A stretch of 64,000 bases of DNA from the NCBI GenBank assembly GCA_963703315.1, contig OY969811.1, forward strand, positions 2,336,001 through 2,400,000, in the 5' to 3' direction. The notes under the pieces are model-generated. The model was not told the DNA's origin. It searched no databases and saw only the letters and a list, made by a program, of their open reading frames with translations. Within the stretch, counting starts at the first letter, position 1. Each line of letters starts with the position of its first letter. Source of the stretch: an uncultured cyanobacterium. Lineage in GTDB: Bacteria; Cyanobacteriota; Cyanobacteriia; Pseudanabaenales; Pseudanabaenaceae. This document shows positions 1 through 64,000 of the stretch, one piece after another. The position numbers and the translations under genes are program-made.

Positions 1-2
1 GA

Positions 3-2582
3 TTAGGTGATCGCATACAGGGTAAGCAGATCGACTTCGCAGCAATTACCTTTGATGACAACTACGCAACACCGTTAGATGTCATGGTTGCCTTGCATAA
101 GGATTTACCCGAAATTCCTCTTTTGAAAAGAGATGTTTTGGCAAAAGATGCTTTTAGTGAAAAATATAAGACTTACAAAGAGACACTGGCGAAGCTGAAC
201 AATGCACCAGTTAAAGGTAAGGAAAAAGTTGAGAGCGAGCAGATAGATCGTGTTAAGCAACTGACTAAGCTTTTAGCAAATGCGGGGATTTGGGCAGGCA
301 AAACGGCTGCTTCAGGAGGTGTGATCAATCCGATGACAGAGTTCGCAGCTTCTGTGACAACTACGGCGGTTGGTAGTGTATTAGACCTAACTATTGATGG
401 AGCAGCCTCGGCATTATCGCTAAAAGATAGACTCATGGATGAGCTGTTACTCAAACATGAAGCCACCAAGGATGTAGAGGTGCGCGAGTTAATGCTCAAC
501 CCTTTACCTAAACTTACTCAGGCTTTTGTTGAGAGTTTGGTAAATCATGCTCATAAAACGCCTGTGGTGCTGGTGCTGGATGCCTGTAACAAGGCATCGG
601 TCGATTTTGATACTTGGCTTAGACAGATATTCCTTAAAAATAAAGCTCTAAGGAATAGCCAGATTAGGGTAGTGACAGCAAGGAAAGCTCAGCTACTAAA
701 AAAAGAAGGCTGGAGTGATTTGATCACTGGGGAGCGATTGGTGCAGGAGTTGCCCTTGAAGGAGTTTGAGAAGGATAAGGTCAAGAACTACCTAGAAAAA
801 ATTGGGATTACGGATAAGCGGGAGATTGAGAAATTTTATAAAAGAACTAATGGGTTGCCTTTCCATTTACATCTCATCGCTCAACAAAAGGAGCAGGGTA
901 TTGCCATTGATAGTGATGCGGCGATTGAAGAGCGCTTACTGGGGAAGCTAACCGAAAGCCAGCAAAAACTGATCAAATATGCGGCTTGTTGTCGATGGTT
1001 CGATCGATCAACGATTGGGAGTTCAGCTAATTGGCAGGGGCTAGACTTTGCGAAGGGTGTCGATACTAGTCTTAATTGTTTTGATTGGCTCAAAGAGCGC
1101 GACTTTGTGGAATTTACAGGAAGCAATGGTCGCTATCGTTTAGGTGATGTGGCACGGGATATCATTCACTTATCGTTGGCTCTCAATGAACGCAAACAAA
1201 TTCACGCGCAATTACAGCAATATTTTGAGGATTTGGCTGACCAAGAAGTACCACCAGAGCTTTGGGATGGGGAAAAGTATGAAAATTCTGTTTGGTGTGC
1301 ATATACTGCCGAGGCGATGTATCACGCATTTTTTAATTTGCGGCGCGATGCTTGGCAAGTTTATTTCCTGAAACATTTTTTTGCTTCGAGTTATTTCAAA
1401 CAGCATGAAGTTATGCTCTCACCTGCATTTACTGCGCTTGCTTCGGAGGCGGAATTTGATGACAATCATCTACTACCACAGGAGAACAAAAAGTTTTTGG
1501 AGAGCGCAAAACTGTTATTGTCTTTCGGCTGGCTGTTAATAACTTCCCCACCACTATCTAAGGACAAGAGTGATGAATATAATTTGCCAAAAGCTTTATT
1601 AGAAAGAATTGAAAATGCGATCGAGAAATCCTTAGAAAAGGTTGATGCTTTGCCTGATGGACTCTCAAAATGCATTGCCTTGATTTACAAGTGTTTACGC
1701 GCTCATCGAACTAGAGTGTTGGACATTGCCAAGAAAGCAGAAGCACAAGCTCATCTCCTTGAGACAAAAATTGAGTCAAGCTATTGCAGTCAACTTTTTC
1801 TAGAAGTTGGCAATTTGTTTGATGAATTAAAGAAATATGAAGAAGCGATCATCGATTTTGACAAAGCAATTGAGCTAAATCCTAACAATGCTGGAGCTTG
1901 GGCGTTACGAGGTAAGGCAAAAGTAAATCTACAAAAATATGAAGAAGTGATCGTTGATTTTGACAAGGCAATTGAGCTAAATCCTAGCATTATTGCTGAA
2001 GCTTGGGCGTTGAGAGGTGGTGCAAAAATAAATCTACAAAGATATGAAGAAGCGATCGCTGATTTTGATAAAGCAATTGAGCTAAATCCTAACCTCGCTC
2101 TAGTTTGGATGTTGAGAGGTGTGGCAAAAGGAAACCTGCAAAGGTATGAAGAAGCGATCGCCGATTATGTCAAAGCAATTGAGCTAAATTCTAATTTTGC
2201 TGGAGCTTGGTCGTTGCTAGGAACTGCTTTAACCAGACTTGGACAATATGACCAAGCCCTTGAAAACTTCAATCAGGCTATGCACCTAGACCCCAATAAT
2301 ATACAGTTTCAAATCAATCGAGGGGTCTTGTTTGCTTGGATGGGAAGATATGAGGAAGCAGTTAGGGAGTGCGAACAAGTATTACAACAAAAGCCTGATG
2401 ATGTTGATGCATTATATGGAATGTCTTGCTGCTATGCCTTACAGCGCAACATTGACGAGTCTCTCAAATATCTTGCACTAGCAATCAATCAAAAACCTGA
2501 AGAAACGAAAAATCGAGCCAACAAAGATCCTGAATTTGATGGCATTAGAGAAGCTCCCCGATTTCAGGAGATGAATTACTGA
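3..2582 (+). CDS. STAND-like NTPase-TPR protein (5' end lies beyond the window)
   Basis: Frame is open from base 3 to the ATG at 84. Walker-B-like VVLVLD, STAND-type GxP motif (TNGLPFHL), helical region, then about 7 TPRs (YEEAIxDFDKAIELNP). Confidence 0.8.
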   Translation, partial: LGDRIQGKQIDFAAITFDDNYATPLDVMVALHKDLPEIPLLKRDVLAKDAFSEKYKTYKETLAKLNNAPVKGKEKVESEQIDRVKQLTKLLANAGIWAGKTAASGGVINPMTEFAASVTTTAVGSVLDLTIDGAASALSLKDRLMDELLLKHEATKDVEVRELMLNPLPKLTQAFVESLVNHAHKTPVVLVLDACNKASVDFDTWLRQIFLKNKALRNSQIRVVTARKAQLLKKEGWSDLITGERLVQELPLKEFEKDKVKNYLEKIGITDKREIEKFYKRTNGLPFHLHLIAQQKEQGIAIDSDAAIEERLLGKLTESQQKLIKYAACCRWFDRSTIGSSANWQGLDFAKGVDTSLNCFDWLKERDFVEFTGSNGRYRLGDVARDIIHLSLALNERKQIHAQLQQYFEDLADQEVPPELWDGEKYENSVWCAYTAEAMYHAFFNLRRDAWQVYFLKHFFASSYFKQHEVMLSPAFTALASEAEFDDNHLLPQENKKFLESAKLLLSFGWLLITSPPLSKDKSDEYNLPKALLERIENAIEKSLEKVDALPDGLSKCIALIYKCLRAHRTRVLDIAKKAEAQAHLLETKIESSYCSQLFLEVGNLFDELKKYEEAIIDFDKAIELNPNNAGAWALRGKAKVNLQKYEEVIVDFDKAIELNPSIIAEAWALRGGAKINLQRYEEAIADFDKAIELNPNLALVWMLRGVAKGNLQRYEEAIADYVKAIELNSNFAGAWSLLGTALTRLGQYDQALENFNQAMHLDPNNIQFQINRGVLFAWMGRYEEAVRECEQVLQQKPDDVDALYGMSCCYALQRNIDESLKYLALAINQKPEETKNRANKDPEFDGIREAPRFQEMNY
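1836..2215 (+). repeat. Four near-identical TPR-coding DNA units
   Basis: TATGAAGAAGYGATC...GCAATTGAGCTAAAT recurs at 1836, 1938, 2043 and 2145 (spacing 102/105/102). Confidence 0.85.
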
Positions 2583-2603
2583 TGTTACGTGGAAGTTTTC
2601 TAA

Positions 2604-2680
2604 CCCCCTAAATCCCCCAATTCTGGGGGACTTTGAAAGACTGTCATTTTCTTGTTCCCCCAGAATTGGGGGCTAGGGGG
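2604..2680. repeat. Cyanobacterial GC-rich double-hairpin repeat (CCCCCAGAATTGGGGG type)
   Basis: ccccctaaatcccccaattctggggga ... tcccccagaattgggggctaggggg form an inverted pair, each half itself a hairpin. Confidence 0.8.
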
Positions 2681-2714
2681 CAGATAGATAATTACTGACT
2701 AATTTCTAATAATT

Positions 2715-2830
2715 AACCCGTTGAAACGGGTTGATCTGAAGAATTTTTTAGTCTGCTTTAGCTTTGAGCCAAGAACTTTAGTTCTTGGTTGGTTTGCAAA
2801 TCATACAGAACAAGGCGCTTAAGCGCCTTG
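2715..2830. repeat. Cluster of short REP-like palindromes
   Basis: aacccgttgaaacgggtt, ccaagaactttagttcttgg and caaggcgcttaagcgccttg lie between convergent genes. Confidence 0.6.
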
Positions 2831-2841
2831 CCTTATGCAAA

Positions 2842-4056
2842 TTAACAATTACCTTTAAGTTCAAAAATCCTGTTGATGACATCTTCGACAACGCGATCGG
2901 GGGTTGATGCACCTGAAGTTACACCGACCTTGATCTTGCCTGTGGGTAGCCAGTTTTGGGCTTGCTCGATCGCCTTACCTAAAGGCTTATGTTCAATTAC
3001 CTCCGCCGACAAAATTCGATGGACATCATCAATGTGATAGGAAGGAAGATTCCGTTCGATCGCAATTTCCTGTAAATGGGTAGTATTTGAGGAATTGTAA
3101 CCACCAATCACAATCATCAAATCGATATCTTCTTCGACAATCTCAAACATCGCATCTTGACGTTCTTGGGTCGCATCACAAATTGTATTGAAAGCGAGGA
3201 AATGATCATTGATATGTTCCACGCCATACTTTTGCATCATTGTGCGCTCAAATAGTTTGCCGATCGCTTCCGTCTCTCCCTTCAGCATCGTAGTTTGGTT
3301 GGCTACACCAATTCTTTCCAAATCAACATCTGGATCGAAACCTGCGGACATTGCCTTACTAAACTTGGCTAGAAACTCTTGACGGTCACCCCCATTGAGA
3401 ATGTAAGCAGCCACATACTCGGCTTCTTTCATATTCAGCACTACTAGATAGCGCTTGGCATAGGAACTAGTAGCGATCGTTTCTTCGTGATTGTATTTAC
3501 CGTGAACGATGGAAGTGAAATCAGCTTTTTTATGCTTCTCCACCCGATTCCATACCTTCGATACCCAAGGACAGGTTGTATCAACGATCTTAGAGCCGAG
3601 GCGATCAAATAATTGAGTTTCCTGTACACTAGCTCCAAAGGCTGGCAAAATCACCACATCACCCTGTTCAATGCCAGAAAAATCTTTAGTTCCATCTTGA
3701 TCAACAGGTACAAACTGAACTTCCATTTCCTTGAGCTTAGCATTCACGGAAGGATTATGAATAATCTCATTGGTAATCCAAATACGCTCATTGGGGAACT
3801 GGGTGCGTGTTTCATACGCCATTGCCACTGCTCTTTCAACACCCCAGCAAAAACCAAAGGATTTTGCCAAATAAATCGTCACATCACCTTGCGTATATAC
3901 ATAATTATGTTCGCGAATGGTTTGGATTAAGTCACTGTGATATTGCGATCGCATTGTGGACTCGGCTTCTTCTCCATGTCCAAAGCTTTGCCGAAAATAG
4001 TTAGGAGACTTGTGCAAAGCCCTCCGCATAGCTTGAGTATCGAGCGTGTTATCCAT
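2842..4056 (-). CDS. ispH: 4-hydroxy-3-methylbut-2-enyl diphosphate reductase
   Basis: [33 protein letters not shown] and GVTSGASTP motifs. Confidence 0.97.
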
Positions 4057-4106
4057 GCGCTTAGATGATTCTAGGTAATTGTGCTGAAAGTATTATAGCG
4101 TTTCAC

Positions 4107-4157
4107 AGTACGGAGGATTGTTTCCCCGCCTTCGGCGGGGAAACAATCCTCCGTACT
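4107..4157. repeat. Perfect 24-bp palindrome with 3-nt loop (TTC/GAA)
   Basis: agtacggaggattgtttccccgcc-ttc-ggcggggaaacaatcctccgtact, located between divergent genes. Confidence 0.9.
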
Positions 4158-4242
4158 TAAAGTTCCAGTATGTTCTACAGCAATTTTTGGCTTTAATGAT
4201 ATTGTTTGATATTGTTTCACTTACTTATCAGGACTTAGATCA

Positions 4243-4845
4243 ATGAAAAACCCTGCAATTACTAATCATGAGATCCATCCTTTGATTGCTCAGCGATGGA
4301 GTCCTCGTACCTTTGACAGCAAACCTGTGGAAACTGAAAAACTAGCACAGTTATTTGAAGCGGCAAGGTGGTCTTCTTCCTGTTTTAATGATCAACCTTG
4401 GGCATTTATTGTCGCCACCAAGGATGACACTCTGAACTATCAGAAATTACTTGATTGCCTTGTTCCTTTCAACGTCTCATGGGCGCAAGCTGCACCAGTA
4501 TTAGGACTAGTTATCGCTCAAAAAAACTTTAAACATAATGACAAGCCTAATGCTTGGGGAGAGTATGATGCAGGTCAAGCCGCCGCAACTTTAGTATTGC
4601 AAGCAACTGCTTTAGATTTAGTTGCTCACCAAATGGGTGGCTTTGATGCTGAGAAAGCGATCGCTACTTTTAATATTCCTGAAACGGCAAAACCTGTAGC
4701 GGCGATCGCGATCGGCTATGCGGGAGAAACTAGCAATTTGCCACCAGACTTACAAGAGCGAGAAAAGGCTCCACGCGATCGCCAACCTTTAACCAGCTTT
4801 GTCTTTACAGGCGAATGGGGAAGTTCATCTCCATTTATCAGCTAA
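4243..4845 (+). CDS. Nitroreductase family protein
   Basis: RWSPR FMN-binding motif, AARWSSSCFNDQPWAF, HQMGGFD. Confidence 0.92.
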   Translation: MKNPAITNHEIHPLIAQRWSPRTFDSKPVETEKLAQLFEAARWSSSCFNDQPWAFIVATKDDTLNYQKLLDCLVPFNVSWAQAAPVLGLVIAQKNFKHNDKPNAWGEYDAGQAAATLVLQATALDLVAHQMGGFDAEKAIATFNIPETAKPVAAIAIGYAGETSNLPPDLQEREKAPRDRQPLTSFVFTGEWGSSSPFIS

Positions 4846-4890
4846 TACCAAGACACAAAATGGCATAGCCATTTTGTGTCTTGACAACCT

Positions 4891-4923
4891 CAATAGAGAG
4901 GGCGCTGAGCGCCCTCTCTATTG
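4891..4923. terminator. Perfect palindrome between convergent genes (likely bidirectional terminator)
   Basis: caatagagagggcgc-tga-gcgccctctctattg; a second hairpin (caagacacaaaatggc-ata-gccattttgtgtcttg) lies just upstream at about 4849-4883. Confidence 0.65.
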
Positions 4924-4927
4924 CGAT

Positions 4928-5200
4928 TTATAGCAAGCCTGCTTGAGCTAAGCCCAAAATCAAACCTGCGCCAAGAATATGCCCAAAGCTCGTGACACCA
5001 AGCAGTTCAGGCAAACCAAATCCTTCAAACAAACCAGGTAATTCTACAGGTAAGCTAGGTCCAACACCTTTGACCTTAATACCGTAGCGAGCAACAACTA
5101 GAGCAAATAGGTTAGCTGTAATCATGATTAGCGCCACACTAAATGACCAAGTTGGGGTAGTAGGAACTGCGGCAAGTAGGTTAAAAGTTAGATGTGTCAT
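4928..5200 (-). CDS. psaK: Photosystem I subunit PsaK
   Basis: Two TM helices; PELLGVTSFGHILGAGLILGL signature. Confidence 0.95.
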   Translation of the reverse strand: MTHLTFNLLAAVPTTPTWSFSVALIMITANLFALVVARYGIKVKGVGPSLPVELPGLFEGFGLPELLGVTSFGHILGAGLILGLAQAGLL

Positions 5201-5364
5201 AAGTTTTTTTCCTAAGTCTAATTACCTATAATTTTTTTAAATTTACATAATCGTAAAAGGTATTTAGACATCAAAAAATTCTTCTTAAGTTAAATTTATT
5301 AAACTTAGTAATCGTTTACAGTTAATCAAAAAAACAAGCTCACTTCGTGAACTTGTTTTTTTGA

Positions 5365-5481
5365 TTATAGCTATAGTCAGTTATGTTAGGACAAAACCAA
5401 AACCCAAAAGAGAGTGGCGGCGCTTCGCGCCGCCACTCTCTTTTGGGTTTTATGTCGTAACTTGCTTGACTATGGCTATAA
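5365..5481. mobile_element. MITE-like element, family A (TTATAGC...GCTATAA ends, central triloop palindrome)
   Basis: Ends ttatagctatagtca / tgactatggctataa match 14/15; core is a 25-bp perfect stem with TTC loop; homologous copies at 9855 and about 41812. Confidence 0.75.
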
Positions 5482-5483
5482 GT

Positions 5484-7100
5484 TTAGATCTCTTCCAAAA
5501 CTTTGAAACGAACATGATTGAGTGCAAGTTCGCCAATAGAATAGGGCTGAGGTTGAATTGTCTCAAAGAAAATACCTTTGCCGATTTCCACATGATACCA
5601 AGGTAGACCCATAAACCAGCGTGTAGGGTAGGGGCGATCGCCTGTATCATCGGGATTAGATTCCATCGGTAGCCAACCGACGCTAGGAATATAGAATTCA
5701 ATCCAAACGTGATTATAGTATTGATTTAGAGGGATATTCATCACTAATTCACTTTCATGGGGACATTTGTAGCGTCCAACTGTGCGACAAGCGATGCCAT
5801 TTAACCTTGCTAAGGCGAGGAGTAGCCCCACATATTCACCACAAGAGCCTGTACCTCTGACAATTACTTCCTCTGGCGTAGCAATGTAAGGCGTAACCCG
5901 ATAGGAGAGTTTATCGTAGACATAATCACGAATCAGCAGCATTTTTCTTAAAATATTAGTCTCTTCCCCTACCGCTTCTACTGCTGCTGCTTGAATAATG
6001 GGATTGTCCATGCTCAATCCATCATCATCGACTAGATAGAGTTTCTGCATCTCAGGAGATAAGTCTGGCACAAATTCTACTTCACTATCTTTTAGTTCGT
6101 ATTTGATGCCCCGTAACTCTAGAGTTGCTTTCCATCCAAACATTTGGGCTTCTTCTGGTTTTAGATTCCCTAGCTTAAATGCAGCGACGCGCTGACCATC
6201 AACAATTTCTTCTTCAAAGGGAATACCAATTGGCTCGATCGCTAATAACTTTTGGCGATAGGTATCACTCGGATAAGCAACCCGCCATGTGAGGTTATAA
6301 ATAGAAGTTGGTTCTTCCGTAGAAAGTTCTTCGAGATAGATCATTTCTACCTTATAGCCCGTGGTGAGCGTGTAATGTAATTTCCCATCTTGGAACTGGT
6401 TGAACTTAAGCTGATGGATAAATGTTTTTTCGCGTTGAGCAACAGAGAATGGCTCATCTAAATCATTAGGATTCTCGCGGATATAGTTTTCATCCCCTGA
6501 GTAAACTAAATACAGATCACTTCCTAAAAATCCTAGTCCGATCGGATTGGGAAAGGGAGTCAATCCCCGTTGTAAGACTTCACAGGTTTTAGCATTCAGG
6601 CGATAAACTGTTTCTTCAGTGCGATCGCTGACCCATAGTTCTTCACCCACTAATGTTAGGGCTTCAAAACCAGCACCGGGGGCATCCATAATTCGTAACA
6701 AAGTCCGAGTAGCCCGTCCAAATACAAAAATTTTGCCAACTTCGCGAGAACTCACATACACGCCGCCTTCGGATACCGCGATCCCATCAACTTTATTCGG
6801 TAGCTCCATAAATGGTTGCAGATCAAAATCAACCATGTTGCAGTAATAAATTCCATTATCCTTAGCAATCCACAGTGTCTCCCCCGCGATCGCTAAGCCT
6901 GTGGCATCTCGAAATTGTGATGCTGTGTAATTATTCAGTACTGTTGCGCCTTCCGAAAAAGGATCGATTTTAAGCAGATGTCCCTGATAGGCATCAACAG
7001 AAAGCGCATAGGGTTTGCCATTATTTGCATCAGTTTGCCACACTAAACCATGAAGGTTATAAGCGCCAATGGGATAAATCGTGCTTGGTAGGCTAGGCAT
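5484..7100 (-). CDS. Transglutaminase-like domain protein with N-terminal beta-propeller-like region
   Basis: GSCGEY (Cys), NHVWIEFY (His), GWLPME; N-terminal repeated GLAI/GIAV..LWV beta motifs. Confidence 0.85.
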   Translation of the reverse strand: MPSLPSTIYPIGAYNLHGLVWQTDANNGKPYALSVDAYQGHLLKIDPFSEGATVLNNYTASQFRDATGLAIAGETLWIAKDNGIYYCNMVDFDLQPFMELPNKVDGIAVSEGGVYVSSREVGKIFVFGRATRTLLRIMDAPGAGFEALTLVGEELWVSDRTEETVYRLNAKTCEVLQRGLTPFPNPIGLGFLGSDLYLVYSGDENYIRENPNDLDEPFSVAQREKTFIHQLKFNQFQDGKLHYTLTTGYKVEMIYLEELSTEEPTSIYNLTWRVAYPSDTYRQKLLAIEPIGIPFEEEIVDGQRVAAFKLGNLKPEEAQMFGWKATLELRGIKYELKDSEVEFVPDLSPEMQKLYLVDDDGLSMDNPIIQAAAVEAVGEETNILRKMLLIRDYVYDKLSYRVTPYIATPEEVIVRGTGSCGEYVGLLLALARLNGIACRTVGRYKCPHESELVMNIPLNQYYNHVWIEFYIPSVGWLPMESNPDDTGDRPYPTRWFMGLPWYHVEIGKGIFFETIQPQPYSIGELALNHVRFKVLEEI

Positions 7101-7380
7101 AGGGTATTAGGCAGGTGAATAGGCGGATAATTTAGAAAAGCTTTAGGCTTCTTACAAATTCTGATCTGACTTCAAAAGCAACATTACTTCCGTAGCGAAG
7201 GCAACAGAAAGAAATCATTGCCCCAGATGAGACATGAGAAGATTTGCCCACATCACCAATCTTACGACGGAAATGAGGTAAGCAATCTGGTGTAGCTTCG
7301 CTGCTGTGTTAACTTAGTTTGTTGGGGAGGTTAATCTAGCCGTATTTCAATTCAGACGCTAAAAATATTCAAAGCCCTTC

Positions 7381-7482
7381 AGTATCTGGGCATAGTTAAA
7401 AACCAGAGCAGAAACCTGTGGCGCACGCGCAGCGTGCGCCACAGGTTTCTGGGTTGTATATTTAATTGCGCCTAGTTACTTA
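7381..7482. mobile_element. MITE-like element, family B (ends TAAGTA.CT.GGCATAATTAAA...TTTAATT.YGCC..G.TACTTA)
   Basis: Core cagaaacctgtggcgcacgc-gca-gcgtgcgccacaggtttctg; related copies at 8484, 13280 and 31471. Confidence 0.7.
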
Positions 7483-7531
7483 AAAAACATCGTACAGATA
7501 TTACATTTCATCACAATTTTCTGGATCGCAA

Positions 7532-8398
7532 ATGAGGCAATATTCTCTACTCACAACTATTTTGTATATCATCGGTCCAGTACTGATCATTGTCAGTCAT
7601 TTTGGTTCGCTACTCGTTTTCGTTACTGGTTTGTCATGGGGGGCGATCGCTTGGATCGTAACCCTATATTTGATTCGGATGCTTGCCACGACAGGTATTT
7701 ATCACCGATTACTCACCCACAAAAGCTATCAAGCTCCTGCACCCCTCCTATGGGTTGGTAGTATTGTGGCAGCCTCAGCAGGGCAGATGGGACCAAGTTG
7801 GTGGAAAGCGCACCATATTAATCATCATCAACATTCTGATCAAGACTTCGACCCCCATTCTCCCTACACACCTGCTCAGGGGATCAAAGGATTTTATTGG
7901 TCTCAAGGGGGCTGGCTACTGTCCTCGCACTTTTTTCCTGCCAAGCTACCAGCCGATGTCGAAAATGATGTGGTTTTAAAAGTGATTGACCGTTTACATT
8001 TTATTCCTGTAGTAGCACTTGGGGCAGTTTCCTATTGGATTGGTGGGCTGGAATATCTCGGTGCTTTTTTTCTCAGCACAACCCTCCTATTTCATGGGGT
8101 ACAAACCGTAAACTCCCTGAGTCATCTGTGGGGCAAGCGACCATTTATCACTAATGATCATAGTCACAACAATAGCTTGGTAGCATTGCTCACCTTGGGA
8201 GAAGGTTGGCATAATCTCCACCATGCTTTTCAAGCATCTAGTCGGCATGGCATCACTATTAATAATGGTCAAATAGTCTATTTACCAGATCCCACTTTTA
8301 GTTTTATTAAGCTACTAGAGTCGCTCAAGTTAGCATCAAAGTTGAGATTACCTAGCGAAAAAGATTTGTTGGCAAAAGCTAACAATCAAGATTTGTGA
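7532..8398 (+). CDS. Membrane di-iron fatty acid (delta-9-like) desaturase
   Basis: His boxes HRLLTH, HINHH and WHNLHH; TM segments; GEGWHN motif. Confidence 0.92.
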   Translation: MRQYSLLTTILYIIGPVLIIVSHFGSLLVFVTGLSWGAIAWIVTLYLIRMLATTGIYHRLLTHKSYQAPAPLLWVGSIVAASAGQMGPSWWKAHHINHHQHSDQDFDPHSPYTPAQGIKGFYWSQGGWLLSSHFFPAKLPADVENDVVLKVIDRLHFIPVVALGAVSYWIGGLEYLGAFFLSTTLLFHGVQTVNSLSHLWGKRPFITNDHSHNNSLVALLTLGEGWHNLHHAFQASSRHGITINNGQIVYLPDPTFSFIKLLESLKLASKLRLPSEKDLLAKANNQDL

Positions 8399-8483
8399 TA
8401 CCAATTCAAAAAATGGCGTTGCCATTTTCTGAATTGCTCACTTCGGTGCATCGGTATAAAAACTAGGAATTAGCGATCGCCTC

Positions 8484-8561
8484 AAATATAAAGCCATAAA
8501 ACCTGTGGCGCACGCTGCGCGTGCGCCACAGGTTTTATATTTAATTGCGCCCAGCTACTTA
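8484..8561. mobile_element. MITE-like element, family B (left end truncated, preceded by HIP1)
   Basis: ataaaacctgtggcgcacgc-tgc-gcgtgcgccacaggttttat followed by tttaattgcgcccagctactta. Confidence 0.7.
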
Positions 8562-8713
8562 TATAAAATTAGTATAAATTCTTAATCGTTGAAAATTTAA
8601 TAGGTGTTTATAATAAACCCAATTAATAACCTAGTACATTTTGATTAATCTCCATTCCAAAATCAAAATTTCCTCAAGTTATTAATATCTAAGTAGCTCA
8701 GCGAGGAACCGAT

Positions 8714-9847
8714 ATGACTGCTACCAACTTCTTTCCAAGTATTCAACCTCATATCCCTATTGTGGGAGATGCAAATCTAAAAAATCCGATCGCTTACAAA
8801 GCCACAAGATTAATGGCAGGAGCTTTCAATGCCACCCAAATGGCGATGGCAGAAGCCTATATTAACGGTTTAGAAATCCCAGACTCCGTTTTCCGATCGC
8901 TATTGCATACCGCTATGCCGATTTTGTTTAAACATTGTCCTAGCTTACTTGCTCCTTACGAATGGGTATTACAAGAATCTGAACATTTAGCCGAATCTTC
9001 ACGAGAGCTAATGAAGGTGCAGTATGACCTTCCACAAGAAATGTTGAACCCCATGCTAGGCGATTGGCAAACTATCTATCCCAAATACAGCACTGGCTTT
9101 TGGGAGAACGGCGCGATCGATCTTGAACAATCACAAATGCATATGCTCGATCAGGTGATTGAACGCCTCGGAATCGTTGACGGTGACAATATTTTGGATT
9201 TTGGTTGTGGCTGGGGCTGTGTACCTAATTACATTATGTCCAAGTTTCCCAATGTCAGATTTACGGGTCTGAACCTGAGTCATCAGCAGTGTGAATATAT
9301 GCGCGGTAAAATGCAAGACCCAAGCAGTTTCCTGAGTTCAGGGCGATTTACTTTGCATGAAGGAGATTTGAATGAGGCACAATTTACAGAAAAGTTTGAC
9401 AAAATTCTCTCTATCGGAGTCTTTTGTCATGTTGGCAATTTAACCAATGCTTTCCAAAAGCTAGCTTCTTTTTTGAAACAGGATGGAAAAGTATTCATTC
9501 ACATCATCACTGTACGGATTCCAAACCATATGTCATCGGGCTTTACCCACAAGTACATTTTCCCTCATGGACGCTATTGGAATTATGATGCTGTTCCTAA
9601 CCATAACCGCGATCTAAAAACTGTCAATCGCTGGTACATGAATGGCATCAACTATCACAAAACCTTGACTGCATGGTTAGAGAGATTTGATGAGTCTCAA
9701 GATCTAGTTAAGTCTTTAGACTATGGCATGGACTACGCTAAATTCCGCCGCATCTGGCGCTTCTATTTACTACTACTAGGTACAATTTTTGCGACTTGTG
9801 ACGGTGAGTACAATGGCAATGGTCAATATCTGATGACTCATGCATGA
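8714..9847 (+). CDS. SAM-dependent methyltransferase, cyclopropane-fatty-acyl synthase (CFA/CMAS)-like
   Basis: LDFGCGWG SAM motif, PKYS..FW, KYIFP.G, YHKTLTAWLERF; GAGGA RBS. Confidence 0.85.
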   Translation: MTATNFFPSIQPHIPIVGDANLKNPIAYKATRLMAGAFNATQMAMAEAYINGLEIPDSVFRSLLHTAMPILFKHCPSLLAPYEWVLQESEHLAESSRELMKVQYDLPQEMLNPMLGDWQTIYPKYSTGFWENGAIDLEQSQMHMLDQVIERLGIVDGDNILDFGCGWGCVPNYIMSKFPNVRFTGLNLSHQQCEYMRGKMQDPSSFLSSGRFTLHEGDLNEAQFTEKFDKILSIGVFCHVGNLTNAFQKLASFLKQDGKVFIHIITVRIPNHMSSGFTHKYIFPHGRYWNYDAVPNHNRDLKTVNRWYMNGINYHKTLTAWLERFDESQDLVKSLDYGMDYAKFRRIWRFYLLLLGTIFATCDGEYNGNGQYLMTHA

Positions 9848-9854
9848 TTCATCA

Positions 9855-9950
9855 TTATAGCTGTACCAAACCCAAAAAGAGAGTTGCGGCGCTTCGCGCC
9901 GCAACTCTCTTTTTGGGTTTATGTCTTAACTTACTTGGCTATGGCTATAA
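9855..9950. mobile_element. MITE-like element, family A
   Basis: ttatagc...aaacccaaaaagagagttgcggcgc-ttc-gcgccgcaactctctttttgggttt...ctatggctataa. Confidence 0.75.
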
Positions 9951-9977
9951 CAACACCCCCCTTTGGGGGCTTTGTTG

Positions 9978-10757
9978 TTAACTCAGGCGAGTTAAGCCAA
10001 GGGGACAGCGATCGGGTTTACGGAATTCCCATTTGATTGCGCCGCCATCTCCTAACTCTGGCAGAGGTAAATCCTCAATCACTGGTGAAAGACGAATTAC
10101 AAAATCGGTATATTGCAAAGAATAAGCTTCTTCATAATACTTTTTGCGGCGATCGGGATCTTCTTCGATTTCACAGCCAATCCATGCGGGAACTGGTGTA
10201 TTAGGGCGAGTTCGTTCAAAATATTCCTTTAATGGCTCTGGCTCAATTCCCTCTGCAATCGTAAATAGATCGGAACCTGTGATTTGATCCCATGCGGTTG
10301 TGATATCGCTAGGAGGATAAGAATAGATTTCGACTTGATACTCCTTGGGTGGAACTGAGACATAGCATTCTAAACAATCGTCACTATTAGATATCTCCTT
10401 TGCGTCTTGGATTTCATCAAAATCATCATCACCAAGCACACCTGACACCACCATCTGTCCACAGGACAAATCTAGTCGCCATCGGACTCGCGCTACCCAT
10501 TCATCACGCTCTTGCTCGTTGAGGTCACCCATGACAACGCGGACATTGTAGCCATCATCCTGATAGAGATCCATTGCTAAAAAAGCTTTCTGTTTAAAGA
10601 TTGCTTCTTGTAATTTTTGGTTGTCATGATCCCAGATTAAGTTACAAAATCCTTCATAATCCTTGCTCACAAAATCCTTGGCGCCAACCCAAATCAAGCA
10701 GCCAGCTTCCCAAAATCCAAACTCAATGCGATCGCCTAAAGCCATAGGTTCAGCCAT
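9978..10757 (-). CDS. Hypothetical acidic protein
   Basis: 259-aa ORF with AGAGG RBS; no family recognised. Confidence 0.75.
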   Translation of the reverse strand: MAEPMALGDRIEFGFWEAGCLIWVGAKDFVSKDYEGFCNLIWDHDNQKLQEAIFKQKAFLAMDLYQDDGYNVRVVMGDLNEQERDEWVARVRWRLDLSCGQMVVSGVLGDDDFDEIQDAKEISNSDDCLECYVSVPPKEYQVEIYSYPPSDITTAWDQITGSDLFTIAEGIEPEPLKEYFERTRPNTPVPAWIGCEIEEDPDRRKKYYEEAYSLQYTDFVIRLSPVIEDLPLPELGDGGAIKWEFRKPDRCPLGLTRLS

Positions 10758-10836
10758 AAACCACCTCTTTAATGCATGGGCAAGTACTTCACATTATAAT
10801 CCAAAAGAGAGTGACGGCGCAGAGCGCCGTCACTCT

Positions 10837-11943
10837 CTAGCTATATCTATCGCTAATCATATTAGCCAAAGTCTGAGAATGTATAGATAGATTATGATTT
10901 TGATACCAATCATAAGCATTGTCAGCGATCGCTTGAGCAATATTTTCATTTAATGGTTGATCTGGCTTTGCGGGGAACCAATAGTGCTTGCCAGCTACAA
11001 GTCCATCACTCTCTTCCGTTATAGATTTAGTACCGACAACAATAGGTAACATTCCAGAAGCACAGTAATTAGCAAAAATACTTGATTTGGCTAAAAGATT
11101 CGCAGGATAATCGATCATGCCAGCGATACTATCTTGAAAAAGAGAAGATAGCACTGATACAGGTTGTTCCCCTAGTATCGATATAGGTGTACCATCAATT
11201 TCTGGCAATTGTAGAGACAAGGGCTTACCAATATCTAGGACTTCTTGTATATCTAAATTCCTAACTACTTGCAGAAGAGACTTAAAAGACTTTTGATAAA
11301 TAGCAACTCTCCTTCCATAAGTACCAAATATAATTAATCTTCTTTGGCGCTGTGACCAAGATTTTTTTTCTGCTAATTCATCAATAGTAGAGGCTATCGG
11401 CAAATTAATGATGGGACAATTTTGATCATTTGTTAATTTGGAGAGTAATCCTACTGTCTTATATTGACTAGTCCATCCATAATCACTTAATTTTGCTAAA
11501 CGAGTCGCCAAGTTCTGTTGTAATGGTGATAGCCAAAAAGAACTTTGCCAAGGTAGCCCAAAGGCATAAAGTTCGTGGAATAAAGTAATTAGCGATCGCT
11601 GCGAATATGCAGCTTTCCAACGCTGTAATCCATCGACTAACCAGATTGGACAACCTCGTTTGGCATAGCCATAGCCCACATAATGTAAAAGTACTACTGA
11701 GGGGCGATCGCCTGCTGATAGATTGGTTAATAAATTTGTTAGTTCTTTAGAATTACTATCTCTAACTTGATTAATAGAGAATCCTTCAATTTCTGCCCCC
11801 CCGTTCCATTGAGAATTACCCACTATAAAATGAGTGTGAATATTAAAGTCCTTACGCAATTGACGCGCCAAGCTGAGGGCATAATCACCAACACCATTAA
11901 TTGCTGGCGGCAGTTGAGGAACAATAGAGACTACATTCATCAT
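10837..11943 (-). CDS. Glycosyltransferase (GT-B, GT4-like)
   Basis: N-terminal PPAINGVGDY, LHYVGYGYAKRG, FHEL and KSSIFA motifs; TAATG overlap with the upstream gene. Confidence 0.8.
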   Translation of the reverse strand: MMNVVSIVPQLPPAINGVGDYALSLARQLRKDFNIHTHFIVGNSQWNGGAEIEGFSINQVRDSNSKELTNLLTNLSAGDRPSVVLLHYVGYGYAKRGCPIWLVDGLQRWKAAYSQRSLITLFHELYAFGLPWQSSFWLSPLQQNLATRLAKLSDYGWTSQYKTVGLLSKLTNDQNCPIINLPIASTIDELAEKKSWSQRQRRLIIFGTYGRRVAIYQKSFKSLLQVVRNLDIQEVLDIGKPLSLQLPEIDGTPISILGEQPVSVLSSLFQDSIAGMIDYPANLLAKSSIFANYCASGMLPIVVGTKSITEESDGLVAGKHYWFPAKPDQPLNENIAQAIADNAYDWYQNHNLSIHSQTLANMISDRYS

Positions 11944-13130
11944 TAACCCTGAATCGTCGTGAAATCTGACTCATTGTCAAAATCTCTGATATTTGATACA
12001 GAATAGTTAGGTATGGCGACTGAATGCTTAAGATTATGTAAAATTTCTTGCGCTTCAGGGGAATTGACCTGATTTAAAGCCCTCATAACGGCACTACGGA
12101 CTGAGCGATCGCGATCTTTAGTCGATTGTGAAAGATAAAACACCGCATCATGAGTACCAATTTCCCCTAATGCTAGGGCTGCATCACAACGCACGTAGGC
12201 ATAATCATCCTCTTTCAGTACTCTCGCTAGCAATGGCACAACCTCTTCCATCCCAATCTGTCCCAAAGTACGGGCGGCAACGCTGCGAGTATGGCTAGAG
12301 GGATTGTTCAGCATTTGAGCTACGGGAGAAATCGCGGGAACCCCAATATTTTTTAAAGCTTGGACTGCCTGAGACTGCACACTAATGTCATTGTCTGTGA
12401 GCAAATTGGCTAGAGAGTTAGCTGATAATGGCGATTTAATCTGTCCTAATGCCCAAGCTGCTTCAAACCGTACTGATTTACTATTACTCTCCAAAGCTTC
12501 AATTAAGGTCGTGACGGCTAGGGGTGAGCTAATTTGACCGAGAGAATGCGCTGCATGGACTTTAACCATATCATCGCTATGTTTGAGCGCCTCAACTAGG
12601 GGCGATACCGCAGGTAAACTTGCCCTTCCCAAGGCTTTCGCAACTGCGGCTTGGACTTGAATTGATGGATGACGTAATAGTTTCACCAACGCACTAATCG
12701 CATCAACACTACCAATCCAACTGAGGGCAGAGGCTGCTTGCCAATGAATTTGACGATGGGGATTTTTGGTGGCGGCGATGAGCGGGTTAATTGCTTGAGG
12801 CGATCGCAAATAGCCGAGGGCGATCGCTGCTTTTTTGGAGGTGGCAACTTCATCACTTTCGAGACGCTCTAGTAATGCGGGCAAGACATTTTCACGACAA
12901 CGAATTAGTTTTTGTAATGCTATAGAAAATTGATCAGACCGCGCCGCCGCATCAAATTCAGCCAAAATCGCTGACTCACCGCCCAACTCAGGTGCAGACA
13001 TGATATGGCGATCTTGAGGAATCGCATATCCTGGAGATACAGGAATCCGATAGTCCTCAAATTTTGGGGGAGAAAATTTAGAAGTGTTAGGGATTGGGGA
13101 TATCTCGGGTTGCGGTTCTTGTGCGGTCAT
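11943..13130 (-). CDS. HEAT/PBS-lyase repeat protein (start uncertain; ORF is open to 13193)
   Basis: Repeated VR..AA.ALG.I...A...L motifs. Confidence 0.88.
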   Translation of the reverse strand: MTAQEPQPEISPIPNTSKFSPPKFEDYRIPVSPGYAIPQDRHIMSAPELGGESAILAEFDAAARSDQFSIALQKLIRCRENVLPALLERLESDEVATSKKAAIALGYLRSPQAINPLIAATKNPHRQIHWQAASALSWIGSVDAISALVKLLRHPSIQVQAAVAKALGRASLPAVSPLVEALKHSDDMVKVHAAHSLGQISSPLAVTTLIEALESNSKSVRFEAAWALGQIKSPLSANSLANLLTDNDISVQSQAVQALKNIGVPAISPVAQMLNNPSSHTRSVAARTLGQIGMEEVVPLLARVLKEDDYAYVRCDAALALGEIGTHDAVFYLSQSTKDRDRSVRSAVMRALNQVNSPEAQEILHNLKHSVAIPNYSVSNIRDFDNESDFTTIQG

Positions 13131-13279
13131 AGTGGCTGTCCTATTAGCATTGATGCGTGGTTTAGTTCCCGTTACCCATTTACAGAAAATCAAGGTTTAG
13201 CTGTATTAACATTACATTTTACGAGAAGAGTTCGAGAAAAATTTTAAAACCTCTGAGCATTTATAATTATTAAGCTAAT

Positions 13280-13383
13280 TAAGTACCTCGGCATAATTAA
13301 AATCTAAATCTCGAACCTGTGTCGCACGCACAGCGTTCGCTATAGGTTTTGAGGTTTTATATCAAATCATGCCTACTTACTCA
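13280..13383. mobile_element. Degenerate MITE-like element, family B
   Basis: taagtacctcggcataattaaa ... imperfect core ... atgcctacttactca. Confidence 0.6.
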
Positions 13384-13479
13384 CTAAGCTAAAAAATTAT
13401 TAGTTTCGCAATCGCTATTAAGCCCAAGGATAAGTAAGTTATCTATATTCCCTATCCTCTTGGGACACACAGCCTATCT

Positions 13480-14472
13480 ATGAACCAACTCCTCAGTGCC
13501 TTTACTTTATTTTTGAGTCTCCTTGTAGAAGCCATACCATTTCTGTTGATGGGGGTGCTGTTATCAGGGGTTTTATTAATATTTGTGGATGAACGCAAGC
13601 TTATTGCTATTTTGCCCAAAAATCCCTTTTTAGGCGCATTAGCTGGCAGTTTGCTAGGTTTTATGTTTCCCGTCTGCGAATGCGGCAATGTGCCTGTAGC
13701 CAGACGATTAATTTCTCAGGGTGCGCCAATTTCAGTAGCTGTAAGTTTTTTGCTGGCTGCCCCCACGATTAATCCTGTGGTAATTTGGGCAACTTGGACA
13801 GCCTTTCGCGATCAGCCTGAAATCGCGGTATTACGAGTTGTGCTGTCATTTGCGATCGCCACAATTGTGGCGATGGTATTTAGCTCCCAAAAGGATTTAC
13901 GGGCAATTTTGCAGCCTAATATTGCGATCGCCTTACCTGCGCCCAAAGTCAAAGCAGGATCTGTTCCTATAGGTACATTTTTCTTAGGCGAAGATCGCAG
14001 TCAACCCTTGGATTTTGCAGGTTATGGGGCAGCAGTAAGTAATCAAGTTGTCACGAAATCTTTACCCGATCGCTTAAATCTATTGCTCGATAATACCCTC
14101 GCCGAAATGCGTGAATTAGGGGCAATTTTAGTCATGGGTAGTGCGATCGCTGCCATTATTCAAGTATGGGTTCCCCGCGATATTATTCTGGGTTTAGGAC
14201 AGGGACCCGTTAGCTCAATTGTGGCAATGATGACCTTGGCGGCGATCGTTTCGATCTGCTCGACGGTGGACGCATTTTTTGCCCTGTCCTTTGCCTCCAC
14301 TTTTACGGGTGGATCGTTGTTAGCCTTTCTAGTTTTTGGTCCCACGATCGATCTCAAAGCGATCGGCTTAATCTTAACGATTTTCAAAAAACGCGCAGTG
14401 ATCTATATGTTTTTACTCACCGCCCAGCTAACGTTTTTAAGCTGCCTATTCATCAATTTTCAGGTTCGTTAA
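13480..14472 (+). CDS. DUF318-type permease (ArsP/YcgR-like)
   Basis: EAIPFLL, FPVCECGNVP, APTINP, SICSTVDAF; multiple TM helices. Confidence 0.88.
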   Translation: MNQLLSAFTLFLSLLVEAIPFLLMGVLLSGVLLIFVDERKLIAILPKNPFLGALAGSLLGFMFPVCECGNVPVARRLISQGAPISVAVSFLLAAPTINPVVIWATWTAFRDQPEIAVLRVVLSFAIATIVAMVFSSQKDLRAILQPNIAIALPAPKVKAGSVPIGTFFLGEDRSQPLDFAGYGAAVSNQVVTKSLPDRLNLLLDNTLAEMRELGAILVMGSAIAAIIQVWVPRDIILGLGQGPVSSIVAMMTLAAIVSICSTVDAFFALSFASTFTGGSLLAFLVFGPTIDLKAIGLILTIFKKRAVIYMFLLTAQLTFLSCLFINFQVR

Positions 14473-14583
14473 ATCAAATTCCCCTTTCCTTTGCAAGGAG
14501 AGGGGTTAGGGGAGAGGTTTTTAGATCGGGTAGTATTAACAAGGGCAAAGTTGCCCTTGTCCCAAAAGTTATTAAATTAAAGG

Positions 14584-15654
14584 TTGTCTGTGTCCGTGAG
14601 CGAATCTGTACTCGAAACTATTTCCGTTGCGTCTATTCCCAATGAAGCTTTAGCCAGTCTTGATCTAACAGATTTTTCGCTTTCTTTGCCTGATCCCAAT
14701 GATGAAGGTTTAGCGGAAGGTCAATTTTTAGCGGAAGTCGATCAGGCTTGGCAGGTGTGCGATCGCTTCGATTTGCAGACAGATATTTGGCGCGGTAGAA
14801 TTTTGCGAACTGTACGCGATCGCGAAAAAGCGAATGGAGAAGGGCGCGGCACAGGATTTTTAAAATGGCTGCAAGAGCGTGAAATCAGCAAGTCTCAGGC
14901 TTATTCATGGATTCAACTAGCTAATAGTGCCGATACCTTAATGGCAGATGGTCAGCTCGATGCCGATGATATCCGTCAATTTAGTAAGCGAGCTTTTTTG
15001 GAAACTGCTCAAGCTTCATCGGAAGTACAGCAGTTGATTGTCGATGCGGCGCGAAATGGCGAAAAGATTACCCGTCGTGAAGTTCGGCAACTTTCCGATG
15101 AATGGACATCCATGAGTTCTGATCATCTTCCCGATGAGTTAAAAGAAAAAATTGCCGCCCACACAATTCCCACTCGCTATGTCGCCCCATTAGTACGCGA
15201 AATCGATAAATTGCCAGAAGCCTATCAAACTCCACTAAAACAGGCGATCGCAGATGGTTCTGATTTGGATAACATTAAACTTGTCACGGCTGATGCTCAA
15301 AGGTTGACTAAATATCTGACTAATACGAGTCAAGTACAGGCGATCTCTAACCGTTCCGTTAATATTGATCTCGCGCTCGAAGAAGCTCTAAGATTGGGAT
15401 GTCTCAAACTCGCCTCGGATCTGGTTAGCCAAGCCTCACAACTCGAACAGGCGATCGCTAAGCTGTACAGCACATGGAAGCGTGTCTCGACATCAGCCGA
15501 TCAGTTATATGTAGAAGCTGGTGCAAGTACACCCAATTTACTTGATTTACTTAATTCCCTTGATTCCCTAGCTAGTCAAAATGTCGCGGTACAGATTGGG
15601 AATGATCGCTCAGGACGGACAATTCGCTTACAAATTACTGAAGAAGATCAATAG
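14584..15654 (+). CDS. Conserved cyanobacterial hypothetical protein
   Basis: 356-aa ORF; AWQVCDRFDLQTDIWRGRIL and GFLKWL..REISKSQAY segments; start uncertain. Confidence 0.8.
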   Translation: MSVSVSESVLETISVASIPNEALASLDLTDFSLSLPDPNDEGLAEGQFLAEVDQAWQVCDRFDLQTDIWRGRILRTVRDREKANGEGRGTGFLKWLQEREISKSQAYSWIQLANSADTLMADGQLDADDIRQFSKRAFLETAQASSEVQQLIVDAARNGEKITRREVRQLSDEWTSMSSDHLPDELKEKIAAHTIPTRYVAPLVREIDKLPEAYQTPLKQAIADGSDLDNIKLVTADAQRLTKYLTNTSQVQAISNRSVNIDLALEEALRLGCLKLASDLVSQASQLEQAIAKLYSTWKRVSTSADQLYVEAGASTPNLLDLLNSLDSLASQNVAVQIGNDRSGRTIRLQITEEDQ

Positions 15655-15729
15655 ATTTGATTCTCAAATAGATACCCCCTCAACCCTAGCCCCTCTCCCG
15701 CAGGAGAGGGGGAACAAGAAAAAACAGAT

Positions 15730-17958
15730 ATGTCAAACAGTGATTCTTTACAGCAAGCGCTAAAGCAGTACTTTGGTTACGAATCCTTTCGGGCAGGTCA
15801 GCGCGAGATCATCGAAGCAAGTCTAGCAGGGCGCGATACTCTAGCGATTATGCCCACAGGTGGCGGTAAATCAATTTGTTTTCAATTGCCTGCTTTACTG
15901 AAAACTGGAGTAACGATTGTCGTATCACCTTTGATTGCTTTAATGCAAGATCAAGTTACAGCACTCAAAGAAAATGGAATTGGCGCGACATTTCTCAATA
16001 GTACTTTATCAGGAAGAGAAACTAATCAGCGATCGCAAGCAATTCTCAATGGAGCGATTAAATTAATTTATGTAGCTCCTGAACGTCTATTTGCGGAACA
16101 GTTTCTGGAATTTCTGAATATTATTAAAAATAAAATTGGGATTGCGGGATTTGCGATCGATGAAGCCCATTGCGTTTCGGAATGGGGACATGATTTTCGT
16201 CCAGAATATCGCCAACTCAGTCGGATTCGGCAAATATTTCCTGATGTACCGATGATTGGCTTGACGGCGACAGCAACTGAGCGGGTACGTGAAGATATAA
16301 GTCAACAACTAGAACTAAAAAATCCCTATATTCATGTAGCTAGTTTCAATCGCAATAATCTCTATTACGAAGTTGTTCCCAAGCAAGGTACTGAGCAAAC
16401 CTATGTAAACCTCTTACGTCAAATCAAGCGTCTACAAGGCTCAGGGATAGTCTATTGTCTCAGCCGTAAGCGTGTTGATGAGATAGCCAGTCGCCTCCAA
16501 GAAGATGGTATCGAAGCAATTCCCTATCATGCAGGACTGGGAAATAAAGAACGGGAAGAGAACCAAACTCGATGGATTCGCGATGATGTACAGGTAATGG
16601 TCGCAACTGTTGCCTTTGGCATGGGAATTAATAAACCTGATGTAAGGTTTGTCATCCATTACGATTTACCGCGCAATATTGAAGGCTATTATCAAGAGTC
16701 GGGACGGGCAGGACGTGATGGCGAAGATTCCCACTGTACTTTGTTCTTGGGCTATCAAGATTTAGAAACCATCAAATATCTCATCGCTCAAAAAGTCGAT
16801 CCGCATACCAATGAGCCATTAGAAGCAGAGCAACGCATCGCGCAACAGCAATTACGTCAAGTGGTTGACTATGCCGAAGGTTTAGCCTGTCGCCGCACAA
16901 TTCTCCTGCGATATTTTGGCGAACATTTTCATGGAGATTGTGCCAATTGTGATAATTGCCTCACGCCGAAGCCAATGGAAGATTGGACGGTGGAATCTCA
17001 GAAATTTCTGTCCTGTGTAGCAAGAACCAAAGAAAGATTTGGCGCAGGGCATATCATTGATGTTTTGAGAGGTTCACGCAAAGAAAAAGTATTACAACAT
17101 GGACATGAGCATCTCTCGACCTATGGCATCGGCAAAGATCGCAGTCTTGATGAATGGCGGCAACTTTCGCGATCGCTCATTCATCAAGGCTACTTAACTC
17201 AAACCACCGATGGTTATGCGATTCTCAAGCTCAATGATCGCAGTTGGGAAGTGATGCGCGGTCAGCGTAATGTGCTATTACCGATAGAACGCGGTACTGA
17301 ATCTGTAGCCGTTAGCGATCGCGAAGACGTAAAAGAAAGACCCGTTGATGTGGATATTCTCTTCGAGAGATTACGACTACTCCGCAAGAATCTGGCTGAT
17401 GAGCAGGAAGTCCCGCCCTATGTGATTTTTAGTAATGCGACGCTCAATCAAATGGCAGAACAGCAACCAACAGATCGCAAAGATTTTGCTAAATTGTCGG
17501 GCGTTGGTGCGAAGAAACTAGAACAATATGCCGATGATTTCATTGCGATTATTCTCGAACATCATCTCAAATATCCCCCTGCGGAAACTACTGAATTAAC
17601 GAACTCTAGAGTAAAACAGGAATCAGTCACACCAAAATCAAAACTATCCAAAGCAAGTACTCAGCGTGAAACTCTCGCCATGTATGAGAATGGTCTAGAT
17701 ATCGATGAAATCGCCCGCGATCGCGGACTTAAACCCGCAACAGTCTGGACACATCTCGTTCAGTTACTTGAAGCTGGCTATGCAATCAACTGCGATCGCC
17801 TTGTGCCACCAGAGCGTCAAACTGTAATTTATGAAGCACTAGAAGCGATCGGTGGTGATTCCCTTCGCAATCTCTTTGATCACCTGCGCGAAGAATATAC
17901 CTACGATGAGATTAAGATCGTTCGTGCCATCTGGCAGAATGAAAAAGAGCCGCTATAA
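15730..17958 (+). CDS. recQ: ATP-dependent DNA helicase RecQ
   Basis: MPTGGGKS, DEAHCVSEWGHDFRP, QESGRAGRDG, Zn-binding cysteines, RQC and HRDC domains. Confidence 0.97.
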   Translation: MSNSDSLQQALKQYFGYESFRAGQREIIEASLAGRDTLAIMPTGGGKSICFQLPALLKTGVTIVVSPLIALMQDQVTALKENGIGATFLNSTLSGRETNQRSQAILNGAIKLIYVAPERLFAEQFLEFLNIIKNKIGIAGFAIDEAHCVSEWGHDFRPEYRQLSRIRQIFPDVPMIGLTATATERVREDISQQLELKNPYIHVASFNRNNLYYEVVPKQGTEQTYVNLLRQIKRLQGSGIVYCLSRKRVDEIASRLQEDGIEAIPYHAGLGNKEREENQTRWIRDDVQVMVATVAFGMGINKPDVRFVIHYDLPRNIEGYYQESGRAGRDGEDSHCTLFLGYQDLETIKYLIAQKVDPHTNEPLEAEQRIAQQQLRQVVDYAEGLACRRTILLRYFGEHFHGDCANCDNCLTPKPMEDWTVESQKFLSCVARTKERFGAGHIIDVLRGSRKEKVLQHGHEHLSTYGIGKDRSLDEWRQLSRSLIHQGYLTQTTDGYAILKLNDRSWEVMRGQRNVLLPIERGTESVAVSDREDVKERPVDVDILFERLRLLRKNLADEQEVPPYVIFSNATLNQMAEQQPTDRKDFAKLSGVGAKKLEQYADDFIAIILEHHLKYPPAETTELTNSRVKQESVTPKSKLSKASTQRETLAMYENGLDIDEIARDRGLKPATVWTHLVQLLEAGYAINCDRLVPPERQTVIYEALEAIGGDSLRNLFDHLREEYTYDEIKIVRAIWQNEKEPL

Positions 17959-17989
17959 TCAAGTTAGAACAAATCTGTTATAAAAAACT

Positions 17990-18427
17990 ATGCTTGTTAA
18001 TTCTAAAACAGATAAGCTGTATGATCGCGATTTCTCAGAATGGGCAGAAATGACAGCTCAGTTGCTTGAGAAAAAGCGTTTTGATGAAGTAGATTTAGAA
18101 AACTTGGTGGAAGAGGTTCGGGCTTTGAGTCGCAGTGATAAACGAGAAATTCGTAGTCGGTTGATTAAGTTACTTTCCCATTTACTCAAATATGACTACC
18201 AGCCACAGAAAAGAACTGATAGCTGGATATACACAATTACTGAACAACGGCGACAGATTTTACTTATTTTTGAAGATAGTCCTAGCTTGCAAAACTACTA
18301 CACTGAGATTTTCGATTCTTGCTATGACAAGGCGCGAATCGAAGCATCCCAAGAGACAAAATTAGATATTGATACTTTTCCTAGAACTTGTCCATTTGAA
18401 AAACATAATGTTCTACACCCAAATTAA
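17990..18427 (+). CDS. DUF29 family protein
   Basis: LYDRDF..W, D.ENL.EE, HLLK..YQP, FP..CPF. Confidence 0.92.
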   Translation: MLVNSKTDKLYDRDFSEWAEMTAQLLEKKRFDEVDLENLVEEVRALSRSDKREIRSRLIKLLSHLLKYDYQPQKRTDSWIYTITEQRRQILLIFEDSPSLQNYYTEIFDSCYDKARIEASQETKLDIDTFPRTCPFEKHNVLHPN

Positions 18428-18430
18428 GTA

Positions 18431-19273
18431 ATGGAAAACCTGCAAAAGCGATTAGTTCAACATCTAGAAAAAATTGTCATCGAGCGTAATCCTTATTATG
18501 CCTCGGCTGGACATTTATTTGCTCGTGAATATATCCGATCGCATTTTGCCAAATTTGGTGAAGTGATCACCCATGAGTTTGAAGTTAATGGCAATAAGCA
18601 TCAAAACTTGATTCTGCAAATTGCGGCTAAAGATGGGAAACAGAGATCGCCGATAATTATTGGCGCACATTACGACACAGTTCCTGCTTGCGTGGGTGCA
18701 GATGATAATGGCTCAGGAGTTGCGGTACTTTTAGAATTAGCTGAATATCTATCTGCACATCCGACTAAATATCCGATTCAATTAGTTGCCTTTGATATGG
18801 AGGAATATGGATTGTCGGGAAGTCATGCGTATGCGAATAAGCTCAAAAATGAAAAGCAAAAATTACGCTTAATGATTTCCTTGGAGATGTTGGGATATTG
18901 CGATCGCACTCCCAATTCACAACATTATCCCGCAGGATTAGACAAGTTCTATCCTAATACAGGTGACTTTATTGGCTTGATTGGCAGTATCCCCACGATT
19001 CCCGATCTGATCCACTTGCAACATCACATGAAATCTGTGGTTCCTTGTGAGTGGCTTCCCGCAGGTTGGCGAGGTTTAGCAATCCCTGATACTCGCCGCA
19101 GCGATCACGCACCATTTTGGGATGCTGGCTACAAAGCCTTAATGGTTACCGATACCGCGAATATGCGAAATCCGCATTATCACAAAAGTAGCGATCGCTT
19201 AGAGACTCTTGATTTAGAATTTCTCACCAACGTCTGTCAAGGTCTTATGGGAGGTATAACCGCCCTAAATTAA
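18431..19273 (+). CDS. M28 family peptidase
   Basis: GAHYD, GADDNGSG, FDMEEYG, RSDHAPF, NPHYH. Confidence 0.92.
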   Translation: MENLQKRLVQHLEKIVIERNPYYASAGHLFAREYIRSHFAKFGEVITHEFEVNGNKHQNLILQIAAKDGKQRSPIIIGAHYDTVPACVGADDNGSGVAVLLELAEYLSAHPTKYPIQLVAFDMEEYGLSGSHAYANKLKNEKQKLRLMISLEMLGYCDRTPNSQHYPAGLDKFYPNTGDFIGLIGSIPTIPDLIHLQHHMKSVVPCEWLPAGWRGLAIPDTRRSDHAPFWDAGYKALMVTDTANMRNPHYHKSSDRLETLDLEFLTNVCQGLMGGITALN

Positions 19274-19350
19274 CGAAGCAGCCACACTAAGAGCCGACTC
19301 TAGGTTGATATATAATTAATGTAGTTATTTACAAATCTTAAAGATTATTT

Positions 19351-21435
19351 ATGAGTGAAGTTACTAATCCTCTCCTAATTGGCAAAGGTTTACCGCCATT
19401 TCCAGAAATTAAACCTGAACAGGTTATCCCAGCAATTACTCAATTGCTAGAAGAAACCAGCGCAGGACTAACCAACCTTGAAGCCAATGTCCAACCCACA
19501 TGGTCGGGCTTAGTTGAACCGCTAGAACGTTTGACTGAGAGAATTGGTTGGGCATGGGGTGCGATCGAGCATTTACTAAGCGTCAGAAACAATGCCGAAT
19601 TGCGTGAAGCTCACAAAGTTGTCCAACCTAGGGTTATTGAATTTTTCAATCGCTTTAGCCAGAGCCAACCAGTTTATAAGGCTTATAAAGCAATTTATGG
19701 CTCATCGGATTGGGATAGCCTCGAACCTGCTCAAAAACGCATCGTAGAAGCCGCAATCCGTGATGCTGAGCTTTCAGGCGTTGGTTTAGACGGTGAAGCT
19801 AAGGAAAAGTTTAACGCAATCCAAATGGAACTTGCGGAACTCTCGACTAACTTCTCTAACCATGTCCTAGATGCTACCAAAGCTTTTAGCATGACTTTGA
19901 CCTTACCCGAAGAGATTGAAGGTTTACCACCAAGTTTATTAGCCCAAGCCGCCCAAGCTGCAAGACTTGATGGTGATGACAGAGCCACTCCCGAAAAAGG
20001 TGCTTGGTGCATTACCCTTGACTATCCTAGCTATGTTCCCTTTATGCAACATAGTCGTCGTCGTGATTTGCGTGAGAAGCTATACCGCGCCTTTGTCAGT
20101 CGTGCTGCTAGTGGGGAGTTTGATAATTCACCCTTGATCGACCGCATTCTCGAATTGCGTAAACAAAAAGCGAACTTGCTGGGCTATTCTACCTATGCCG
20201 AACTCAGCCTTGCAAGGAAAATGGCTCCTAACGTTGAAGCAGTTGAGAAGTTGCTAGAAGAACTGCGCCAGTCCAGTTACTCTGCTGCCGTTGCCGAGTT
20301 TGACGAATTGAAAGAGTTTGCTAAGTCTCAGGGCGAAACCATCGAACTCAAACACTGGGATACTTCATATTGGGCGGAACGTCAGCGTGAAACCAAATTT
20401 AATTTCACCGTTGAAGAATTACGTCCTTACTTCCCATTACCTCAAGTTCTCGAAGGACTATTTGCTCTGGTGAAGCGCTTGTTTGGAGTGAACGTCGTTC
20501 CTGCGGATGGAAAAGCTCCCATTTGGCATGAAAGCGTCCGCTTCTTTGAAATTCAGAATGAGAGTAATGAGGCGATCGCCTATTTCTATCTTGACCCATA
20601 CAGTCGCCCAGCCGAAAAGCGGGGCGGCGCATGGATGAATGACTGCATCGGACGAGCCAAAATTATCGAAGATGGTAAGCCGATTACCCGTTTGCCCGTT
20701 GCCTATCTTATTTGCAATCAGTCTCCTCCTGTCGATGGTAAGCCCAGCTTGATGACCTTTGGTGAAGTAGAAACTCTCTTCCATGAGTTCGGACATGGCT
20801 TGCAGCATATGTTGACTAAAGTTGATTATGCAGGTGCGTCTGGCATTAATAATGTCGAATGGGATGCTGTAGAACTGCCCAGTCAATTCATGGAAAACTG
20901 GTGCTACGATCGCGCTACCTTGTTTGGCATGGCAAAGCATTACGAGACAGGCGAAACTCTTCCCGAAAGCTATTTCCAAAAGCTCGTTGATTCCAAAAAC
21001 TACATGAGTGGTTCAGGAATGTTGCGTCAGTTGCATTTCAGCCTTGTCGATATCGAGTTACACCATCGCTATCAGGTTGGCGGATCGGAAACTCCACTCC
21101 AATTGCGATCGCGCCTTGCCGAAACCACGATGGTGATCCCACCTTTACCTGAAGATAACTTCCTCTGTTCCTTCGGTCATATTTTTGCTGGAGGCTATGC
21201 CGCAGGTTACTATAGCTACAAGTGGGCAGAAGTCCTGAGCGCTGATGCCTTTGCCGCCTTTGAGGAAGCTGGGTTAGAGGATGAAGAAGCGATCGCCTCA
21301 ACAGGTAGACTCTATCGCGATACAGTTTTAGCGCTCGGCGGTAGCAAGCACCCCATGGAAGTCTTCAAAACCTTCCGAGGACGTGAACCTATTACGACTC
21401 CATTGTTGCGTCACAGTGGTTTAGCCAAAGTCTAG
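19351..21435 (+). CDS. prlC: Oligopeptidase A (M3A)
   Basis: HEFGHGLQH zinc motif, WDAVELPSQ, FGHIFAGGYAAGYYSY. Confidence 0.95.
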   Translation: MSEVTNPLLIGKGLPPFPEIKPEQVIPAITQLLEETSAGLTNLEANVQPTWSGLVEPLERLTERIGWAWGAIEHLLSVRNNAELREAHKVVQPRVIEFFNRFSQSQPVYKAYKAIYGSSDWDSLEPAQKRIVEAAIRDAELSGVGLDGEAKEKFNAIQMELAELSTNFSNHVLDATKAFSMTLTLPEEIEGLPPSLLAQAAQAARLDGDDRATPEKGAWCITLDYPSYVPFMQHSRRRDLREKLYRAFVSRAASGEFDNSPLIDRILELRKQKANLLGYSTYAELSLARKMAPNVEAVEKLLEELRQSSYSAAVAEFDELKEFAKSQGETIELKHWDTSYWAERQRETKFNFTVEELRPYFPLPQVLEGLFALVKRLFGVNVVPADGKAPIWHESVRFFEIQNESNEAIAYFYLDPYSRPAEKRGGAWMNDCIGRAKIIEDGKPITRLPVAYLICNQSPPVDGKPSLMTFGEVETLFHEFGHGLQHMLTKVDYAGASGINNVEWDAVELPSQFMENWCYDRATLFGMAKHYETGETLPESYFQKLVDSKNYMSGSGMLRQLHFSLVDIELHHRYQVGGSETPLQLRSRLAETTMVIPPLPEDNFLCSFGHIFAGGYAAGYYSYKWAEVLSADAFAAFEEAGLEDEEAIASTGRLYRDTVLALGGSKHPMEVFKTFRGREPITTPLLRHSGLAKV

Positions 21436-21473
21436 CAAGAAGGGACAGTGCAAAGCACTGTCCCTTCTTGCTA
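21433..21473. terminator. Stop-to-stop perfect palindrome
   Basis: tagcaagaagggacagtgc-aaa-gcactgtcccttcttgcta; the outermost triplets are the two stop codons. Confidence 0.8.
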
Positions 21474-22403
21474 AGGTCTTTCGTGAATAAACCATCGATC
21501 TATTTTTAGAAGCGATCGCGCATGGTCGCGTATTGATACACCAGATAAATATGTTGTACATGGCGCTAGAAGCACCTGTTCACTTGCTAATCTAAAAGCT
21601 TCTTGGGGAGTAGATGGGCGTTTCCCAATCAAAAGTTGCAACATAGTTCCATAATGACAAACTAGTTCAGCCTCATATAATTGATGCCATTTTTGCAGTA
21701 AGGGAATCGCTCCTTTGCTCCCGCCATACCAAGATAAATAGGCAAGAGTTTCCCAGCTATGGGGCGTTGGCAGCAATATTAGTGCCATTGTCTGTCCATT
21801 TGGTTGATACCAGTCTAGATAAGTTAGCTCTTGCTCCGATGGTGTAGAGATTTCCGTTGTCTGCTGCAATTCCCAATCAAATAAATACTTCTCAACATCG
21901 ACAATAGTAGAAATTTCTCCCGATCTCACTAGTGTTTGTAGTTCAGAAAATAATGGTGATGCACCAAACCGAGAACTTGTATTGGCTAATTCTGTAAAGA
22001 TCTGTTCTTCTAAATTGTAGGTATTAAATTGAGCGCGTTCATCCAAAAAGCTATCTAGCTCTTGAGAAGTTATAGAATTAGCTCTCGCGATAATTGCTTC
22101 TGGAGATAGATCTAAATTTGGATACTCTTCAGCAAAGTAAAATCGCGAAAAGAAATCTTCATCATTCATTGTTTTTTGCCAATTTTCGGCATTACCACTC
22201 CAGCAAGTAGTAATCACGGGATATCTCTGAGTTTGAGGCAGTAAATCTTTGATTAAATGCCAAGCTTCAACACTATTTTCTAGATTAACAGCGATCGCCA
22301 ATGCTACACTTGTCGTCATTGGGATATCAAGCTGAACCATATCTGCTTCGCTTAAAAAAGTTCCACTCAGTAGCTCTCGTAAAGACTCTATAGAATTAAG
22401 CAT
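21471..22403 (-). CDS. DUF4253-like domain protein
   Basis: W...YEAELV...G..LQL...RP.T..EA..LA.E and a C-terminal W motif. Confidence 0.75.
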   Translation of the reverse strand: MLNSIESLRELLSGTFLSEADMVQLDIPMTTSVALAIAVNLENSVEAWHLIKDLLPQTQRYPVITTCWSGNAENWQKTMNDEDFFSRFYFAEEYPNLDLSPEAIIARANSITSQELDSFLDERAQFNTYNLEEQIFTELANTSSRFGASPLFSELQTLVRSGEISTIVDVEKYLFDWELQQTTEISTPSEQELTYLDWYQPNGQTMALILLPTPHSWETLAYLSWYGGSKGAIPLLQKWHQLYEAELVCHYGTMLQLLIGKRPSTPQEAFRLASEQVLLAPCTTYLSGVSIRDHARSLLKIDRWFIHERP

Positions 22404-22484
22404 TTAAAATTATTGATAACTTTTATTATCATTAAACCATTTAGAATTGCCCCATGCTTACAGTTCTCTTAGTGAGAGATTGAC

Positions 22485-23387
22485 CTACTTCAAACTCCGA
22501 TTATAAAAGTCTGTAACTTTATCGATATACATTTTGGAATTAGCATTGTAATTTCCTGCGTGCTGCTTTGCGTCTGTTTCCCAGTATTCGGCTGATGGAT
22601 ATGCTGCTTTCATTTGCCTTGCATTCTCGATAGTCGTGTAAGGATCGAGCGTACTATGAATAATCAAAACTGGTCTAGGAGAAATTTTTGCCAGATCAAT
22701 AACTGGTTTAGAGGTCGTGAGATCATAGCCAGTCCACAAATGCCCGAACATCAATGTAGAAGGCAGAAATATATCTGGAAGTTTTGAATCGAACTGCCAC
22801 AGTTTTTGGAAGAGTGGATAGACTTCAGCATAACCACTATCGATCACAATTGCCGCAAGATCGGAACTTTCGGCGGCGGCTCCAATGACTGAAGCGGAAC
22901 CCATAGAAACACCTAAAACTCCAATTTTATTAGGTTTAAATCCTTTTTGTTTGAGCCAATTCACTCCAGCAATCACATCTCTTCTTTCTTTAATTCCGAA
23001 AGTAACTCTAGAATCTGCACTCTTTCCGTGTCCTCGCAGATCAATCATCAGAATCGAGAATCCCTGCTTTTGCATAGCAGATCCAAATTCGGTGAATTTG
23101 CCGCCAAACTCAGCAGTACGGCTAGAGTGCAAGCCATGCACTAAAACCAAAACTTTATCAGAAGATTTTGATGGAATAAACCATCCTGTAATTTCTAAGT
23201 CATCGGATGTACGCAATTTCACCTCTTCAGGAGCGATCGCAAAAACAGATGCTTGTTGTGAATCAAAGCTTCTTCTAGGAGTCGAAAGCCTATGTCCAGC
23301 AAAAGCAGAAATCCCTAAATAGGCGATCGCTAAAGTAGCTGAGAAACTCAGTGCAATCTTAATGATAATTTGTCTTTGGGGTTTCAT
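22485..23387 (-). CDS. Alpha/beta hydrolase with N-terminal anchor
   Basis: VHG, DLRGHG, GVSMG nucleophile elbow, IIHS..D, His near the C-terminus. Confidence 0.9.
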   Translation of the reverse strand: MKPQRQIIIKIALSFSATLAIAYLGISAFAGHRLSTPRRSFDSQQASVFAIAPEEVKLRTSDDLEITGWFIPSKSSDKVLVLVHGLHSSRTAEFGGKFTEFGSAMQKQGFSILMIDLRGHGKSADSRVTFGIKERRDVIAGVNWLKQKGFKPNKIGVLGVSMGSASVIGAAAESSDLAAIVIDSGYAEVYPLFQKLWQFDSKLPDIFLPSTLMFGHLWTGYDLTTSKPVIDLAKISPRPVLIIHSTLDPYTTIENARQMKAAYPSAEYWETDAKQHAGNYNANSKMYIDKVTDFYNRSLK

Positions 23388-23412
23388 ATTCTCACTTTTA
23401 GTTTTTATGTTA

Positions 23413-23470
23413 CTCCTTTCCCAGTGAATAATTAGTAGGGCGCGGCAAAGCCGCGCACCACTAATTATTC
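23413..23470. repeat. Repeat family C (CTCCTTTCCCAGT + triloop hairpin)
   Basis: Homologous copy at 51939-52001. Confidence 0.7.
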
Positions 23471-23579
23471 CTGCTTACTTACCTACAACAAAATGAAACC
23501 TAATACAAAATATACTCATTGTATTATGATGATCTTGGAATGTCAGAATCCACAAACTTTTTGATTGCAACCAATTGAT

Positions 23580-25172
23580 ATGACTATTAAGAAAATCTTG
23601 ATTCTGGCAGCTAATCCTCTTGAGACAGCAAGGTTACGACTAGAAAAAGAAGTAGAAGAAATTCGGGTAACTTTAGAGCGATCGCTAAACCGCGATCGCT
23701 ACCTGATTGAGTCAAGAGGTGCAGTACGTCCTCAAGATTTACAGCAATATTTATATAACCTGAAGCCACAGATTTTACATTTTTCAGGACATGGTGGTGG
23801 TGACTGGGGCTTAGCCTTTGAAGATGATGATGGCAAGACGAAGCCCGTTAGTACTGATGCATTAGCAGACTTGTTCAAGCTATTTGCTAATCAAATTCAG
23901 TGCGTAGTTCTAAATGCTTGTTATGCAGTGGTACAAGCAGAAGCGATTTGTCAGCATATTCCCTATGTGATTGGCATGAATCAGGCGATCGGTGATGAAG
24001 CGGCGCGAAGGTTTGCGGAAGGCTTTTATCGAGCAGTTTGGGATGATCGCTCGATTGAGGATGCCTTCGCATCGGGGGTAAATGCGATCGCCTTAGATGG
24101 AATTCCTGAAGAGTTAACGCCTGTGTTGCTAAAGCGAGATCGCAGTTTGCCAAAATCTAATCCTAATACTGAAATTTCGGTAGTAGAAAATAATGGCTAC
24201 TTTTATATTGTGCGATCGCGCTTAGAGCAACGTTGTTATGAAGAAGTCGTGAGGGCAGGTACATTAATTAGAATTAAGTCACCTGAGCGCATGGGCAAAT
24301 CCTTAATGATGGGGCGCGTTTTAAAGTATGCGACACAGCAGGGGCATCGCACCGCCGTGATTGATTTACGCGAAGCAAACAGAGAGTTTTTTGTAGATAT
24401 TAATAAATTTTTGCAATGGTTTTGTGCATATTTGGGCGATCAGTTAGAAGTTGACCAGCAACCTGAAACTGCATGGAAGAGCTTTTTAGGTGCAAATACA
24501 AACTGTACAAAATATGTGGAAAAATTCTTTTTAAATAGTGATGATTCACCCTTAGTAATTGCGATCGATAACTTCGATTGTGTGTTTAGATATCCCGATG
24601 TTGAAGCTGACTTTTGCGGATTATTGCGTGGTTGGTTCGAGAAAGTAAATACCAGTAAAGTCTGGGGCAAGTTGCGACAAATAATTGTCTATTCCCAAGA
24701 GTCTTATGCAACAAACAATATTAACCAATCACCTTTTAATGTAGGGTTGCCCATTGAACTCGATGAACTAGACGAATCGGAAGTCTTGGCTTTAGCAAAA
24801 GCCTATGGACTGCCTTGGACAGTTGCAGAAATTGCGAAACTAATGGATATGATTGGTGGTCATCCTTATTTAGTCCAGATGGCGATCGATCAAATCGCGC
24901 ACCGTAATATGGATATTGACAGGTTATTGCGAACTGCACCAACAGAAGAAGGCATTTATAGTAAATATCTTTACGAACGTTTACAACTATTAGAAAGCAA
25001 TCCCGAACTGGTAGAAGCCATGAAATTAGTTGTCAACTCCGATATTCCTGTAAGGTTGAGTGCAAAGGATGGGTTTAAGCTAGACAGCATGGGTTTGATA
25101 AAGCCACAAAATAGCGATCGCATCCCCCGTTGTAATTTATATCGTCTATACTTTAGCGACAGGTTGAGGTAA
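23580..25172 (+). CDS. CHAT (caspase-like) domain + AAA_35/STAND NTPase
   Basis: LHFSGHG and VVLNAC (His-Cys dyad), Walker A SPERMGKS, Walker B IAIDNFD, GGHPYL. ATG 23580 preferred over TTG 23565. Confidence 0.9.
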   Translation: MTIKKILILAANPLETARLRLEKEVEEIRVTLERSLNRDRYLIESRGAVRPQDLQQYLYNLKPQILHFSGHGGGDWGLAFEDDDGKTKPVSTDALADLFKLFANQIQCVVLNACYAVVQAEAICQHIPYVIGMNQAIGDEAARRFAEGFYRAVWDDRSIEDAFASGVNAIALDGIPEELTPVLLKRDRSLPKSNPNTEISVVENNGYFYIVRSRLEQRCYEEVVRAGTLIRIKSPERMGKSLMMGRVLKYATQQGHRTAVIDLREANREFFVDINKFLQWFCAYLGDQLEVDQQPETAWKSFLGANTNCTKYVEKFFLNSDDSPLVIAIDNFDCVFRYPDVEADFCGLLRGWFEKVNTSKVWGKLRQIIVYSQESYATNNINQSPFNVGLPIELDELDESEVLALAKAYGLPWTVAEIAKLMDMIGGHPYLVQMAIDQIAHRNMDIDRLLRTAPTEEGIYSKYLYERLQLLESNPELVEAMKLVVNSDIPVRLSAKDGFKLDSMGLIKPQNSDRIPRCNLYRLYFSDRLR

Positions 25173-25178
25173 TTGGCT

Positions 25179-27965
25179 ATGTCACCAGAATCACCCAATG
25201 AACAATTAATTAGTACTTCTGTCTATCGTGTCGGTGGCAGTTTGCCTGTAGATGCGCCAACTTATGTAGAACGAAAAGCTGATCACGAGCTATACAAAAG
25301 ACTGAAAGCGGGGGATTGTTGCTATGTATTTAATGCCAGACAGATGGGGAAGTCTAGCTTACGGGTGCGGGTAATTCAGAAATTAGAGCAGGATGGAGTG
25401 GTTTGTGCAACCCTTGATCCGCAAACTATTGGCACGCAGCTAGATCAGTCACAGTGGTATGCCAGTATTATCAGCAGTCTTGCGGAAAGTTTTAAACTAG
25501 AAGATTGCTTCGATTTAGAAGAATGGTGGGAAGCAAGACAATCGATCGCGCCTGTGAAATGTCTCAGTGATTTCATTTGTAATGTGCTGCTAACTGAGAT
25601 TAAGAAGCCCATCGTAATCTTTGTGGAAGAGATTGATAATTTGCTCAATCTTAAGTTTGTTGCTGATGACTTTTTTATGTTGATTCGTTCATTTTACGAA
25701 AATCGCGCCCAAGAACCACAATTTGATCGATTATCCTTTGCTTTTGTCGGTGTGGCTACTCCGCGTGATTTAATGCTGAGCCAAAATCATTCGGTGTTTA
25801 ACATTGGTGTAGCGATCGAGATGGGCGGTTTCCAATTGGATGAGGTGAAACCGTTAGAGATTGGACTAAAGGGAAAAGTTCCAGATCCGCATTTAGTAAT
25901 GCGTGAGGTATTGCAATGGACTGGTGGACAGCCTTTCTTGACGCAGAAGTTACTTAGTTTGGTAATTAGTGAGATAGAAGAAAATAATGTAGATGCATCA
26001 AAGCAAGATATTCCCGTATGGATTAAGCAAATCGTTCAAGAACACATCATTAATAATTGGGAAACTCAAGATGTACCACAACATCTCAAAACCTTGCAAG
26101 ATCGTCTATTAGTAAGGACTGATGAAGATGGTAGAGGGCGACTTTTGGGTTTGTATCAGAGAGTTTTGGATGGGGATAAATACCAAACTTCTTTGGTTAA
26201 TGTAGAAGAATATAAAAAAGAAAATTCTTCTTTCATGGAAGGAATTTCTTCTGATGATAGTGAAGATCAAAAGAAACTGCGTCTGACAGGGTTAGTTGTC
26301 AAGCGAGATAACAGATTAATTGTTTACAACCCTATCTATGCAGGAGTTTTCAATCAAGAGTGGGTAAGCCGTAACTTAGCAGATTTGCGTCCACCTTTAT
26401 ATTTAGAAGCTTTTAGGAAGTGGCAAGTAAGCGACGAACAACAAAAGTATTCTTTTCTTTTGCGAGGAAAGGCGCTTGAAGATGCGGAGATCTGGGCAAA
26501 GGATAAGCGATTGAGTGATGAGGATTATAGGTTCTTGGCAGCAAGTCGGGAGATGAATAATCAAGTTATGCTAGCGGAAGTTAAGTTTAATGCGGAAAAA
26601 CAGAGAACAAAATTTGCGATCGGTGGGGGGATTGTTGCTTTAGTTCTTGCAGGATTAGCTTCATGGCAATTAGTAGTTGCTGATAAAAACGCGAAAATTG
26701 TTGTTGATAATGCTGTTGAAAGAGTCGAAGAACTTTTTCAGAAAAACTATCAATTTGAATCTTTAACAGAGAGCATTAAAACGATGGATTTAATGAAGAC
26801 TTTAGGTAAGACAAATGATAAAGATCTTATTGAAAGACTTTATAAAGTAATCTCTAATATCCAAGAAAGAAATCAACTAAAAGGTCATCAAAATGAGATT
26901 TTGGGCTTAAGTATTCATCCTGATGGTCAGAAAATTGTCTCTAGTGGTTTCGATAACACTATAAAATTATGGAATATAGAAGGAAACATCTTATATACCA
27001 AGAGTCAAGAATATAGACAATGGAGTGTAAAATTTAGTCATAGTGGTCAATTGATAGCATCTGTAGATGACATTAATTCAATATCATTATGGAAAATACA
27101 AAATGATAAACTTCTACTGCTTGATTCTAATATTATTAAAGATCTAAAAATCAATAAACAAGCTAATATTCCAGACAATCAGATTGGCAACTTAGAATTT
27201 AGTCCCAACGACGAAATGATTGCCTTCTCAAATAACGATAAAAATCTTAGATTGTGGATAAAAAACTCAAAAATAAGACAAGTGTCATGCCGTGATGGAG
27301 ATCAAAATAGTTGGATTTACACTATGAATTTTCATCCTCAAAAAAACACTGTGGCTTTTGCCTGTAAAGATTTAGTTTATATATGGGATACAGTTAAATC
27401 GGATTTATCTCAATTGATTCCTAATTCAAAGCATGAAAATACAGTTAATGCAGTTAAGTTTAGTGTTAATGGAGATATACTAGCGTCTGCAAGTAGTGAT
27501 GGAAATATAAAATTATGGGATACAAAGAATGACTACAAAAAAATAGGAGAAATAAAGCCTAAAAATCCATTGCTTTATATTACAGACATTGCGTTTGATA
27601 ATCAAAACAACTTTATTGCCTCTTCATATACAAATAACAACATAGGTATTAAAATCTGGAGCTTAGAAAAAGCTCTTAAATTATATCCTAAGCCTTTACA
27701 AGAACCAGAGAATAATAATCTTTTAGGTCACACTCAATCAGTAAATAGAATAATATTTAACCCAACTAATCCACTTTCAATTATTTCTGCAAGCAGCGAC
27801 TCAAGTATCAGGATCTGGTCTTTGAATAAGTCTTCAACTAATGCTACAGAAAAGCATATATCTAAATTACTTAGCTATGCATGTAGTTTAGTTAAACCTT
27901 ATATCTACACTGACAAAGTTAATCCTAAAAATCAAACTCTTAATAAAATTTGTCAGACAAACTAA
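25179..27965 (+). CDS. AAA_35/STAND NTPase + TM segment + WD40 repeats
   Basis: Walker A NARQMGKS, IFVEEID, GGQPFL, hydrophobic FAIGGGIVALVLAGLASWQLVV, GH...D.TIKLW repeats. Confidence 0.9.
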   Translation: MSPESPNEQLISTSVYRVGGSLPVDAPTYVERKADHELYKRLKAGDCCYVFNARQMGKSSLRVRVIQKLEQDGVVCATLDPQTIGTQLDQSQWYASIISSLAESFKLEDCFDLEEWWEARQSIAPVKCLSDFICNVLLTEIKKPIVIFVEEIDNLLNLKFVADDFFMLIRSFYENRAQEPQFDRLSFAFVGVATPRDLMLSQNHSVFNIGVAIEMGGFQLDEVKPLEIGLKGKVPDPHLVMREVLQWTGGQPFLTQKLLSLVISEIEENNVDASKQDIPVWIKQIVQEHIINNWETQDVPQHLKTLQDRLLVRTDEDGRGRLLGLYQRVLDGDKYQTSLVNVEEYKKENSSFMEGISSDDSEDQKKLRLTGLVVKRDNRLIVYNPIYAGVFNQEWVSRNLADLRPPLYLEAFRKWQVSDEQQKYSFLLRGKALEDAEIWAKDKRLSDEDYRFLAASREMNNQVMLAEVKFNAEKQRTKFAIGGGIVALVLAGLASWQLVVADKNAKIVVDNAVERVEELFQKNYQFESLTESIKTMDLMKTLGKTNDKDLIERLYKVISNIQERNQLKGHQNEILGLSIHPDGQKIVSSGFDNTIKLWNIEGNILYTKSQEYRQWSVKFSHSGQLIASVDDINSISLWKIQNDKLLLLDSNIIKDLKINKQANIPDNQIGNLEFSPNDEMIAFSNNDKNLRLWIKNSKIRQVSCRDGDQNSWIYTMNFHPQKNTVAFACKDLVYIWDTVKSDLSQLIPNSKHENTVNAVKFSVNGDILASASSDGNIKLWDTKNDYKKIGEIKPKNPLLYITDIAFDNQNNFIASSYTNNNIGIKIWSLEKALKLYPKPLQEPENNNLLGHTQSVNRIIFNPTNPLSIISASSDSSIRIWSLNKSSTNATEKHISKLLSYACSLVKPYIYTDKVNPKNQTLNKICQTN

Positions 27966-29296
27966 TTTGAGGGACACTGATTCTTACAATGACAAGTTGA
28001 TTGACCACAGCAACTACAACCTCCTAAAATTTCATTTGTACCTATACCAAAGCCACTTGTATTAATCCACTCAGCGTTCAGCAAAGACCACCAATCAGTA
28101 GCCAAACCTTTTTCAACATACTCATATGGCATCCATCCATATCCTTTATCTCCCCATCCATCTCCCTGTGAATCTCTAAATAAGAATCCTCCTTTCAATG
28201 GTGGTTTAGAATCATCTGGATTATCAAATTCCAAATAATCATCATATCCAACAGCAACGAGAGCATGACCCATTTGAGATTGAGTATTTTGAAGAGATAA
28301 AGGAGGAACTATAATTTGTCCTAATTTCCTCTTCTTCGTTGTATTAACTGTTTCTATTTTTTTTAACTCATCTTGATTTATATATTTAGTGAAAATGCTA
28401 GTATCGCTAATGCCAAAAATTGCTGGAAAACCTGATGCCAAAGCAATACGAATCTGAGCTACAGTTAATTGACCTATTTCAATTTCATTCTCCTTTTTTT
28501 TCTCAATTGTTAGTAATTCTTGATTGTAAATTTCTCTGAGTTTATCCAATCGAAAATACTTAGATGCTTGAAAATTTTGGGCATAAGCATAAGCAAATGC
28601 TGAAGGTTGCTTGCCACCTGTTAAATTATCAGTTCGTTCTTCTGTTGCTAGCCAATTTTTTTGTTCTTCTTTTGTTACTAGCCAATTTTTATCAGACTTT
28701 TCTGGAGGGACTCCAAATAGAACCATAGCCCTTAGAGTGTCTCTCAGTGTTGCGCCACCATCACTGAGAGGTTTTTCTTGGTCTAAATACATTAGATCTC
28801 TAGTAACTTTATAAAGGAATCGCCAAGAAAGTTTACTGTTAACATTCTTACTAGCACGATTTTGGAAATACTCCATTAAAGCTTTTCCTGCATGGGCAGT
28901 ACAGGTCATCCCCTCTTGAGGTTCTTTAATTGGAGAGAAATATTCTCGTAAATCAACAGATTCTTTCAAAAACAAGTCTTGATTTAACAAAGCCTTAATT
29001 TCGTCTTCATACCCATCTTTTTTAGTAAAAGTCATTATCAAATAGGGAGGCTTCTTATACCTCTTTTGCTTTGCTTTCCATTCTTCCTCAGGCACTAGAC
29101 GCATTGCTCTTTGATATATAGGAGACTTATCATCTTCGGCAAACAAAACTCTTTCGAGTCTAATATTTTTTGCCTCAGTCTCTACCTCCTCTGGTACTAA
29201 TCTGCTGACAACAGTTTCTAAGGAATACTGATTAACTGTGTTAATTTTTTGTTCTTCAGTAACTGACCAACCTGTTCTATTTACTGTCACTGTCAT
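27962..29296 (-). CDS. Papain-like (C1) cysteine peptidase with Cys-rich C-terminal tail
   Basis: SVDLRE, CTAHAG (Cys), GHALVAVGYDD (His), WGDKGYGWMPY. Confidence 0.85.
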   Translation of the reverse strand: MTVTVNRTGWSVTEEQKINTVNQYSLETVVSRLVPEEVETEAKNIRLERVLFAEDDKSPIYQRAMRLVPEEEWKAKQKRYKKPPYLIMTFTKKDGYEDEIKALLNQDLFLKESVDLREYFSPIKEPQEGMTCTAHAGKALMEYFQNRASKNVNSKLSWRFLYKVTRDLMYLDQEKPLSDGGATLRDTLRAMVLFGVPPEKSDKNWLVTKEEQKNWLATEERTDNLTGGKQPSAFAYAYAQNFQASKYFRLDKLREIYNQELLTIEKKKENEIEIGQLTVAQIRIALASGFPAIFGISDTSIFTKYINQDELKKIETVNTTKKRKLGQIIVPPLSLQNTQSQMGHALVAVGYDDYLEFDNPDDSKPPLKGGFLFRDSQGDGWGDKGYGWMPYEYVEKGLATDWWSLLNAEWINTSGFGIGTNEILGGCSCCGQSTCHCKNQCPSN

Positions 29297-29628
29297 TTTC
29301 TTACCTTAGCTTAATTTATAACTCTTAATAATCAATTCAACTTAGCATCATAAAAGCTAAGTTAACAGTCACGATTAGATATCTTATTTACTCAACCTTA
29401 ATACCTTTATTGCAACCTACATAGTTAAAAATAAATACGCAATAAAACTTTACCTAAAGTTGTGAACTTGCTTCTGAGATAAAGTCTAAGCATATAAATC
29501 TAGTCAATCTAGAAGTTTCTACAAACAGATCAATCGGGCTTTAACAGAATTGTGATTTTAGAAATAGCGATCGCTTCCACAAGGCTTTTTGCGATCGCCA
29601 TTTTTGGTGATGAATTTAGCGATCGCAA

Positions 29629-31365
29629 TTACAAGCGCTTAACTTTGCTTTTGAGAATCTTTTCCTCCACTTCATTGATTTGTACCTCACGCAATCGCGT
29701 TGCATAGGCAGGAAATGGAAAACCTACTAGCAACGGTGATGGAACTTCGGGCTGATGGATAAACATACTCCCTGATTTTAATAACAGCGATCGCTTCCGA
29801 CAAGCACCTGTCAAGAAATTATATTCAGGGCGTTCCACCTCGGCGGAGTCCAAACGACCAACCACCCGCACCGCCGCCTGTCCAACCACGCGCCGTTCTA
29901 CTTCTGAAGCAGTTTGTTGTGCGCCGATCAAAATAATGCCTAGCGATCGCCCTCGTTCTGCTATTTCCACTAATAGATCTTTAATGGGGCTACGACCTTC
30001 TTTGGGCGCATATTTATTCAACTCATCAAGGACGATAAAGACAACGGGATATTGACCACGCTTTTCCTTTTCCATGAAGAGTTTTTGTAACAGCACACCC
30101 ACGACAAACTTTTGGGCTTTACTACCGAGCTTGTTGATATCGGCGATCGTTAACTGATATTCCGCCGCAAGGGGATCGAGCTTATATTTTTGTAATTCTT
30201 CGGGTGGAAGATCGCCACGAATCAGATGCCCCATTTCATCGGCAATTCCCCAAAGACGACGGGTGAGAGCCTCCGCAGTCGCAGGAGCATTACGTCCTAG
30301 CCATTTTTGATCAGGATTCTCCACTAATTTATCTTCGAGAAATTCAATCAAATCACGGAAAGTTTCTACCTTGTCTTTGCCATCTTCACCATAGCTATCA
30401 TCTAAATCAAGACTAGCTCTAGGCATAAATCCTAGCTTTCTATCATATTTGTCATTATCCGCCGCTAATCTTGCCAAACGTTCTTCGACAATACTTGCCA
30501 AAAAGCCAATATTTCCACGCTCTAGATCGTCACCTGCAAATAAGAAACGAAAGAGGCGATCGCGACAAAATTCACGCATACCCCACACATAAGCGGAAAT
30601 ATTATCGGAACGTTGATCGAGATGGGGTTCTATCTCTTGCGTGTTTTTCTTAGGCGCAACACAAAACCGAACGTCTTGGAATGGCTCTACAGGTAGATCA
30701 AGGGCATGGTAAGTAGCTCGATCCTCTTCGCGCATCTTATTATTTGCTTTATCTAAGAAGAATAAATCTTCTCCCTTGACATTAAAAATTAGAGCTTTAG
30801 TATTTGCTCTTTTGGAACCAAGTGCTGCCGAATTAAAAATGGAATGGAGCAGAAATAGAGCAAAGGAAGTTTTAGTGGCTACGCCTGAAATTCCTGAAAT
30901 ATTGACATGAGCGCCTTTCGTACCATCGATAAATTCATAATTCAAATAGGCTGGACTGCCATTTCGCATGATTCCTGCGGAGATGCGTTGTTCCATGCCA
31001 TCGAAGTTTAGCGCAAATCGGAGGTTCTCATCTTCGGCTAAATAGACCGCATCGCTGGGCTGTGGTGGTAAATACTCTTCTGGCTCAATGCGTGTGACTT
31101 GGATATGGGCAGCATAGGAGACATTCACGGGCATACTGCCACTGGTAACTAGGAATGTATCCGTATCAAATTGGGTTCCTTCATGGATGGTTCGCACATG
31201 ATCAACGACTCCATAGAAGTTGACGACCCCTTTTTTGTCAGGGCGATCAGTCTTTACCTGTATGACATCATCAAGGCGAAGGACTTTACCATCGCTGACT
31301 GCCACCCAAAATTCGAGAGGTGTAGCGTCTTTGGTTCCTAATATGTATCCAATCGGCTCGATCAT
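29629..31365 (-). CDS. herA: HerA-like (HAS barrel + DUF87) ATPase
   Basis: HAS-like N-terminus, variant Walker A GISGVATKTS, VLDELNKYAP, ERGRSLG, GAQQ. Confidence 0.85.
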   Translation of the reverse strand: MIEPIGYILGTKDATPLEFWVAVSDGKVLRLDDVIQVKTDRPDKKGVVNFYGVVDHVRTIHEGTQFDTDTFLVTSGSMPVNVSYAAHIQVTRIEPEEYLPPQPSDAVYLAEDENLRFALNFDGMEQRISAGIMRNGSPAYLNYEFIDGTKGAHVNISGISGVATKTSFALFLLHSIFNSAALGSKRANTKALIFNVKGEDLFFLDKANNKMREEDRATYHALDLPVEPFQDVRFCVAPKKNTQEIEPHLDQRSDNISAYVWGMREFCRDRLFRFLFAGDDLERGNIGFLASIVEERLARLAADNDKYDRKLGFMPRASLDLDDSYGEDGKDKVETFRDLIEFLEDKLVENPDQKWLGRNAPATAEALTRRLWGIADEMGHLIRGDLPPEELQKYKLDPLAAEYQLTIADINKLGSKAQKFVVGVLLQKLFMEKEKRGQYPVVFIVLDELNKYAPKEGRSPIKDLLVEIAERGRSLGIILIGAQQTASEVERRVVGQAAVRVVGRLDSAEVERPEYNFLTGACRKRSLLLKSGSMFIHQPEVPSPLLVGFPFPAYATRLREVQINEVEEKILKSKVKRL

Positions 31366-31424
31366 GTCATTACTTCTATTTTGTTTTGCAAGTTCTGCAA
31401 ATATTTTATACCAGTTCTCCCAAG

Positions 31425-31570
31425 AGCTATAGGAGTTTTCATTTTGCCAAAGGTAAAATGAAAACTCCTATAGCTAGGCATAAGTAAACTTAAAACCTAG
31501 AAGCTTGTACCGCCCGCTAAGCGGGCGGTACAAGCTCTGGTTTTGGGTTTTAACTATGCTGAGCTACTTA
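31425..31570. mobile_element. Triloop palindrome (31425-31475) fused to a family-B MITE whose end supplies the rsmI stop codon
   Basis: agctataggagttttcattttgcc-aaa-ggtaaaatgaaaactcctatagct, then tagctaggcataag...agcttgtaccgcccgc-taa-gcgggcggtacaagct...gagctactta. Confidence 0.7.
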
Positions 31571-32404
31571 CAAAGTAAGCGCTAGCTGATAAATTTGGCG
31601 GCGTGGTAATTCGGCGAGTTCGGCTAATTGACGACTGGCTTCCGATCGCGAAATCCCTGAATCAATCAAATTTTGAAGTTCTTTCAAAATTACATCCTCA
31701 GTCCATATCGGCTTTTCACTAAGTTTTGCGCCTTCTAAAACTAACGTAAATTCACCTTTAGGAGCATGAATCGTAAAATAGGAAATAGCATCTTCTATAG
31801 AACCGCGCCAAAATTCTTCATGGAGTTTAGTGAGTTCTCTAGCGATCGCAATTTGCCGCTCTTTACCTAAACTTTCTGCTAAGTCTTCAAGAGTCCGCAA
31901 TAACCGATGGGGCGCTTCATAGAGAATCATTGTCCGCGTTTCTAACCGCAAGATTTCTAAGCGATCGCGCCGTTCTTTTTTATCCGTTGGTAAAAATCCA
32001 TCAAACCCAAAATGCTGTGTGGCAAATCCCGAAGCCGTTAATGCGGCAATTCCTGCGGTGACAACGGGAATCGGTACAACCCGCACTCCCGCCGCAATAC
32101 AACCCTGTACCAGTTCCACCCCAGGGTCAGAAATCGCAGGCATTCCTGCATCGGTAACTAAGGCGATCGCCATCCCTTGCTGTAACTTTTCTACTAGCTC
32201 AGGTACACGTTTAAAAGCATTATGCTCATGATAACTAGTTTGGGGAGTCTCAATCCCAAAATGGTGTAACAGCTTACCTGTATGTCTTGTATCCTCCGCC
32301 GCGATTAAATCCACTTGTTTTAATGTGGAGATCGCCCTGAAAGTCATATCCTCCAAATTACCAATGGGTGTTCCGACTAAATAGAGAATTCCTGAAGCTT
32401 TCAT
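31568..32404 (-). CDS. rsmI: 16S rRNA C1402 2'-O-methyltransferase
   Basis: TPIGNLED, AEDTRHT, DAGMPAISDPG, YEAPHRL, RELTKLHEE. Confidence 0.96.
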   Translation of the reverse strand: MKASGILYLVGTPIGNLEDMTFRAISTLKQVDLIAAEDTRHTGKLLHHFGIETPQTSYHEHNAFKRVPELVEKLQQGMAIALVTDAGMPAISDPGVELVQGCIAAGVRVVPIPVVTAGIAALTASGFATQHFGFDGFLPTDKKERRDRLEILRLETRTMILYEAPHRLLRTLEDLAESLGKERQIAIARELTKLHEEFWRGSIEDAISYFTIHAPKGEFTLVLEGAKLSEKPIWTEDVILKELQNLIDSGISRSEASRQLAELAELPRRQIYQLALTL

Positions 32405-32407
32405 TAA

Positions 32408-32731
32408 TTAGCGCCACTGTTTATTTTCTAGATCACGCATCTGACGTTCAAGACGATCGATCCTTCCACGCAATTCATCCATTTCATTTTGACGCGGCAC
32501 ACCCAAGTCCTGCATCACATTCCGAATCTGACGCTGAATTAATGTCTCCAGATTTCCTTGCTCTGACTTGAGGCGGCTGGCAATATCATTCAGAATTTCC
32601 GAAGCTTGATCAGGATCAATCTTGCCATCCTTGACCCAATCTTCACTAGCTTCTTTTATTTTTTCTAACACAAGGGAAGTCGTACCGACACCAAGCATTA
32701 GTAACTGCTTCAGCAAATTATTACTATCCAT
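32408..32731 (-). CDS. Phasin-like (polymer granule-associated) small protein
   Basis: LMLGVG....EK......WVK.G and EMDELRGRIDRLE pattern. Confidence 0.8.
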   Translation of the reverse strand: MDSNNLLKQLLMLGVGTTSLVLEKIKEASEDWVKDGKIDPDQASEILNDIASRLKSEQGNLETLIQRQIRNVMQDLGVPRQNEMDELRGRIDRLERQMRDLENKQWR

Positions 32732-32857
32732 AACTCTATGCAATCCTTAAAGCCGATCTATCCCTCTATCATACTACTCTTCCCCGTGTAGATATTGAGT
32801 GACGGCGCATCGCGCCGCCACTCAATGCTTGGTTTTACAAATAAACTGCGATCGCTA

Positions 32858-32894
32858 TAAAAGTAAGGGCAATTCATAAATTGCCCTTACTTTT
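32858..32894. repeat. REP-like palindrome (GGGCAATTCAT.AATTGCCC)
   Basis: aaaagtaagggcaattcataaattgcccttactttt; preceded by a triloop hairpin at about 32793-32827 and a HIP1 site. Confidence 0.65.
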
Positions 32895-32986
32895 GAAGTT
32901 TTGCATCTCAAAGACCTTAGCGATTGCTATACTTTAAGCTGTTTTAACGTTTTCAATTTCAGAAAAACTTTCAAGTAGGTTAATTT

Positions 32987-33469
32987 ATGATCCGTGCTGT
33001 AATAGAAACTGCTAAAGGCACAATCCGTGCTGAGCTTGACGACCAACACGCCCCAATTACTGTCAAAAACTTTGTAGATCTATCTAAGCACGGTTTTTAT
33101 GACGGACTCACTTTCCATCGTGTCGAACCAGGATTTGTAATTCAAGGTGGCGATCCTCTCGGTAATGGTACTGGCGGATCAGGCGATCGCATCAAACTCG
33201 AAATCTGGGCAGAGGGTGATACTGAAGCTACCATTGGTCAAATTTTGACAGGTGGCAAGAAGCCTGTTATTAAGCACAATCGAGCAGGTGTATTCTCAAT
33301 GGCACGCACTAATGATCCCAATAGTGCCACCAGTCAATTTTTTATTACGCTAGGTGATGCTTCATTTTTAGACGGTCAATATGCAGCGTTCGGCTATACC
33401 GATGACACTGAAGTTGCTCAAGCAATCCGTCGTGGTGATAAAATCCTCTCAATTAAAATCGAAGAATAA
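32987..33469 (+). CDS. Cyclophilin-type peptidyl-prolyl isomerase
   Basis: FYDGLTFHRV..GFVIQGGDP, SMAR, SQFFI, LDGQYAAFG. Confidence 0.95.
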   Translation: MIRAVIETAKGTIRAELDDQHAPITVKNFVDLSKHGFYDGLTFHRVEPGFVIQGGDPLGNGTGGSGDRIKLEIWAEGDTEATIGQILTGGKKPVIKHNRAGVFSMARTNDPNSATSQFFITLGDASFLDGQYAAFGYTDDTEVAQAIRRGDKILSIKIEE

Positions 33470-33503
33470 ACAAAAAAAGGGGCTTTGCCCCTTTTTTTGT
33501 TTA
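33467..33503. terminator. Stop-to-stop perfect palindrome, bidirectional terminator-like
   Basis: taaacaaaaaaaggggc-ttt-gcccctttttttgttta. Confidence 0.8.
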
Positions 33504-35189
33504 CACGCCAACTAAACTCTGAATCACAGATTGCAAATCCGTCAGAACTTGTGAAGAGTTACTACCATTAGACATTACCCCTAAGTCCTGAACCGCAGCC
33601 TCCAGTTGAGGACGGAGGGTATCGACAATATCTTGAACAGGTCGTAAGAGTTGTTCTTGAGCGCTAATTTGTCCTAACAAATCGGCTACAGCCTTAATCC
33701 GTTCTTGATGTTGAACTTCTAAGGCACGGATCGCTTGCTCTTGTTGTAAATGATCTTGAGCTTGCTTGCCGATCATCTCCTGTTGTTGCTGCGTATAGTT
33801 TCTAACTGCCTCAATTTGACTCTCCATCTTACGGAGTTCCTGTTCTTGGCGATTCTTTTGAGATTCAATTTGCAATAGCAAAGGTAATAAACTTTGTACA
33901 GGACTTACTTCAACACTAATTCCCTTACGACGATCTAAAATTGCTTTTTGCTGATTTAGAACTGAGAGTCGTTCCTGCATACTGCGTCTCATCCCTGAAA
34001 CACTCTCTTCAAGTAGCTTATATTGCTCCTCTGCAAATTCTTTATTACTTTCTAATTCGATACGAGCAAACTGATCAGCCGTCTCCACCTGACTTTGCAA
34101 ATCGGCAATTTCACCTTCTAATCCCGCTAATTCATCCTCTTGAGCGCTAACATAGTTAGCTAGCTTATCAAAATCAGCTTGAAGAACTTTAATTGTTGAT
34201 TCTAGCTCTTCAATCGACATTGCTTGCAACCGACTTTCTTCTTCGGGACTAAGGAATTCAATGCTACCCGGTCCACCAAATGACTCGATCGCATGGGATG
34301 TTTGCTCATACAGATCGATTTGGGCATCTAGCTGCACCCTAGACATCGCCATATTATTTTCTTGGAGCTTCAGAATGCCGCGTTGAGCCTTTAGTTCTGC
34401 TTGGGCATCTGCCAATGCTATTTGAGTTTGCTGCCACTGATTTTTCCGCGAATCAAGATCTTCCGTTGATTTCAGAAGTAGTGCCTTTTGCTTTTCGGCT
34501 TCACTTTTTAGTCCATCGAGACTTTGCCAAAATCCCGTTAACATTTCTTGGCGCTTATTAATTAGATCAAGGGCGCTATGAATTCTATCTCTAAGGGCAT
34601 CAGGATTTGTAAAACTTGTTGATAACCGACTAATCAGGGTCTTAATATGGTCAGCCTGTTCGACGGTGAGGGCGGCTGCCTTAGCCTCAAACTTACCTCT
34701 CTCCGCTTCAATACCATTACGCAACTGTTCAATTTCAGTACGTTCTTTGGCTAGCTTTTCTTCTAACTCCTCAACTTCTTGTCGTCTTGTATCAAGATGC
34801 TCTAGTTCAAGGTGTTTTTGTTCTAATTCTTGTTCGCGACGATGTAACTCTTGCGCTTGAAAATTAAGAGATTGTTTCCACTGTTCAACTTCTTCTTCGG
34901 CGGATTTATACTTATCTTGCGATCGCGAATAAGCTTGCAAGATATTAACAATTTTTCGAGAAGCCTCTTGAATACTCTGAACTTGGTTGCTACCTGTGAT
35001 CTCAGCAACCACCATCTGACCATCTTTAAAGTCTCTTGCCTGCCCCGCATCTTGAATCGGCAAAATCTGCTCGTTCGTAATCGGCTGCCAAACGTTTTCA
35101 CCCGTATTACGTGCTAGTAGACGGACGGACGAGTTACCACCTAATCCAAAAGCTGCTTGAGTTTTTTGAAGTTCCGCTAAGTACTGCAC
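33501..35189 (-). CDS. hmpF: Pilus motility/taxis coiled-coil protein HmpF
   Basis: N-terminus MQYLAELQK...LLA....W, EEVEQWKQSL.FQ.QEL.RRE, long coiled coil. Confidence 0.85.
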   Translation of the reverse strand: MQYLAELQKTQAAFGLGGNSSVRLLARNTGENVWQPITNEQILPIQDAGQARDFKDGQMVVAEITGSNQVQSIQEASRKIVNILQAYSRSQDKYKSAEEEVEQWKQSLNFQAQELHRREQELEQKHLELEHLDTRRQEVEELEEKLAKERTEIEQLRNGIEAERGKFEAKAAALTVEQADHIKTLISRLSTSFTNPDALRDRIHSALDLINKRQEMLTGFWQSLDGLKSEAEKQKALLLKSTEDLDSRKNQWQQTQIALADAQAELKAQRGILKLQENNMAMSRVQLDAQIDLYEQTSHAIESFGGPGSIEFLSPEEESRLQAMSIEELESTIKVLQADFDKLANYVSAQEDELAGLEGEIADLQSQVETADQFARIELESNKEFAEEQYKLLEESVSGMRRSMQERLSVLNQQKAILDRRKGISVEVSPVQSLLPLLLQIESQKNRQEQELRKMESQIEAVRNYTQQQQEMIGKQAQDHLQQEQAIRALEVQHQERIKAVADLLGQISAQEQLLRPVQDIVDTLRPQLEAAVQDLGVMSNGSNSSQVLTDLQSVIQSLVGV

Positions 35190-35360
35190 GCTGAATATAC
35201 TCCTGTTTTTCTGATGCTAACTTTCAGATTGACATGACGAAAGAGCAAAAACTCGTCAAAGACAATACCAAATAGACTAGTTTCTAGTCTCATACTACCT
35301 AATTACACAATCATTTTGGCTGTATCTTTTAAGACTGTTTGGGAGTTTTAAAAGTAAAGC

Positions 35361-36389
35361 TTATTGCCTAATGTTTTTGGGGTCAAGTGCATCTCGCAAA
35401 CTATCGCCCAAGAGATTAAATGATAACACTGTCAACACTATTGCTAGTGCAGGAGCCCAGACTAGCCAAGGTTGCAGAATCACAATCGAGGCGTTTGTCG
35501 ATAAAGACAGCATATTACCCCAAGAGGGATCAGGTGGTTGGATACCCAGTCCCACAAGGCTTAAGACTGCTTCCAAGACTATAAATCGGGGGATATCGAG
35601 AGTGGCGGAGATGATAATGAATGTGATGGTTTGAGGTAAAACATGATGCATAATGATCCGCAATGGATTGGCTCCTGATGCACGAGCTGCCAAGATGAAG
35701 GTTTGTTCTTTGATAGACAATACTTGCCCTCGAATAACTCTGGCTAACCCTGCCCATGACACAAAGGAAATAATCGCAATGATTAACGCGAATCGCTGAG
35801 TATTGCTGATTTGGGGGGGCAAAATTGCAGTTAATGCTACTAATAAATATATTGAGGGAACTGACATCAGCACTTCAACAAAGCGCATTAAAATTACATC
35901 CAGCCAACCACCGATATAACCAGAGATACCGCCAACGATACACCCAATTGTATAGGAGATGATTGTACCGATAAAGCCAATCAATAGACTAATCCTTCCG
36001 CCATGAAGTAGGCGTGTCAACTGATCTCGACCTTGTTCATCGGTTCCAAGTAGATTTAGCTTGCCTGAATTGGCAGTACTAAATAAATGTCCGCCATGAA
36101 AAAGTTGGATTTGTGATGGTTTGGTGTAATCAACGATCAGAGCGCGATCGCCTGTTTCAAGATCGACGTTGCCTTGAGTAGTGGGATAGACATGAGCGCC
36201 AATAAATTGTCCCTGTTGATTTTGCCAATAAATTTGAGTTGGCGGTAATAAAGCACCATTTTTGGCTTGTTCATTGACACCATAAGGTGAGACAAAATCC
36301 GCAAATATAGCTAAGCCATAGAAAGTCGTCAAAATTACAATGCCAATCCAAGCGAGAGGGTTAGCTCTGAGTCGTTTCCACCAAGTCAT
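35361..36389 (-). CDS. Peptide ABC transporter permease (OppC/DppC)
   Basis: LGTDEQGRD, RGQVLS.KE..F..AARA.GA, PSWG.ML, GD.LRDALDP. Confidence 0.93.
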   Translation of the reverse strand: MTWWKRLRANPLAWIGIVILTTFYGLAIFADFVSPYGVNEQAKNGALLPPTQIYWQNQQGQFIGAHVYPTTQGNVDLETGDRALIVDYTKPSQIQLFHGGHLFSTANSGKLNLLGTDEQGRDQLTRLLHGGRISLLIGFIGTIISYTIGCIVGGISGYIGGWLDVILMRFVEVLMSVPSIYLLVALTAILPPQISNTQRFALIIAIISFVSWAGLARVIRGQVLSIKEQTFILAARASGANPLRIIMHHVLPQTITFIIISATLDIPRFIVLEAVLSLVGLGIQPPDPSWGNMLSLSTNASIVILQPWLVWAPALAIVLTVLSFNLLGDSLRDALDPKNIRQ

Positions 36390-36574
36390 TAGGAACCTTT
36401 GAGTGCTTTGAAAAAGTTTTTGCGATAGTTACCGTTGAGGGCGAATAGTACTGGCCAGAGCAGAGCTAGTACGATTTGGTTTCCCTCAAAGTCGGTGCGG
36501 CGAAATCCTTGCAAAAATTTCACAAATCCAAATACATAGGCAATTAGTACCAAAATTGCAATTAGTTGTGGCAT
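36389..36574 (-). CDS. Small cyanobacterial membrane protein
   Basis: 61 aa; KF..GF.RT.F and LWPVL...N..YR.NF.KAL; GGAG RBS; TAATG coupling to the permease gene. Confidence 0.8.
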   Translation of the reverse strand: MPQLIAILVLIAYVFGFVKFLQGFRRTDFEGNQIVLALLWPVLFALNGNYRKNFFKALKGS

Positions 36575-36751
36575 ATATCAATCTCCGATGATTAATTATC
36601 TAATCTAGCATCAACAAAACTAATGACGATCGCAATTAACGATCGCAAATTAAATAACATATTAAGAGTAGGGGCGGGTTTAGCCAATAATTTGATCATG
36701 CACTATAAGACTACTCGTTATGCAAGCAGTTCATCTTTTGAGATTTTCAGG

Positions 36752-37159
36752 TTACATCAGGGTTACATAAATAAAAGCAGCGATCGCCATTAATATCAGT
36801 AGGGCATAAACAATAACACGTCCCCATACAGCTATAAATAAACCCAACAAGTTCCAAAACGTGACTCTAGCTGTACCATTCCACGCAGGACGAAATTTAC
36901 TAATCTCAACTTTTTCATAGGATGTTATCTGATTAATTGACAGAACTTGATAATGCAATCTGCCAAATGGGTGTAACAGTTTAAACTGTTGGTAGCGATG
37001 GTGAGCAGGCTTCCAACGATTACGCAGATTTTTCGCTTTGCCAACATACAGCACAATCCATAGAGCCGTAACGTAGTACACACCTGCATCTTGGGGTAAT
37101 TCTTTTAATTTCTCAATAGATTTGGATGGTAGCCAAAAAATACGCAGCCATTCGAGCAT
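36752..37159 (-). CDS. GIY-YIG nuclease domain with C-terminal TM helices
   Basis: GVYY...LYVGKAKNLRNRW, E...I....P.WN, hydrophobic C-terminus. Confidence 0.8.
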   Translation of the reverse strand: MLEWLRIFWLPSKSIEKLKELPQDAGVYYVTALWIVLYVGKAKNLRNRWKPAHHRYQQFKLLHPFGRLHYQVLSINQITSYEKVEISKFRPAWNGTARVTFWNLLGLFIAVWGRVIVYALLILMAIAAFIYVTLM

Positions 37160-37289
37160 AGGTGATTTACTATCCTAGAGTATTTATTCCTAGAGATTTT
37201 CTTACTTTTAAGCGATCGCCATCACAGTTGAGATATAACTAAGATGCTTTGATTAAGTAATCTAAATTGTCTAGTTAGGTTTTGCTTAT

Positions 37290-37424
37290 ATGTCAGATTT
37301 TAATCGCGGCATCATGAAATTCGAGAATGCCGATAGTCCTGTATCAATCGTACTTTCTAGTGTTGTTGTTTTGAGCATGATCGGATTCCTGCTCTGGTGG
37401 GGCTTCCAGACTGCTTACGTCTAA
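37290..37424 (+). CDS. ndhQ: NDH-1 subunit NdhQ (44 aa; not in the ORF track)
   Basis: Translation MSDFNRGIMKFENADSPVSIVLSSVVVLSMIGFLLWWGFQTAYV matches the DFNRGIMKF..ADSP...WW....AY NdhQ pattern as I recall it. Confidence 0.9.
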   Translation: MSDFNRGIMKFENADSPVSIVLSSVVVLSMIGFLLWWGFQTAYV

Positions 37425-37435
37425 GTTCGTCATTT

Positions 37436-37470
37436 AAATAAAAGGCGGCGCGAAGCGCCGCCTTTTATTT
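37436..37470. terminator. Triloop palindrome / terminator after ndhQ
   Basis: aaataaaaggcggcgc-gaa-gcgccgccttttattt. Confidence 0.7.
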
Positions 37471-37522
37471 TTGCCTTTAATTTGTTAAGTTAAGCCGAAA
37501 CCTTTTATTAAGTTACTGAATA

Positions 37523-38011
37523 ATGACCGTCACCACTTCTCAGAATGAACAACTCGGAGCCGCGATCGGGGCTATCCCTAGTGGGTTGTTTATCGTTACC
37601 TCTCAACAAAACGGTAAAACAGCAACGATGCTTGCCTCATGGGTACAGCAATCTGGCTTTAATCCTCCCTCTGTGACCATTATCGTAGCTAAGGGTAGAC
37701 CGATTGAGTCTTTCTTAACAGTTGGCAGTCCCGTTGTGATTAACATTGGCGAAAAAGGTCAAGGTAAAATCATTGGTCATTTTGCGAAGGGATTTGCCCC
37801 CGATGCTGATCCTTTTGAGGGACTTGAAACTGGCATTGCTCCCAGTGGTCAACCCTATTTACTAGATGCGATCGCCTATCTTGATGCAACAGTCACAGGC
37901 AGTCTTGATGCGGGTGATCATACTGTTATTCTGGCAACTATTAATGCGGGCGATCGCCTCCGTGATGGTGAACCTGCCATCCATACCCGTAAAAATGGTT
38001 TCAAATATTAG
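37523..38011 (+). CDS. Flavin reductase-like protein
   Basis: IPSGLFIVT, SWVQQ..F.PP, AGDH, H.RKNG..Y. Confidence 0.92.
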   Translation: MTVTTSQNEQLGAAIGAIPSGLFIVTSQQNGKTATMLASWVQQSGFNPPSVTIIVAKGRPIESFLTVGSPVVINIGEKGQGKIIGHFAKGFAPDADPFEGLETGIAPSGQPYLLDAIAYLDATVTGSLDAGDHTVILATINAGDRLRDGEPAIHTRKNGFKY

Positions 38012-38015
38012 TTCA

Positions 38016-38062
38016 AATTAATGCAAAGAGTTGGTGCTTTGCACCAACTCTTTGCATTAATT
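38016..38062. repeat. Perfect 22-bp triloop palindrome
   Basis: aattaatgcaaagagttggtgc-ttt-gcaccaactctttgcattaatt. Confidence 0.85.
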
Positions 38063-38102
38063 GCAATGATTCCAAAAAGTTGCAAGAAATTTCAAAAAAC
38101 AT

Positions 38103-38131
38103 TTGACATTAATCACAATATTTGTCATATT
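38103..38131 (+). promoter_or_regulatory. Sigma70-type promoter of tRNA-Gly
   Basis: TTGACA, 17-nt spacer, then TGtCATATT extended -10-like element. Confidence 0.6.
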
Positions 38132-38174
38132 AATAAAGCGCTAAACGCGAACCAGCGTAAAAGCAAAACACATT

Positions 38175-38246
38175 GCGGGTGTGGCTCAGTGGTAGAGCAT
38201 CTCCTTGCCAAGGAGAATGTCGTGGGTTCGAATCCCATCACCCGCT
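38175..38246 (+). tRNA. tRNA-Gly(GCC), CCA not encoded
   Basis: Acceptor stem GCGGGTG/CACCCGC, anticodon arm TCTCC-TTGCCAA-GGAGA, T-loop GGTTCGAATCC; terminator hairpin follows. Confidence 0.97.
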
Positions 38247-38325
38247 TACAAAAAAGAGATAAACTTGCGTAGCAAGTTTATCTCTTTTCGTTTTTAACAA
38301 GCAATTATTTACAGGGATTAAATCT

Positions 38326-39768
38326 ATGTCATTTGATTTGCAAGTCGCCCTAGCTCACATCGATCTTCCCTCTGCTGAATGGATTGGCTTACGTGAAGTT
38401 AAAGAAATCACTACGAATCGCTATGTGCGCGATCGCAAACCCCAGTCCAACGGGCGCAGCTTATCTCATGGGGTTATGATTGAAGTCTTAGCCGATGGAC
38501 AATTTGGCTATGCCAGTACCAATCATCTTGATTTTGCCAATATTCAACTTACAGCCCAAAAAGCTTGCCAACAAGCAAAAACTGCGGCACAGTGGGCAGT
38601 ACATCACTTCACGATCGCTCAACGCCCAAAAGCGATTGGGCAGTATTTCTCGCCATTTCTAAAACCATCCGATGCGATCGCCCCCAAAGAAATCAATGAA
38701 CTCTTAATCGAAATCTGCGATAAGTTAAAGGTTTCTGACAAGATTGTAAAAACTAGTGCCTACGCTGTGATTACGGAAATTGAAACCAACTTTATTAGTA
38801 GTAATGGCTCTGATATTTATCAGAAGTTTCTCACTATAGCTACGGACTACGCTGCAACTGCCCAAGATGGCGCAATCATCCAAAAACGCGGAGATAATGG
38901 ACAACTAGCCCGTTGTAATCAAATTGGCATAGAAGTATTTGATCGTGACTTAGTTTTACAAAGAGCCAAAATCATCGGTGAACAAGCAGTAGAACTCCTC
39001 TCAGCAGCAGAATGTCCTACGGAAACCACTTCCCTAGTCCTAGCCCCCGATCAAATGTTGCTGCAAATCCACGAAAGCATCGGGCATCCCCTAGAAATCG
39101 ATCGCATTCTCGGTGATGAGCGTAACTACGCAGGAAGTAGCTTTGTCAAACTGGAAGACTTTGGCAAGATGCAATACGGATCATCCTTGATGAATGTCAC
39201 CTTTGATCCCACTAAGGCTGGCGAGTTTGCAAGTTATGCCTTTGATGACACAGGCATTCCTGCTACCCAAGAATACTTAATTAAAGAAGGTAAATTATTG
39301 CGGGGCTTGGGCAGTGCTGAAAGTCAAGTGCGATCGGGTATTGATGGTGTCGCTAATGCCAGAGCCACTTCATGGAACCGTCCTGCCATTGATCGCATGG
39401 CAAATATCAACCTCGAAGCAGGCGATCGCTCCTTTGATGAGATCATCGCTGATATCGAACATGGCGTATATATGGAATCAAATCGCTCATGGTCAATTGA
39501 TGACTATCGTAATAAATTCCAATTCGGCTGTGAATATGCCAAGCTCATTGAAAATGGCAAATTAACCAAAACGCTCCGTAATCCCAATTATCGCGGCATT
39601 ACCAATCAATTTTGGAGCAGTCTTGCCAAGGTTGGCGACAATCAAACTGTCGAAGCCTTTGGTTCCCCCTTTTGTGGCAAAGGTGAGCCTAACCAAGTCA
39701 TTCGTGTTGGTCATGCTTCGCCTGTTTGCTTATTTGAAAATATCGAAGTCTTCGGTGGCGCTAGCTAA
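38326..39768 (+). CDS. tldD: TldD/PmbA family metalloprotease (TldD type)
   Basis: HESIGHPLE, RMAN, CGKGEP motifs. Confidence 0.9.
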   Translation: MSFDLQVALAHIDLPSAEWIGLREVKEITTNRYVRDRKPQSNGRSLSHGVMIEVLADGQFGYASTNHLDFANIQLTAQKACQQAKTAAQWAVHHFTIAQRPKAIGQYFSPFLKPSDAIAPKEINELLIEICDKLKVSDKIVKTSAYAVITEIETNFISSNGSDIYQKFLTIATDYAATAQDGAIIQKRGDNGQLARCNQIGIEVFDRDLVLQRAKIIGEQAVELLSAAECPTETTSLVLAPDQMLLQIHESIGHPLEIDRILGDERNYAGSSFVKLEDFGKMQYGSSLMNVTFDPTKAGEFASYAFDDTGIPATQEYLIKEGKLLRGLGSAESQVRSGIDGVANARATSWNRPAIDRMANINLEAGDRSFDEIIADIEHGVYMESNRSWSIDDYRNKFQFGCEYAKLIENGKLTKTLRNPNYRGITNQFWSSLAKVGDNQTVEAFGSPFCGKGEPNQVIRVGHASPVCLFENIEVFGGAS

Positions 39769-39806
39769 CCAAAAAAAAGGACGCAAAGCGTCCTTTTTTT
39801 TGGTTA
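39766..39806. terminator. Stop-to-stop perfect palindrome
   Basis: taaccaaaaaaaaggacgc-aaa-gcgtccttttttttggtta spans the tldD and pirA stop codons. Confidence 0.8.
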
Positions 39807-39959
39807 GTTTAGTCCTAATTGCTTCATTTCTTGTTCGAGGATATTTAGTAATCCTGCATCGTTATTAGCGCGGGCAACTTCCATGCGGCGCTTAAGTGAA
39901 GCAGAAAGATTAGCTTTATGGTTTGCATTGGCTTCAGCCTTTCTTTGGAACGTATTCAT
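39804..39959 (-). CDS. pirA: PII-interacting regulator of arginine synthesis PirA-like microprotein (51 aa; not in the ORF track)
   Basis: MNTFQRKAEANANHKANLSASLKRRMEVARANNDAGLLNILEQEMKQLGLN fits the H..NL..SL..R.EVAR......L...LE.E pattern; upstream NtcA box. Confidence 0.75.
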   Translation of the reverse strand: MNTFQRKAEANANHKANLSASLKRRMEVARANNDAGLLNILEQEMKQLGLN

Positions 39960-40025
39960 GATCAATACCCTTATAAATTACATATTGTTTATATATGATT
40001 ACCATAACATAAAGCTATATAAACC

Positions 40026-40039
40026 GTAGCTTATGTTAC
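40026..40039. promoter_or_regulatory. NtcA box upstream of pirA
   Basis: GTA-gcttatgt-TAC, 66 nt before the ATG. Confidence 0.7.
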
Positions 40040-40140
40040 TAAAGTTTTGTTAAATCAATGTAAAGAAAAAATACTTATCCAAAAACAAAGTGCAGTCACT
40101 TCGTGGCTGCACTTTGTTTTTATTGTTCAATTGTGGCGCA

Positions 40141-41739
40141 CTAACCCGCAGTGAGTGGTCGATAAGTTCTGTAGTTGATGTCAGGGAAAATATTATCCAT
40201 ATACTCCACCTTCTCCAGCCAACCCGAATCAATCTTGCCAGCTTCAATATCTTCAAACAGCTTTTCCAATCGCATTAAATGCGATCGCGTTCTTCTAATT
40301 GCATAGGGAACCATCGTCCCAGTTCGCATAATAAACGCCCAGTCAGAGGATTGCGCTAAAAGCAACTCTCTCGCCGCCTGATTCAACGCCCGCCATTCCA
40401 GTTCATCCGCAGGTTCACGATAGGACAGATGGATCATCCGTTCTGCTCCCTTATGTAAATGCTGATAAACCCAAGCATTTGTATCATTTAGCCAATATTC
40501 ATGGAACCCTTTATAACCCCAGCTTGATTGAGCAGGACGTGATACCTGTTGAGTCGGATTAGCTCGCAAATAGTCTGCCAAATGCGTCATCTCATAGGTG
40601 GTTTGGTCGTAATAGGACTTACGAATCAAGAAATCAATAAACCAAGGTCCTTCATACCACCAGTGACCAAATAATTCGGCATCGTAGGGAGATACAACAA
40701 GTGGGGGGCGACCCATCATATTGTGTAGATAGCCAACTTGACGTTCACGATTCTGCATGAAGTTAGTTGCATTTTCAGCAGCTTTTTCCTTTGCCCAGTA
40801 AGGATCGTAAAGTTGCTTAGCATCTAAACCAAAATCACGTCCTGTAATGCGATGGTATTTAATACCTGTATTTTTACGTTGACCATTAGGCATGATAAAC
40901 GGCTTAATATATTCATAATCAGCCTCCCATCCTAAATCTTTATAAAATTCTCGGTAAACAGGATCACCGGGATAGCCTACTTTAGATGACCAAACCTGTT
41001 GTGATGATTCATGATCGCGGGCAAAGGCGGCAACACCCGTTTCTGTAAATATAGGGGCATAAGTCCCAAATCTGGGGCGGGGCTGACCATACAAAATTCC
41101 ATGACCATCAGTTAAAAAGTAACGCAAACCGACATCGGCAAGCATTCGCTCTAAACCATCGTAGTAAGCACATTCTGGGAGCCAAATCCCATTAGGGGCG
41201 CGTCCAAATTCTTGGGCATAATGTTCGACTGCGACTTCTAGCTGCGCCCATACTGCTTCTGGGTACATTTTCATCAATGGTAAGTAACCATGAGTCGCCC
41301 CACAGGTGATAATTTCAAGATTATTGGTATCCTGAAATTGCTTAAATGCAGTTACGAGATCGCCACCATATTTTTCCCAGATTTCGCGAGTTTCGGCAAA
41401 TTCTTTGACGTAGTACTCAGCAAGATACTTCACATGACCATTGTGTTCATTGCGAATTATCTCAAGTTCAACCAGTTGCTGTAGCATGGCAAGATGCTTG
41501 TCATAGCGTTCTTGGAGCAAAGGATCTCGCAGCATTGATACCAATGGTGGTGTCATGCTCATGGTGATCTTGAAGTTAATACCATCTCGCCTGAGTCCCT
41601 CATAGACTTTGATCAGGGGAATATAAGTCTCGGTGATCGCTTCGTACAGCCATTCTTCTTCGAGTACATAATCACTTTCGGGGTGACGGACGAAAGGTAG
41701 GTGAGCGTGTAAGACCAGCGCGAGATATCCAATGCTCAT
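40141..41739 (-). CDS. GH57 glycoside hydrolase / 1,4-alpha-glucan branching enzyme (DUF1957)
   Basis: HAHLP, EAITETYIP, WLPECAY, YDAELFGHWW, AQSSDW. Confidence 0.95.
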   Translation of the reverse strand: MSIGYLALVLHAHLPFVRHPESDYVLEEEWLYEAITETYIPLIKVYEGLRRDGINFKITMSMTPPLVSMLRDPLLQERYDKHLAMLQQLVELEIIRNEHNGHVKYLAEYYVKEFAETREIWEKYGGDLVTAFKQFQDTNNLEIITCGATHGYLPLMKMYPEAVWAQLEVAVEHYAQEFGRAPNGIWLPECAYYDGLERMLADVGLRYFLTDGHGILYGQPRPRFGTYAPIFTETGVAAFARDHESSQQVWSSKVGYPGDPVYREFYKDLGWEADYEYIKPFIMPNGQRKNTGIKYHRITGRDFGLDAKQLYDPYWAKEKAAENATNFMQNRERQVGYLHNMMGRPPLVVSPYDAELFGHWWYEGPWFIDFLIRKSYYDQTTYEMTHLADYLRANPTQQVSRPAQSSWGYKGFHEYWLNDTNAWVYQHLHKGAERMIHLSYREPADELEWRALNQAARELLLAQSSDWAFIMRTGTMVPYAIRRTRSHLMRLEKLFEDIEAGKIDSGWLEKVEYMDNIFPDINYRTYRPLTAG

Positions 41740-41811
41740 AGATCTTCTTTTCCTAAAAAGTCTTTTAAATTAGCCAATATTGCTAGAAATTATTGCGGCA
41801 AGTTCCTAATG

Positions 41812-41926
41812 CATTGCGATCAACAAGGAAGGTTAAGTCATAAAAACCAAAAGAGAGTTGCGGCGCAAAGCGCTGCAACTCTCTTTTGGTTTTTGGGTTT
41901 GTTTTAACATAACTAGCGATCGCTAC
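41812..41926. mobile_element. MITE-like element, family A, reverse orientation, HIP1 at its end
   Basis: Aligns to the reverse complement of 5365-5481; its terminus reads agcgatcgctaca where the other copy reads gactatagctata. Confidence 0.65.
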
Positions 41927-41981
41927 ACTTTCATTTCTTAAGGCATTTTTAAAGTAATTTTAAGCTATTGATGTACCCAAC

Positions 41982-41995
41982 GTAACTATGTATAC
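41982..41995. promoter_or_regulatory. Possible NtcA box upstream of the GH57 gene
   Basis: GTA-actatgta-TAC; no canonically spaced -10 seen. Confidence 0.35.
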
Positions 41996-42738
41996 CTACA
42001 GCGATCCTTGTTAATAAACAAACAAAAGCACTGAACCTTGCTTCTTCAGTTATAAAACCTAATTTTGGGACTTTATGGCTTAAACTAACAAGCGATCGCG
42101 TTTTTAGTTCAAAACTAAAAATCTGGCGCTGAAGAAGCGAAGATTTGTCAAGTAGTTCAATTAGATTAAGAATCTATAAGTTGTTTTGTAAATTTTTTAC
42201 TGCAAATTGTTAAAAAAAGCTTACACAGTTAAACATTTTGATTTAAAACGTTAAATGTAGTAAATCGGCGTAAAACAAAGATATAAAAAGCTTATATCTA
42301 CTAAAAACTATAATCCTCCCTCTTGCTATCCGTAGAAATGGAGGATAACTTAGGATCAATGATTCAGCAAAATCATTTTGTAGACTCAAAAAAGCTCTTG
42401 ATTGGGGATCAAGGTTCTCGGCAAAAACTATCTTTTGGCAGATATTTGTCAAAACTAGATTTTTACAGATTTTGGGGGCTTAGTTTACCGAATTGGTTGT
42501 TGACAAAGCATACTTTTGTATGCATTTAATCAAATTTACGCTTCAAATGCATACAAGTGCTTTTTTTACTGTTCACTATGAACTTGTCTGAAGGAAAAAA
42601 TCAAGGTAATTTATAGTGTGTAATTGCTCCTTGCTGAGTCGGTAGTCTGCCAAATTAAATTAGGCTAGATTATTCGATTCTATGTATTCTCACACTTGAT
42701 TTATCAGGAGCAAAGCTAGTTTTAGAGGAGGCAGTTTT

Positions 42739-45294
42739 TTGAAAAAGTTATCTTCCAAAGATGAGGATCTGACAACCAGTATTTCTCTGACACTTGGCGA
42801 AAAGGTGTCATCCTTGAAGGTACGTCGCTCGCTTGCAGTATTAGGATTTGCTCTATCCGCAGGGACTGTGGGGGTATTGGTTAGCCAGCAATCAGCGAAT
42901 AACAATCTTAAAGCTACACCTGTTGCAGCATCATCTCGTACTTTGACAGATGTCATGGCACAGAACCAAGATCTCAAGTACGAAATGGCACGTAGTGCGA
43001 TCGCGTCAGGGGCATGGGATAAAGCTCAAGGTGTGATTGTTCATGAAGTGCGTGAAGATGAAACCTTATGGAAATTAACTCAAATTTATCAAGTTGACGC
43101 AGCCGCGATCGCTGCTTCCAATAATATAAGCGCGAATACTGAATTACAGCCTGGAAGTAAGTTAGTGATTCCACCTGTGAATGGTTTGGTTCATAAGGTT
43201 AAGCCTGGTGATACGCTTGAAGACATTTCTAGCTATTACAATGTTCCTAAAACTGACATCATCAAGTTTACCTCTTTGACCTCTGGGGACTTTTTAGCGA
43301 TCGATCAGCCTTTGGTCATCCCTGGTAATGTCACGACATTGATGCAGGTCAAAGAAGGTCATGTTAAAAGACAGTTATTGGCTGAAAGAGAACGCTTAAT
43401 GCAGCGTTTGCAACAATTAGAGGGCAAAAAGGCGACAGCTACTCTCGTAAGTAACCCTTCTAAGACTAATGTTGCTGAAGAGGCGATCGCTAAACAACCT
43501 AAGCTTTTGTCTTACCGAGTCCAAAATGGTGACACTATTGAGACAATTGCCCGTCGTTATGGCATTACTCAAAAATCAATCATTGAGGCAAACAAGTTAG
43601 AAAATCCTCAATGGTTAGAGCTAAACCAAGAATTGAAGCTTCCTCAAGAACGCAATCTACCATCCACACAAACGATTGCATCTGCAAACGAAAAGCCAAT
43701 CAAGCAGGTACCATCGCCAGTAGCAACCTTGTCAGAGACGACCAGAGTTAATGCAACTAGTACTGCACCTAGAGAAGTTGAGCAAGTGAAGGTCGTGGCA
43801 GCGACACCAATGGTTCTGCCCAAGGAAACAGTAACTAAAATTGCAGCAGCAAATCGGGTTTCACCTTGGGACGGTCTTATGCAGTTAACGGGTACAGACG
43901 CTTCTGCAAATCTACCTAAGTCACCTGCTCAAGAACAGTCTTCGATTATGCCTGTAAAGGCAACATCTACACAAAACTTACCCGTTGCCAGCGAACCACC
44001 AGCACTTAAGGTTGCAGCATCACTTTTTCCCTTTGCACCTGACCAGCTATTGGGCGAGCTAGGTAACACTAGTACTAAGAAATCTGCAACATCGCCAACA
44101 GCTCTCAATTTGCCAGCAAGGTCAATCTCTACACCAGCGATTCCTGCGGCAAGTGCGGCTGAGCAGTACAGTACCAATCGTGCTGTACCTGTTGAAGCTA
44201 ATAGCTCTGCACAGCCTGTAGCTGAGCCAAAATTACAACTGTTCATCCCCAAAGTTGCTGCTGTGTTATCTGTCCCTCAGATACCTGCATTGGTAGTTAC
44301 CGAGCAGAAGGTTACTGCACGTAATACACCTGCGGAAACTGCAAATCAACCAGCAAGTGAGCCAACAGCCAAAACTTCACCAGTGGCAGCGATATCATCT
44401 CCAACTGTTCCTGCCAACCGAGCAACTGAGCAAAACAGTGAAACTAATGCAGTACCTGCAACTGTTGTGCCTCAGCCTGTGTCGGAGCCAAATGTCCAAG
44501 TTCCTGCCAAATTAGCAGCTACTCTTGCACCTAAAGTTCCTTCCGCAGATTCTGTTGAGCAGCAGCCATCAACAAATATTCAGCCTAATCAAGTTGCATT
44601 GCTTCCTGATCCTGAAGCAAGAATGTCTTCTCTAGAAGTTAAGCGTCTTGAGTCTGAAGTAACCCAACTGAATGCTAAGGTTCGTGATGCAGAAATTAAA
44701 GAAGCTGCTCGTAGGGCAGAAGAAGCTCGTAAGCTAGAGGCTGCCAAGATTGCGGCGGCAAACTTGAATGCAGCACCAAATCCCGATCGCAGTTTTGATG
44801 CAGGTCGTAGCGCGATCGCTAATCCTGGTGATCGGTCTGGAGTTACACCACAGTTACCCCAACTAACCGCTAGTGCCTACTTACCAGATGTCCAAGATTA
44901 TGGATTATCTACTGGTTTCATTTGGCCTGCTGATGGCGTATTTACCTCTGGCTATGGCTGGCGTTGGGGCAGAATTCACGCAGGTATTGATATCGCTGCT
45001 CCTATCGGTACGCCCATTTTGGCAGCCGCTTCAGGAGTAGTTGAGTATGCCACTTGGAATGATGGTGGTTATGGCAACATGATCGATATCCGTCATGCTG
45101 ATGGCACAATTACCAGATATGCCCACATGAATGAACTCTATGTCAAAGAAGGTCAGACCGTTAGCCAAGGTCAAACCATTGGCGCGATGGGTAGTACTGG
45201 ATTTAGTACAGGTCCTCACCTTCACTTTGAGATTCGTCCTAATGGTGGCAGTGCGATCGATCCAATGGCATTTCTAGCCAGCGCTAAAAGATAA
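42739..45294 (+). CDS. LysM + M23 peptidase (NlpD-like) cell-wall protein
   Basis: Three LysM repeats, Pro/Ala/Thr-rich linker, HAGID and HLHFE motifs; TTG start after GAGGAGG. Confidence 0.92.
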   Translation: MKKLSSKDEDLTTSISLTLGEKVSSLKVRRSLAVLGFALSAGTVGVLVSQQSANNNLKATPVAASSRTLTDVMAQNQDLKYEMARSAIASGAWDKAQGVIVHEVREDETLWKLTQIYQVDAAAIAASNNISANTELQPGSKLVIPPVNGLVHKVKPGDTLEDISSYYNVPKTDIIKFTSLTSGDFLAIDQPLVIPGNVTTLMQVKEGHVKRQLLAERERLMQRLQQLEGKKATATLVSNPSKTNVAEEAIAKQPKLLSYRVQNGDTIETIARRYGITQKSIIEANKLENPQWLELNQELKLPQERNLPSTQTIASANEKPIKQVPSPVATLSETTRVNATSTAPREVEQVKVVAATPMVLPKETVTKIAAANRVSPWDGLMQLTGTDASANLPKSPAQEQSSIMPVKATSTQNLPVASEPPALKVAASLFPFAPDQLLGELGNTSTKKSATSPTALNLPARSISTPAIPAASAAEQYSTNRAVPVEANSSAQPVAEPKLQLFIPKVAAVLSVPQIPALVVTEQKVTARNTPAETANQPASEPTAKTSPVAAISSPTVPANRATEQNSETNAVPATVVPQPVSEPNVQVPAKLAATLAPKVPSADSVEQQPSTNIQPNQVALLPDPEARMSSLEVKRLESEVTQLNAKVRDAEIKEAARRAEEARKLEAAKIAAANLNAAPNPDRSFDAGRSAIANPGDRSGVTPQLPQLTASAYLPDVQDYGLSTGFIWPADGVFTSGYGWRWGRIHAGIDIAAPIGTPILAAASGVVEYATWNDGGYGNMIDIRHADGTITRYAHMNELYVKEGQTVSQGQTIGAMGSTGFSTGPHLHFEIRPNGGSAIDPMAFLASAKR

Positions 45295-45323
45295 ATAAGT
45301 ATTGTGCGGCAAAGCCGTACAAC

Positions 45324-45376
45324 AAACCCAAGAGGTTGATAGAGGCGCAAAGCGCCTCTATCAACCTCTTGGGTTT
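45324..45376. repeat. Perfect 25-bp triloop palindrome
   Basis: aaacccaagaggttgatagaggcgc-aaa-gcgcctctatcaacctcttgggttt. Confidence 0.9.
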
Positions 45377-45493
45377 TACTATATAAAAGAATGATGGGGT
45401 AGGCTTTGTGTGACCCATCATTCTTTTATAGTTTGTAGTTTTCTGCTAGAGTTAAAACAGCAAAAATTCTTCATAAATAAACAGGAAACGTTG

Positions 45494-46498
45494 ATGGCAA
45501 CGGATTTAGAGAGCTTAAAGGCTCAACTGCAATCTCTATCAGAACTCGCAACAAAATCAGTTGGAGATGTGCAAACTCTCGAAGAATTAGAGCAGATAAG
45601 AGTAGAGTATTTAGGTAAAAAAGGGTCTCTTTCGCAAATTTTAGGCGCAATGGGGAAACTCTCCGTCGAAGAACGTCCGCAGGTTGGCGCGATCGCCAAT
45701 CAGGTCAAACAAGTACTTCAGACACAACTAGAAGATCGTAAACTTGCCATTCAGCAGTCAGTACTTACCAAGCAATTAGAATCAGAAACTCTAGATGTGA
45801 CGATGCCGGGGATTTGGCGATCGCCTCAAGGTCGAATGCACCCCATCCAAAGCACTATTGATCGGATGCTGGATATCTTAGTGGGTATGGGTTTCACCGT
45901 TGCTCAAGGGCCTGAGATTGAAACTGATTATTACAACTTTGAGGCATTAAACACTCCCGCCGATCACCCTGCCCGTGATATGGCAGATACCCTTTATTTA
46001 AGTGATGGCAAACTATTGCGATCGCAGACTTCCTCAGTGCAGATTCGCTATATGGAAGAAAACGAACCACCATTACGCATTGCTTGCCCCGGTCGTGTAT
46101 ATCGCAAAGACGACATTGATGCCACACATTCACCAATTTTCCATCAAATCGAACTTCTTGCCGTCGAAGAAGGTTTAACCTTCGGCGATCTCAAAGGCAC
46201 TGTCAAAACCTTTGTCGAAGAATTACTAGGTGAATGTCCAATTCGCTTTCGTCCTAGTTACTTCCCCTTCACTGAGCCATCTGCTGAAGTCGATGTGATG
46301 TGGAATGGACGATGGCTAGAACTTGGTGGTTGCGGTATGGTTGATCCCAATGTATTTAAAGCTGTTGGTTACGATCCTGAAATAGTTACAGGCTTTGCTT
46401 GGGGATTTGGTGTAGACCGTGTGGCGATGGTTTTACATAAAATAGATGACATTCGCCGTCTATTTACGAGTGACTTGCGTTTCTTACGTCAGTTTTAA
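45494..46498 (+). CDS. pheS: Phenylalanyl-tRNA synthetase alpha subunit
   Basis: [32 protein letters not shown] 45494 follows an AGGA RBS. Confidence 0.97.
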
Positions 46499-46525
46499 GA
46501 ATTTATTTTTCTTGAGCAATATCAT

Positions 46526-48361
46526 ATGCAGAAAGTCTTCGCGTCCTTCCGAAGCCTAATTAAGGTTACTTCTTTTTGGCAAGAAAATCATGTTTTTCTG
46601 CAAGAGTTTAAGTATTTTTGGGGTATAGCCGTTCTTGCGGTTATATTCTCCTTTTTAGGGGCAATTTTTGAAGGCGCTGCACTAGCTGTAATCAATTCGT
46701 TCCTACAAGTTTTAACTAGTCCCGAAAAAACATCTATCAATTTAGGTATTGATTGGTTAAATTTATGGATATTTGGCTCACAATCTAGCATAAGTGATCG
46801 TCTTTCTCGGCTTGGATTTTTAGTCGTTCTTTTAGCTTGGCTAAGATCGACTTTTGCCTATTTAGGTCCAGTTTACGCCAAACTAACTGATGCATCTTTT
46901 GCTGACCGAATGCGGAAGTCCATGTTTGAGCAGTTAATTAGTCTGAGTCTGAGTTACTATTCCCAGACGCGATCAGGAGATTTAGTAAACTCTCTAAATA
47001 ACGAGATTGCAACTATTCAAAGAGGCTTTGGTGCTGCTTCAGCCTTTGCCATTAGAGGATCGACTCTAATTGTTTATATCATTGCCATGTTTTTGATATC
47101 TTGGCAGCTATCAATTGCCTCTCTAGGACTTTTTGCAATGCTGTCCGTGATGATATCCAGCTTTGTGGTAAGGGTAAGAGAAGCAAGTTTCCCAGTTTCA
47201 CAGGCTGGTGCTGATTTTACATCTACTGGTATTGAATTAATCAGCGCAATGCGAACAATTCAGACATCTTCCACCCAAGATTTTGAAAGAAATCGCTTCT
47301 ACAAAACTTCTGAAAAAGTTAAAAAAGCATTATTTCAACTGAATAAAGCCGTCGATCTTATACGTCCACTAGCAGAAGCCATTTCCACAACGATTTTAAT
47401 CTGTGTGATTGTTACTGCATTTAACATCTTTGTCGTAAGTGGTCAGTTGCAAACTGCTTCGCTGCTTACATTTATGTTCATCCTATTTAGGATGATGCCT
47501 TTAGTTGAGCAGGTAAATGGATTGAGAGTTGAAATAGGAAGCTATGGAGGATCGATCGCCAAGATTAAAGAGGTTTTAAATACGGAAGACAAAGTTTATC
47601 TCAAAGATGGCGATTTAGAGTTTACCAACCTCAAGAATTCGATTGATTTCTTTGCTGTTGACTTTAGTTACGATGCTCTCGACAAGCCTGTATTGCATAA
47701 CATCAATTTGTCAATTAAGCGTGGTCAAACTACTGCTCTAGTAGGTACTTCTGGAGCTGGTAAAACGACTTTAGCTGATTTAGTGCCAAGATTATACGAT
47801 CCGACACATGGAGTCATTTTTATTGATGGAATTGATTTAAAGAAGATTAGAATTAGTTCCTTGAGGAGCAAGATGGCGATTGTTAGCCAAAGCACATTTA
47901 TTTTTAATGCCTCCGTAAGCTATAACATTGCCTATGGAATAGAAAATATTTCTGAAGAGATGTTGTTCGAAGCGGCTCGGCAAGCCAATGCTCTCGAATT
48001 TATTTTAGATATGCCAAAAGGGTTTGATACTGTACTTGGCGATCGCGGCGTGCGCTTATCTGGTGGGCAATGTCAAAGAATTGCGATCGCACGTGCGTTA
48101 CTCCGCAAACCAGATATTTTGATTTTAGATGAAGCAACAAGTGCGCTTGATTCTGTTACAGAGCGCCTGATTCAAGAGTCGCTCGATCAGCTATCCAAAG
48201 GATGTACTGTGATTGCGATCGCCCATCGTCTTTCGACGATAGTTCGTGCCGATAAAGTGGTGGTACTTGAAAAGGGTAGAATCGTTGAAGAAGGCACATA
48301 TCAAGAACTAATTGCTAGAAAGGGTGCTTTATGGAATTACCATCAAATGCAAAATCAGTAG
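46526..48361 (+). CDS. ABC exporter, fused TMD-NBD (HepA/MsbA-like)
   Basis: GTSGAGKT, LSGGQ, LDEATSALD, IAHRLST; N-terminal TM domain. Confidence 0.92.
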   Translation: MQKVFASFRSLIKVTSFWQENHVFLQEFKYFWGIAVLAVIFSFLGAIFEGAALAVINSFLQVLTSPEKTSINLGIDWLNLWIFGSQSSISDRLSRLGFLVVLLAWLRSTFAYLGPVYAKLTDASFADRMRKSMFEQLISLSLSYYSQTRSGDLVNSLNNEIATIQRGFGAASAFAIRGSTLIVYIIAMFLISWQLSIASLGLFAMLSVMISSFVVRVREASFPVSQAGADFTSTGIELISAMRTIQTSSTQDFERNRFYKTSEKVKKALFQLNKAVDLIRPLAEAISTTILICVIVTAFNIFVVSGQLQTASLLTFMFILFRMMPLVEQVNGLRVEIGSYGGSIAKIKEVLNTEDKVYLKDGDLEFTNLKNSIDFFAVDFSYDALDKPVLHNINLSIKRGQTTALVGTSGAGKTTLADLVPRLYDPTHGVIFIDGIDLKKIRISSLRSKMAIVSQSTFIFNASVSYNIAYGIENISEEMLFEAARQANALEFILDMPKGFDTVLGDRGVRLSGGQCQRIAIARALLRKPDILILDEATSALDSVTERLIQESLDQLSKGCTVIAIAHRLSTIVRADKVVVLEKGRIVEEGTYQELIARKGALWNYHQMQNQ

Positions 48362-48410
48362 GCTTAACTTCTTTTTGATATTCTATTTTCAAAAAGAATA
48401 TGTTAATTAT

Positions 48411-49358
48411 CTATTTGCGAATAGCCAGACAATACATATTCATACCAGTTTTAGTAGTTGAAGGTATAAAGGTTCTTACCATAGCCAATGCAATCTTGAG
48501 CTTTCGATTAAGGGGAGATAGCATAGATAGCTCTAGTCCTGATTTCTTGAGCTTTTTTGCTACCAGAATATTAGATAAACCGAGCCAATTGAAAGGTTCT
48601 TCAACATAACTTTGCAGTTCCCATCCAAATCTTGAAAGAATTGTTTCTGCCGCAACTTTATTCCATCTAGTTTGGTGATGCGGCGGGTAGTCCCATCCTT
48701 CCCTTCCCCCTACTTTGACTTCTTCAAGATTCATTGTCCATCGCTTAGGAGCAGGACAAGTAAAATGTAGAGAAGAACCTTTAGTCATAATTGGATAGAG
48801 ATCTTGAAAGAACATCGCCAAATCGTCTAAATGCTCAATTACATGAAAAAACGCAACAGCATCAAATTTCCTGTCTTGCAAGTTACTTTTAAGCTCCTTC
48901 AAATCCCAACAATGGGCATCCAAATGCTTTGATTGAGCGACTTCAATGGCTCTACGATTGAAATCTAGCCCCATACCACTATGACCTTGTGCAATCGCTA
49001 GTTCGAGAAAGTATCCTTCACCGCAACCAACTTCTAAAACATGGGAGTTAGGCTTTAAATTTTGGAAGCATTGTTGAAAATCCCAATCACGAATTCCATA
49101 ATTTTCTATCTCCGAATACCATTGACTTTGTGCCGTAAACATCGGATTAGCAAACTCTAACCCGCAATTACCACATTTATCTATATGAATGGAAGATGGA
49201 ATATCACCACGACTAATCATTTCAGTTAAAAGAGTTAATGCTGCCAAACTAATTCGTGAGTAATAGTTTGCAAGTTCTACTGTTGGTAAGTCCTGTACTG
49301 ACTTGATTTTCTGTGAATTACAAACTGGGCAAGAATGAATTTCTATTTCATTAGGCAT
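48411..49358 (-). CDS. Class I SAM methyltransferase with N-terminal CxxC pairs (polysaccharide-modifying type)
   Basis: CPVC...CGNC, LEVGCGEG, FHVIEHL, PPHH. Confidence 0.88.
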   Translation of the reverse strand: MPNEIEIHSCPVCNSQKIKSVQDLPTVELANYYSRISLAALTLLTEMISRGDIPSSIHIDKCGNCGLEFANPMFTAQSQWYSEIENYGIRDWDFQQCFQNLKPNSHVLEVGCGEGYFLELAIAQGHSGMGLDFNRRAIEVAQSKHLDAHCWDLKELKSNLQDRKFDAVAFFHVIEHLDDLAMFFQDLYPIMTKGSSLHFTCPAPKRWTMNLEEVKVGGREGWDYPPHHQTRWNKVAAETILSRFGWELQSYVEEPFNWLGLSNILVAKKLKKSGLELSMLSPLNRKLKIALAMVRTFIPSTTKTGMNMYCLAIRK

Positions 49359-49670
49359 AGTTTTAGCTTTATATGAATTAGTTTGTTAAAAGCAACAGCT
49401 TCATTTTACATAGATGTGGTGATTATAGATGTCACTAATCTAGAACACAAAACCAGAAGATGAGTGGCAGTGCTTTGCCCCGCCACTCATCTTCTGGTTT
49501 TATATTTGTTTTAGCATAGGTGTCTAAAACCATAACATATTAAATTTTTAGGTTTAAAAAACTACAAAAGTCATATAGTCAAATGTAATTCAAATATATA
49601 TACAGAACTTTCTTAGCTTTTACTATGCAAGAGCAAAAAGTTTTAATCCTAAATAAAGAACAGGCTCAAG

Positions 49671-50513
49671 ATGAACGATAAATCTACAGGATTTACCCCA
49701 GAACTAATAATTGAAGCAGGACGCACTGAGCGCCAATATTGGAAAGATTTATGGCGTTATCGGGAACTGTTTTATTTCTTGGCTTGGCGCGATATTTTGG
49801 TGCGCTATAAACAAACTGCGATCGGGGTTGCTTGGGCGTTGATTAGACCGTTTTTAACAATGGTTGTATTTACCGTAGTTTTCGGTCAACTTGCGAAATT
49901 GCCTTCGCAAGGAGTCCCTTATCCCATCCTAGTCTTTGCCGGTATGCTACCTTGGCAATTTTTCTCTAATGCCTTGAGTGAATGTAGTAATAGCTTGATT
50001 GGTAACGCTAATTTGATTTCTAAAGTTTACTTCCCTAGATTAATTGTTCCTACCAGTGCAGTAATCGTTAGTTTTGTAGACTTCTTGATTTCAGGAATGA
50101 TTCTATTAGGGTTGATGATTTGGTATAACTTTGTCCCTGATTGGCGTATTTTGACACTGCCTATTTTTATCCTAATTTCCTGTGCAGCTTCGATGGGTGT
50201 AGGGTTGTGGTTAGCAGCTTTAACAGTTCAATATCGAGATTTTAGGTTTGTTGTACCTTTTATCATCCAAGTTGGACTGTATATTTCTCCAGTAGGTTTT
50301 AGTAGTAACATCGTTCCAGAACAATGGCGCTTACTCTATTCATTAAATCCGATGGTAGGTGTAATTGATGGATTTCGATGGGCGATTCTCGGTGGCAAGG
50401 CGACTTTGCATCTATCGGGTTTCTTTCTGTCATTAGCTCTAGTCTTTTTATTGCTTTGGAGTGGTATTTGGTATTTTAGAAAAATGGAACGAACCTTTGC
50501 GGATGTAATTTAA
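49671..50513 (+). CDS. wzm: ABC-2 polysaccharide export permease (Wzm/RfbA-like)
   Basis: RDILVRYKQT..G..W, LISKVYFPR, YRDFRF, LNPM, ERTFADVI. Confidence 0.93.
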   Translation: MNDKSTGFTPELIIEAGRTERQYWKDLWRYRELFYFLAWRDILVRYKQTAIGVAWALIRPFLTMVVFTVVFGQLAKLPSQGVPYPILVFAGMLPWQFFSNALSECSNSLIGNANLISKVYFPRLIVPTSAVIVSFVDFLISGMILLGLMIWYNFVPDWRILTLPIFILISCAASMGVGLWLAALTVQYRDFRFVVPFIIQVGLYISPVGFSSNIVPEQWRLLYSLNPMVGVIDGFRWAILGGKATLHLSGFFLSLALVFLLLWSGIWYFRKMERTFADVI

Positions 50514-51925
50514 CCAAGCGCTGACACAAAGCGATCGCACTTAGCCAAAAATCTCTCTAGTAAATGAGTCTGTACACCGAAATGGAGATGTGTATAGGAG
50601 GCGTGGACTTGATATTTTTGCCAGCCTTCTGATGGATATTGTAAATGGGAGTCGTAGCCTTGCAGAGAATATAGAGGTTGATCGCTTGGTTCTGTTAAAG
50701 ATGATCGATGAAATTCATGTCCCCAAACCAAGTTCCCTTCATTAACTAAGGGACTATCCTGTAAAGCGATCGCCTGACGATATCCCAAAGTTAAACGCTT
50801 GCCCATTTTTGCTGCGGTCGGGAAAATGTTCACCATTGGAAAGGATTGATCTTGAAAATCGACAATGCGATCGCATAGATACATCAAGCCGCCACATTCG
50901 GCATAGGTGGGAATTCCTGATTTAATGGCAACTTGCACAGATTCTCTAGCGGTTTTATTTTCAGTTAATTCGGCAGCAAATACTTCAGGGAAACCGCCAC
51001 CGAAATACAAGCCTTGAATATTTTCAGGTAAGGCGCGATCGCTAATGGGACTCCAAGGTACTAATTCGGCTCCTAGTTCTTGAAACAAATCAAGATTGTC
51101 GGCGTAGTAAAAACTAAAAGCCCGATCTTGAGCGATCGCGATGCGAATTTTGCCCTCACCCCCAGCCCCTCTCCCAAGGGGAGAGGGGAGTAAGACTTGC
51201 TCCCCCTCTCCTGCGGGAGAGGGGGCTGGGGGGTGAGGACATTCCATTAATGGCAATAATTTTTCCCAATTAAAACAAGTTTCACCTAGATAAGCTAGTC
51301 GCTCAATAATTCCATCAAGATTTGACATTTCGGCAGTGGGAACTAGTCCTAGATGGCGATCGGGGATGGAGATATCATCTTGACGGCGGAGAACGCCTAA
51401 AATGGGTAAATTTAATGGTTCAAGGGCTTGCGTTAAGAGTTCTAAATGGCGATCACTACCCACGCGATTGAGAACAACACCTGCAATATGAATACGTGGA
51501 TCAAAGCTGCGGTATCCATGGGCGATCGCGGCAATGGATCGGGAAGTACTGGCACAGTTCAGAATCAAAACTACAGGTACATTTAGCAATCGAGCAATAT
51601 GGGCAGTACTAGCAGTATCATCTTTCCCTGTTGCGCCATCAAACAGCCCCATGACTCCTTCAATGAGCGCATATTTAGCATTTTGGCTATGCTTGGCAAA
51701 GCAAGATTGAATATAGCTTTCAGAAGTAAGAACGGGATCAAGATTACGGCAGGGTAACCCTGTAATGTAGGAATGAAACATCGGATCAATGTAATCTGGT
51801 CCTACTTTAAAAGACTGCACTGAGGATTGATCATCTGGCGATCGCGCTTTCATTGCGGCTAATAGCGCCAAAGTTACCGTGGTTTTTCCCACACCACTAC
51901 GTTCACCTGCGATAACAATTGCCAT
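50510..51925 (-). CDS. cobB: Cobyrinate a,c-diamide synthase
   Basis: SGVGKTT, KVGPDYIDP, EGVMGLFDG, AECGGLMYL, GHEFH. Confidence 0.96.
   Translation of the reverse strand: MAIVIAGERSGVGKTTVTLALLAAMKARSPDDQSSVQSFKVGPDYIDPMFHSYITGLPCRNLDPVLTSESYIQSCFAKHSQNAKYALIEGVMGLFDGATGKDDTASTAHIARLLNVPVVLILNCASTSRSIAAIAHGYRSFDPRIHIAGVVLNRVGSDRHLELLTQALEPLNLPILGVLRRQDDISIPDRHLGLVPTAEMSNLDGIIERLAYLGETCFNWEKLLPLMECPHPPAPSPAGEGEQVLLPSPLGRGAGGEGKIRIAIAQDRAFSFYYADNLDLFQELGAELVPWSPISDRALPENIQGLYFGGGFPEVFAAELTENKTARESVQVAIKSGIPTYAECGGLMYLCDRIVDFQDQSFPMVNIFPTAAKMGKRLTLGYRQAIALQDSPLVNEGNLVWGHEFHRSSLTEPSDQPLYSLQGYDSHLQYPSEGWQKYQVHASYTHLHFGVQTHLLERFLAKCDRFVSALG
51152..51238. repeat. In-frame palindromic repeat inside cobB (CCCCTCTCCC...GGGAGAGGGG family D)
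   Basis: 87 nt encoding PHPPAPSPAGEGEQVLLPSPLGRGAGGEG; related half-elements at about 14479-14517 and 15674-15713. Confidence 0.9.
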
Positions 51926-51938
51926 TTATTGATGCATC

Positions 51939-52001
51939 CTCCTTTCCCAGTAAATAAGTTAGTAGTGCGCGGCTAAGCCGCGCACTACTAACTTATTTAC
52001 T
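51939..52001. repeat. Repeat family C with perfect 25-bp triloop stem
   Basis: ctcctttccc + agtaaataagttagtagtgcgcggc-taa-gccgcgcactactaacttatttact. Confidence 0.8.
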
Positions 52002-52011
52002 TTACTATTGC

Positions 52012-52060
52012 TAAAAGCCAAAAGCTAATCAGTAATTGCTAAAAGCCAATCACCAAAAGC
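52012..52060. repeat. Degenerate heptamer tandem repeat (STRR-like)
   Basis: taaaagc caaaagc taatcag taattgc taaaagc caatcac caaaagc. Confidence 0.65.
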
Positions 52061-52104
52061 TATAATTACCAGACGGACAAAATTTTGAATAGTCTAGGTA
52101 ATCA

Positions 52105-53028
52105 TTGAGAGTGCCAAAGGTCGGGATTATATACAACGACGCAAAACCTGTCGCTGAGCGTGTAGCGTTGGATATGAAGTTATGGCTAGAAAAGCGTGAT
52201 ATCCAGACTGTTGTGGCGACGGGCAATGGCGGTATTTTGGGTTATGGTAAGCCAGATGCCCCTGTGTGTCACACACCAATCGAAAGCTTAGTACCCTTAG
52301 AATTTGATCGCGATGTCATGTTTGCAGTCGCTTTAGGGGGAGATGGGACTGTCCTATCTGCCTGCCGTCAAATCGCGCCTTTGGCTTTACCATTGCTCAA
52401 TGTAAATACAGGACACATGGGTTTTTTAACAGAAACCTATTTGACTGATTGGGAAGAAGCACTCTCCCAAGTCGTGGAGGGGCAGTATGTTGTCGAACAG
52501 CGATCGATGATGAGGGTGCGTGTTTACGACAGTCAAGGATTACTCTGGGAAGCCCTATCGTTAAACGAAATGGTGCTGCATCGTGAACCCTTGACGAGTA
52601 TGTGTCATTTTGAAGTGCAGATCGGTCATCATGTACCTGTAGATATTGCCGCAGACGGAGTAATTATTTCCACCCCTACAGGATCAACGGCTTACGCACT
52701 CTCGGCTGGAGGTCCCGTAATTGAGCCAGGGATTCCTGTCTTTCAGCTTATTCCCATTTGCGCGCACTCAATGGCATCGCGGGCTTTAGTTTTTGCGAAT
52801 ACTGAAAAAGCGATCGTCACCCCTGCAAATCGACATCGTTTGGTGTTAGTGGTTGATGGCAATGCAGGATGTTATGTCTATCCAGATTATCGGGTCGAGG
52901 TTGAGCGATCGCAGTATCCCGCCAGATTTATTCGTTTACAAAAAAGTGAATTTTTCAAAGTGTTGCGTGAAAAACTCGGTTGGGGGCTACCTCATATTTC
53001 TAAGCCAACTTTAGGCGAATTGACTTAA
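52105..53028 (+). CDS. nadK: NAD(+) kinase
   Basis: [35 protein letters not shown]. Confidence 0.96.
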
Positions 53029-53054
53029 AATTCTAAAAGCTAATAACAGGCGCT

Positions 53055-53813
53055 ATGAGTCAAAGTCTCAACTTTGCAAACCAAGATTTGCGCGATCGCT
53101 CCTTTGAAGGTAAAAATTTGATCGGAGCAGACTTTAGTGGTGCAGATATTCGTGGCTGTAACTTTTGTCGCTCTCAACTTAAAGAAGCCAATTTTGCCAA
53201 TGTACGCGCTGGCAAGAGTCAGCGCCAAGCGGCGATCGCCAGCATCATGGCGTTTGTGATAGCACTGATGTTTGCAGGTACTGCCATGATTGCCAGTATC
53301 TTACTGATCTGCTTCATGGTTGTTTTTATTTTTGGAATTGCCATTGTCAATCGCGAAACAGTTTATTGGGTAGCCCTCGCAGCCATCATTGTGTTTGCAG
53401 TTGGCTTCGTAATTGCTTTTACAGGTAGCTTTACACTCTCAGGCTCCAAAGGAACTTCAACGGCTATTACCATTTCTCTGATTATTGCCTTTGCTTCAGG
53501 CTTTTTTGGCTCGACATTTACCAAAATATTAGTTATTGGTGCTTTTAATGCGATCGCTAATGCCTTAAGGTCTAATCCTTTTACGGCACTACTAACATTT
53601 ATAGCGATCGAGCCATTACAAATTTTTGGCAGTCTCTATTTATTTCGCCTTGCCATCAATGCCCCTCGCATCACTTTAGGCACAAAGTTTAAGTACGCCG
53701 ACCTCACCAACGCCTCATTTCATCGTGCAACTTTAGTAAATTGTGATTTTTCCAATGCGATCGTCAATGATGTTAATTGGGAGCAAGCCCAAATATATCG
53801 TTGCAAACTGTAA
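53055..53813 (+). CDS. Pentapeptide-repeat protein with central TM helices
   Basis: ADFSG/ADIRG/ANFAN repeats at both ends with a hydrophobic middle. Confidence 0.88.
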   Translation: MSQSLNFANQDLRDRSFEGKNLIGADFSGADIRGCNFCRSQLKEANFANVRAGKSQRQAAIASIMAFVIALMFAGTAMIASILLICFMVVFIFGIAIVNRETVYWVALAAIIVFAVGFVIAFTGSFTLSGSKGTSTAITISLIIAFASGFFGSTFTKILVIGAFNAIANALRSNPFTALLTFIAIEPLQIFGSLYLFRLAINAPRITLGTKFKYADLTNASFHRATLVNCDFSNAIVNDVNWEQAQIYRCKL

Positions 53814-53909
53814 AAAAAGAGGAGTCACTTTGTGACTCCTCTTTTTTATAACGATTTCTAGAGTTAATTTTTTGGAATTGTTTTTGAAAATACTCAAAGA
53901 TGTTGTGTG

Positions 53910-55286
53910 CTATTTTGTTTGATATGTTTGCTCTAGCATGGATATAGTTTTGCGATAGTCTATTGCGGCGGCAGCTTTGGTAATGTGAATCTCACCTTGT
54001 ATTGAGTTAGTTTCTTCAGCAATTTGTTTTACAGCTTCTGCAATCTCTTCTAGATCAACTTTAAAAAATTCTTTGCGCTCGTTAACTTTATTGACACGGC
54101 GATGGTGAAAACGCTTATGTAATAGATTTTCTAGCTCTGGTGCATTGTGGCAAAAAATAATAGCGTGAACATCAAAGGGAAAAGGTACTGATGCATCACC
54201 CAATTCATTAACTCGATCCATTGGATCTAGCCTTCTGGTCATACCAATTTTATAAACGTGTTCACCGAAAGCTCCAATGTTAGAAATGATATAAACGTGT
54301 CCAGATTTAGTCATTTGAGCGCGAGAAATTGCACGTTCTTTGTTAGTATGCGCCTCTTCTAGCTGCTGGGTTAGTTGTAGTATTTGAGCTTCTAACTTAT
54401 CTCGTTGTTTACCTGTGGCTTGCTCAATTTCAAGGCGTGCTTTTTCAAGTGATTGCTGATAGCGTTGCTCTTCTTTTTCGGCATCTAGCTTAGCTTTTTC
54501 AATTTCACGTAGCGCTCGTTCTTCCTCTTTCATCTGCTCACGAATACGCCGTTGTTCTTCGATTTCCTCTTGCTTTTTCTCTTGATATTCGTGGTAAAGA
54601 TGTAGTTCTTCTATCTTTGCATTGAAATATTCATTGCTAATCAAGCAGTAGGTTGTTTCTGCAAGCTTGTTAATAGCTTCAAAAGCTTTATTTATACGAG
54701 TTTCTTGAGTGCTAACATTATTGTATTTAACTTTAGCGATTGCTGCATCACTTTCTCCATTAAATGCCCTAAGAACTAGTTTGATAAAGTTATTAACTAG
54801 CTTTTCACCTTTTTTTACACTACCTTCTAAAGTGATTGACGCAATGGAAGTAACTGCTTGTCCAGATTTTATAAGTTGTTTCTGTTGCTCTCGAATTAGT
54901 TCAAGGCGTGATTGATATTGTGCAGAATCTTCAAAGCTATGTTTGGGCTGGTAGAAAGCAATTGCATGAAGATTATCTTCTTCTTCCAGAGCCCGAACAA
55001 TTTCTTCTAATGCATTTTTTTGTTTGGATAGCTGAGAAATATCCTGTTTAAGTTGAGATATTTTATCTGCGAGCTTTTGTTCATGATCTTCTTTATCAAT
55101 AATGCCACTATATTGATCGAGATGCTTTTGAACGCGCTGCCGATCTTGAGTTGTCTGGCGTAGCTGCTCTTGGAGTCTAGTTTGACTTATGGTTGATTCT
55201 TCCCGATTTCTTTTTATTTGTTGGTATAAATAAATATTGCCACCTACAAGTGAAAGAAATACTATTGAGAGCAAAAATTCAACCAT
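53910..55286 (-). CDS. TM-coiled coil-DUF4041-T5orf172(GIY-YIG) protein, SNIPE/PD-lambda-1-like architecture
   Basis: N-terminal TM, LVLRAFNGE, GHVYIISNIGAFG...YKIGMTRR..P..RV.EL..ASVPFPFDVH, RKEFF. Confidence 0.88.
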   Translation of the reverse strand: MVEFLLSIVFLSLVGGNIYLYQQIKRNREESTISQTRLQEQLRQTTQDRQRVQKHLDQYSGIIDKEDHEQKLADKISQLKQDISQLSKQKNALEEIVRALEEEDNLHAIAFYQPKHSFEDSAQYQSRLELIREQQKQLIKSGQAVTSIASITLEGSVKKGEKLVNNFIKLVLRAFNGESDAAIAKVKYNNVSTQETRINKAFEAINKLAETTYCLISNEYFNAKIEELHLYHEYQEKKQEEIEEQRRIREQMKEEERALREIEKAKLDAEKEEQRYQQSLEKARLEIEQATGKQRDKLEAQILQLTQQLEEAHTNKERAISRAQMTKSGHVYIISNIGAFGEHVYKIGMTRRLDPMDRVNELGDASVPFPFDVHAIIFCHNAPELENLLHKRFHHRRVNKVNERKEFFKVDLEEIAEAVKQIAEETNSIQGEIHITKAAAAIDYRKTISMLEQTYQTK

Positions 55287-55437
55287 AACTAGTGTTCCCC
55301 AAAATCAAGAAAGTGATTTTTTTATAATATCAGCAATTTAATATAAAGCCAATAAAAACAAGCTTGCTAAAAATGTTGGTTCATAACACTTTCAACAAGC
55401 TTGTTTTTAGGACTAACTAACACAAAGGGGTTAATTT

Positions 55438-56466
55438 TTATTCGTCTTCTGCAAACTGATAGCGGAATAGATCCTTAGGATCGGGTTCAGGAGATGTTTC
55501 GGCAAAGCGGACACATTCCTCGACCTCATCACGGATCTTTTTATCGATCGCTTTTAACTGACTCTCTTCTACTAAGCCATGCTCTAAAATACGGCTAGCA
55601 AAAATTTTAATCGGATCGCGACCAAACCACTTATCCTTATCTTCCTTGCTGCGTAACTCATCTGGGTCAGCGAGGGAGTGACCTCTAAAACGATAGGTCA
55701 TACATTCTAAAACTGTAGGACCTTCACCCGCACGGGCGCGACGGACTGCCTCTTGAGTACGTTCACGCACTGCCAACACATCCATACCATCCACTTCATA
55801 GCCCGGCATCCCAAAAGCTTCAGCTTTTTTGTGAATCCTGACATCAGAGGTTGCCCGAACGTGCTTCATCCCGATCGCCCAATCATTATTCTCGATCACA
55901 AAAATAATCGGCAACTTCCACAAAGCCGCCATATTTAGCGTCTCGAAAAATTGACCATTGTTACTTGCGCCATCACCAAAGAAACAAGCAGTCACTTGAT
56001 CCGCATTTGGATCGCCCATCACTTCACGGCGATATTTCGACTGAAAAGCTGCTCCCGCCGCTACAGGAATCCCCTCTGCTACGAAAGCATAGCCGCCCAA
56101 AAAGTTATTCTTGGCGGAGAAGATGTGCATGGAGCCGCCACGCCCCTTACTGCATCCTGTTTCTTTGCCAAATAGTTCTGCCATGACTTCATTAGCAGTG
56201 ACACCTGCGCTCAGAGCATGAACGTGGTCACGGTACGTGCTACATACATAGTCATCGGGACGCATCGCCTTAATCACGCCAGAGGCGACGGCTTCTTGAC
56301 CGTTGTACAAATGCACAAAGCCAAACATTCTGCCGCGATAATACATTTCCGCGCACTTGTCCTCAAAAGTACGCCCCAAAACCATGTCTTCGTAAACAAT
56401 TAGGGCTTCTTCTGGAGTGATATTAAGTGCAGAAGTCGAAACAGTTGCAATGGTTTCTGGGGGCAT
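55438..56466 (-). CDS. pdhA: Pyruvate dehydrogenase E1 alpha
   Basis: [39 protein letters not shown]. Confidence 0.97.
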
Positions 56467-56554
56467 CGATTCAGTAATTGTGCTAATCGTTAAATTTTTC
56501 TTTTGCTAGTTTAGCAGTGAATGTCTATTGCAGTACAGATATTAGCTGGGACAC

Positions 56555-56696
56555 CAGCAATTCTCATTATGACTTTTGATTTGCTTAAGCCGTCAAATTT
56601 TCAACGAAGGCATCTGCTTTTCAAGGACAATTATTGCAACTATTCTCAATAATTGTCGCCAGATCAAGGCAAAATTTCCATAATTGAGAATTGCTG
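56555..56696. mobile_element. 142-bp MITE-like element
   Basis: Ends cagcaattctcattatg / cataattgagaattgctg (inverted, one-base indel); internal palindrome gacaattattg...caataattgtc; no clear TSD. Confidence 0.65.
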
Positions 56697-56942
56697 ATTC
56701 CAGCCTAAACTAAAATCTAGTAAGTCCCTCAAATAGGTAAAATAATTTATCTAATTCTTCTATACCTAAACTATTTTGCCCTGATTAATACCAAAACACA
56801 AAATAAAGACGACAGATGCTTATTGTAAAAATACACGTAAAAACAAGATCGATCTAGAGTCAGTAAATATTATCTGTCGCCCTACCTAAGTGATTTGGTA
56901 TAACTCTTTTTCTAGTTAGGCGATCGCCCCCCCTACAAATCT

Positions 56943-57179
56943 ATGACCATCACTGTCACCATACCCGAAGCCAGTCAGCAATTTTCCCAACTAATGGGAC
57001 GAGTTCTGCTTGGCGAAGAAATTATCATCTGTGAAAATGGCATAGCAGTCGCCACAATCACACCCAGCCAACGAAAACGACAACCTCGCGTAGCAGGTCA
57101 AGACAAAGGCAAAATTTCTATTGCGCCCGACTTTAACGCACCATTGCCTGACGATATTCTTGTTGACTTTCTTGGTTAA
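56943..57179 (+). CDS. Phd/YefM-family antitoxin
   Basis: EA...FSQL..RV..GEEIII...G..VA, R..G...GKI.IAPDF.APLP. Confidence 0.92.
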   Translation: MTITVTIPEASQQFSQLMGRVLLGEEIIICENGIAVATITPSQRKRQPRVAGQDKGKISIAPDFNAPLPDDILVDFLG

Positions 57180-57184
57180 AGATC

Positions 57185-57795
57185 ATGAAAGTATTACTTC
57201 CCACATTCCGCTCGTAATGGAGGCCTAAAAATATTTACAACGAGACAATGAGGGTTTCAGCGATTTTCTGGAAAATTAATGATAATAACTCCTATTAGTA
57301 CGTCATTATTGACAATATTAAGATAGTGTTATTTTTCTGACGAAAGCCCAAAATACTTACTGTATAAGGATTTGTTTTCTAAATATTTTTTTCAGTAAAA
57401 TAAGAGCGGAATGTGGGTTACTTGATACCCATACGTTTCTTTGGTGGGTTGCCGATGATCCGCAAATATCCGTAACCGCCAAAAATATTATTACCAATCC
57501 AGATAATGATATTTACCTTAGCGTTGTCAGTGCTTGGGAAATTATTATTAAAGTCGGCATTGGCAAACTATCATTATGCGAACCACCAGAAATTTATATC
57601 CCCACTCGTATCGCTTCTAATCAGTTTGAGATTCTACCTGTTCAAATATCCCATATCTTAGAAATCAATAGCTTACCCAACTTTCATAAAGATCCTTTTG
57701 ATCGCCTATTAATTGCTCAAAGCCTTGTCGAAAATTTTCCTCTGATAACGGTAGATAGCGCGATCGCACAGTATCCAGTTCAAACAATCTGGTAA
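57185..57795 (+). pseudogene. vapC: VapC/PIN toxin interrupted after codon 5 by a MITE
   Basis: Removing the insert and one TSD restores MKVLLDTHTFLWW...SVVSAWEI..K...HKDPFDRLLIAQ...IW*. Confidence 0.92.
57200..57417. mobile_element. 218-bp non-autonomous IS (MITE), probably IS1634-like ends
   Basis: Perfect 14-bp TIRs CCCACATTCCGCTC/GAGCGGAATGTGGG; TSD TTACTT at 57194-57199 and 57418-57423. Family assignment is inference. Confidence 0.92.
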
Positions 57796-57879
57796 CTTGG
57801 TGACCACATCAAATTGATCGCTAATATGATAATTCTTGCTCCAGAAAATTTTCTCGAAATTGCTGAAGATTGATCGCCA

Positions 57880-59315
57880 CTAAGTTTTTCTCAATCTTCT
57901 CAGGTCGATTTTAGCGCGGAGTTCATCTTTGATTCTGGCTAGGATTGAATCTTCATCAATGGTTTCCAAAATTCTTTTAACTACGGCTTTGGGCCATCGG
58001 CTCCCCATGATGCACCGTTGGCGAGATATTCCTTAGTGACTAATCCCAACGCATAGGTAGAGAAACCTGCCACTCCTGCTTGGGCGATCGCTACGGACAC
58101 ATAGCCGCCCAACGTTGCACCACCTGTGACGGGCGCGGCGATACCCAACAAACTTTTGAGTGAGCTTAAACCGAAGTTTGCGAGAAACTCGCTGGCACTG
58201 ATACCGCCCATACCGATCGCGATTTTTTGCATCAGAGAGATTGCACCGCGATTACTCATATTGATGCCATATAGCTTGGATAAAGCCACAATCATCGACA
58301 CATCAATAATCGCACTGGTAATTACATCAACGACAGTGAAAGGATTAACGGCGATCGCAACGGCTTGGGTGATTACACAATTCCAGATGATGCGATTGGC
58401 TTGGCGATCGCGCACAAACATTTTGCGTTGGACTACGCGCTCCTGAACCATATCCGCAAACATCATTGTGTTTAAGGCAATTAAAGATTTGCCTTCGCGA
58501 TCAAGTACTTCTAGAATTTTTAACTTTAAATCTTCAATTTGGGGCTTGCCGTTAACTAGCTCGGCTTCAAAGGAACCATCGGGCTGACGGATTGCCTTAG
58601 CCACAAGGGGCGAAGCTGCTGTCATCACAATCTCGTCTTGGGTTAGTAGTTCTTTAACTCTGTCATCCCGAATTTTGGCATAAATAGCAAGGCGATCTTC
58701 AGGGGGATATTGATCGATTTTGTTGAATACTAGCAAAATCGGCTTGCTTGCGCCCCTTAGTTCCGAAAGCGCCTCGTACTCAACTTTAGTCATATCTCCC
58801 GCTACAATAAACAGAATTAAATCTGCTTGTTGAGCAATGCGTTTGGCAAGTTCCGCCCGACCTTCCCCATCAACTTCATCAATGCCGGGGGTATCGATAA
58901 GTTCAATTCTGGCTTCGCCTTTACCCTGAAATGAAGCTTTGAGAATAGTGCGATCGCCATTGGATTGCATTGCCTCGCGGGAGATTTGCCATTCGGCGGC
59001 TTGCCGACTTGTTGTCACCCCATGCAAGGGTCCAGTCTCGAAAACTTGTCCCCCCATCAACGCATTTAGTACCGATGACTTACCACGCCCCACCATCCCA
59101 AATACCGCAATTTGCAAGACTTGACGCTCTAGTTTATCGAGCATTTGCTGAAGTTCTTCGAGGGGTTCCTCTAGTCCGCGTCTTTCGCGTTCTGACAAGT
59201 CAAGATTGGCGACAATATCTCGTAGAGTACGCTTTGCTTGACGATAATTTAGCTCCTCAAAAATCTCATCAAAACTGAGAAAGTTTTCATCTTGTGGCAT
59301 AACGTTGCTAGGCAT
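57880..59315 (-). CDS. Era-like GTPase + DUF697, with apparent 1-nt frameshift near 57992
   Basis: GMVGRGKSS, DTPG, NKID. The ORF stops at 57981, but another frame continues PKAVVKRILETIDEDSILARIKDELRAKI to a stop at 57880. Confidence 0.85.
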
Positions 59316-59634
59316 AATTATTTAACTTATAAGAGTGGCGGCGCTTTGCGCCGCTACTCTCTTCTGAGTATCGCGACAACAGTAAAGATTCTGTAGGAAC
59401 TATACTTATGATATTAGAGTCTTAAAGAATGCGGTAAGAGGTAACAATTCACTCGCGAATTGTGAAAAAGCTGCTATAAAGAGGTTGCCTTTTGGAATGA
59501 GATGTTGTTAAAGTTGCGAACAAATAGCGCTCAAGCAACTAGTTTTTACTTTTACCTTATTACCTTTTACCTTTTAACTTGTGCCTCACTTACTTTCCCA
59601 AATAAAACCAATAAATATCGTAGCTAGGAGAAAT

Positions 59635-60480
59635 ATGTCCGTATTCAAGTCGTTGGTTAGTCTAGCAGCCACCGCAGGTGTCGCAGGGGCGATCGCTGTT
59701 AGTCCCATATTTACTCTCAAAGCTGAAGCTCTCACCGAAGCACAAGTTTTAGAGCGCTTAGGCAGTATTCCTGTTTTCACCATTACTGATGATAAAGGCT
59801 CACCGCTTTTGGGAGCAGTACCACAACAACCGAATGCTAAGCCCGATGATAGTCAGCTTTTGTTTTTCTTCCTCGGTCCTGATGAAGCTCAGCAGATGCT
59901 AACTCAAGTCCAAAAATCAAATCCTGATGTTGGCAAAAAAGCGCAGATCATCGTACGTTCGATGAACGATGCTTATCAAGTGATCCGTCAAAACAAAGAC
60001 AAAAAAGTTGTTTTTCAGTTTATCCCCTCCAAATCAAGTATTGATTCGGCTCGGACGATTTTGACGGCTCAGGGTGTGGCTGCGGACAAAATCCCCAATG
60101 TGCCTGTTTTCTTTGCGATCGGCGGTCAAGACAAGAATCAAGGCTTATTAACCATGAGCATTGATCAAAATGGCAAGAAAGAGCAAGTTGTGCCTTTCTT
60201 TTTAGATAAGACAGATCTCCAAAATTTGCTCGATCGCGCTAGCAAGGATCAGCCTGATGTTACTAAATCCACAAAGATCCAAGTTGCATCATTGTTTCAA
60301 GTCCTAGACTCAATGGTATCCAAGGATAACAAGCCCAATCCTGAAGTTGAGCGCTTTCAGTTTGTACCATCACGTACTTCGTTTGAGTACATTCTCAAAA
60401 ACTCAAAACAATCCGCAAATCCTCAACTAGCACCTCAAGCTACACCAGCAAACACACCAAAAGTTACTCCCAAAAAGTAA
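59635..60480 (+). CDS. tic22: Tic22-family periplasmic chaperone
   Basis: Signal peptide, L..IPVFTITD..G.PL, VPVF, PFF..K.DLQ; AGGAG RBS before ATG 59635. Confidence 0.88.
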   Translation: MSVFKSLVSLAATAGVAGAIAVSPIFTLKAEALTEAQVLERLGSIPVFTITDDKGSPLLGAVPQQPNAKPDDSQLLFFFLGPDEAQQMLTQVQKSNPDVGKKAQIIVRSMNDAYQVIRQNKDKKVVFQFIPSKSSIDSARTILTAQGVAADKIPNVPVFFAIGGQDKNQGLLTMSIDQNGKKEQVVPFFLDKTDLQNLLDRASKDQPDVTKSTKIQVASLFQVLDSMVSKDNKPNPEVERFQFVPSRTSFEYILKNSKQSANPQLAPQATPANTPKVTPKK

Positions 60481-60524
60481 TTAACCAACAATAAAAAGGG
60501 GCGCTAAGCGCCCCTTTTTTATGA

Positions 60525-62081
60525 TTACCAATCCCAATCAGAGTCTTGATTGTTGCGACCACGATTACTGCCATAGCCAGTCTCACGAGGTTCGCGATCG
60601 CCATAGTTACGATTAGAATAATCGCGAGATGAGCCATAATCACGGCTATCCCGCTCTTTGGGTGCATAATCCCTATTTACATTTACATCTCTTTGATCGC
60701 GTTGATCGCGGGAATAGTCGCGAGGAGATTCACGGGTATAGTCACGATTATTTTGATTATCACGGGTAGCATCACGATTGATATAGGTTGAAGGAGCCGC
60801 AGGTTTAGATTCAGGTGCGCCGCCAAAAGCAATTAAAAGTGGGAAACGCAATAAATCTACAGCGATCAATTCCTCAGATTCATCGATGACAACGAGAGGC
60901 ATCAGTCCTTCTTTGACAAGGCGATCGCCTTTAGTGGCAAGTGGTTCAGGATCTTCAAATAGGGCAATACCTTTATCGGAGCCAAAATGCTCTCTGGTTA
61001 AGCCTAAACAATCTTGAAAACCCCGTCGCCATTCACCGAGACGTTCAGGAGAAGTCGCTAAAACCAACACCCGTATTTTTTCACCATAAACCGCCTTGAG
61101 AACAGAAATTGCTGCCGAGGTAACTAAAATATTTTGTAAGCGGGTTCCCATCGTCCGAACTGCACCACGCCCTGACTGTTCAAAAAACCACTTCGAGACG
61201 CGATCGGCATGAACCTGCTCAAAGGTGCGTCTGAGCTTCCATGCTGGTCCATAGTAATCGGGTAGGGTACGATAACGGTCTAAAAGCTGATCCACCCTTT
61301 GTTTATATTCAGCAAAGGTTTGGGCTGACAGTAGTAATGGTTCAGTTTCTTTGGGGGCTTGTTTTTCAGTAACTACTACGGTTTCCGCGACAGGTTTGCT
61401 CGGTGGCGCAACGAGATTGAGTTTTTCGGCACTAGCTACCAAATCTTGCAAGCTGCCAACCAGATAATCTTTAAAACCTTGAACACGGATCGCGATATCC
61501 TGTGAGGCTCCTGCATAGGTACTAGTCATTTCTTTGTCAAGACGCTCTTTTCGCTTTTCAAGGACAGCGATCGCGGCTTGGAGTTCTTGCTTTTGATATT
61601 CGAGTCGCGCCACATCGGCTTGAGCTAAGCGAATGATGCCTGCCTGTAAGTCATCTATTTGTTCCTGTAAAACTTTAGCCTTTGTGGTTTTGAGATGATC
61701 TAGCTCAGCTTTAAGAGCAGACTCCTCCTGTTTTAATTGAGCAATAATTGTTGATTGTTCCGAAATTTCAGAGACTTCTAAAATGTCTAATTTTTCTGCC
61801 TCTACAGATGATGCAGGTTGTAACTTAACTTCTGAAACGGCTACATTTTCCAAAGTTTCCGAAGGTTTCAAAGTTTCAGATGCTTCGTCAGCGATCGCCA
61901 TAATTTCGGCTGTTGGTTCAGGTGTTTGATCAGGAATATCCTCAGGAATATCGTCACCTATAGATTCATCCCAAGACTCATTAAGGCTTACTGGTGTAGC
62001 GATCGCTTCAGGTGTTTCTCCTTGGTCAGATGGATTTAAAGGATTTAAATTTGATTCTACAGGCAGTTGATCGGACTCCAT
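60525..62081 (-). CDS. DUF3086 protein with acidic N-terminus and R/D/Y/N-rich tail
   Basis: RVQGFKDYLVGSLQDL, PDYYGPAW.LRR, PERLGEWRRG.QDCLG. Confidence 0.88.
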   Translation of the reverse strand: MESDQLPVESNLNPLNPSDQGETPEAIATPVSLNESWDESIGDDIPEDIPDQTPEPTAEIMAIADEASETLKPSETLENVAVSEVKLQPASSVEAEKLDILEVSEISEQSTIIAQLKQEESALKAELDHLKTTKAKVLQEQIDDLQAGIIRLAQADVARLEYQKQELQAAIAVLEKRKERLDKEMTSTYAGASQDIAIRVQGFKDYLVGSLQDLVASAEKLNLVAPPSKPVAETVVVTEKQAPKETEPLLLSAQTFAEYKQRVDQLLDRYRTLPDYYGPAWKLRRTFEQVHADRVSKWFFEQSGRGAVRTMGTRLQNILVTSAAISVLKAVYGEKIRVLVLATSPERLGEWRRGFQDCLGLTREHFGSDKGIALFEDPEPLATKGDRLVKEGLMPLVVIDESEELIAVDLLRFPLLIAFGGAPESKPAAPSTYINRDATRDNQNNRDYTRESPRDYSRDQRDQRDVNVNRDYAPKERDSRDYGSSRDYSNRNYGDREPRETGYGSNRGRNNQDSDWDW

Positions 62082-62123
62082 AAGGTTCTCATCGCATCGG
62101 GCTTACCTATTTTATACCAAATT

Positions 62124-62178
62124 CAAAAACCCAGATTGAGATTGCAGTGCAAAGTGCCGTAATCTCAATCTGGGTTTT
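62124..62178. repeat. Imperfect triloop palindrome
   Basis: aaaacccagattgagattgcagtgc-aaa-gtgccgtaatctcaatctgggtttt. Confidence 0.7.
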
Positions 62179-62343
62179 GCATCCTCAGCAAATCTTGCTT
62201 GGCGATCGCATCGGATTAAGGCTCAGATGTTTTGATAACTCTAAATCTCTACAAAGTTGTGGTACATCCTGCGCGTACACCACTTTTAGAGATAGTTCTT
62301 AATTATGTCGAGATACTTATCGCTATATAATGGCTGAACTAAT

Positions 62344-63618
62344 ATGTCAAACAAACCATTTCTAATGACTAAAAGTAAAGCTACTATTCTTGTTGTTGAT
62401 GATACTCGTTATAATCTTCAAATCCTTTCAAGTATGTTAATTAACCAAGGATATGAGGTTTTAGAAGCTGCCAATGGAACTAATGCAATTGATCTTGCTA
62501 ATGCACATCAACCTAACTTAATTTTGCTAGACATCAAAATGCCTGGCATGAATGGCTACGAAGTTTGTACTAGTCTCAAAAGTCATGTAAATACTCAAGA
62601 AATTCCAATTATTTTTATTAGCGCGATCGAAAATGTACAGGAGAAAGTTGAAGCTTTTTCTGTTGGAGGCGTTGACTTTATAAATAAACCATTTCATCTA
62701 ATTGAAGTACTAGCAAGAGTAGAAACACATTTACGAATAAGCTCTCTACAATTACAACTTCTAGAACAGACAAAATTATTAGAAATCCAAAATATTAGTT
62801 TAAAAAAAGAACTTTCTAATCTGACGGGGGTTGACTGGAATTTGTATGCAGAAATGAAAGAAGCAGTCGAGCGTCAACAATTAAGACTGTTTTATCAACC
62901 AATCGTTAATTTTAAGACTGATTTAGTGACAGGCTTTGAGGCTCTAATTCGCTGGCATCATCCCCAGAAAGGGATATTGCCACCTTCGGATTTTATTGAG
63001 ATTGTGGAAAATACAGATTTAATTTATCCGATTGGTCGTTGGGTCATAGATACTGCTTGTCATCAATTACAAATATGGCAGCAAAATTTTCCTGATTATC
63101 GTAAGTTGACCATGAGTATCAATGTCTCAACTAAGCAACTTACCGAATTTAAATTGGTGGAATATGTTCGTGAAATTTTAAATCAATATCAGATTTATCC
63201 ACAGTGTTTAAAATTAGAAATAACTGAGAGTACAGTAATGGGCGATCGCGATCGCACTTTACAGATTTTGCACCAGTTACAAAAGTTAAAAGTTAAGTTT
63301 TGCATTGATGATTTTGGGACAGGCTATTCATCACTGAGGCGGTTGACCGATTTCCCGATTGATATTCTCAAGATTGATCGATCATTTATCGAAAATGAAG
63401 AATGGGTAATTGTCAAAGCGATCGGCACATTGGCGCTGAGCTTAGGTAAAAGTGTGGTAATTGAAGGCGTAGAAACCCCTACTCAATTAACAATGCTGAA
63501 AACTTTATTTCATAACTCCCTCGAATTGACTTCTGGACAGGGATATTTATTTGCCAAGCCCCTTACTGCGGAGTTAGCGAACGAGTTTCTCGCAAATAGC
63601 TATAAATCATCAATTTGA
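62344..63618 (+). CDS. Response regulator receiver + EAL c-di-GMP phosphodiesterase
   Basis: VVDD, LLDIKMP, KP; EALIRW, LEITES, DDFGTGYSSL, EGVET, QGYLF. Confidence 0.93.
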   Translation: MSNKPFLMTKSKATILVVDDTRYNLQILSSMLINQGYEVLEAANGTNAIDLANAHQPNLILLDIKMPGMNGYEVCTSLKSHVNTQEIPIIFISAIENVQEKVEAFSVGGVDFINKPFHLIEVLARVETHLRISSLQLQLLEQTKLLEIQNISLKKELSNLTGVDWNLYAEMKEAVERQQLRLFYQPIVNFKTDLVTGFEALIRWHHPQKGILPPSDFIEIVENTDLIYPIGRWVIDTACHQLQIWQQNFPDYRKLTMSINVSTKQLTEFKLVEYVREILNQYQIYPQCLKLEITESTVMGDRDRTLQILHQLQKLKVKFCIDDFGTGYSSLRRLTDFPIDILKIDRSFIENEEWVIVKAIGTLALSLGKSVVIEGVETPTQLTMLKTLFHNSLELTSGQGYLFAKPLTAELANEFLANSYKSSI

Positions 63619-64000
63619 AAATTTTCAAGGGCGATCGCTAAATGTGTCCAATGGGTTCCACCTTGCAGAAATACTGTATAAGGCTCGCGTAAAGGACCAT
63701 CCGCCGAAAGCTCTAAGGTACTGCCATCAATAAAGGTTCCACCTGCCATCACCAATTGACTCACATAACCTGGCATCTCTCCTGGCACAGGATCAACGTA
63801 AGAATCAATCGGTGAGAAGCGTTGAAGATTGCGACAGAACTCAATTAACTTTTTGGAATCGCCGAGTTGAATGGCTTGAATAATATCGCAGCGTGGCTCA
63901 AAGGGAAGAGGTTTAACTTTGTAACCTAATTGATCAAATACATAGGCAGCGAGATAGCTGCTTTTCATCGCTTCGCCCACCATTTGCGGTGCCAGAAATA
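63600..64000 (-). CDS. Methionine gamma-lyase/aluminium-resistance (YnbB-like) protein, 3' part
   Basis: DIIQA, SPIDS, MPGY...VMAGGTFIDGSTLELSADGP.R.PY; frame is open to the window edge. Confidence 0.9.
   Translation of the reverse strand, partial: FLAPQMVGEAMKSSYLAAYVFDQLGYKVKPLPFEPRCDIIQAIQLGDSKKLIEFCRNLQRFSPIDSYVDPVPGEMPGYVSQLVMAGGTFIDGSTLELSADGPLREPYTVFLQGGTHWTHLAIALENFQIDDL

Follow-up and report, generated by a model that had tools for sequence, protein, structure and literature searches.

The window analysed here (the whole 64,000-nucleotide stretch of DNA from an uncultured filamentous cyanobacterium) contains three closely packed genes at a locus whose nearest named relatives belong to Pseudanabaena. 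Two lie on the forward strand and encode proteins of 530 residues (gene 1; 23580..25172) and 928 residues (gene 2; 25179..27965, starting 6 nt past gene 1), and a third on the reverse strand encodes a papain-type peptidase of 444 residues (gene 3; 29296..27962) that overlaps the stop codon of gene 2 by 4 nt. A sequence-only reading of this DNA had described two tandem AAA_35/STAND genes, the first with a caspase-like CHAT domain and an intact His–Cys dyad and the second with a hydrophobic helix between its ATPase and a WD40 propeller, met from the opposite strand by a Cys-tailed papain peptidase; all of these features are confirmed by the evidence set out below. Indeed, the open reading frames place the two STAND genes 6 nt apart and both match PF14516 (AAA_35; 388 and 121 bits for genes 1 and 2, cut-off 27), with 23% mutual identity.

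Gene 1 joins a caspase-like CHAT protease to an AAA_35 STAND; Pfam assigns residues 20–163 to the former and 201–526 to the latter (the CHAT profile, PF12770, scores 33 bits against a cut-off of 24). Its dyad, His71 and Cys114, aligns with His355 and Cys402 of PDB 8TL0, which we take to be the SAVED-CHAT structure. The SAVED-CHAT dyad is given as H375/C422 in the accessible part of its description, both residues being numbered 20 above those of 8TL0 (10.1101/2023.06.23.546230). The STAND of gene 1 retains the Walker A Lys, and its Walker B motif reads Asp-Asn, the catalytic Glu having been replaced.

Gene 2 encodes an AAA_35 STAND-TM-WD40 receptor. Its predicted cytoplasmic part (25179..26624) comprises the AAA_35 STAND (residues 20–265 by Pfam) and a conserved post-STAND helical region, and is followed by a single TM helix predicted from hydropathy (residues 483–501; 26625..26681; Kyte-Doolittle mean 1.96), the sole hydrophobic helix of the protein, with basic residues on its N-terminal side. 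The predicted extracytoplasmic domain (26682..27965; GC 0.30) consists of three helices, a WD40 propeller and a C-terminal helix pair, and the AlphaFold model (pLDDT 89, pTM 0.88) shows seven blades between helical caps. Two C-terminal Cys of this ectodomain are invariant in a 15-row alignment and are placed on the two terminal helices in the model. Lys and Arg are commoner on the N-terminal side of the helix in 28 of 29 partner receptors (the receptors encoded beside peptidases of this kind), which fits an N-in/C-out topology; the WD40 domain is therefore likely to face outward, as had been suggested from the window alone.

Gene 3 consists of a xylellain-type C1A peptidase body with a pro-region and catalytic core (28052..29296, reverse strand), a spacer conserved within its subclade that runs from a Phe-Gly motif to Leu-Gly-Gly (residues 416–426; 28019..28051) and is a candidate self-cleavage site, and a hypervariable 18-residue terminal piece with six Cys (27965..28018) that is a candidate peptide ligand. 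The protein has no Pfam match at E 0.01; relatives do match PF00112, and it is closest to xylellain (PDB 3OIS; E 1.5e-10 as a single sequence, 1.9e-30 as a profile), which is also its best fold match. An ESM Atlas search returned C1 peptidase clusters only, and a hydropathy scan for a signal peptide or TM segment found no hydrophobic segment. The structure model is poor (pLDDT 57, ~35 in the tail) and uninformative on the tail. Catalytic Cys and His are retained in 145 of 145 tailed peptidases and are intact here as Cys132 and His344; the activity of this particular enzyme is uncertain because the triad Asn is replaced by Asp (Asp375, a change found in six of the 145), Gln stands in for the Trp two residues past that position, and the oxyanion Gln lies one position off.

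The sequence-only reading had tied the three genes together as a system belonging to AAA_35 pairs, and this part of it is not supported by a survey of gene neighbourhoods. Of 48 genus genomes, 41 contain AAA_35 and six contain the peptidase clade, which was found at none of 19 other AAA_35 loci examined; the peptidase is hence not preferentially linked to AAA_35 pairs, and a fixed three-gene system specific to such pairs is rejected. The proposed connection between the peptidase and the WD40 receptor is, on the other hand, real and conserved: the peptidase is linked to the TM-WD40 ectodomain, whatever the inner module. When clade members are sorted by sequence length past the last conserved Trp (tailed members having a C-terminal tail of 20–65 residues), an adjacent WD40 receptor gene is found at 25 of 25 tailed and one of 68 tailless genome loci, with the reservation that WD40 genes were found with custom queries and divergent repeats could be missed. 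These counts derive from 97 rows, from which two duplicates were dropped and two rows were set aside (one with a 211-residue extra domain and one with an aberrant end, neither with a WD40 neighbour); ten distant C1 loci (<200 bits) were excluded, one of which, L118, has a WD40 neighbour. Among 76 metagenome rows (three incomplete), the figures are nine of 11 tailed, the two exceptions lying at the ends of contigs, and none of 62 tailless, of which 32 have more than 1.5 kb on both sides.

This linkage persists at 28–40% identity, in both orientations and across at least six inner modules. A tailed copy was seen in five of 401 genomes of a phylum sample, the named tailed loci are all cyanobacterial, and tailless cyanobacterial copies have different neighbours, among them a chagasin inhibitor and LanM clusters. 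The tailed state needs only two changes on the peptidase tree, so the linkage counts are not independent and the linkage may have a single origin; it is old and has been maintained, with no repeated gain shown by the tree. Ectodomain and peptidase distances are correlated (rho 0.805, n = 27), a value inflated because kin share both genes.

The full-length partners listed each have one hydrophobic helix before the WD40 domain and two Cys within the last 60 residues, and all of the effector-bearing partners listed share with gene 1 the replacement of the Walker B catalytic Glu. Their inner modules include TIR (one case, L142, called by N-terminal likeness alone), triple TIR, TIR-nSTAND1, caspase-nSTAND1 (with Trypco1 nearby), nSTAND1 with or without a separate CHAT, and kinase-AAA_35. 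Most carry inner modules other than that of the window, several are without any STAND, and the exact gene triple of the window was seen at one other locus, L147. A single propeller and a short peptidase characterize the convergent pairs; in most tandem pairs the ectodomain spans ~690 residues and the peptidase is long, many of these long forms bearing peptidoglycan-binding domains. One starred clade (98) holds all 14 convergent-type ectodomains and none of 11 unlinked receptors. The locus is thus best described as a cassette of receptor ectodomain and tailed protease that is plugged into an ordinary AAA_35 pair.

Composition and mosaicism mark the copy in the window as a low-GC recombined cassette within an island. 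The cassette (26601..29540) has a GC content of 0.326 against 0.422 for the genome, a value as low being found in five of 1552 windows of the genome, and is devoid of the HIP1 octamer, which occurs 1.8 times per kb genome-wide. A REP-like palindrome (23426..23470) lies at the left island edge, no mobile-element terminal repeats were found at the island edges, and the flanking hydrolase and HerA-like genes lie less than 60 nt apart in two relatives (G010 and G024) that represent the empty site. The 5' part of the locus matches one set of relatives at 72–82% up to 26170–26930 and the 3' part matches L014, whose inner module is kinase-AAA_35, at 74% from 26238; the crossover zone of the mosaic lies at ~26240–26560. 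Contigs from run X1, possibly the source sample, span the STAND-ectodomain and ectodomain-peptidase junctions with no differences; in runs X2–X4 the flanks and STAND genes are covered but coverage of the ectodomain and peptidase is sparse or nil, and we draw no evidence from uncovered parts. Promoter and terminator scans performed no better than shuffles (15 vs 20.9; 1 vs 4.7). A defence-island setting was rejected, the flanking genes being housekeeping genes.

In the tail, the spacer that follows the Phe-Gly motif is conserved within the subclade and then gives way to a variable end, with 145 distinct tails; across 53 disjoint close pairs, identity falls from 0.55–0.9 to ~0.25 at position +13 from the Phe, and the terminal piece beyond this sharp boundary is replaced in 44 of the 53. 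In the extreme case (P0006 and P0218), 300 of 300 body residues are identical and the Cys-rich ends are unrelated, and bodies alike at 296 of 300 residues also bear different Cys-rich ends. The peptidase of L014 has the same body as P0006 and a tail unrelated to that of P0006. Such replacement was found in five of the ten peptidase clusters examined. An even number of Cys occurs in 23 of the 24 Cys tails of short forms, which are related sequences, and in 23 of 27 once three single-Cys long forms are added, and the Cys of the terminal piece may well form disulfide bonds. Papain-family enzymes prefer a hydrophobic residue at P2, and 70 of the 145 tails contain a hydrophobic-Gly pair in the spacer region (shuffle mean 37, maximum 53). 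Two further ideas found no support: peptidase-cluster members of 47–49 residues proved unrelated in sequence and are not orphan tail cassettes, and, for a double-glycine export route, the lone C39 domain of the genome lies far from the locus, with no link shown.

At convergent loci the tail abuts the end of the ectodomain, and the two are exchanged together. Seven convergent pairs were compared and four (L041/L082, L054/L082, L041/L054 and L142/L143) show a block pattern in which nucleotide identity is mostly 85–100% along the peptidase core, ~40–89% from the Phe-Gly motif through the ectodomain and helix, and again at least 90% at or just inside the membrane. Tail, ectodomain and helix therefore diverge jointly as a 1.6-kb block between a conserved protease core and a conserved inner flank (dS 0.63–1.5 in the ectodomain vs 0.08–0.26 in the peptidase body), which indicates that the tail travels with the sensor and not with its own enzyme. 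Adjacency alone would give such co-variation, however, because crossover uses the conserved flanks and an ectodomain swap thus drags the tail along. L029 and L041 combine close ectodomains with related tails, the window and L014 differ evenly over the whole cassette, and the window and L147 are 91% identical in the inner receptor part, 37% in the ectodomain and 56% in the peptidase, the whole cassette having been replaced. In tandem long forms the tail is not adjacent to the ectodomain and its end is of low complexity and may drift; L028 and L060, a tandem case, have unrelated ends on ectodomains 85% identical (inner parts 89%), so recognition at tandem loci may involve the spacer, or no part of the tail at all.

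We hypothesize that the tail peptide, once self-released, serves as cognate ligand for an NLR-like receptor that faces the periplasm, a reading to which we give somewhat less than an even chance. Strains exchange the variable tail along with the sensor, so the tail may well be the receptor's own peptide signal; the earlier suggestion that the peptidase makes the WD40 ligand thereby gains support, and linkage and joint block divergence provide it with a concrete candidate in the enzyme's own tail. Under this model, the peptidase would cut off its C-terminal peptide after the last Gly of the spacer, with a hydrophobic residue at P2, and the peptide would reach the periplasm or medium upon lysis or wall damage, a route we infer because no export signal was found. 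The released peptide would oxidise and bind the outward-facing propeller, binding would drive hetero-assembly of the two STANDs, and the CHAT protease would fire inside the cell, resulting in regulated death or growth arrest of neighbouring cells with the same allele. The route of the peptidase to the far side of the membrane is the largest gap in this reading, and ectodomain dN/dS, which is below 0.5 throughout, counts against it. Its wider form is more tentative, and we regard it as possible and not as probable: a cytokine-like, allele-specific danger or self signal in filamentous cyanobacteria, in which a papain-type protease would free its own disulfide-bonded peptide to activate a Toll- or NLR-like receptor on clone-mates and trigger TIR, caspase, CHAT or kinase modules, with ligand and sensor swapped as one cassette.

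The same cassette evidence (joint divergence and dS) would also be expected of a cognate inhibitor or guard, in which the tail, spacer or processed enzyme binds the WD40 domain and holds the receptor off until its loss or cleavage (through non-kin contact, damage or a foreign protease) frees the death module. That the tailed peptidase and receptor are nearly always found together, and that the tailed peptidase is present as one copy per genome in five of five genomes checked and in that of the window, accord with this arrangement; however, most TM-WD40 and AAA_35 receptors exist without such a partner, indicating that this receptor type is not toxic by default, and a guard would require constant delivery across the membrane. 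We consider it unlikely.

Also unlikely, in our judgement, is that the ligand is cut by the peptidase out of some other protein, such as a wall-associated host or invader protein, and that the tail is a hitch-hiking, weakly constrained extension. The peptidoglycan-binding domains of the long forms, the low-complexity ends and the L028/L060 comparison lean this way, as do the tailless cyanobacterial relatives L109 and L112, which are located within lanthipeptide clusters alongside LanM and precursors of the Nif11/NHLP type and suggest that the clade may cut other peptides. Yet the receptor is tracked by the presence of a tail and not by mere clade membership, the spacer is conserved, and even Cys counts outlast complete replacement of the tail.

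The intact-looking CHAT dyad, the many partners that carry a caspase or CHAT and the lack of an export signal in the peptidase (by hydropathy) would suit a cytoplasmic cascade in which the activated CHAT or caspase cleaves the pro-peptidase as executioner, resembling SAVED-CHAT and PCaspase as presented in the accessible part of 10.1101/2023.06.23.546230. We think this distinctly improbable, given that many partners carry TIR or kinase modules only, that the peptidase follows the ectodomain and not the inner module, and that the variable, even-Cys tail would be left unexplained. Finally, the receptor could be a conventional phage sensor, cytoplasmic or tethered to the membrane, with a WD40 domain that diversifies under pressure from invaders and a peptidase that has long been carried along as a passenger. 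This would agree with STANDs with WD40 sensors being known defence proteins (PMC13581612, accessible part), with a possible single origin of the linkage and with the WD40 neighbour of one of ten distant C1 loci (L118), but is very doubtful in view of a linkage that survives inversion, module swaps and deep divergence, of the housekeeping flanks, and of PADLOC matches that fall on the CHAT and WD40 stretches only, with no system model covering the STAND parts.

Among known systems, the closest are the AAA_35 (PF14516) STAND pairs of cyanobacteria, which we presume to be the Npun2340/2341 family of the MNS clade. They resemble genes 1 and 2 in having an effector-STAND followed by a STAND-TM-variable sensor; however, the convergent tailed peptidase is missing from most, and also serves receptors without AAA_35. 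The Npun2340/2341 family is named in the available part of PMC8195603, as is an nSTAND2 two-gene system in which two STANDs, with the effector on the copy that has an eroded NTP motif, are predicted to form a hetero-multimer. The effector-bearing STAND here, without the Walker B Glu, is like the inactive nSTAND2 partner; Pfam, though, gives AAA_35 for both STANDs, the effector is a CHAT and not a GT4 or HEPN, and the nSTAND2 description, as far as available, has no TM-WD40 or peptidase (PMC8195603). Caspase-WD40 architectures, their TM helices and periplasm-facing STAND sensors have already been catalogued or proposed (PMC7159879, PMC8195603, PMC10380794, PMC13581612, PMC3501461, PMC8283722, PMC10907252; each in part). 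In the literature searched, which covered few subscription papers and parts of many sources, no account of C1 peptidases adjoining WD40 receptors was found, nor any row with such a peptidase partner in the parts searched of the supplements of PMC8195603 and PMC7159879.

The peptidase shares its fold, catalytic Cys and His, pro-region motif and absence of a signal peptide with xylellain-type short bacterial C1A peptidases (PDB 3OIS; PMC10380794, in part), and differs from them, as far as that source extends, in its additional C-terminal spacer and variable tail, the triad Asp of its subclade and its fixed receptor neighbour. With the Avs/bNACHT anti-phage STANDs (PMC13581612, in part; see also 10.1101/2022.07.19.500537), the locus shares a STAND switch, a repeat sensor and a protease effector; unlike these, it has a helix between sensor and switch and encodes its own candidate ligand. 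Neither PADLOC nor NCBIfam provides a described Avs/bNACHT system model that the locus matches, and no NCBIfam model scores near its cut-off.

In Toll/Spaetzle and the Brassica S-locus (SRK/SCR), a protease-matured or Cys-rich polymorphic peptide acts on a linked membrane receptor. The likeness is by analogy only, although TIR-TM-ectodomain forms do occur among the partners. Staphylococcal agr similarly joins a protease, a variable peptide and the sensor domain of a receptor, with output via a response regulator. Its hypervariable region extends from agrB to agrC (PMC6834553, accessible part), and, as here, peptide and sensor domain form one swappable block between conserved flanks. In contrast to agr, peptide and protease here make up one polypeptide, an export route is not apparent, and the output is a protease, TIR or kinase module in place of a response regulator; no homologues of AgrB, AgrD, AgrC or AgrA were found among the three genes or the scanned flanking genes.

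TIR, caspase and STAND proteins that span the membrane and bear WD40 ectodomains are numerous in cyanobacterial genomes, and no report of a ligand for these was found in the literature searched, some of it available in part. The locus offers a candidate in a peptide of fewer than 30 residues encoded beside its sensor, and both cognate and non-cognate pairs occur in nature. Should the ligand reading prove wrong, there would still be a cassette of receptor and protease, strictly linked and swapped together, that is undescribed in the literature searched; if the tail proves to be the ligand, this would be a categorically new kind of system. Bacterial NLR-like proteins would then sense self-made extracellular signals besides phage proteins, and multicellular bacteria would have a concrete means of signalling danger or recognising kin.

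The window's tailed xylellain-type C1A peptidase (P0003, 444 aa; 29296-27962, reverse strand) carries a small beta-rich insertion within its pro-part (residues 45-115; window about 28950-29165, reverse strand), which is restricted to this peptidase's own subclade and has a pLDDT of 54-86 in the predicted model. The three-gene island to which the peptidase belongs lies between a hydrolase gene and a conserved gene for a HerA-like ATPase (window 29629-31365) that is present in nearly all of the genus genomes searched; the ATPase has weak HerA matches in NCBIfam and PADLOC, and a Pfam search of it returned no match. At one locus of genome G025 (L140:5122-5790), the place of the island is taken by a second copy of the 3' end of the HerA-like gene and a small ORF, an arrangement hinting that the site is an insertion hot spot.

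Across the genus, the AAA_35 receptors (loci L121-L139) are highly diverse beyond the helix, where they carry WD40 repeats, TPRs, CHAT-like ends, or nothing at all, and small XisH/XisI-like and toxin-antitoxin-like genes (named by eye) often separate the two STAND genes or follow the pair. The window's own genome encodes a second CHAT-AAA_35 pair (L020:3591-12203; G000:C1 about 448600-457200), the receptor ORF of which stops at 614 aa, without a helix. Next come transposase-like ORFs and an ORF of 1059 aa; the receptor looks to have been disrupted through an IS element (assigned by eye). Convergent to another AAA_35-TM-WD40 receptor gene, again in G025, is a gene for a COP23-domain protein (L130:6339-6935) whose N-terminus resembles a signal peptide and whose C-terminus is extended by a Gly/Ser-rich stretch; the protein is possibly a ligand precursor of a second type, arranged as in the window's locus.

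Two genes away from a long-form tailed peptidase gene in G067 is an AAA-ATPase and HNH-like gene pair (named by eye; L223:2948-5037). Tailless C1 peptidases occur in other settings: at two loci, a chagasin (I42) inhibitor gene lies 5' of the peptidase gene (L105:8639-10048 and L107:5248-6657), and at two more, LanM genes are directly followed by tailless xylellain-type peptidase genes (L109:9180-13844 and L112:9178-16073) in clusters that include Nif11- or NHLP-type precursors, making these peptidases candidate leader-removing proteases for cyanobacterial lanthipeptide clusters.
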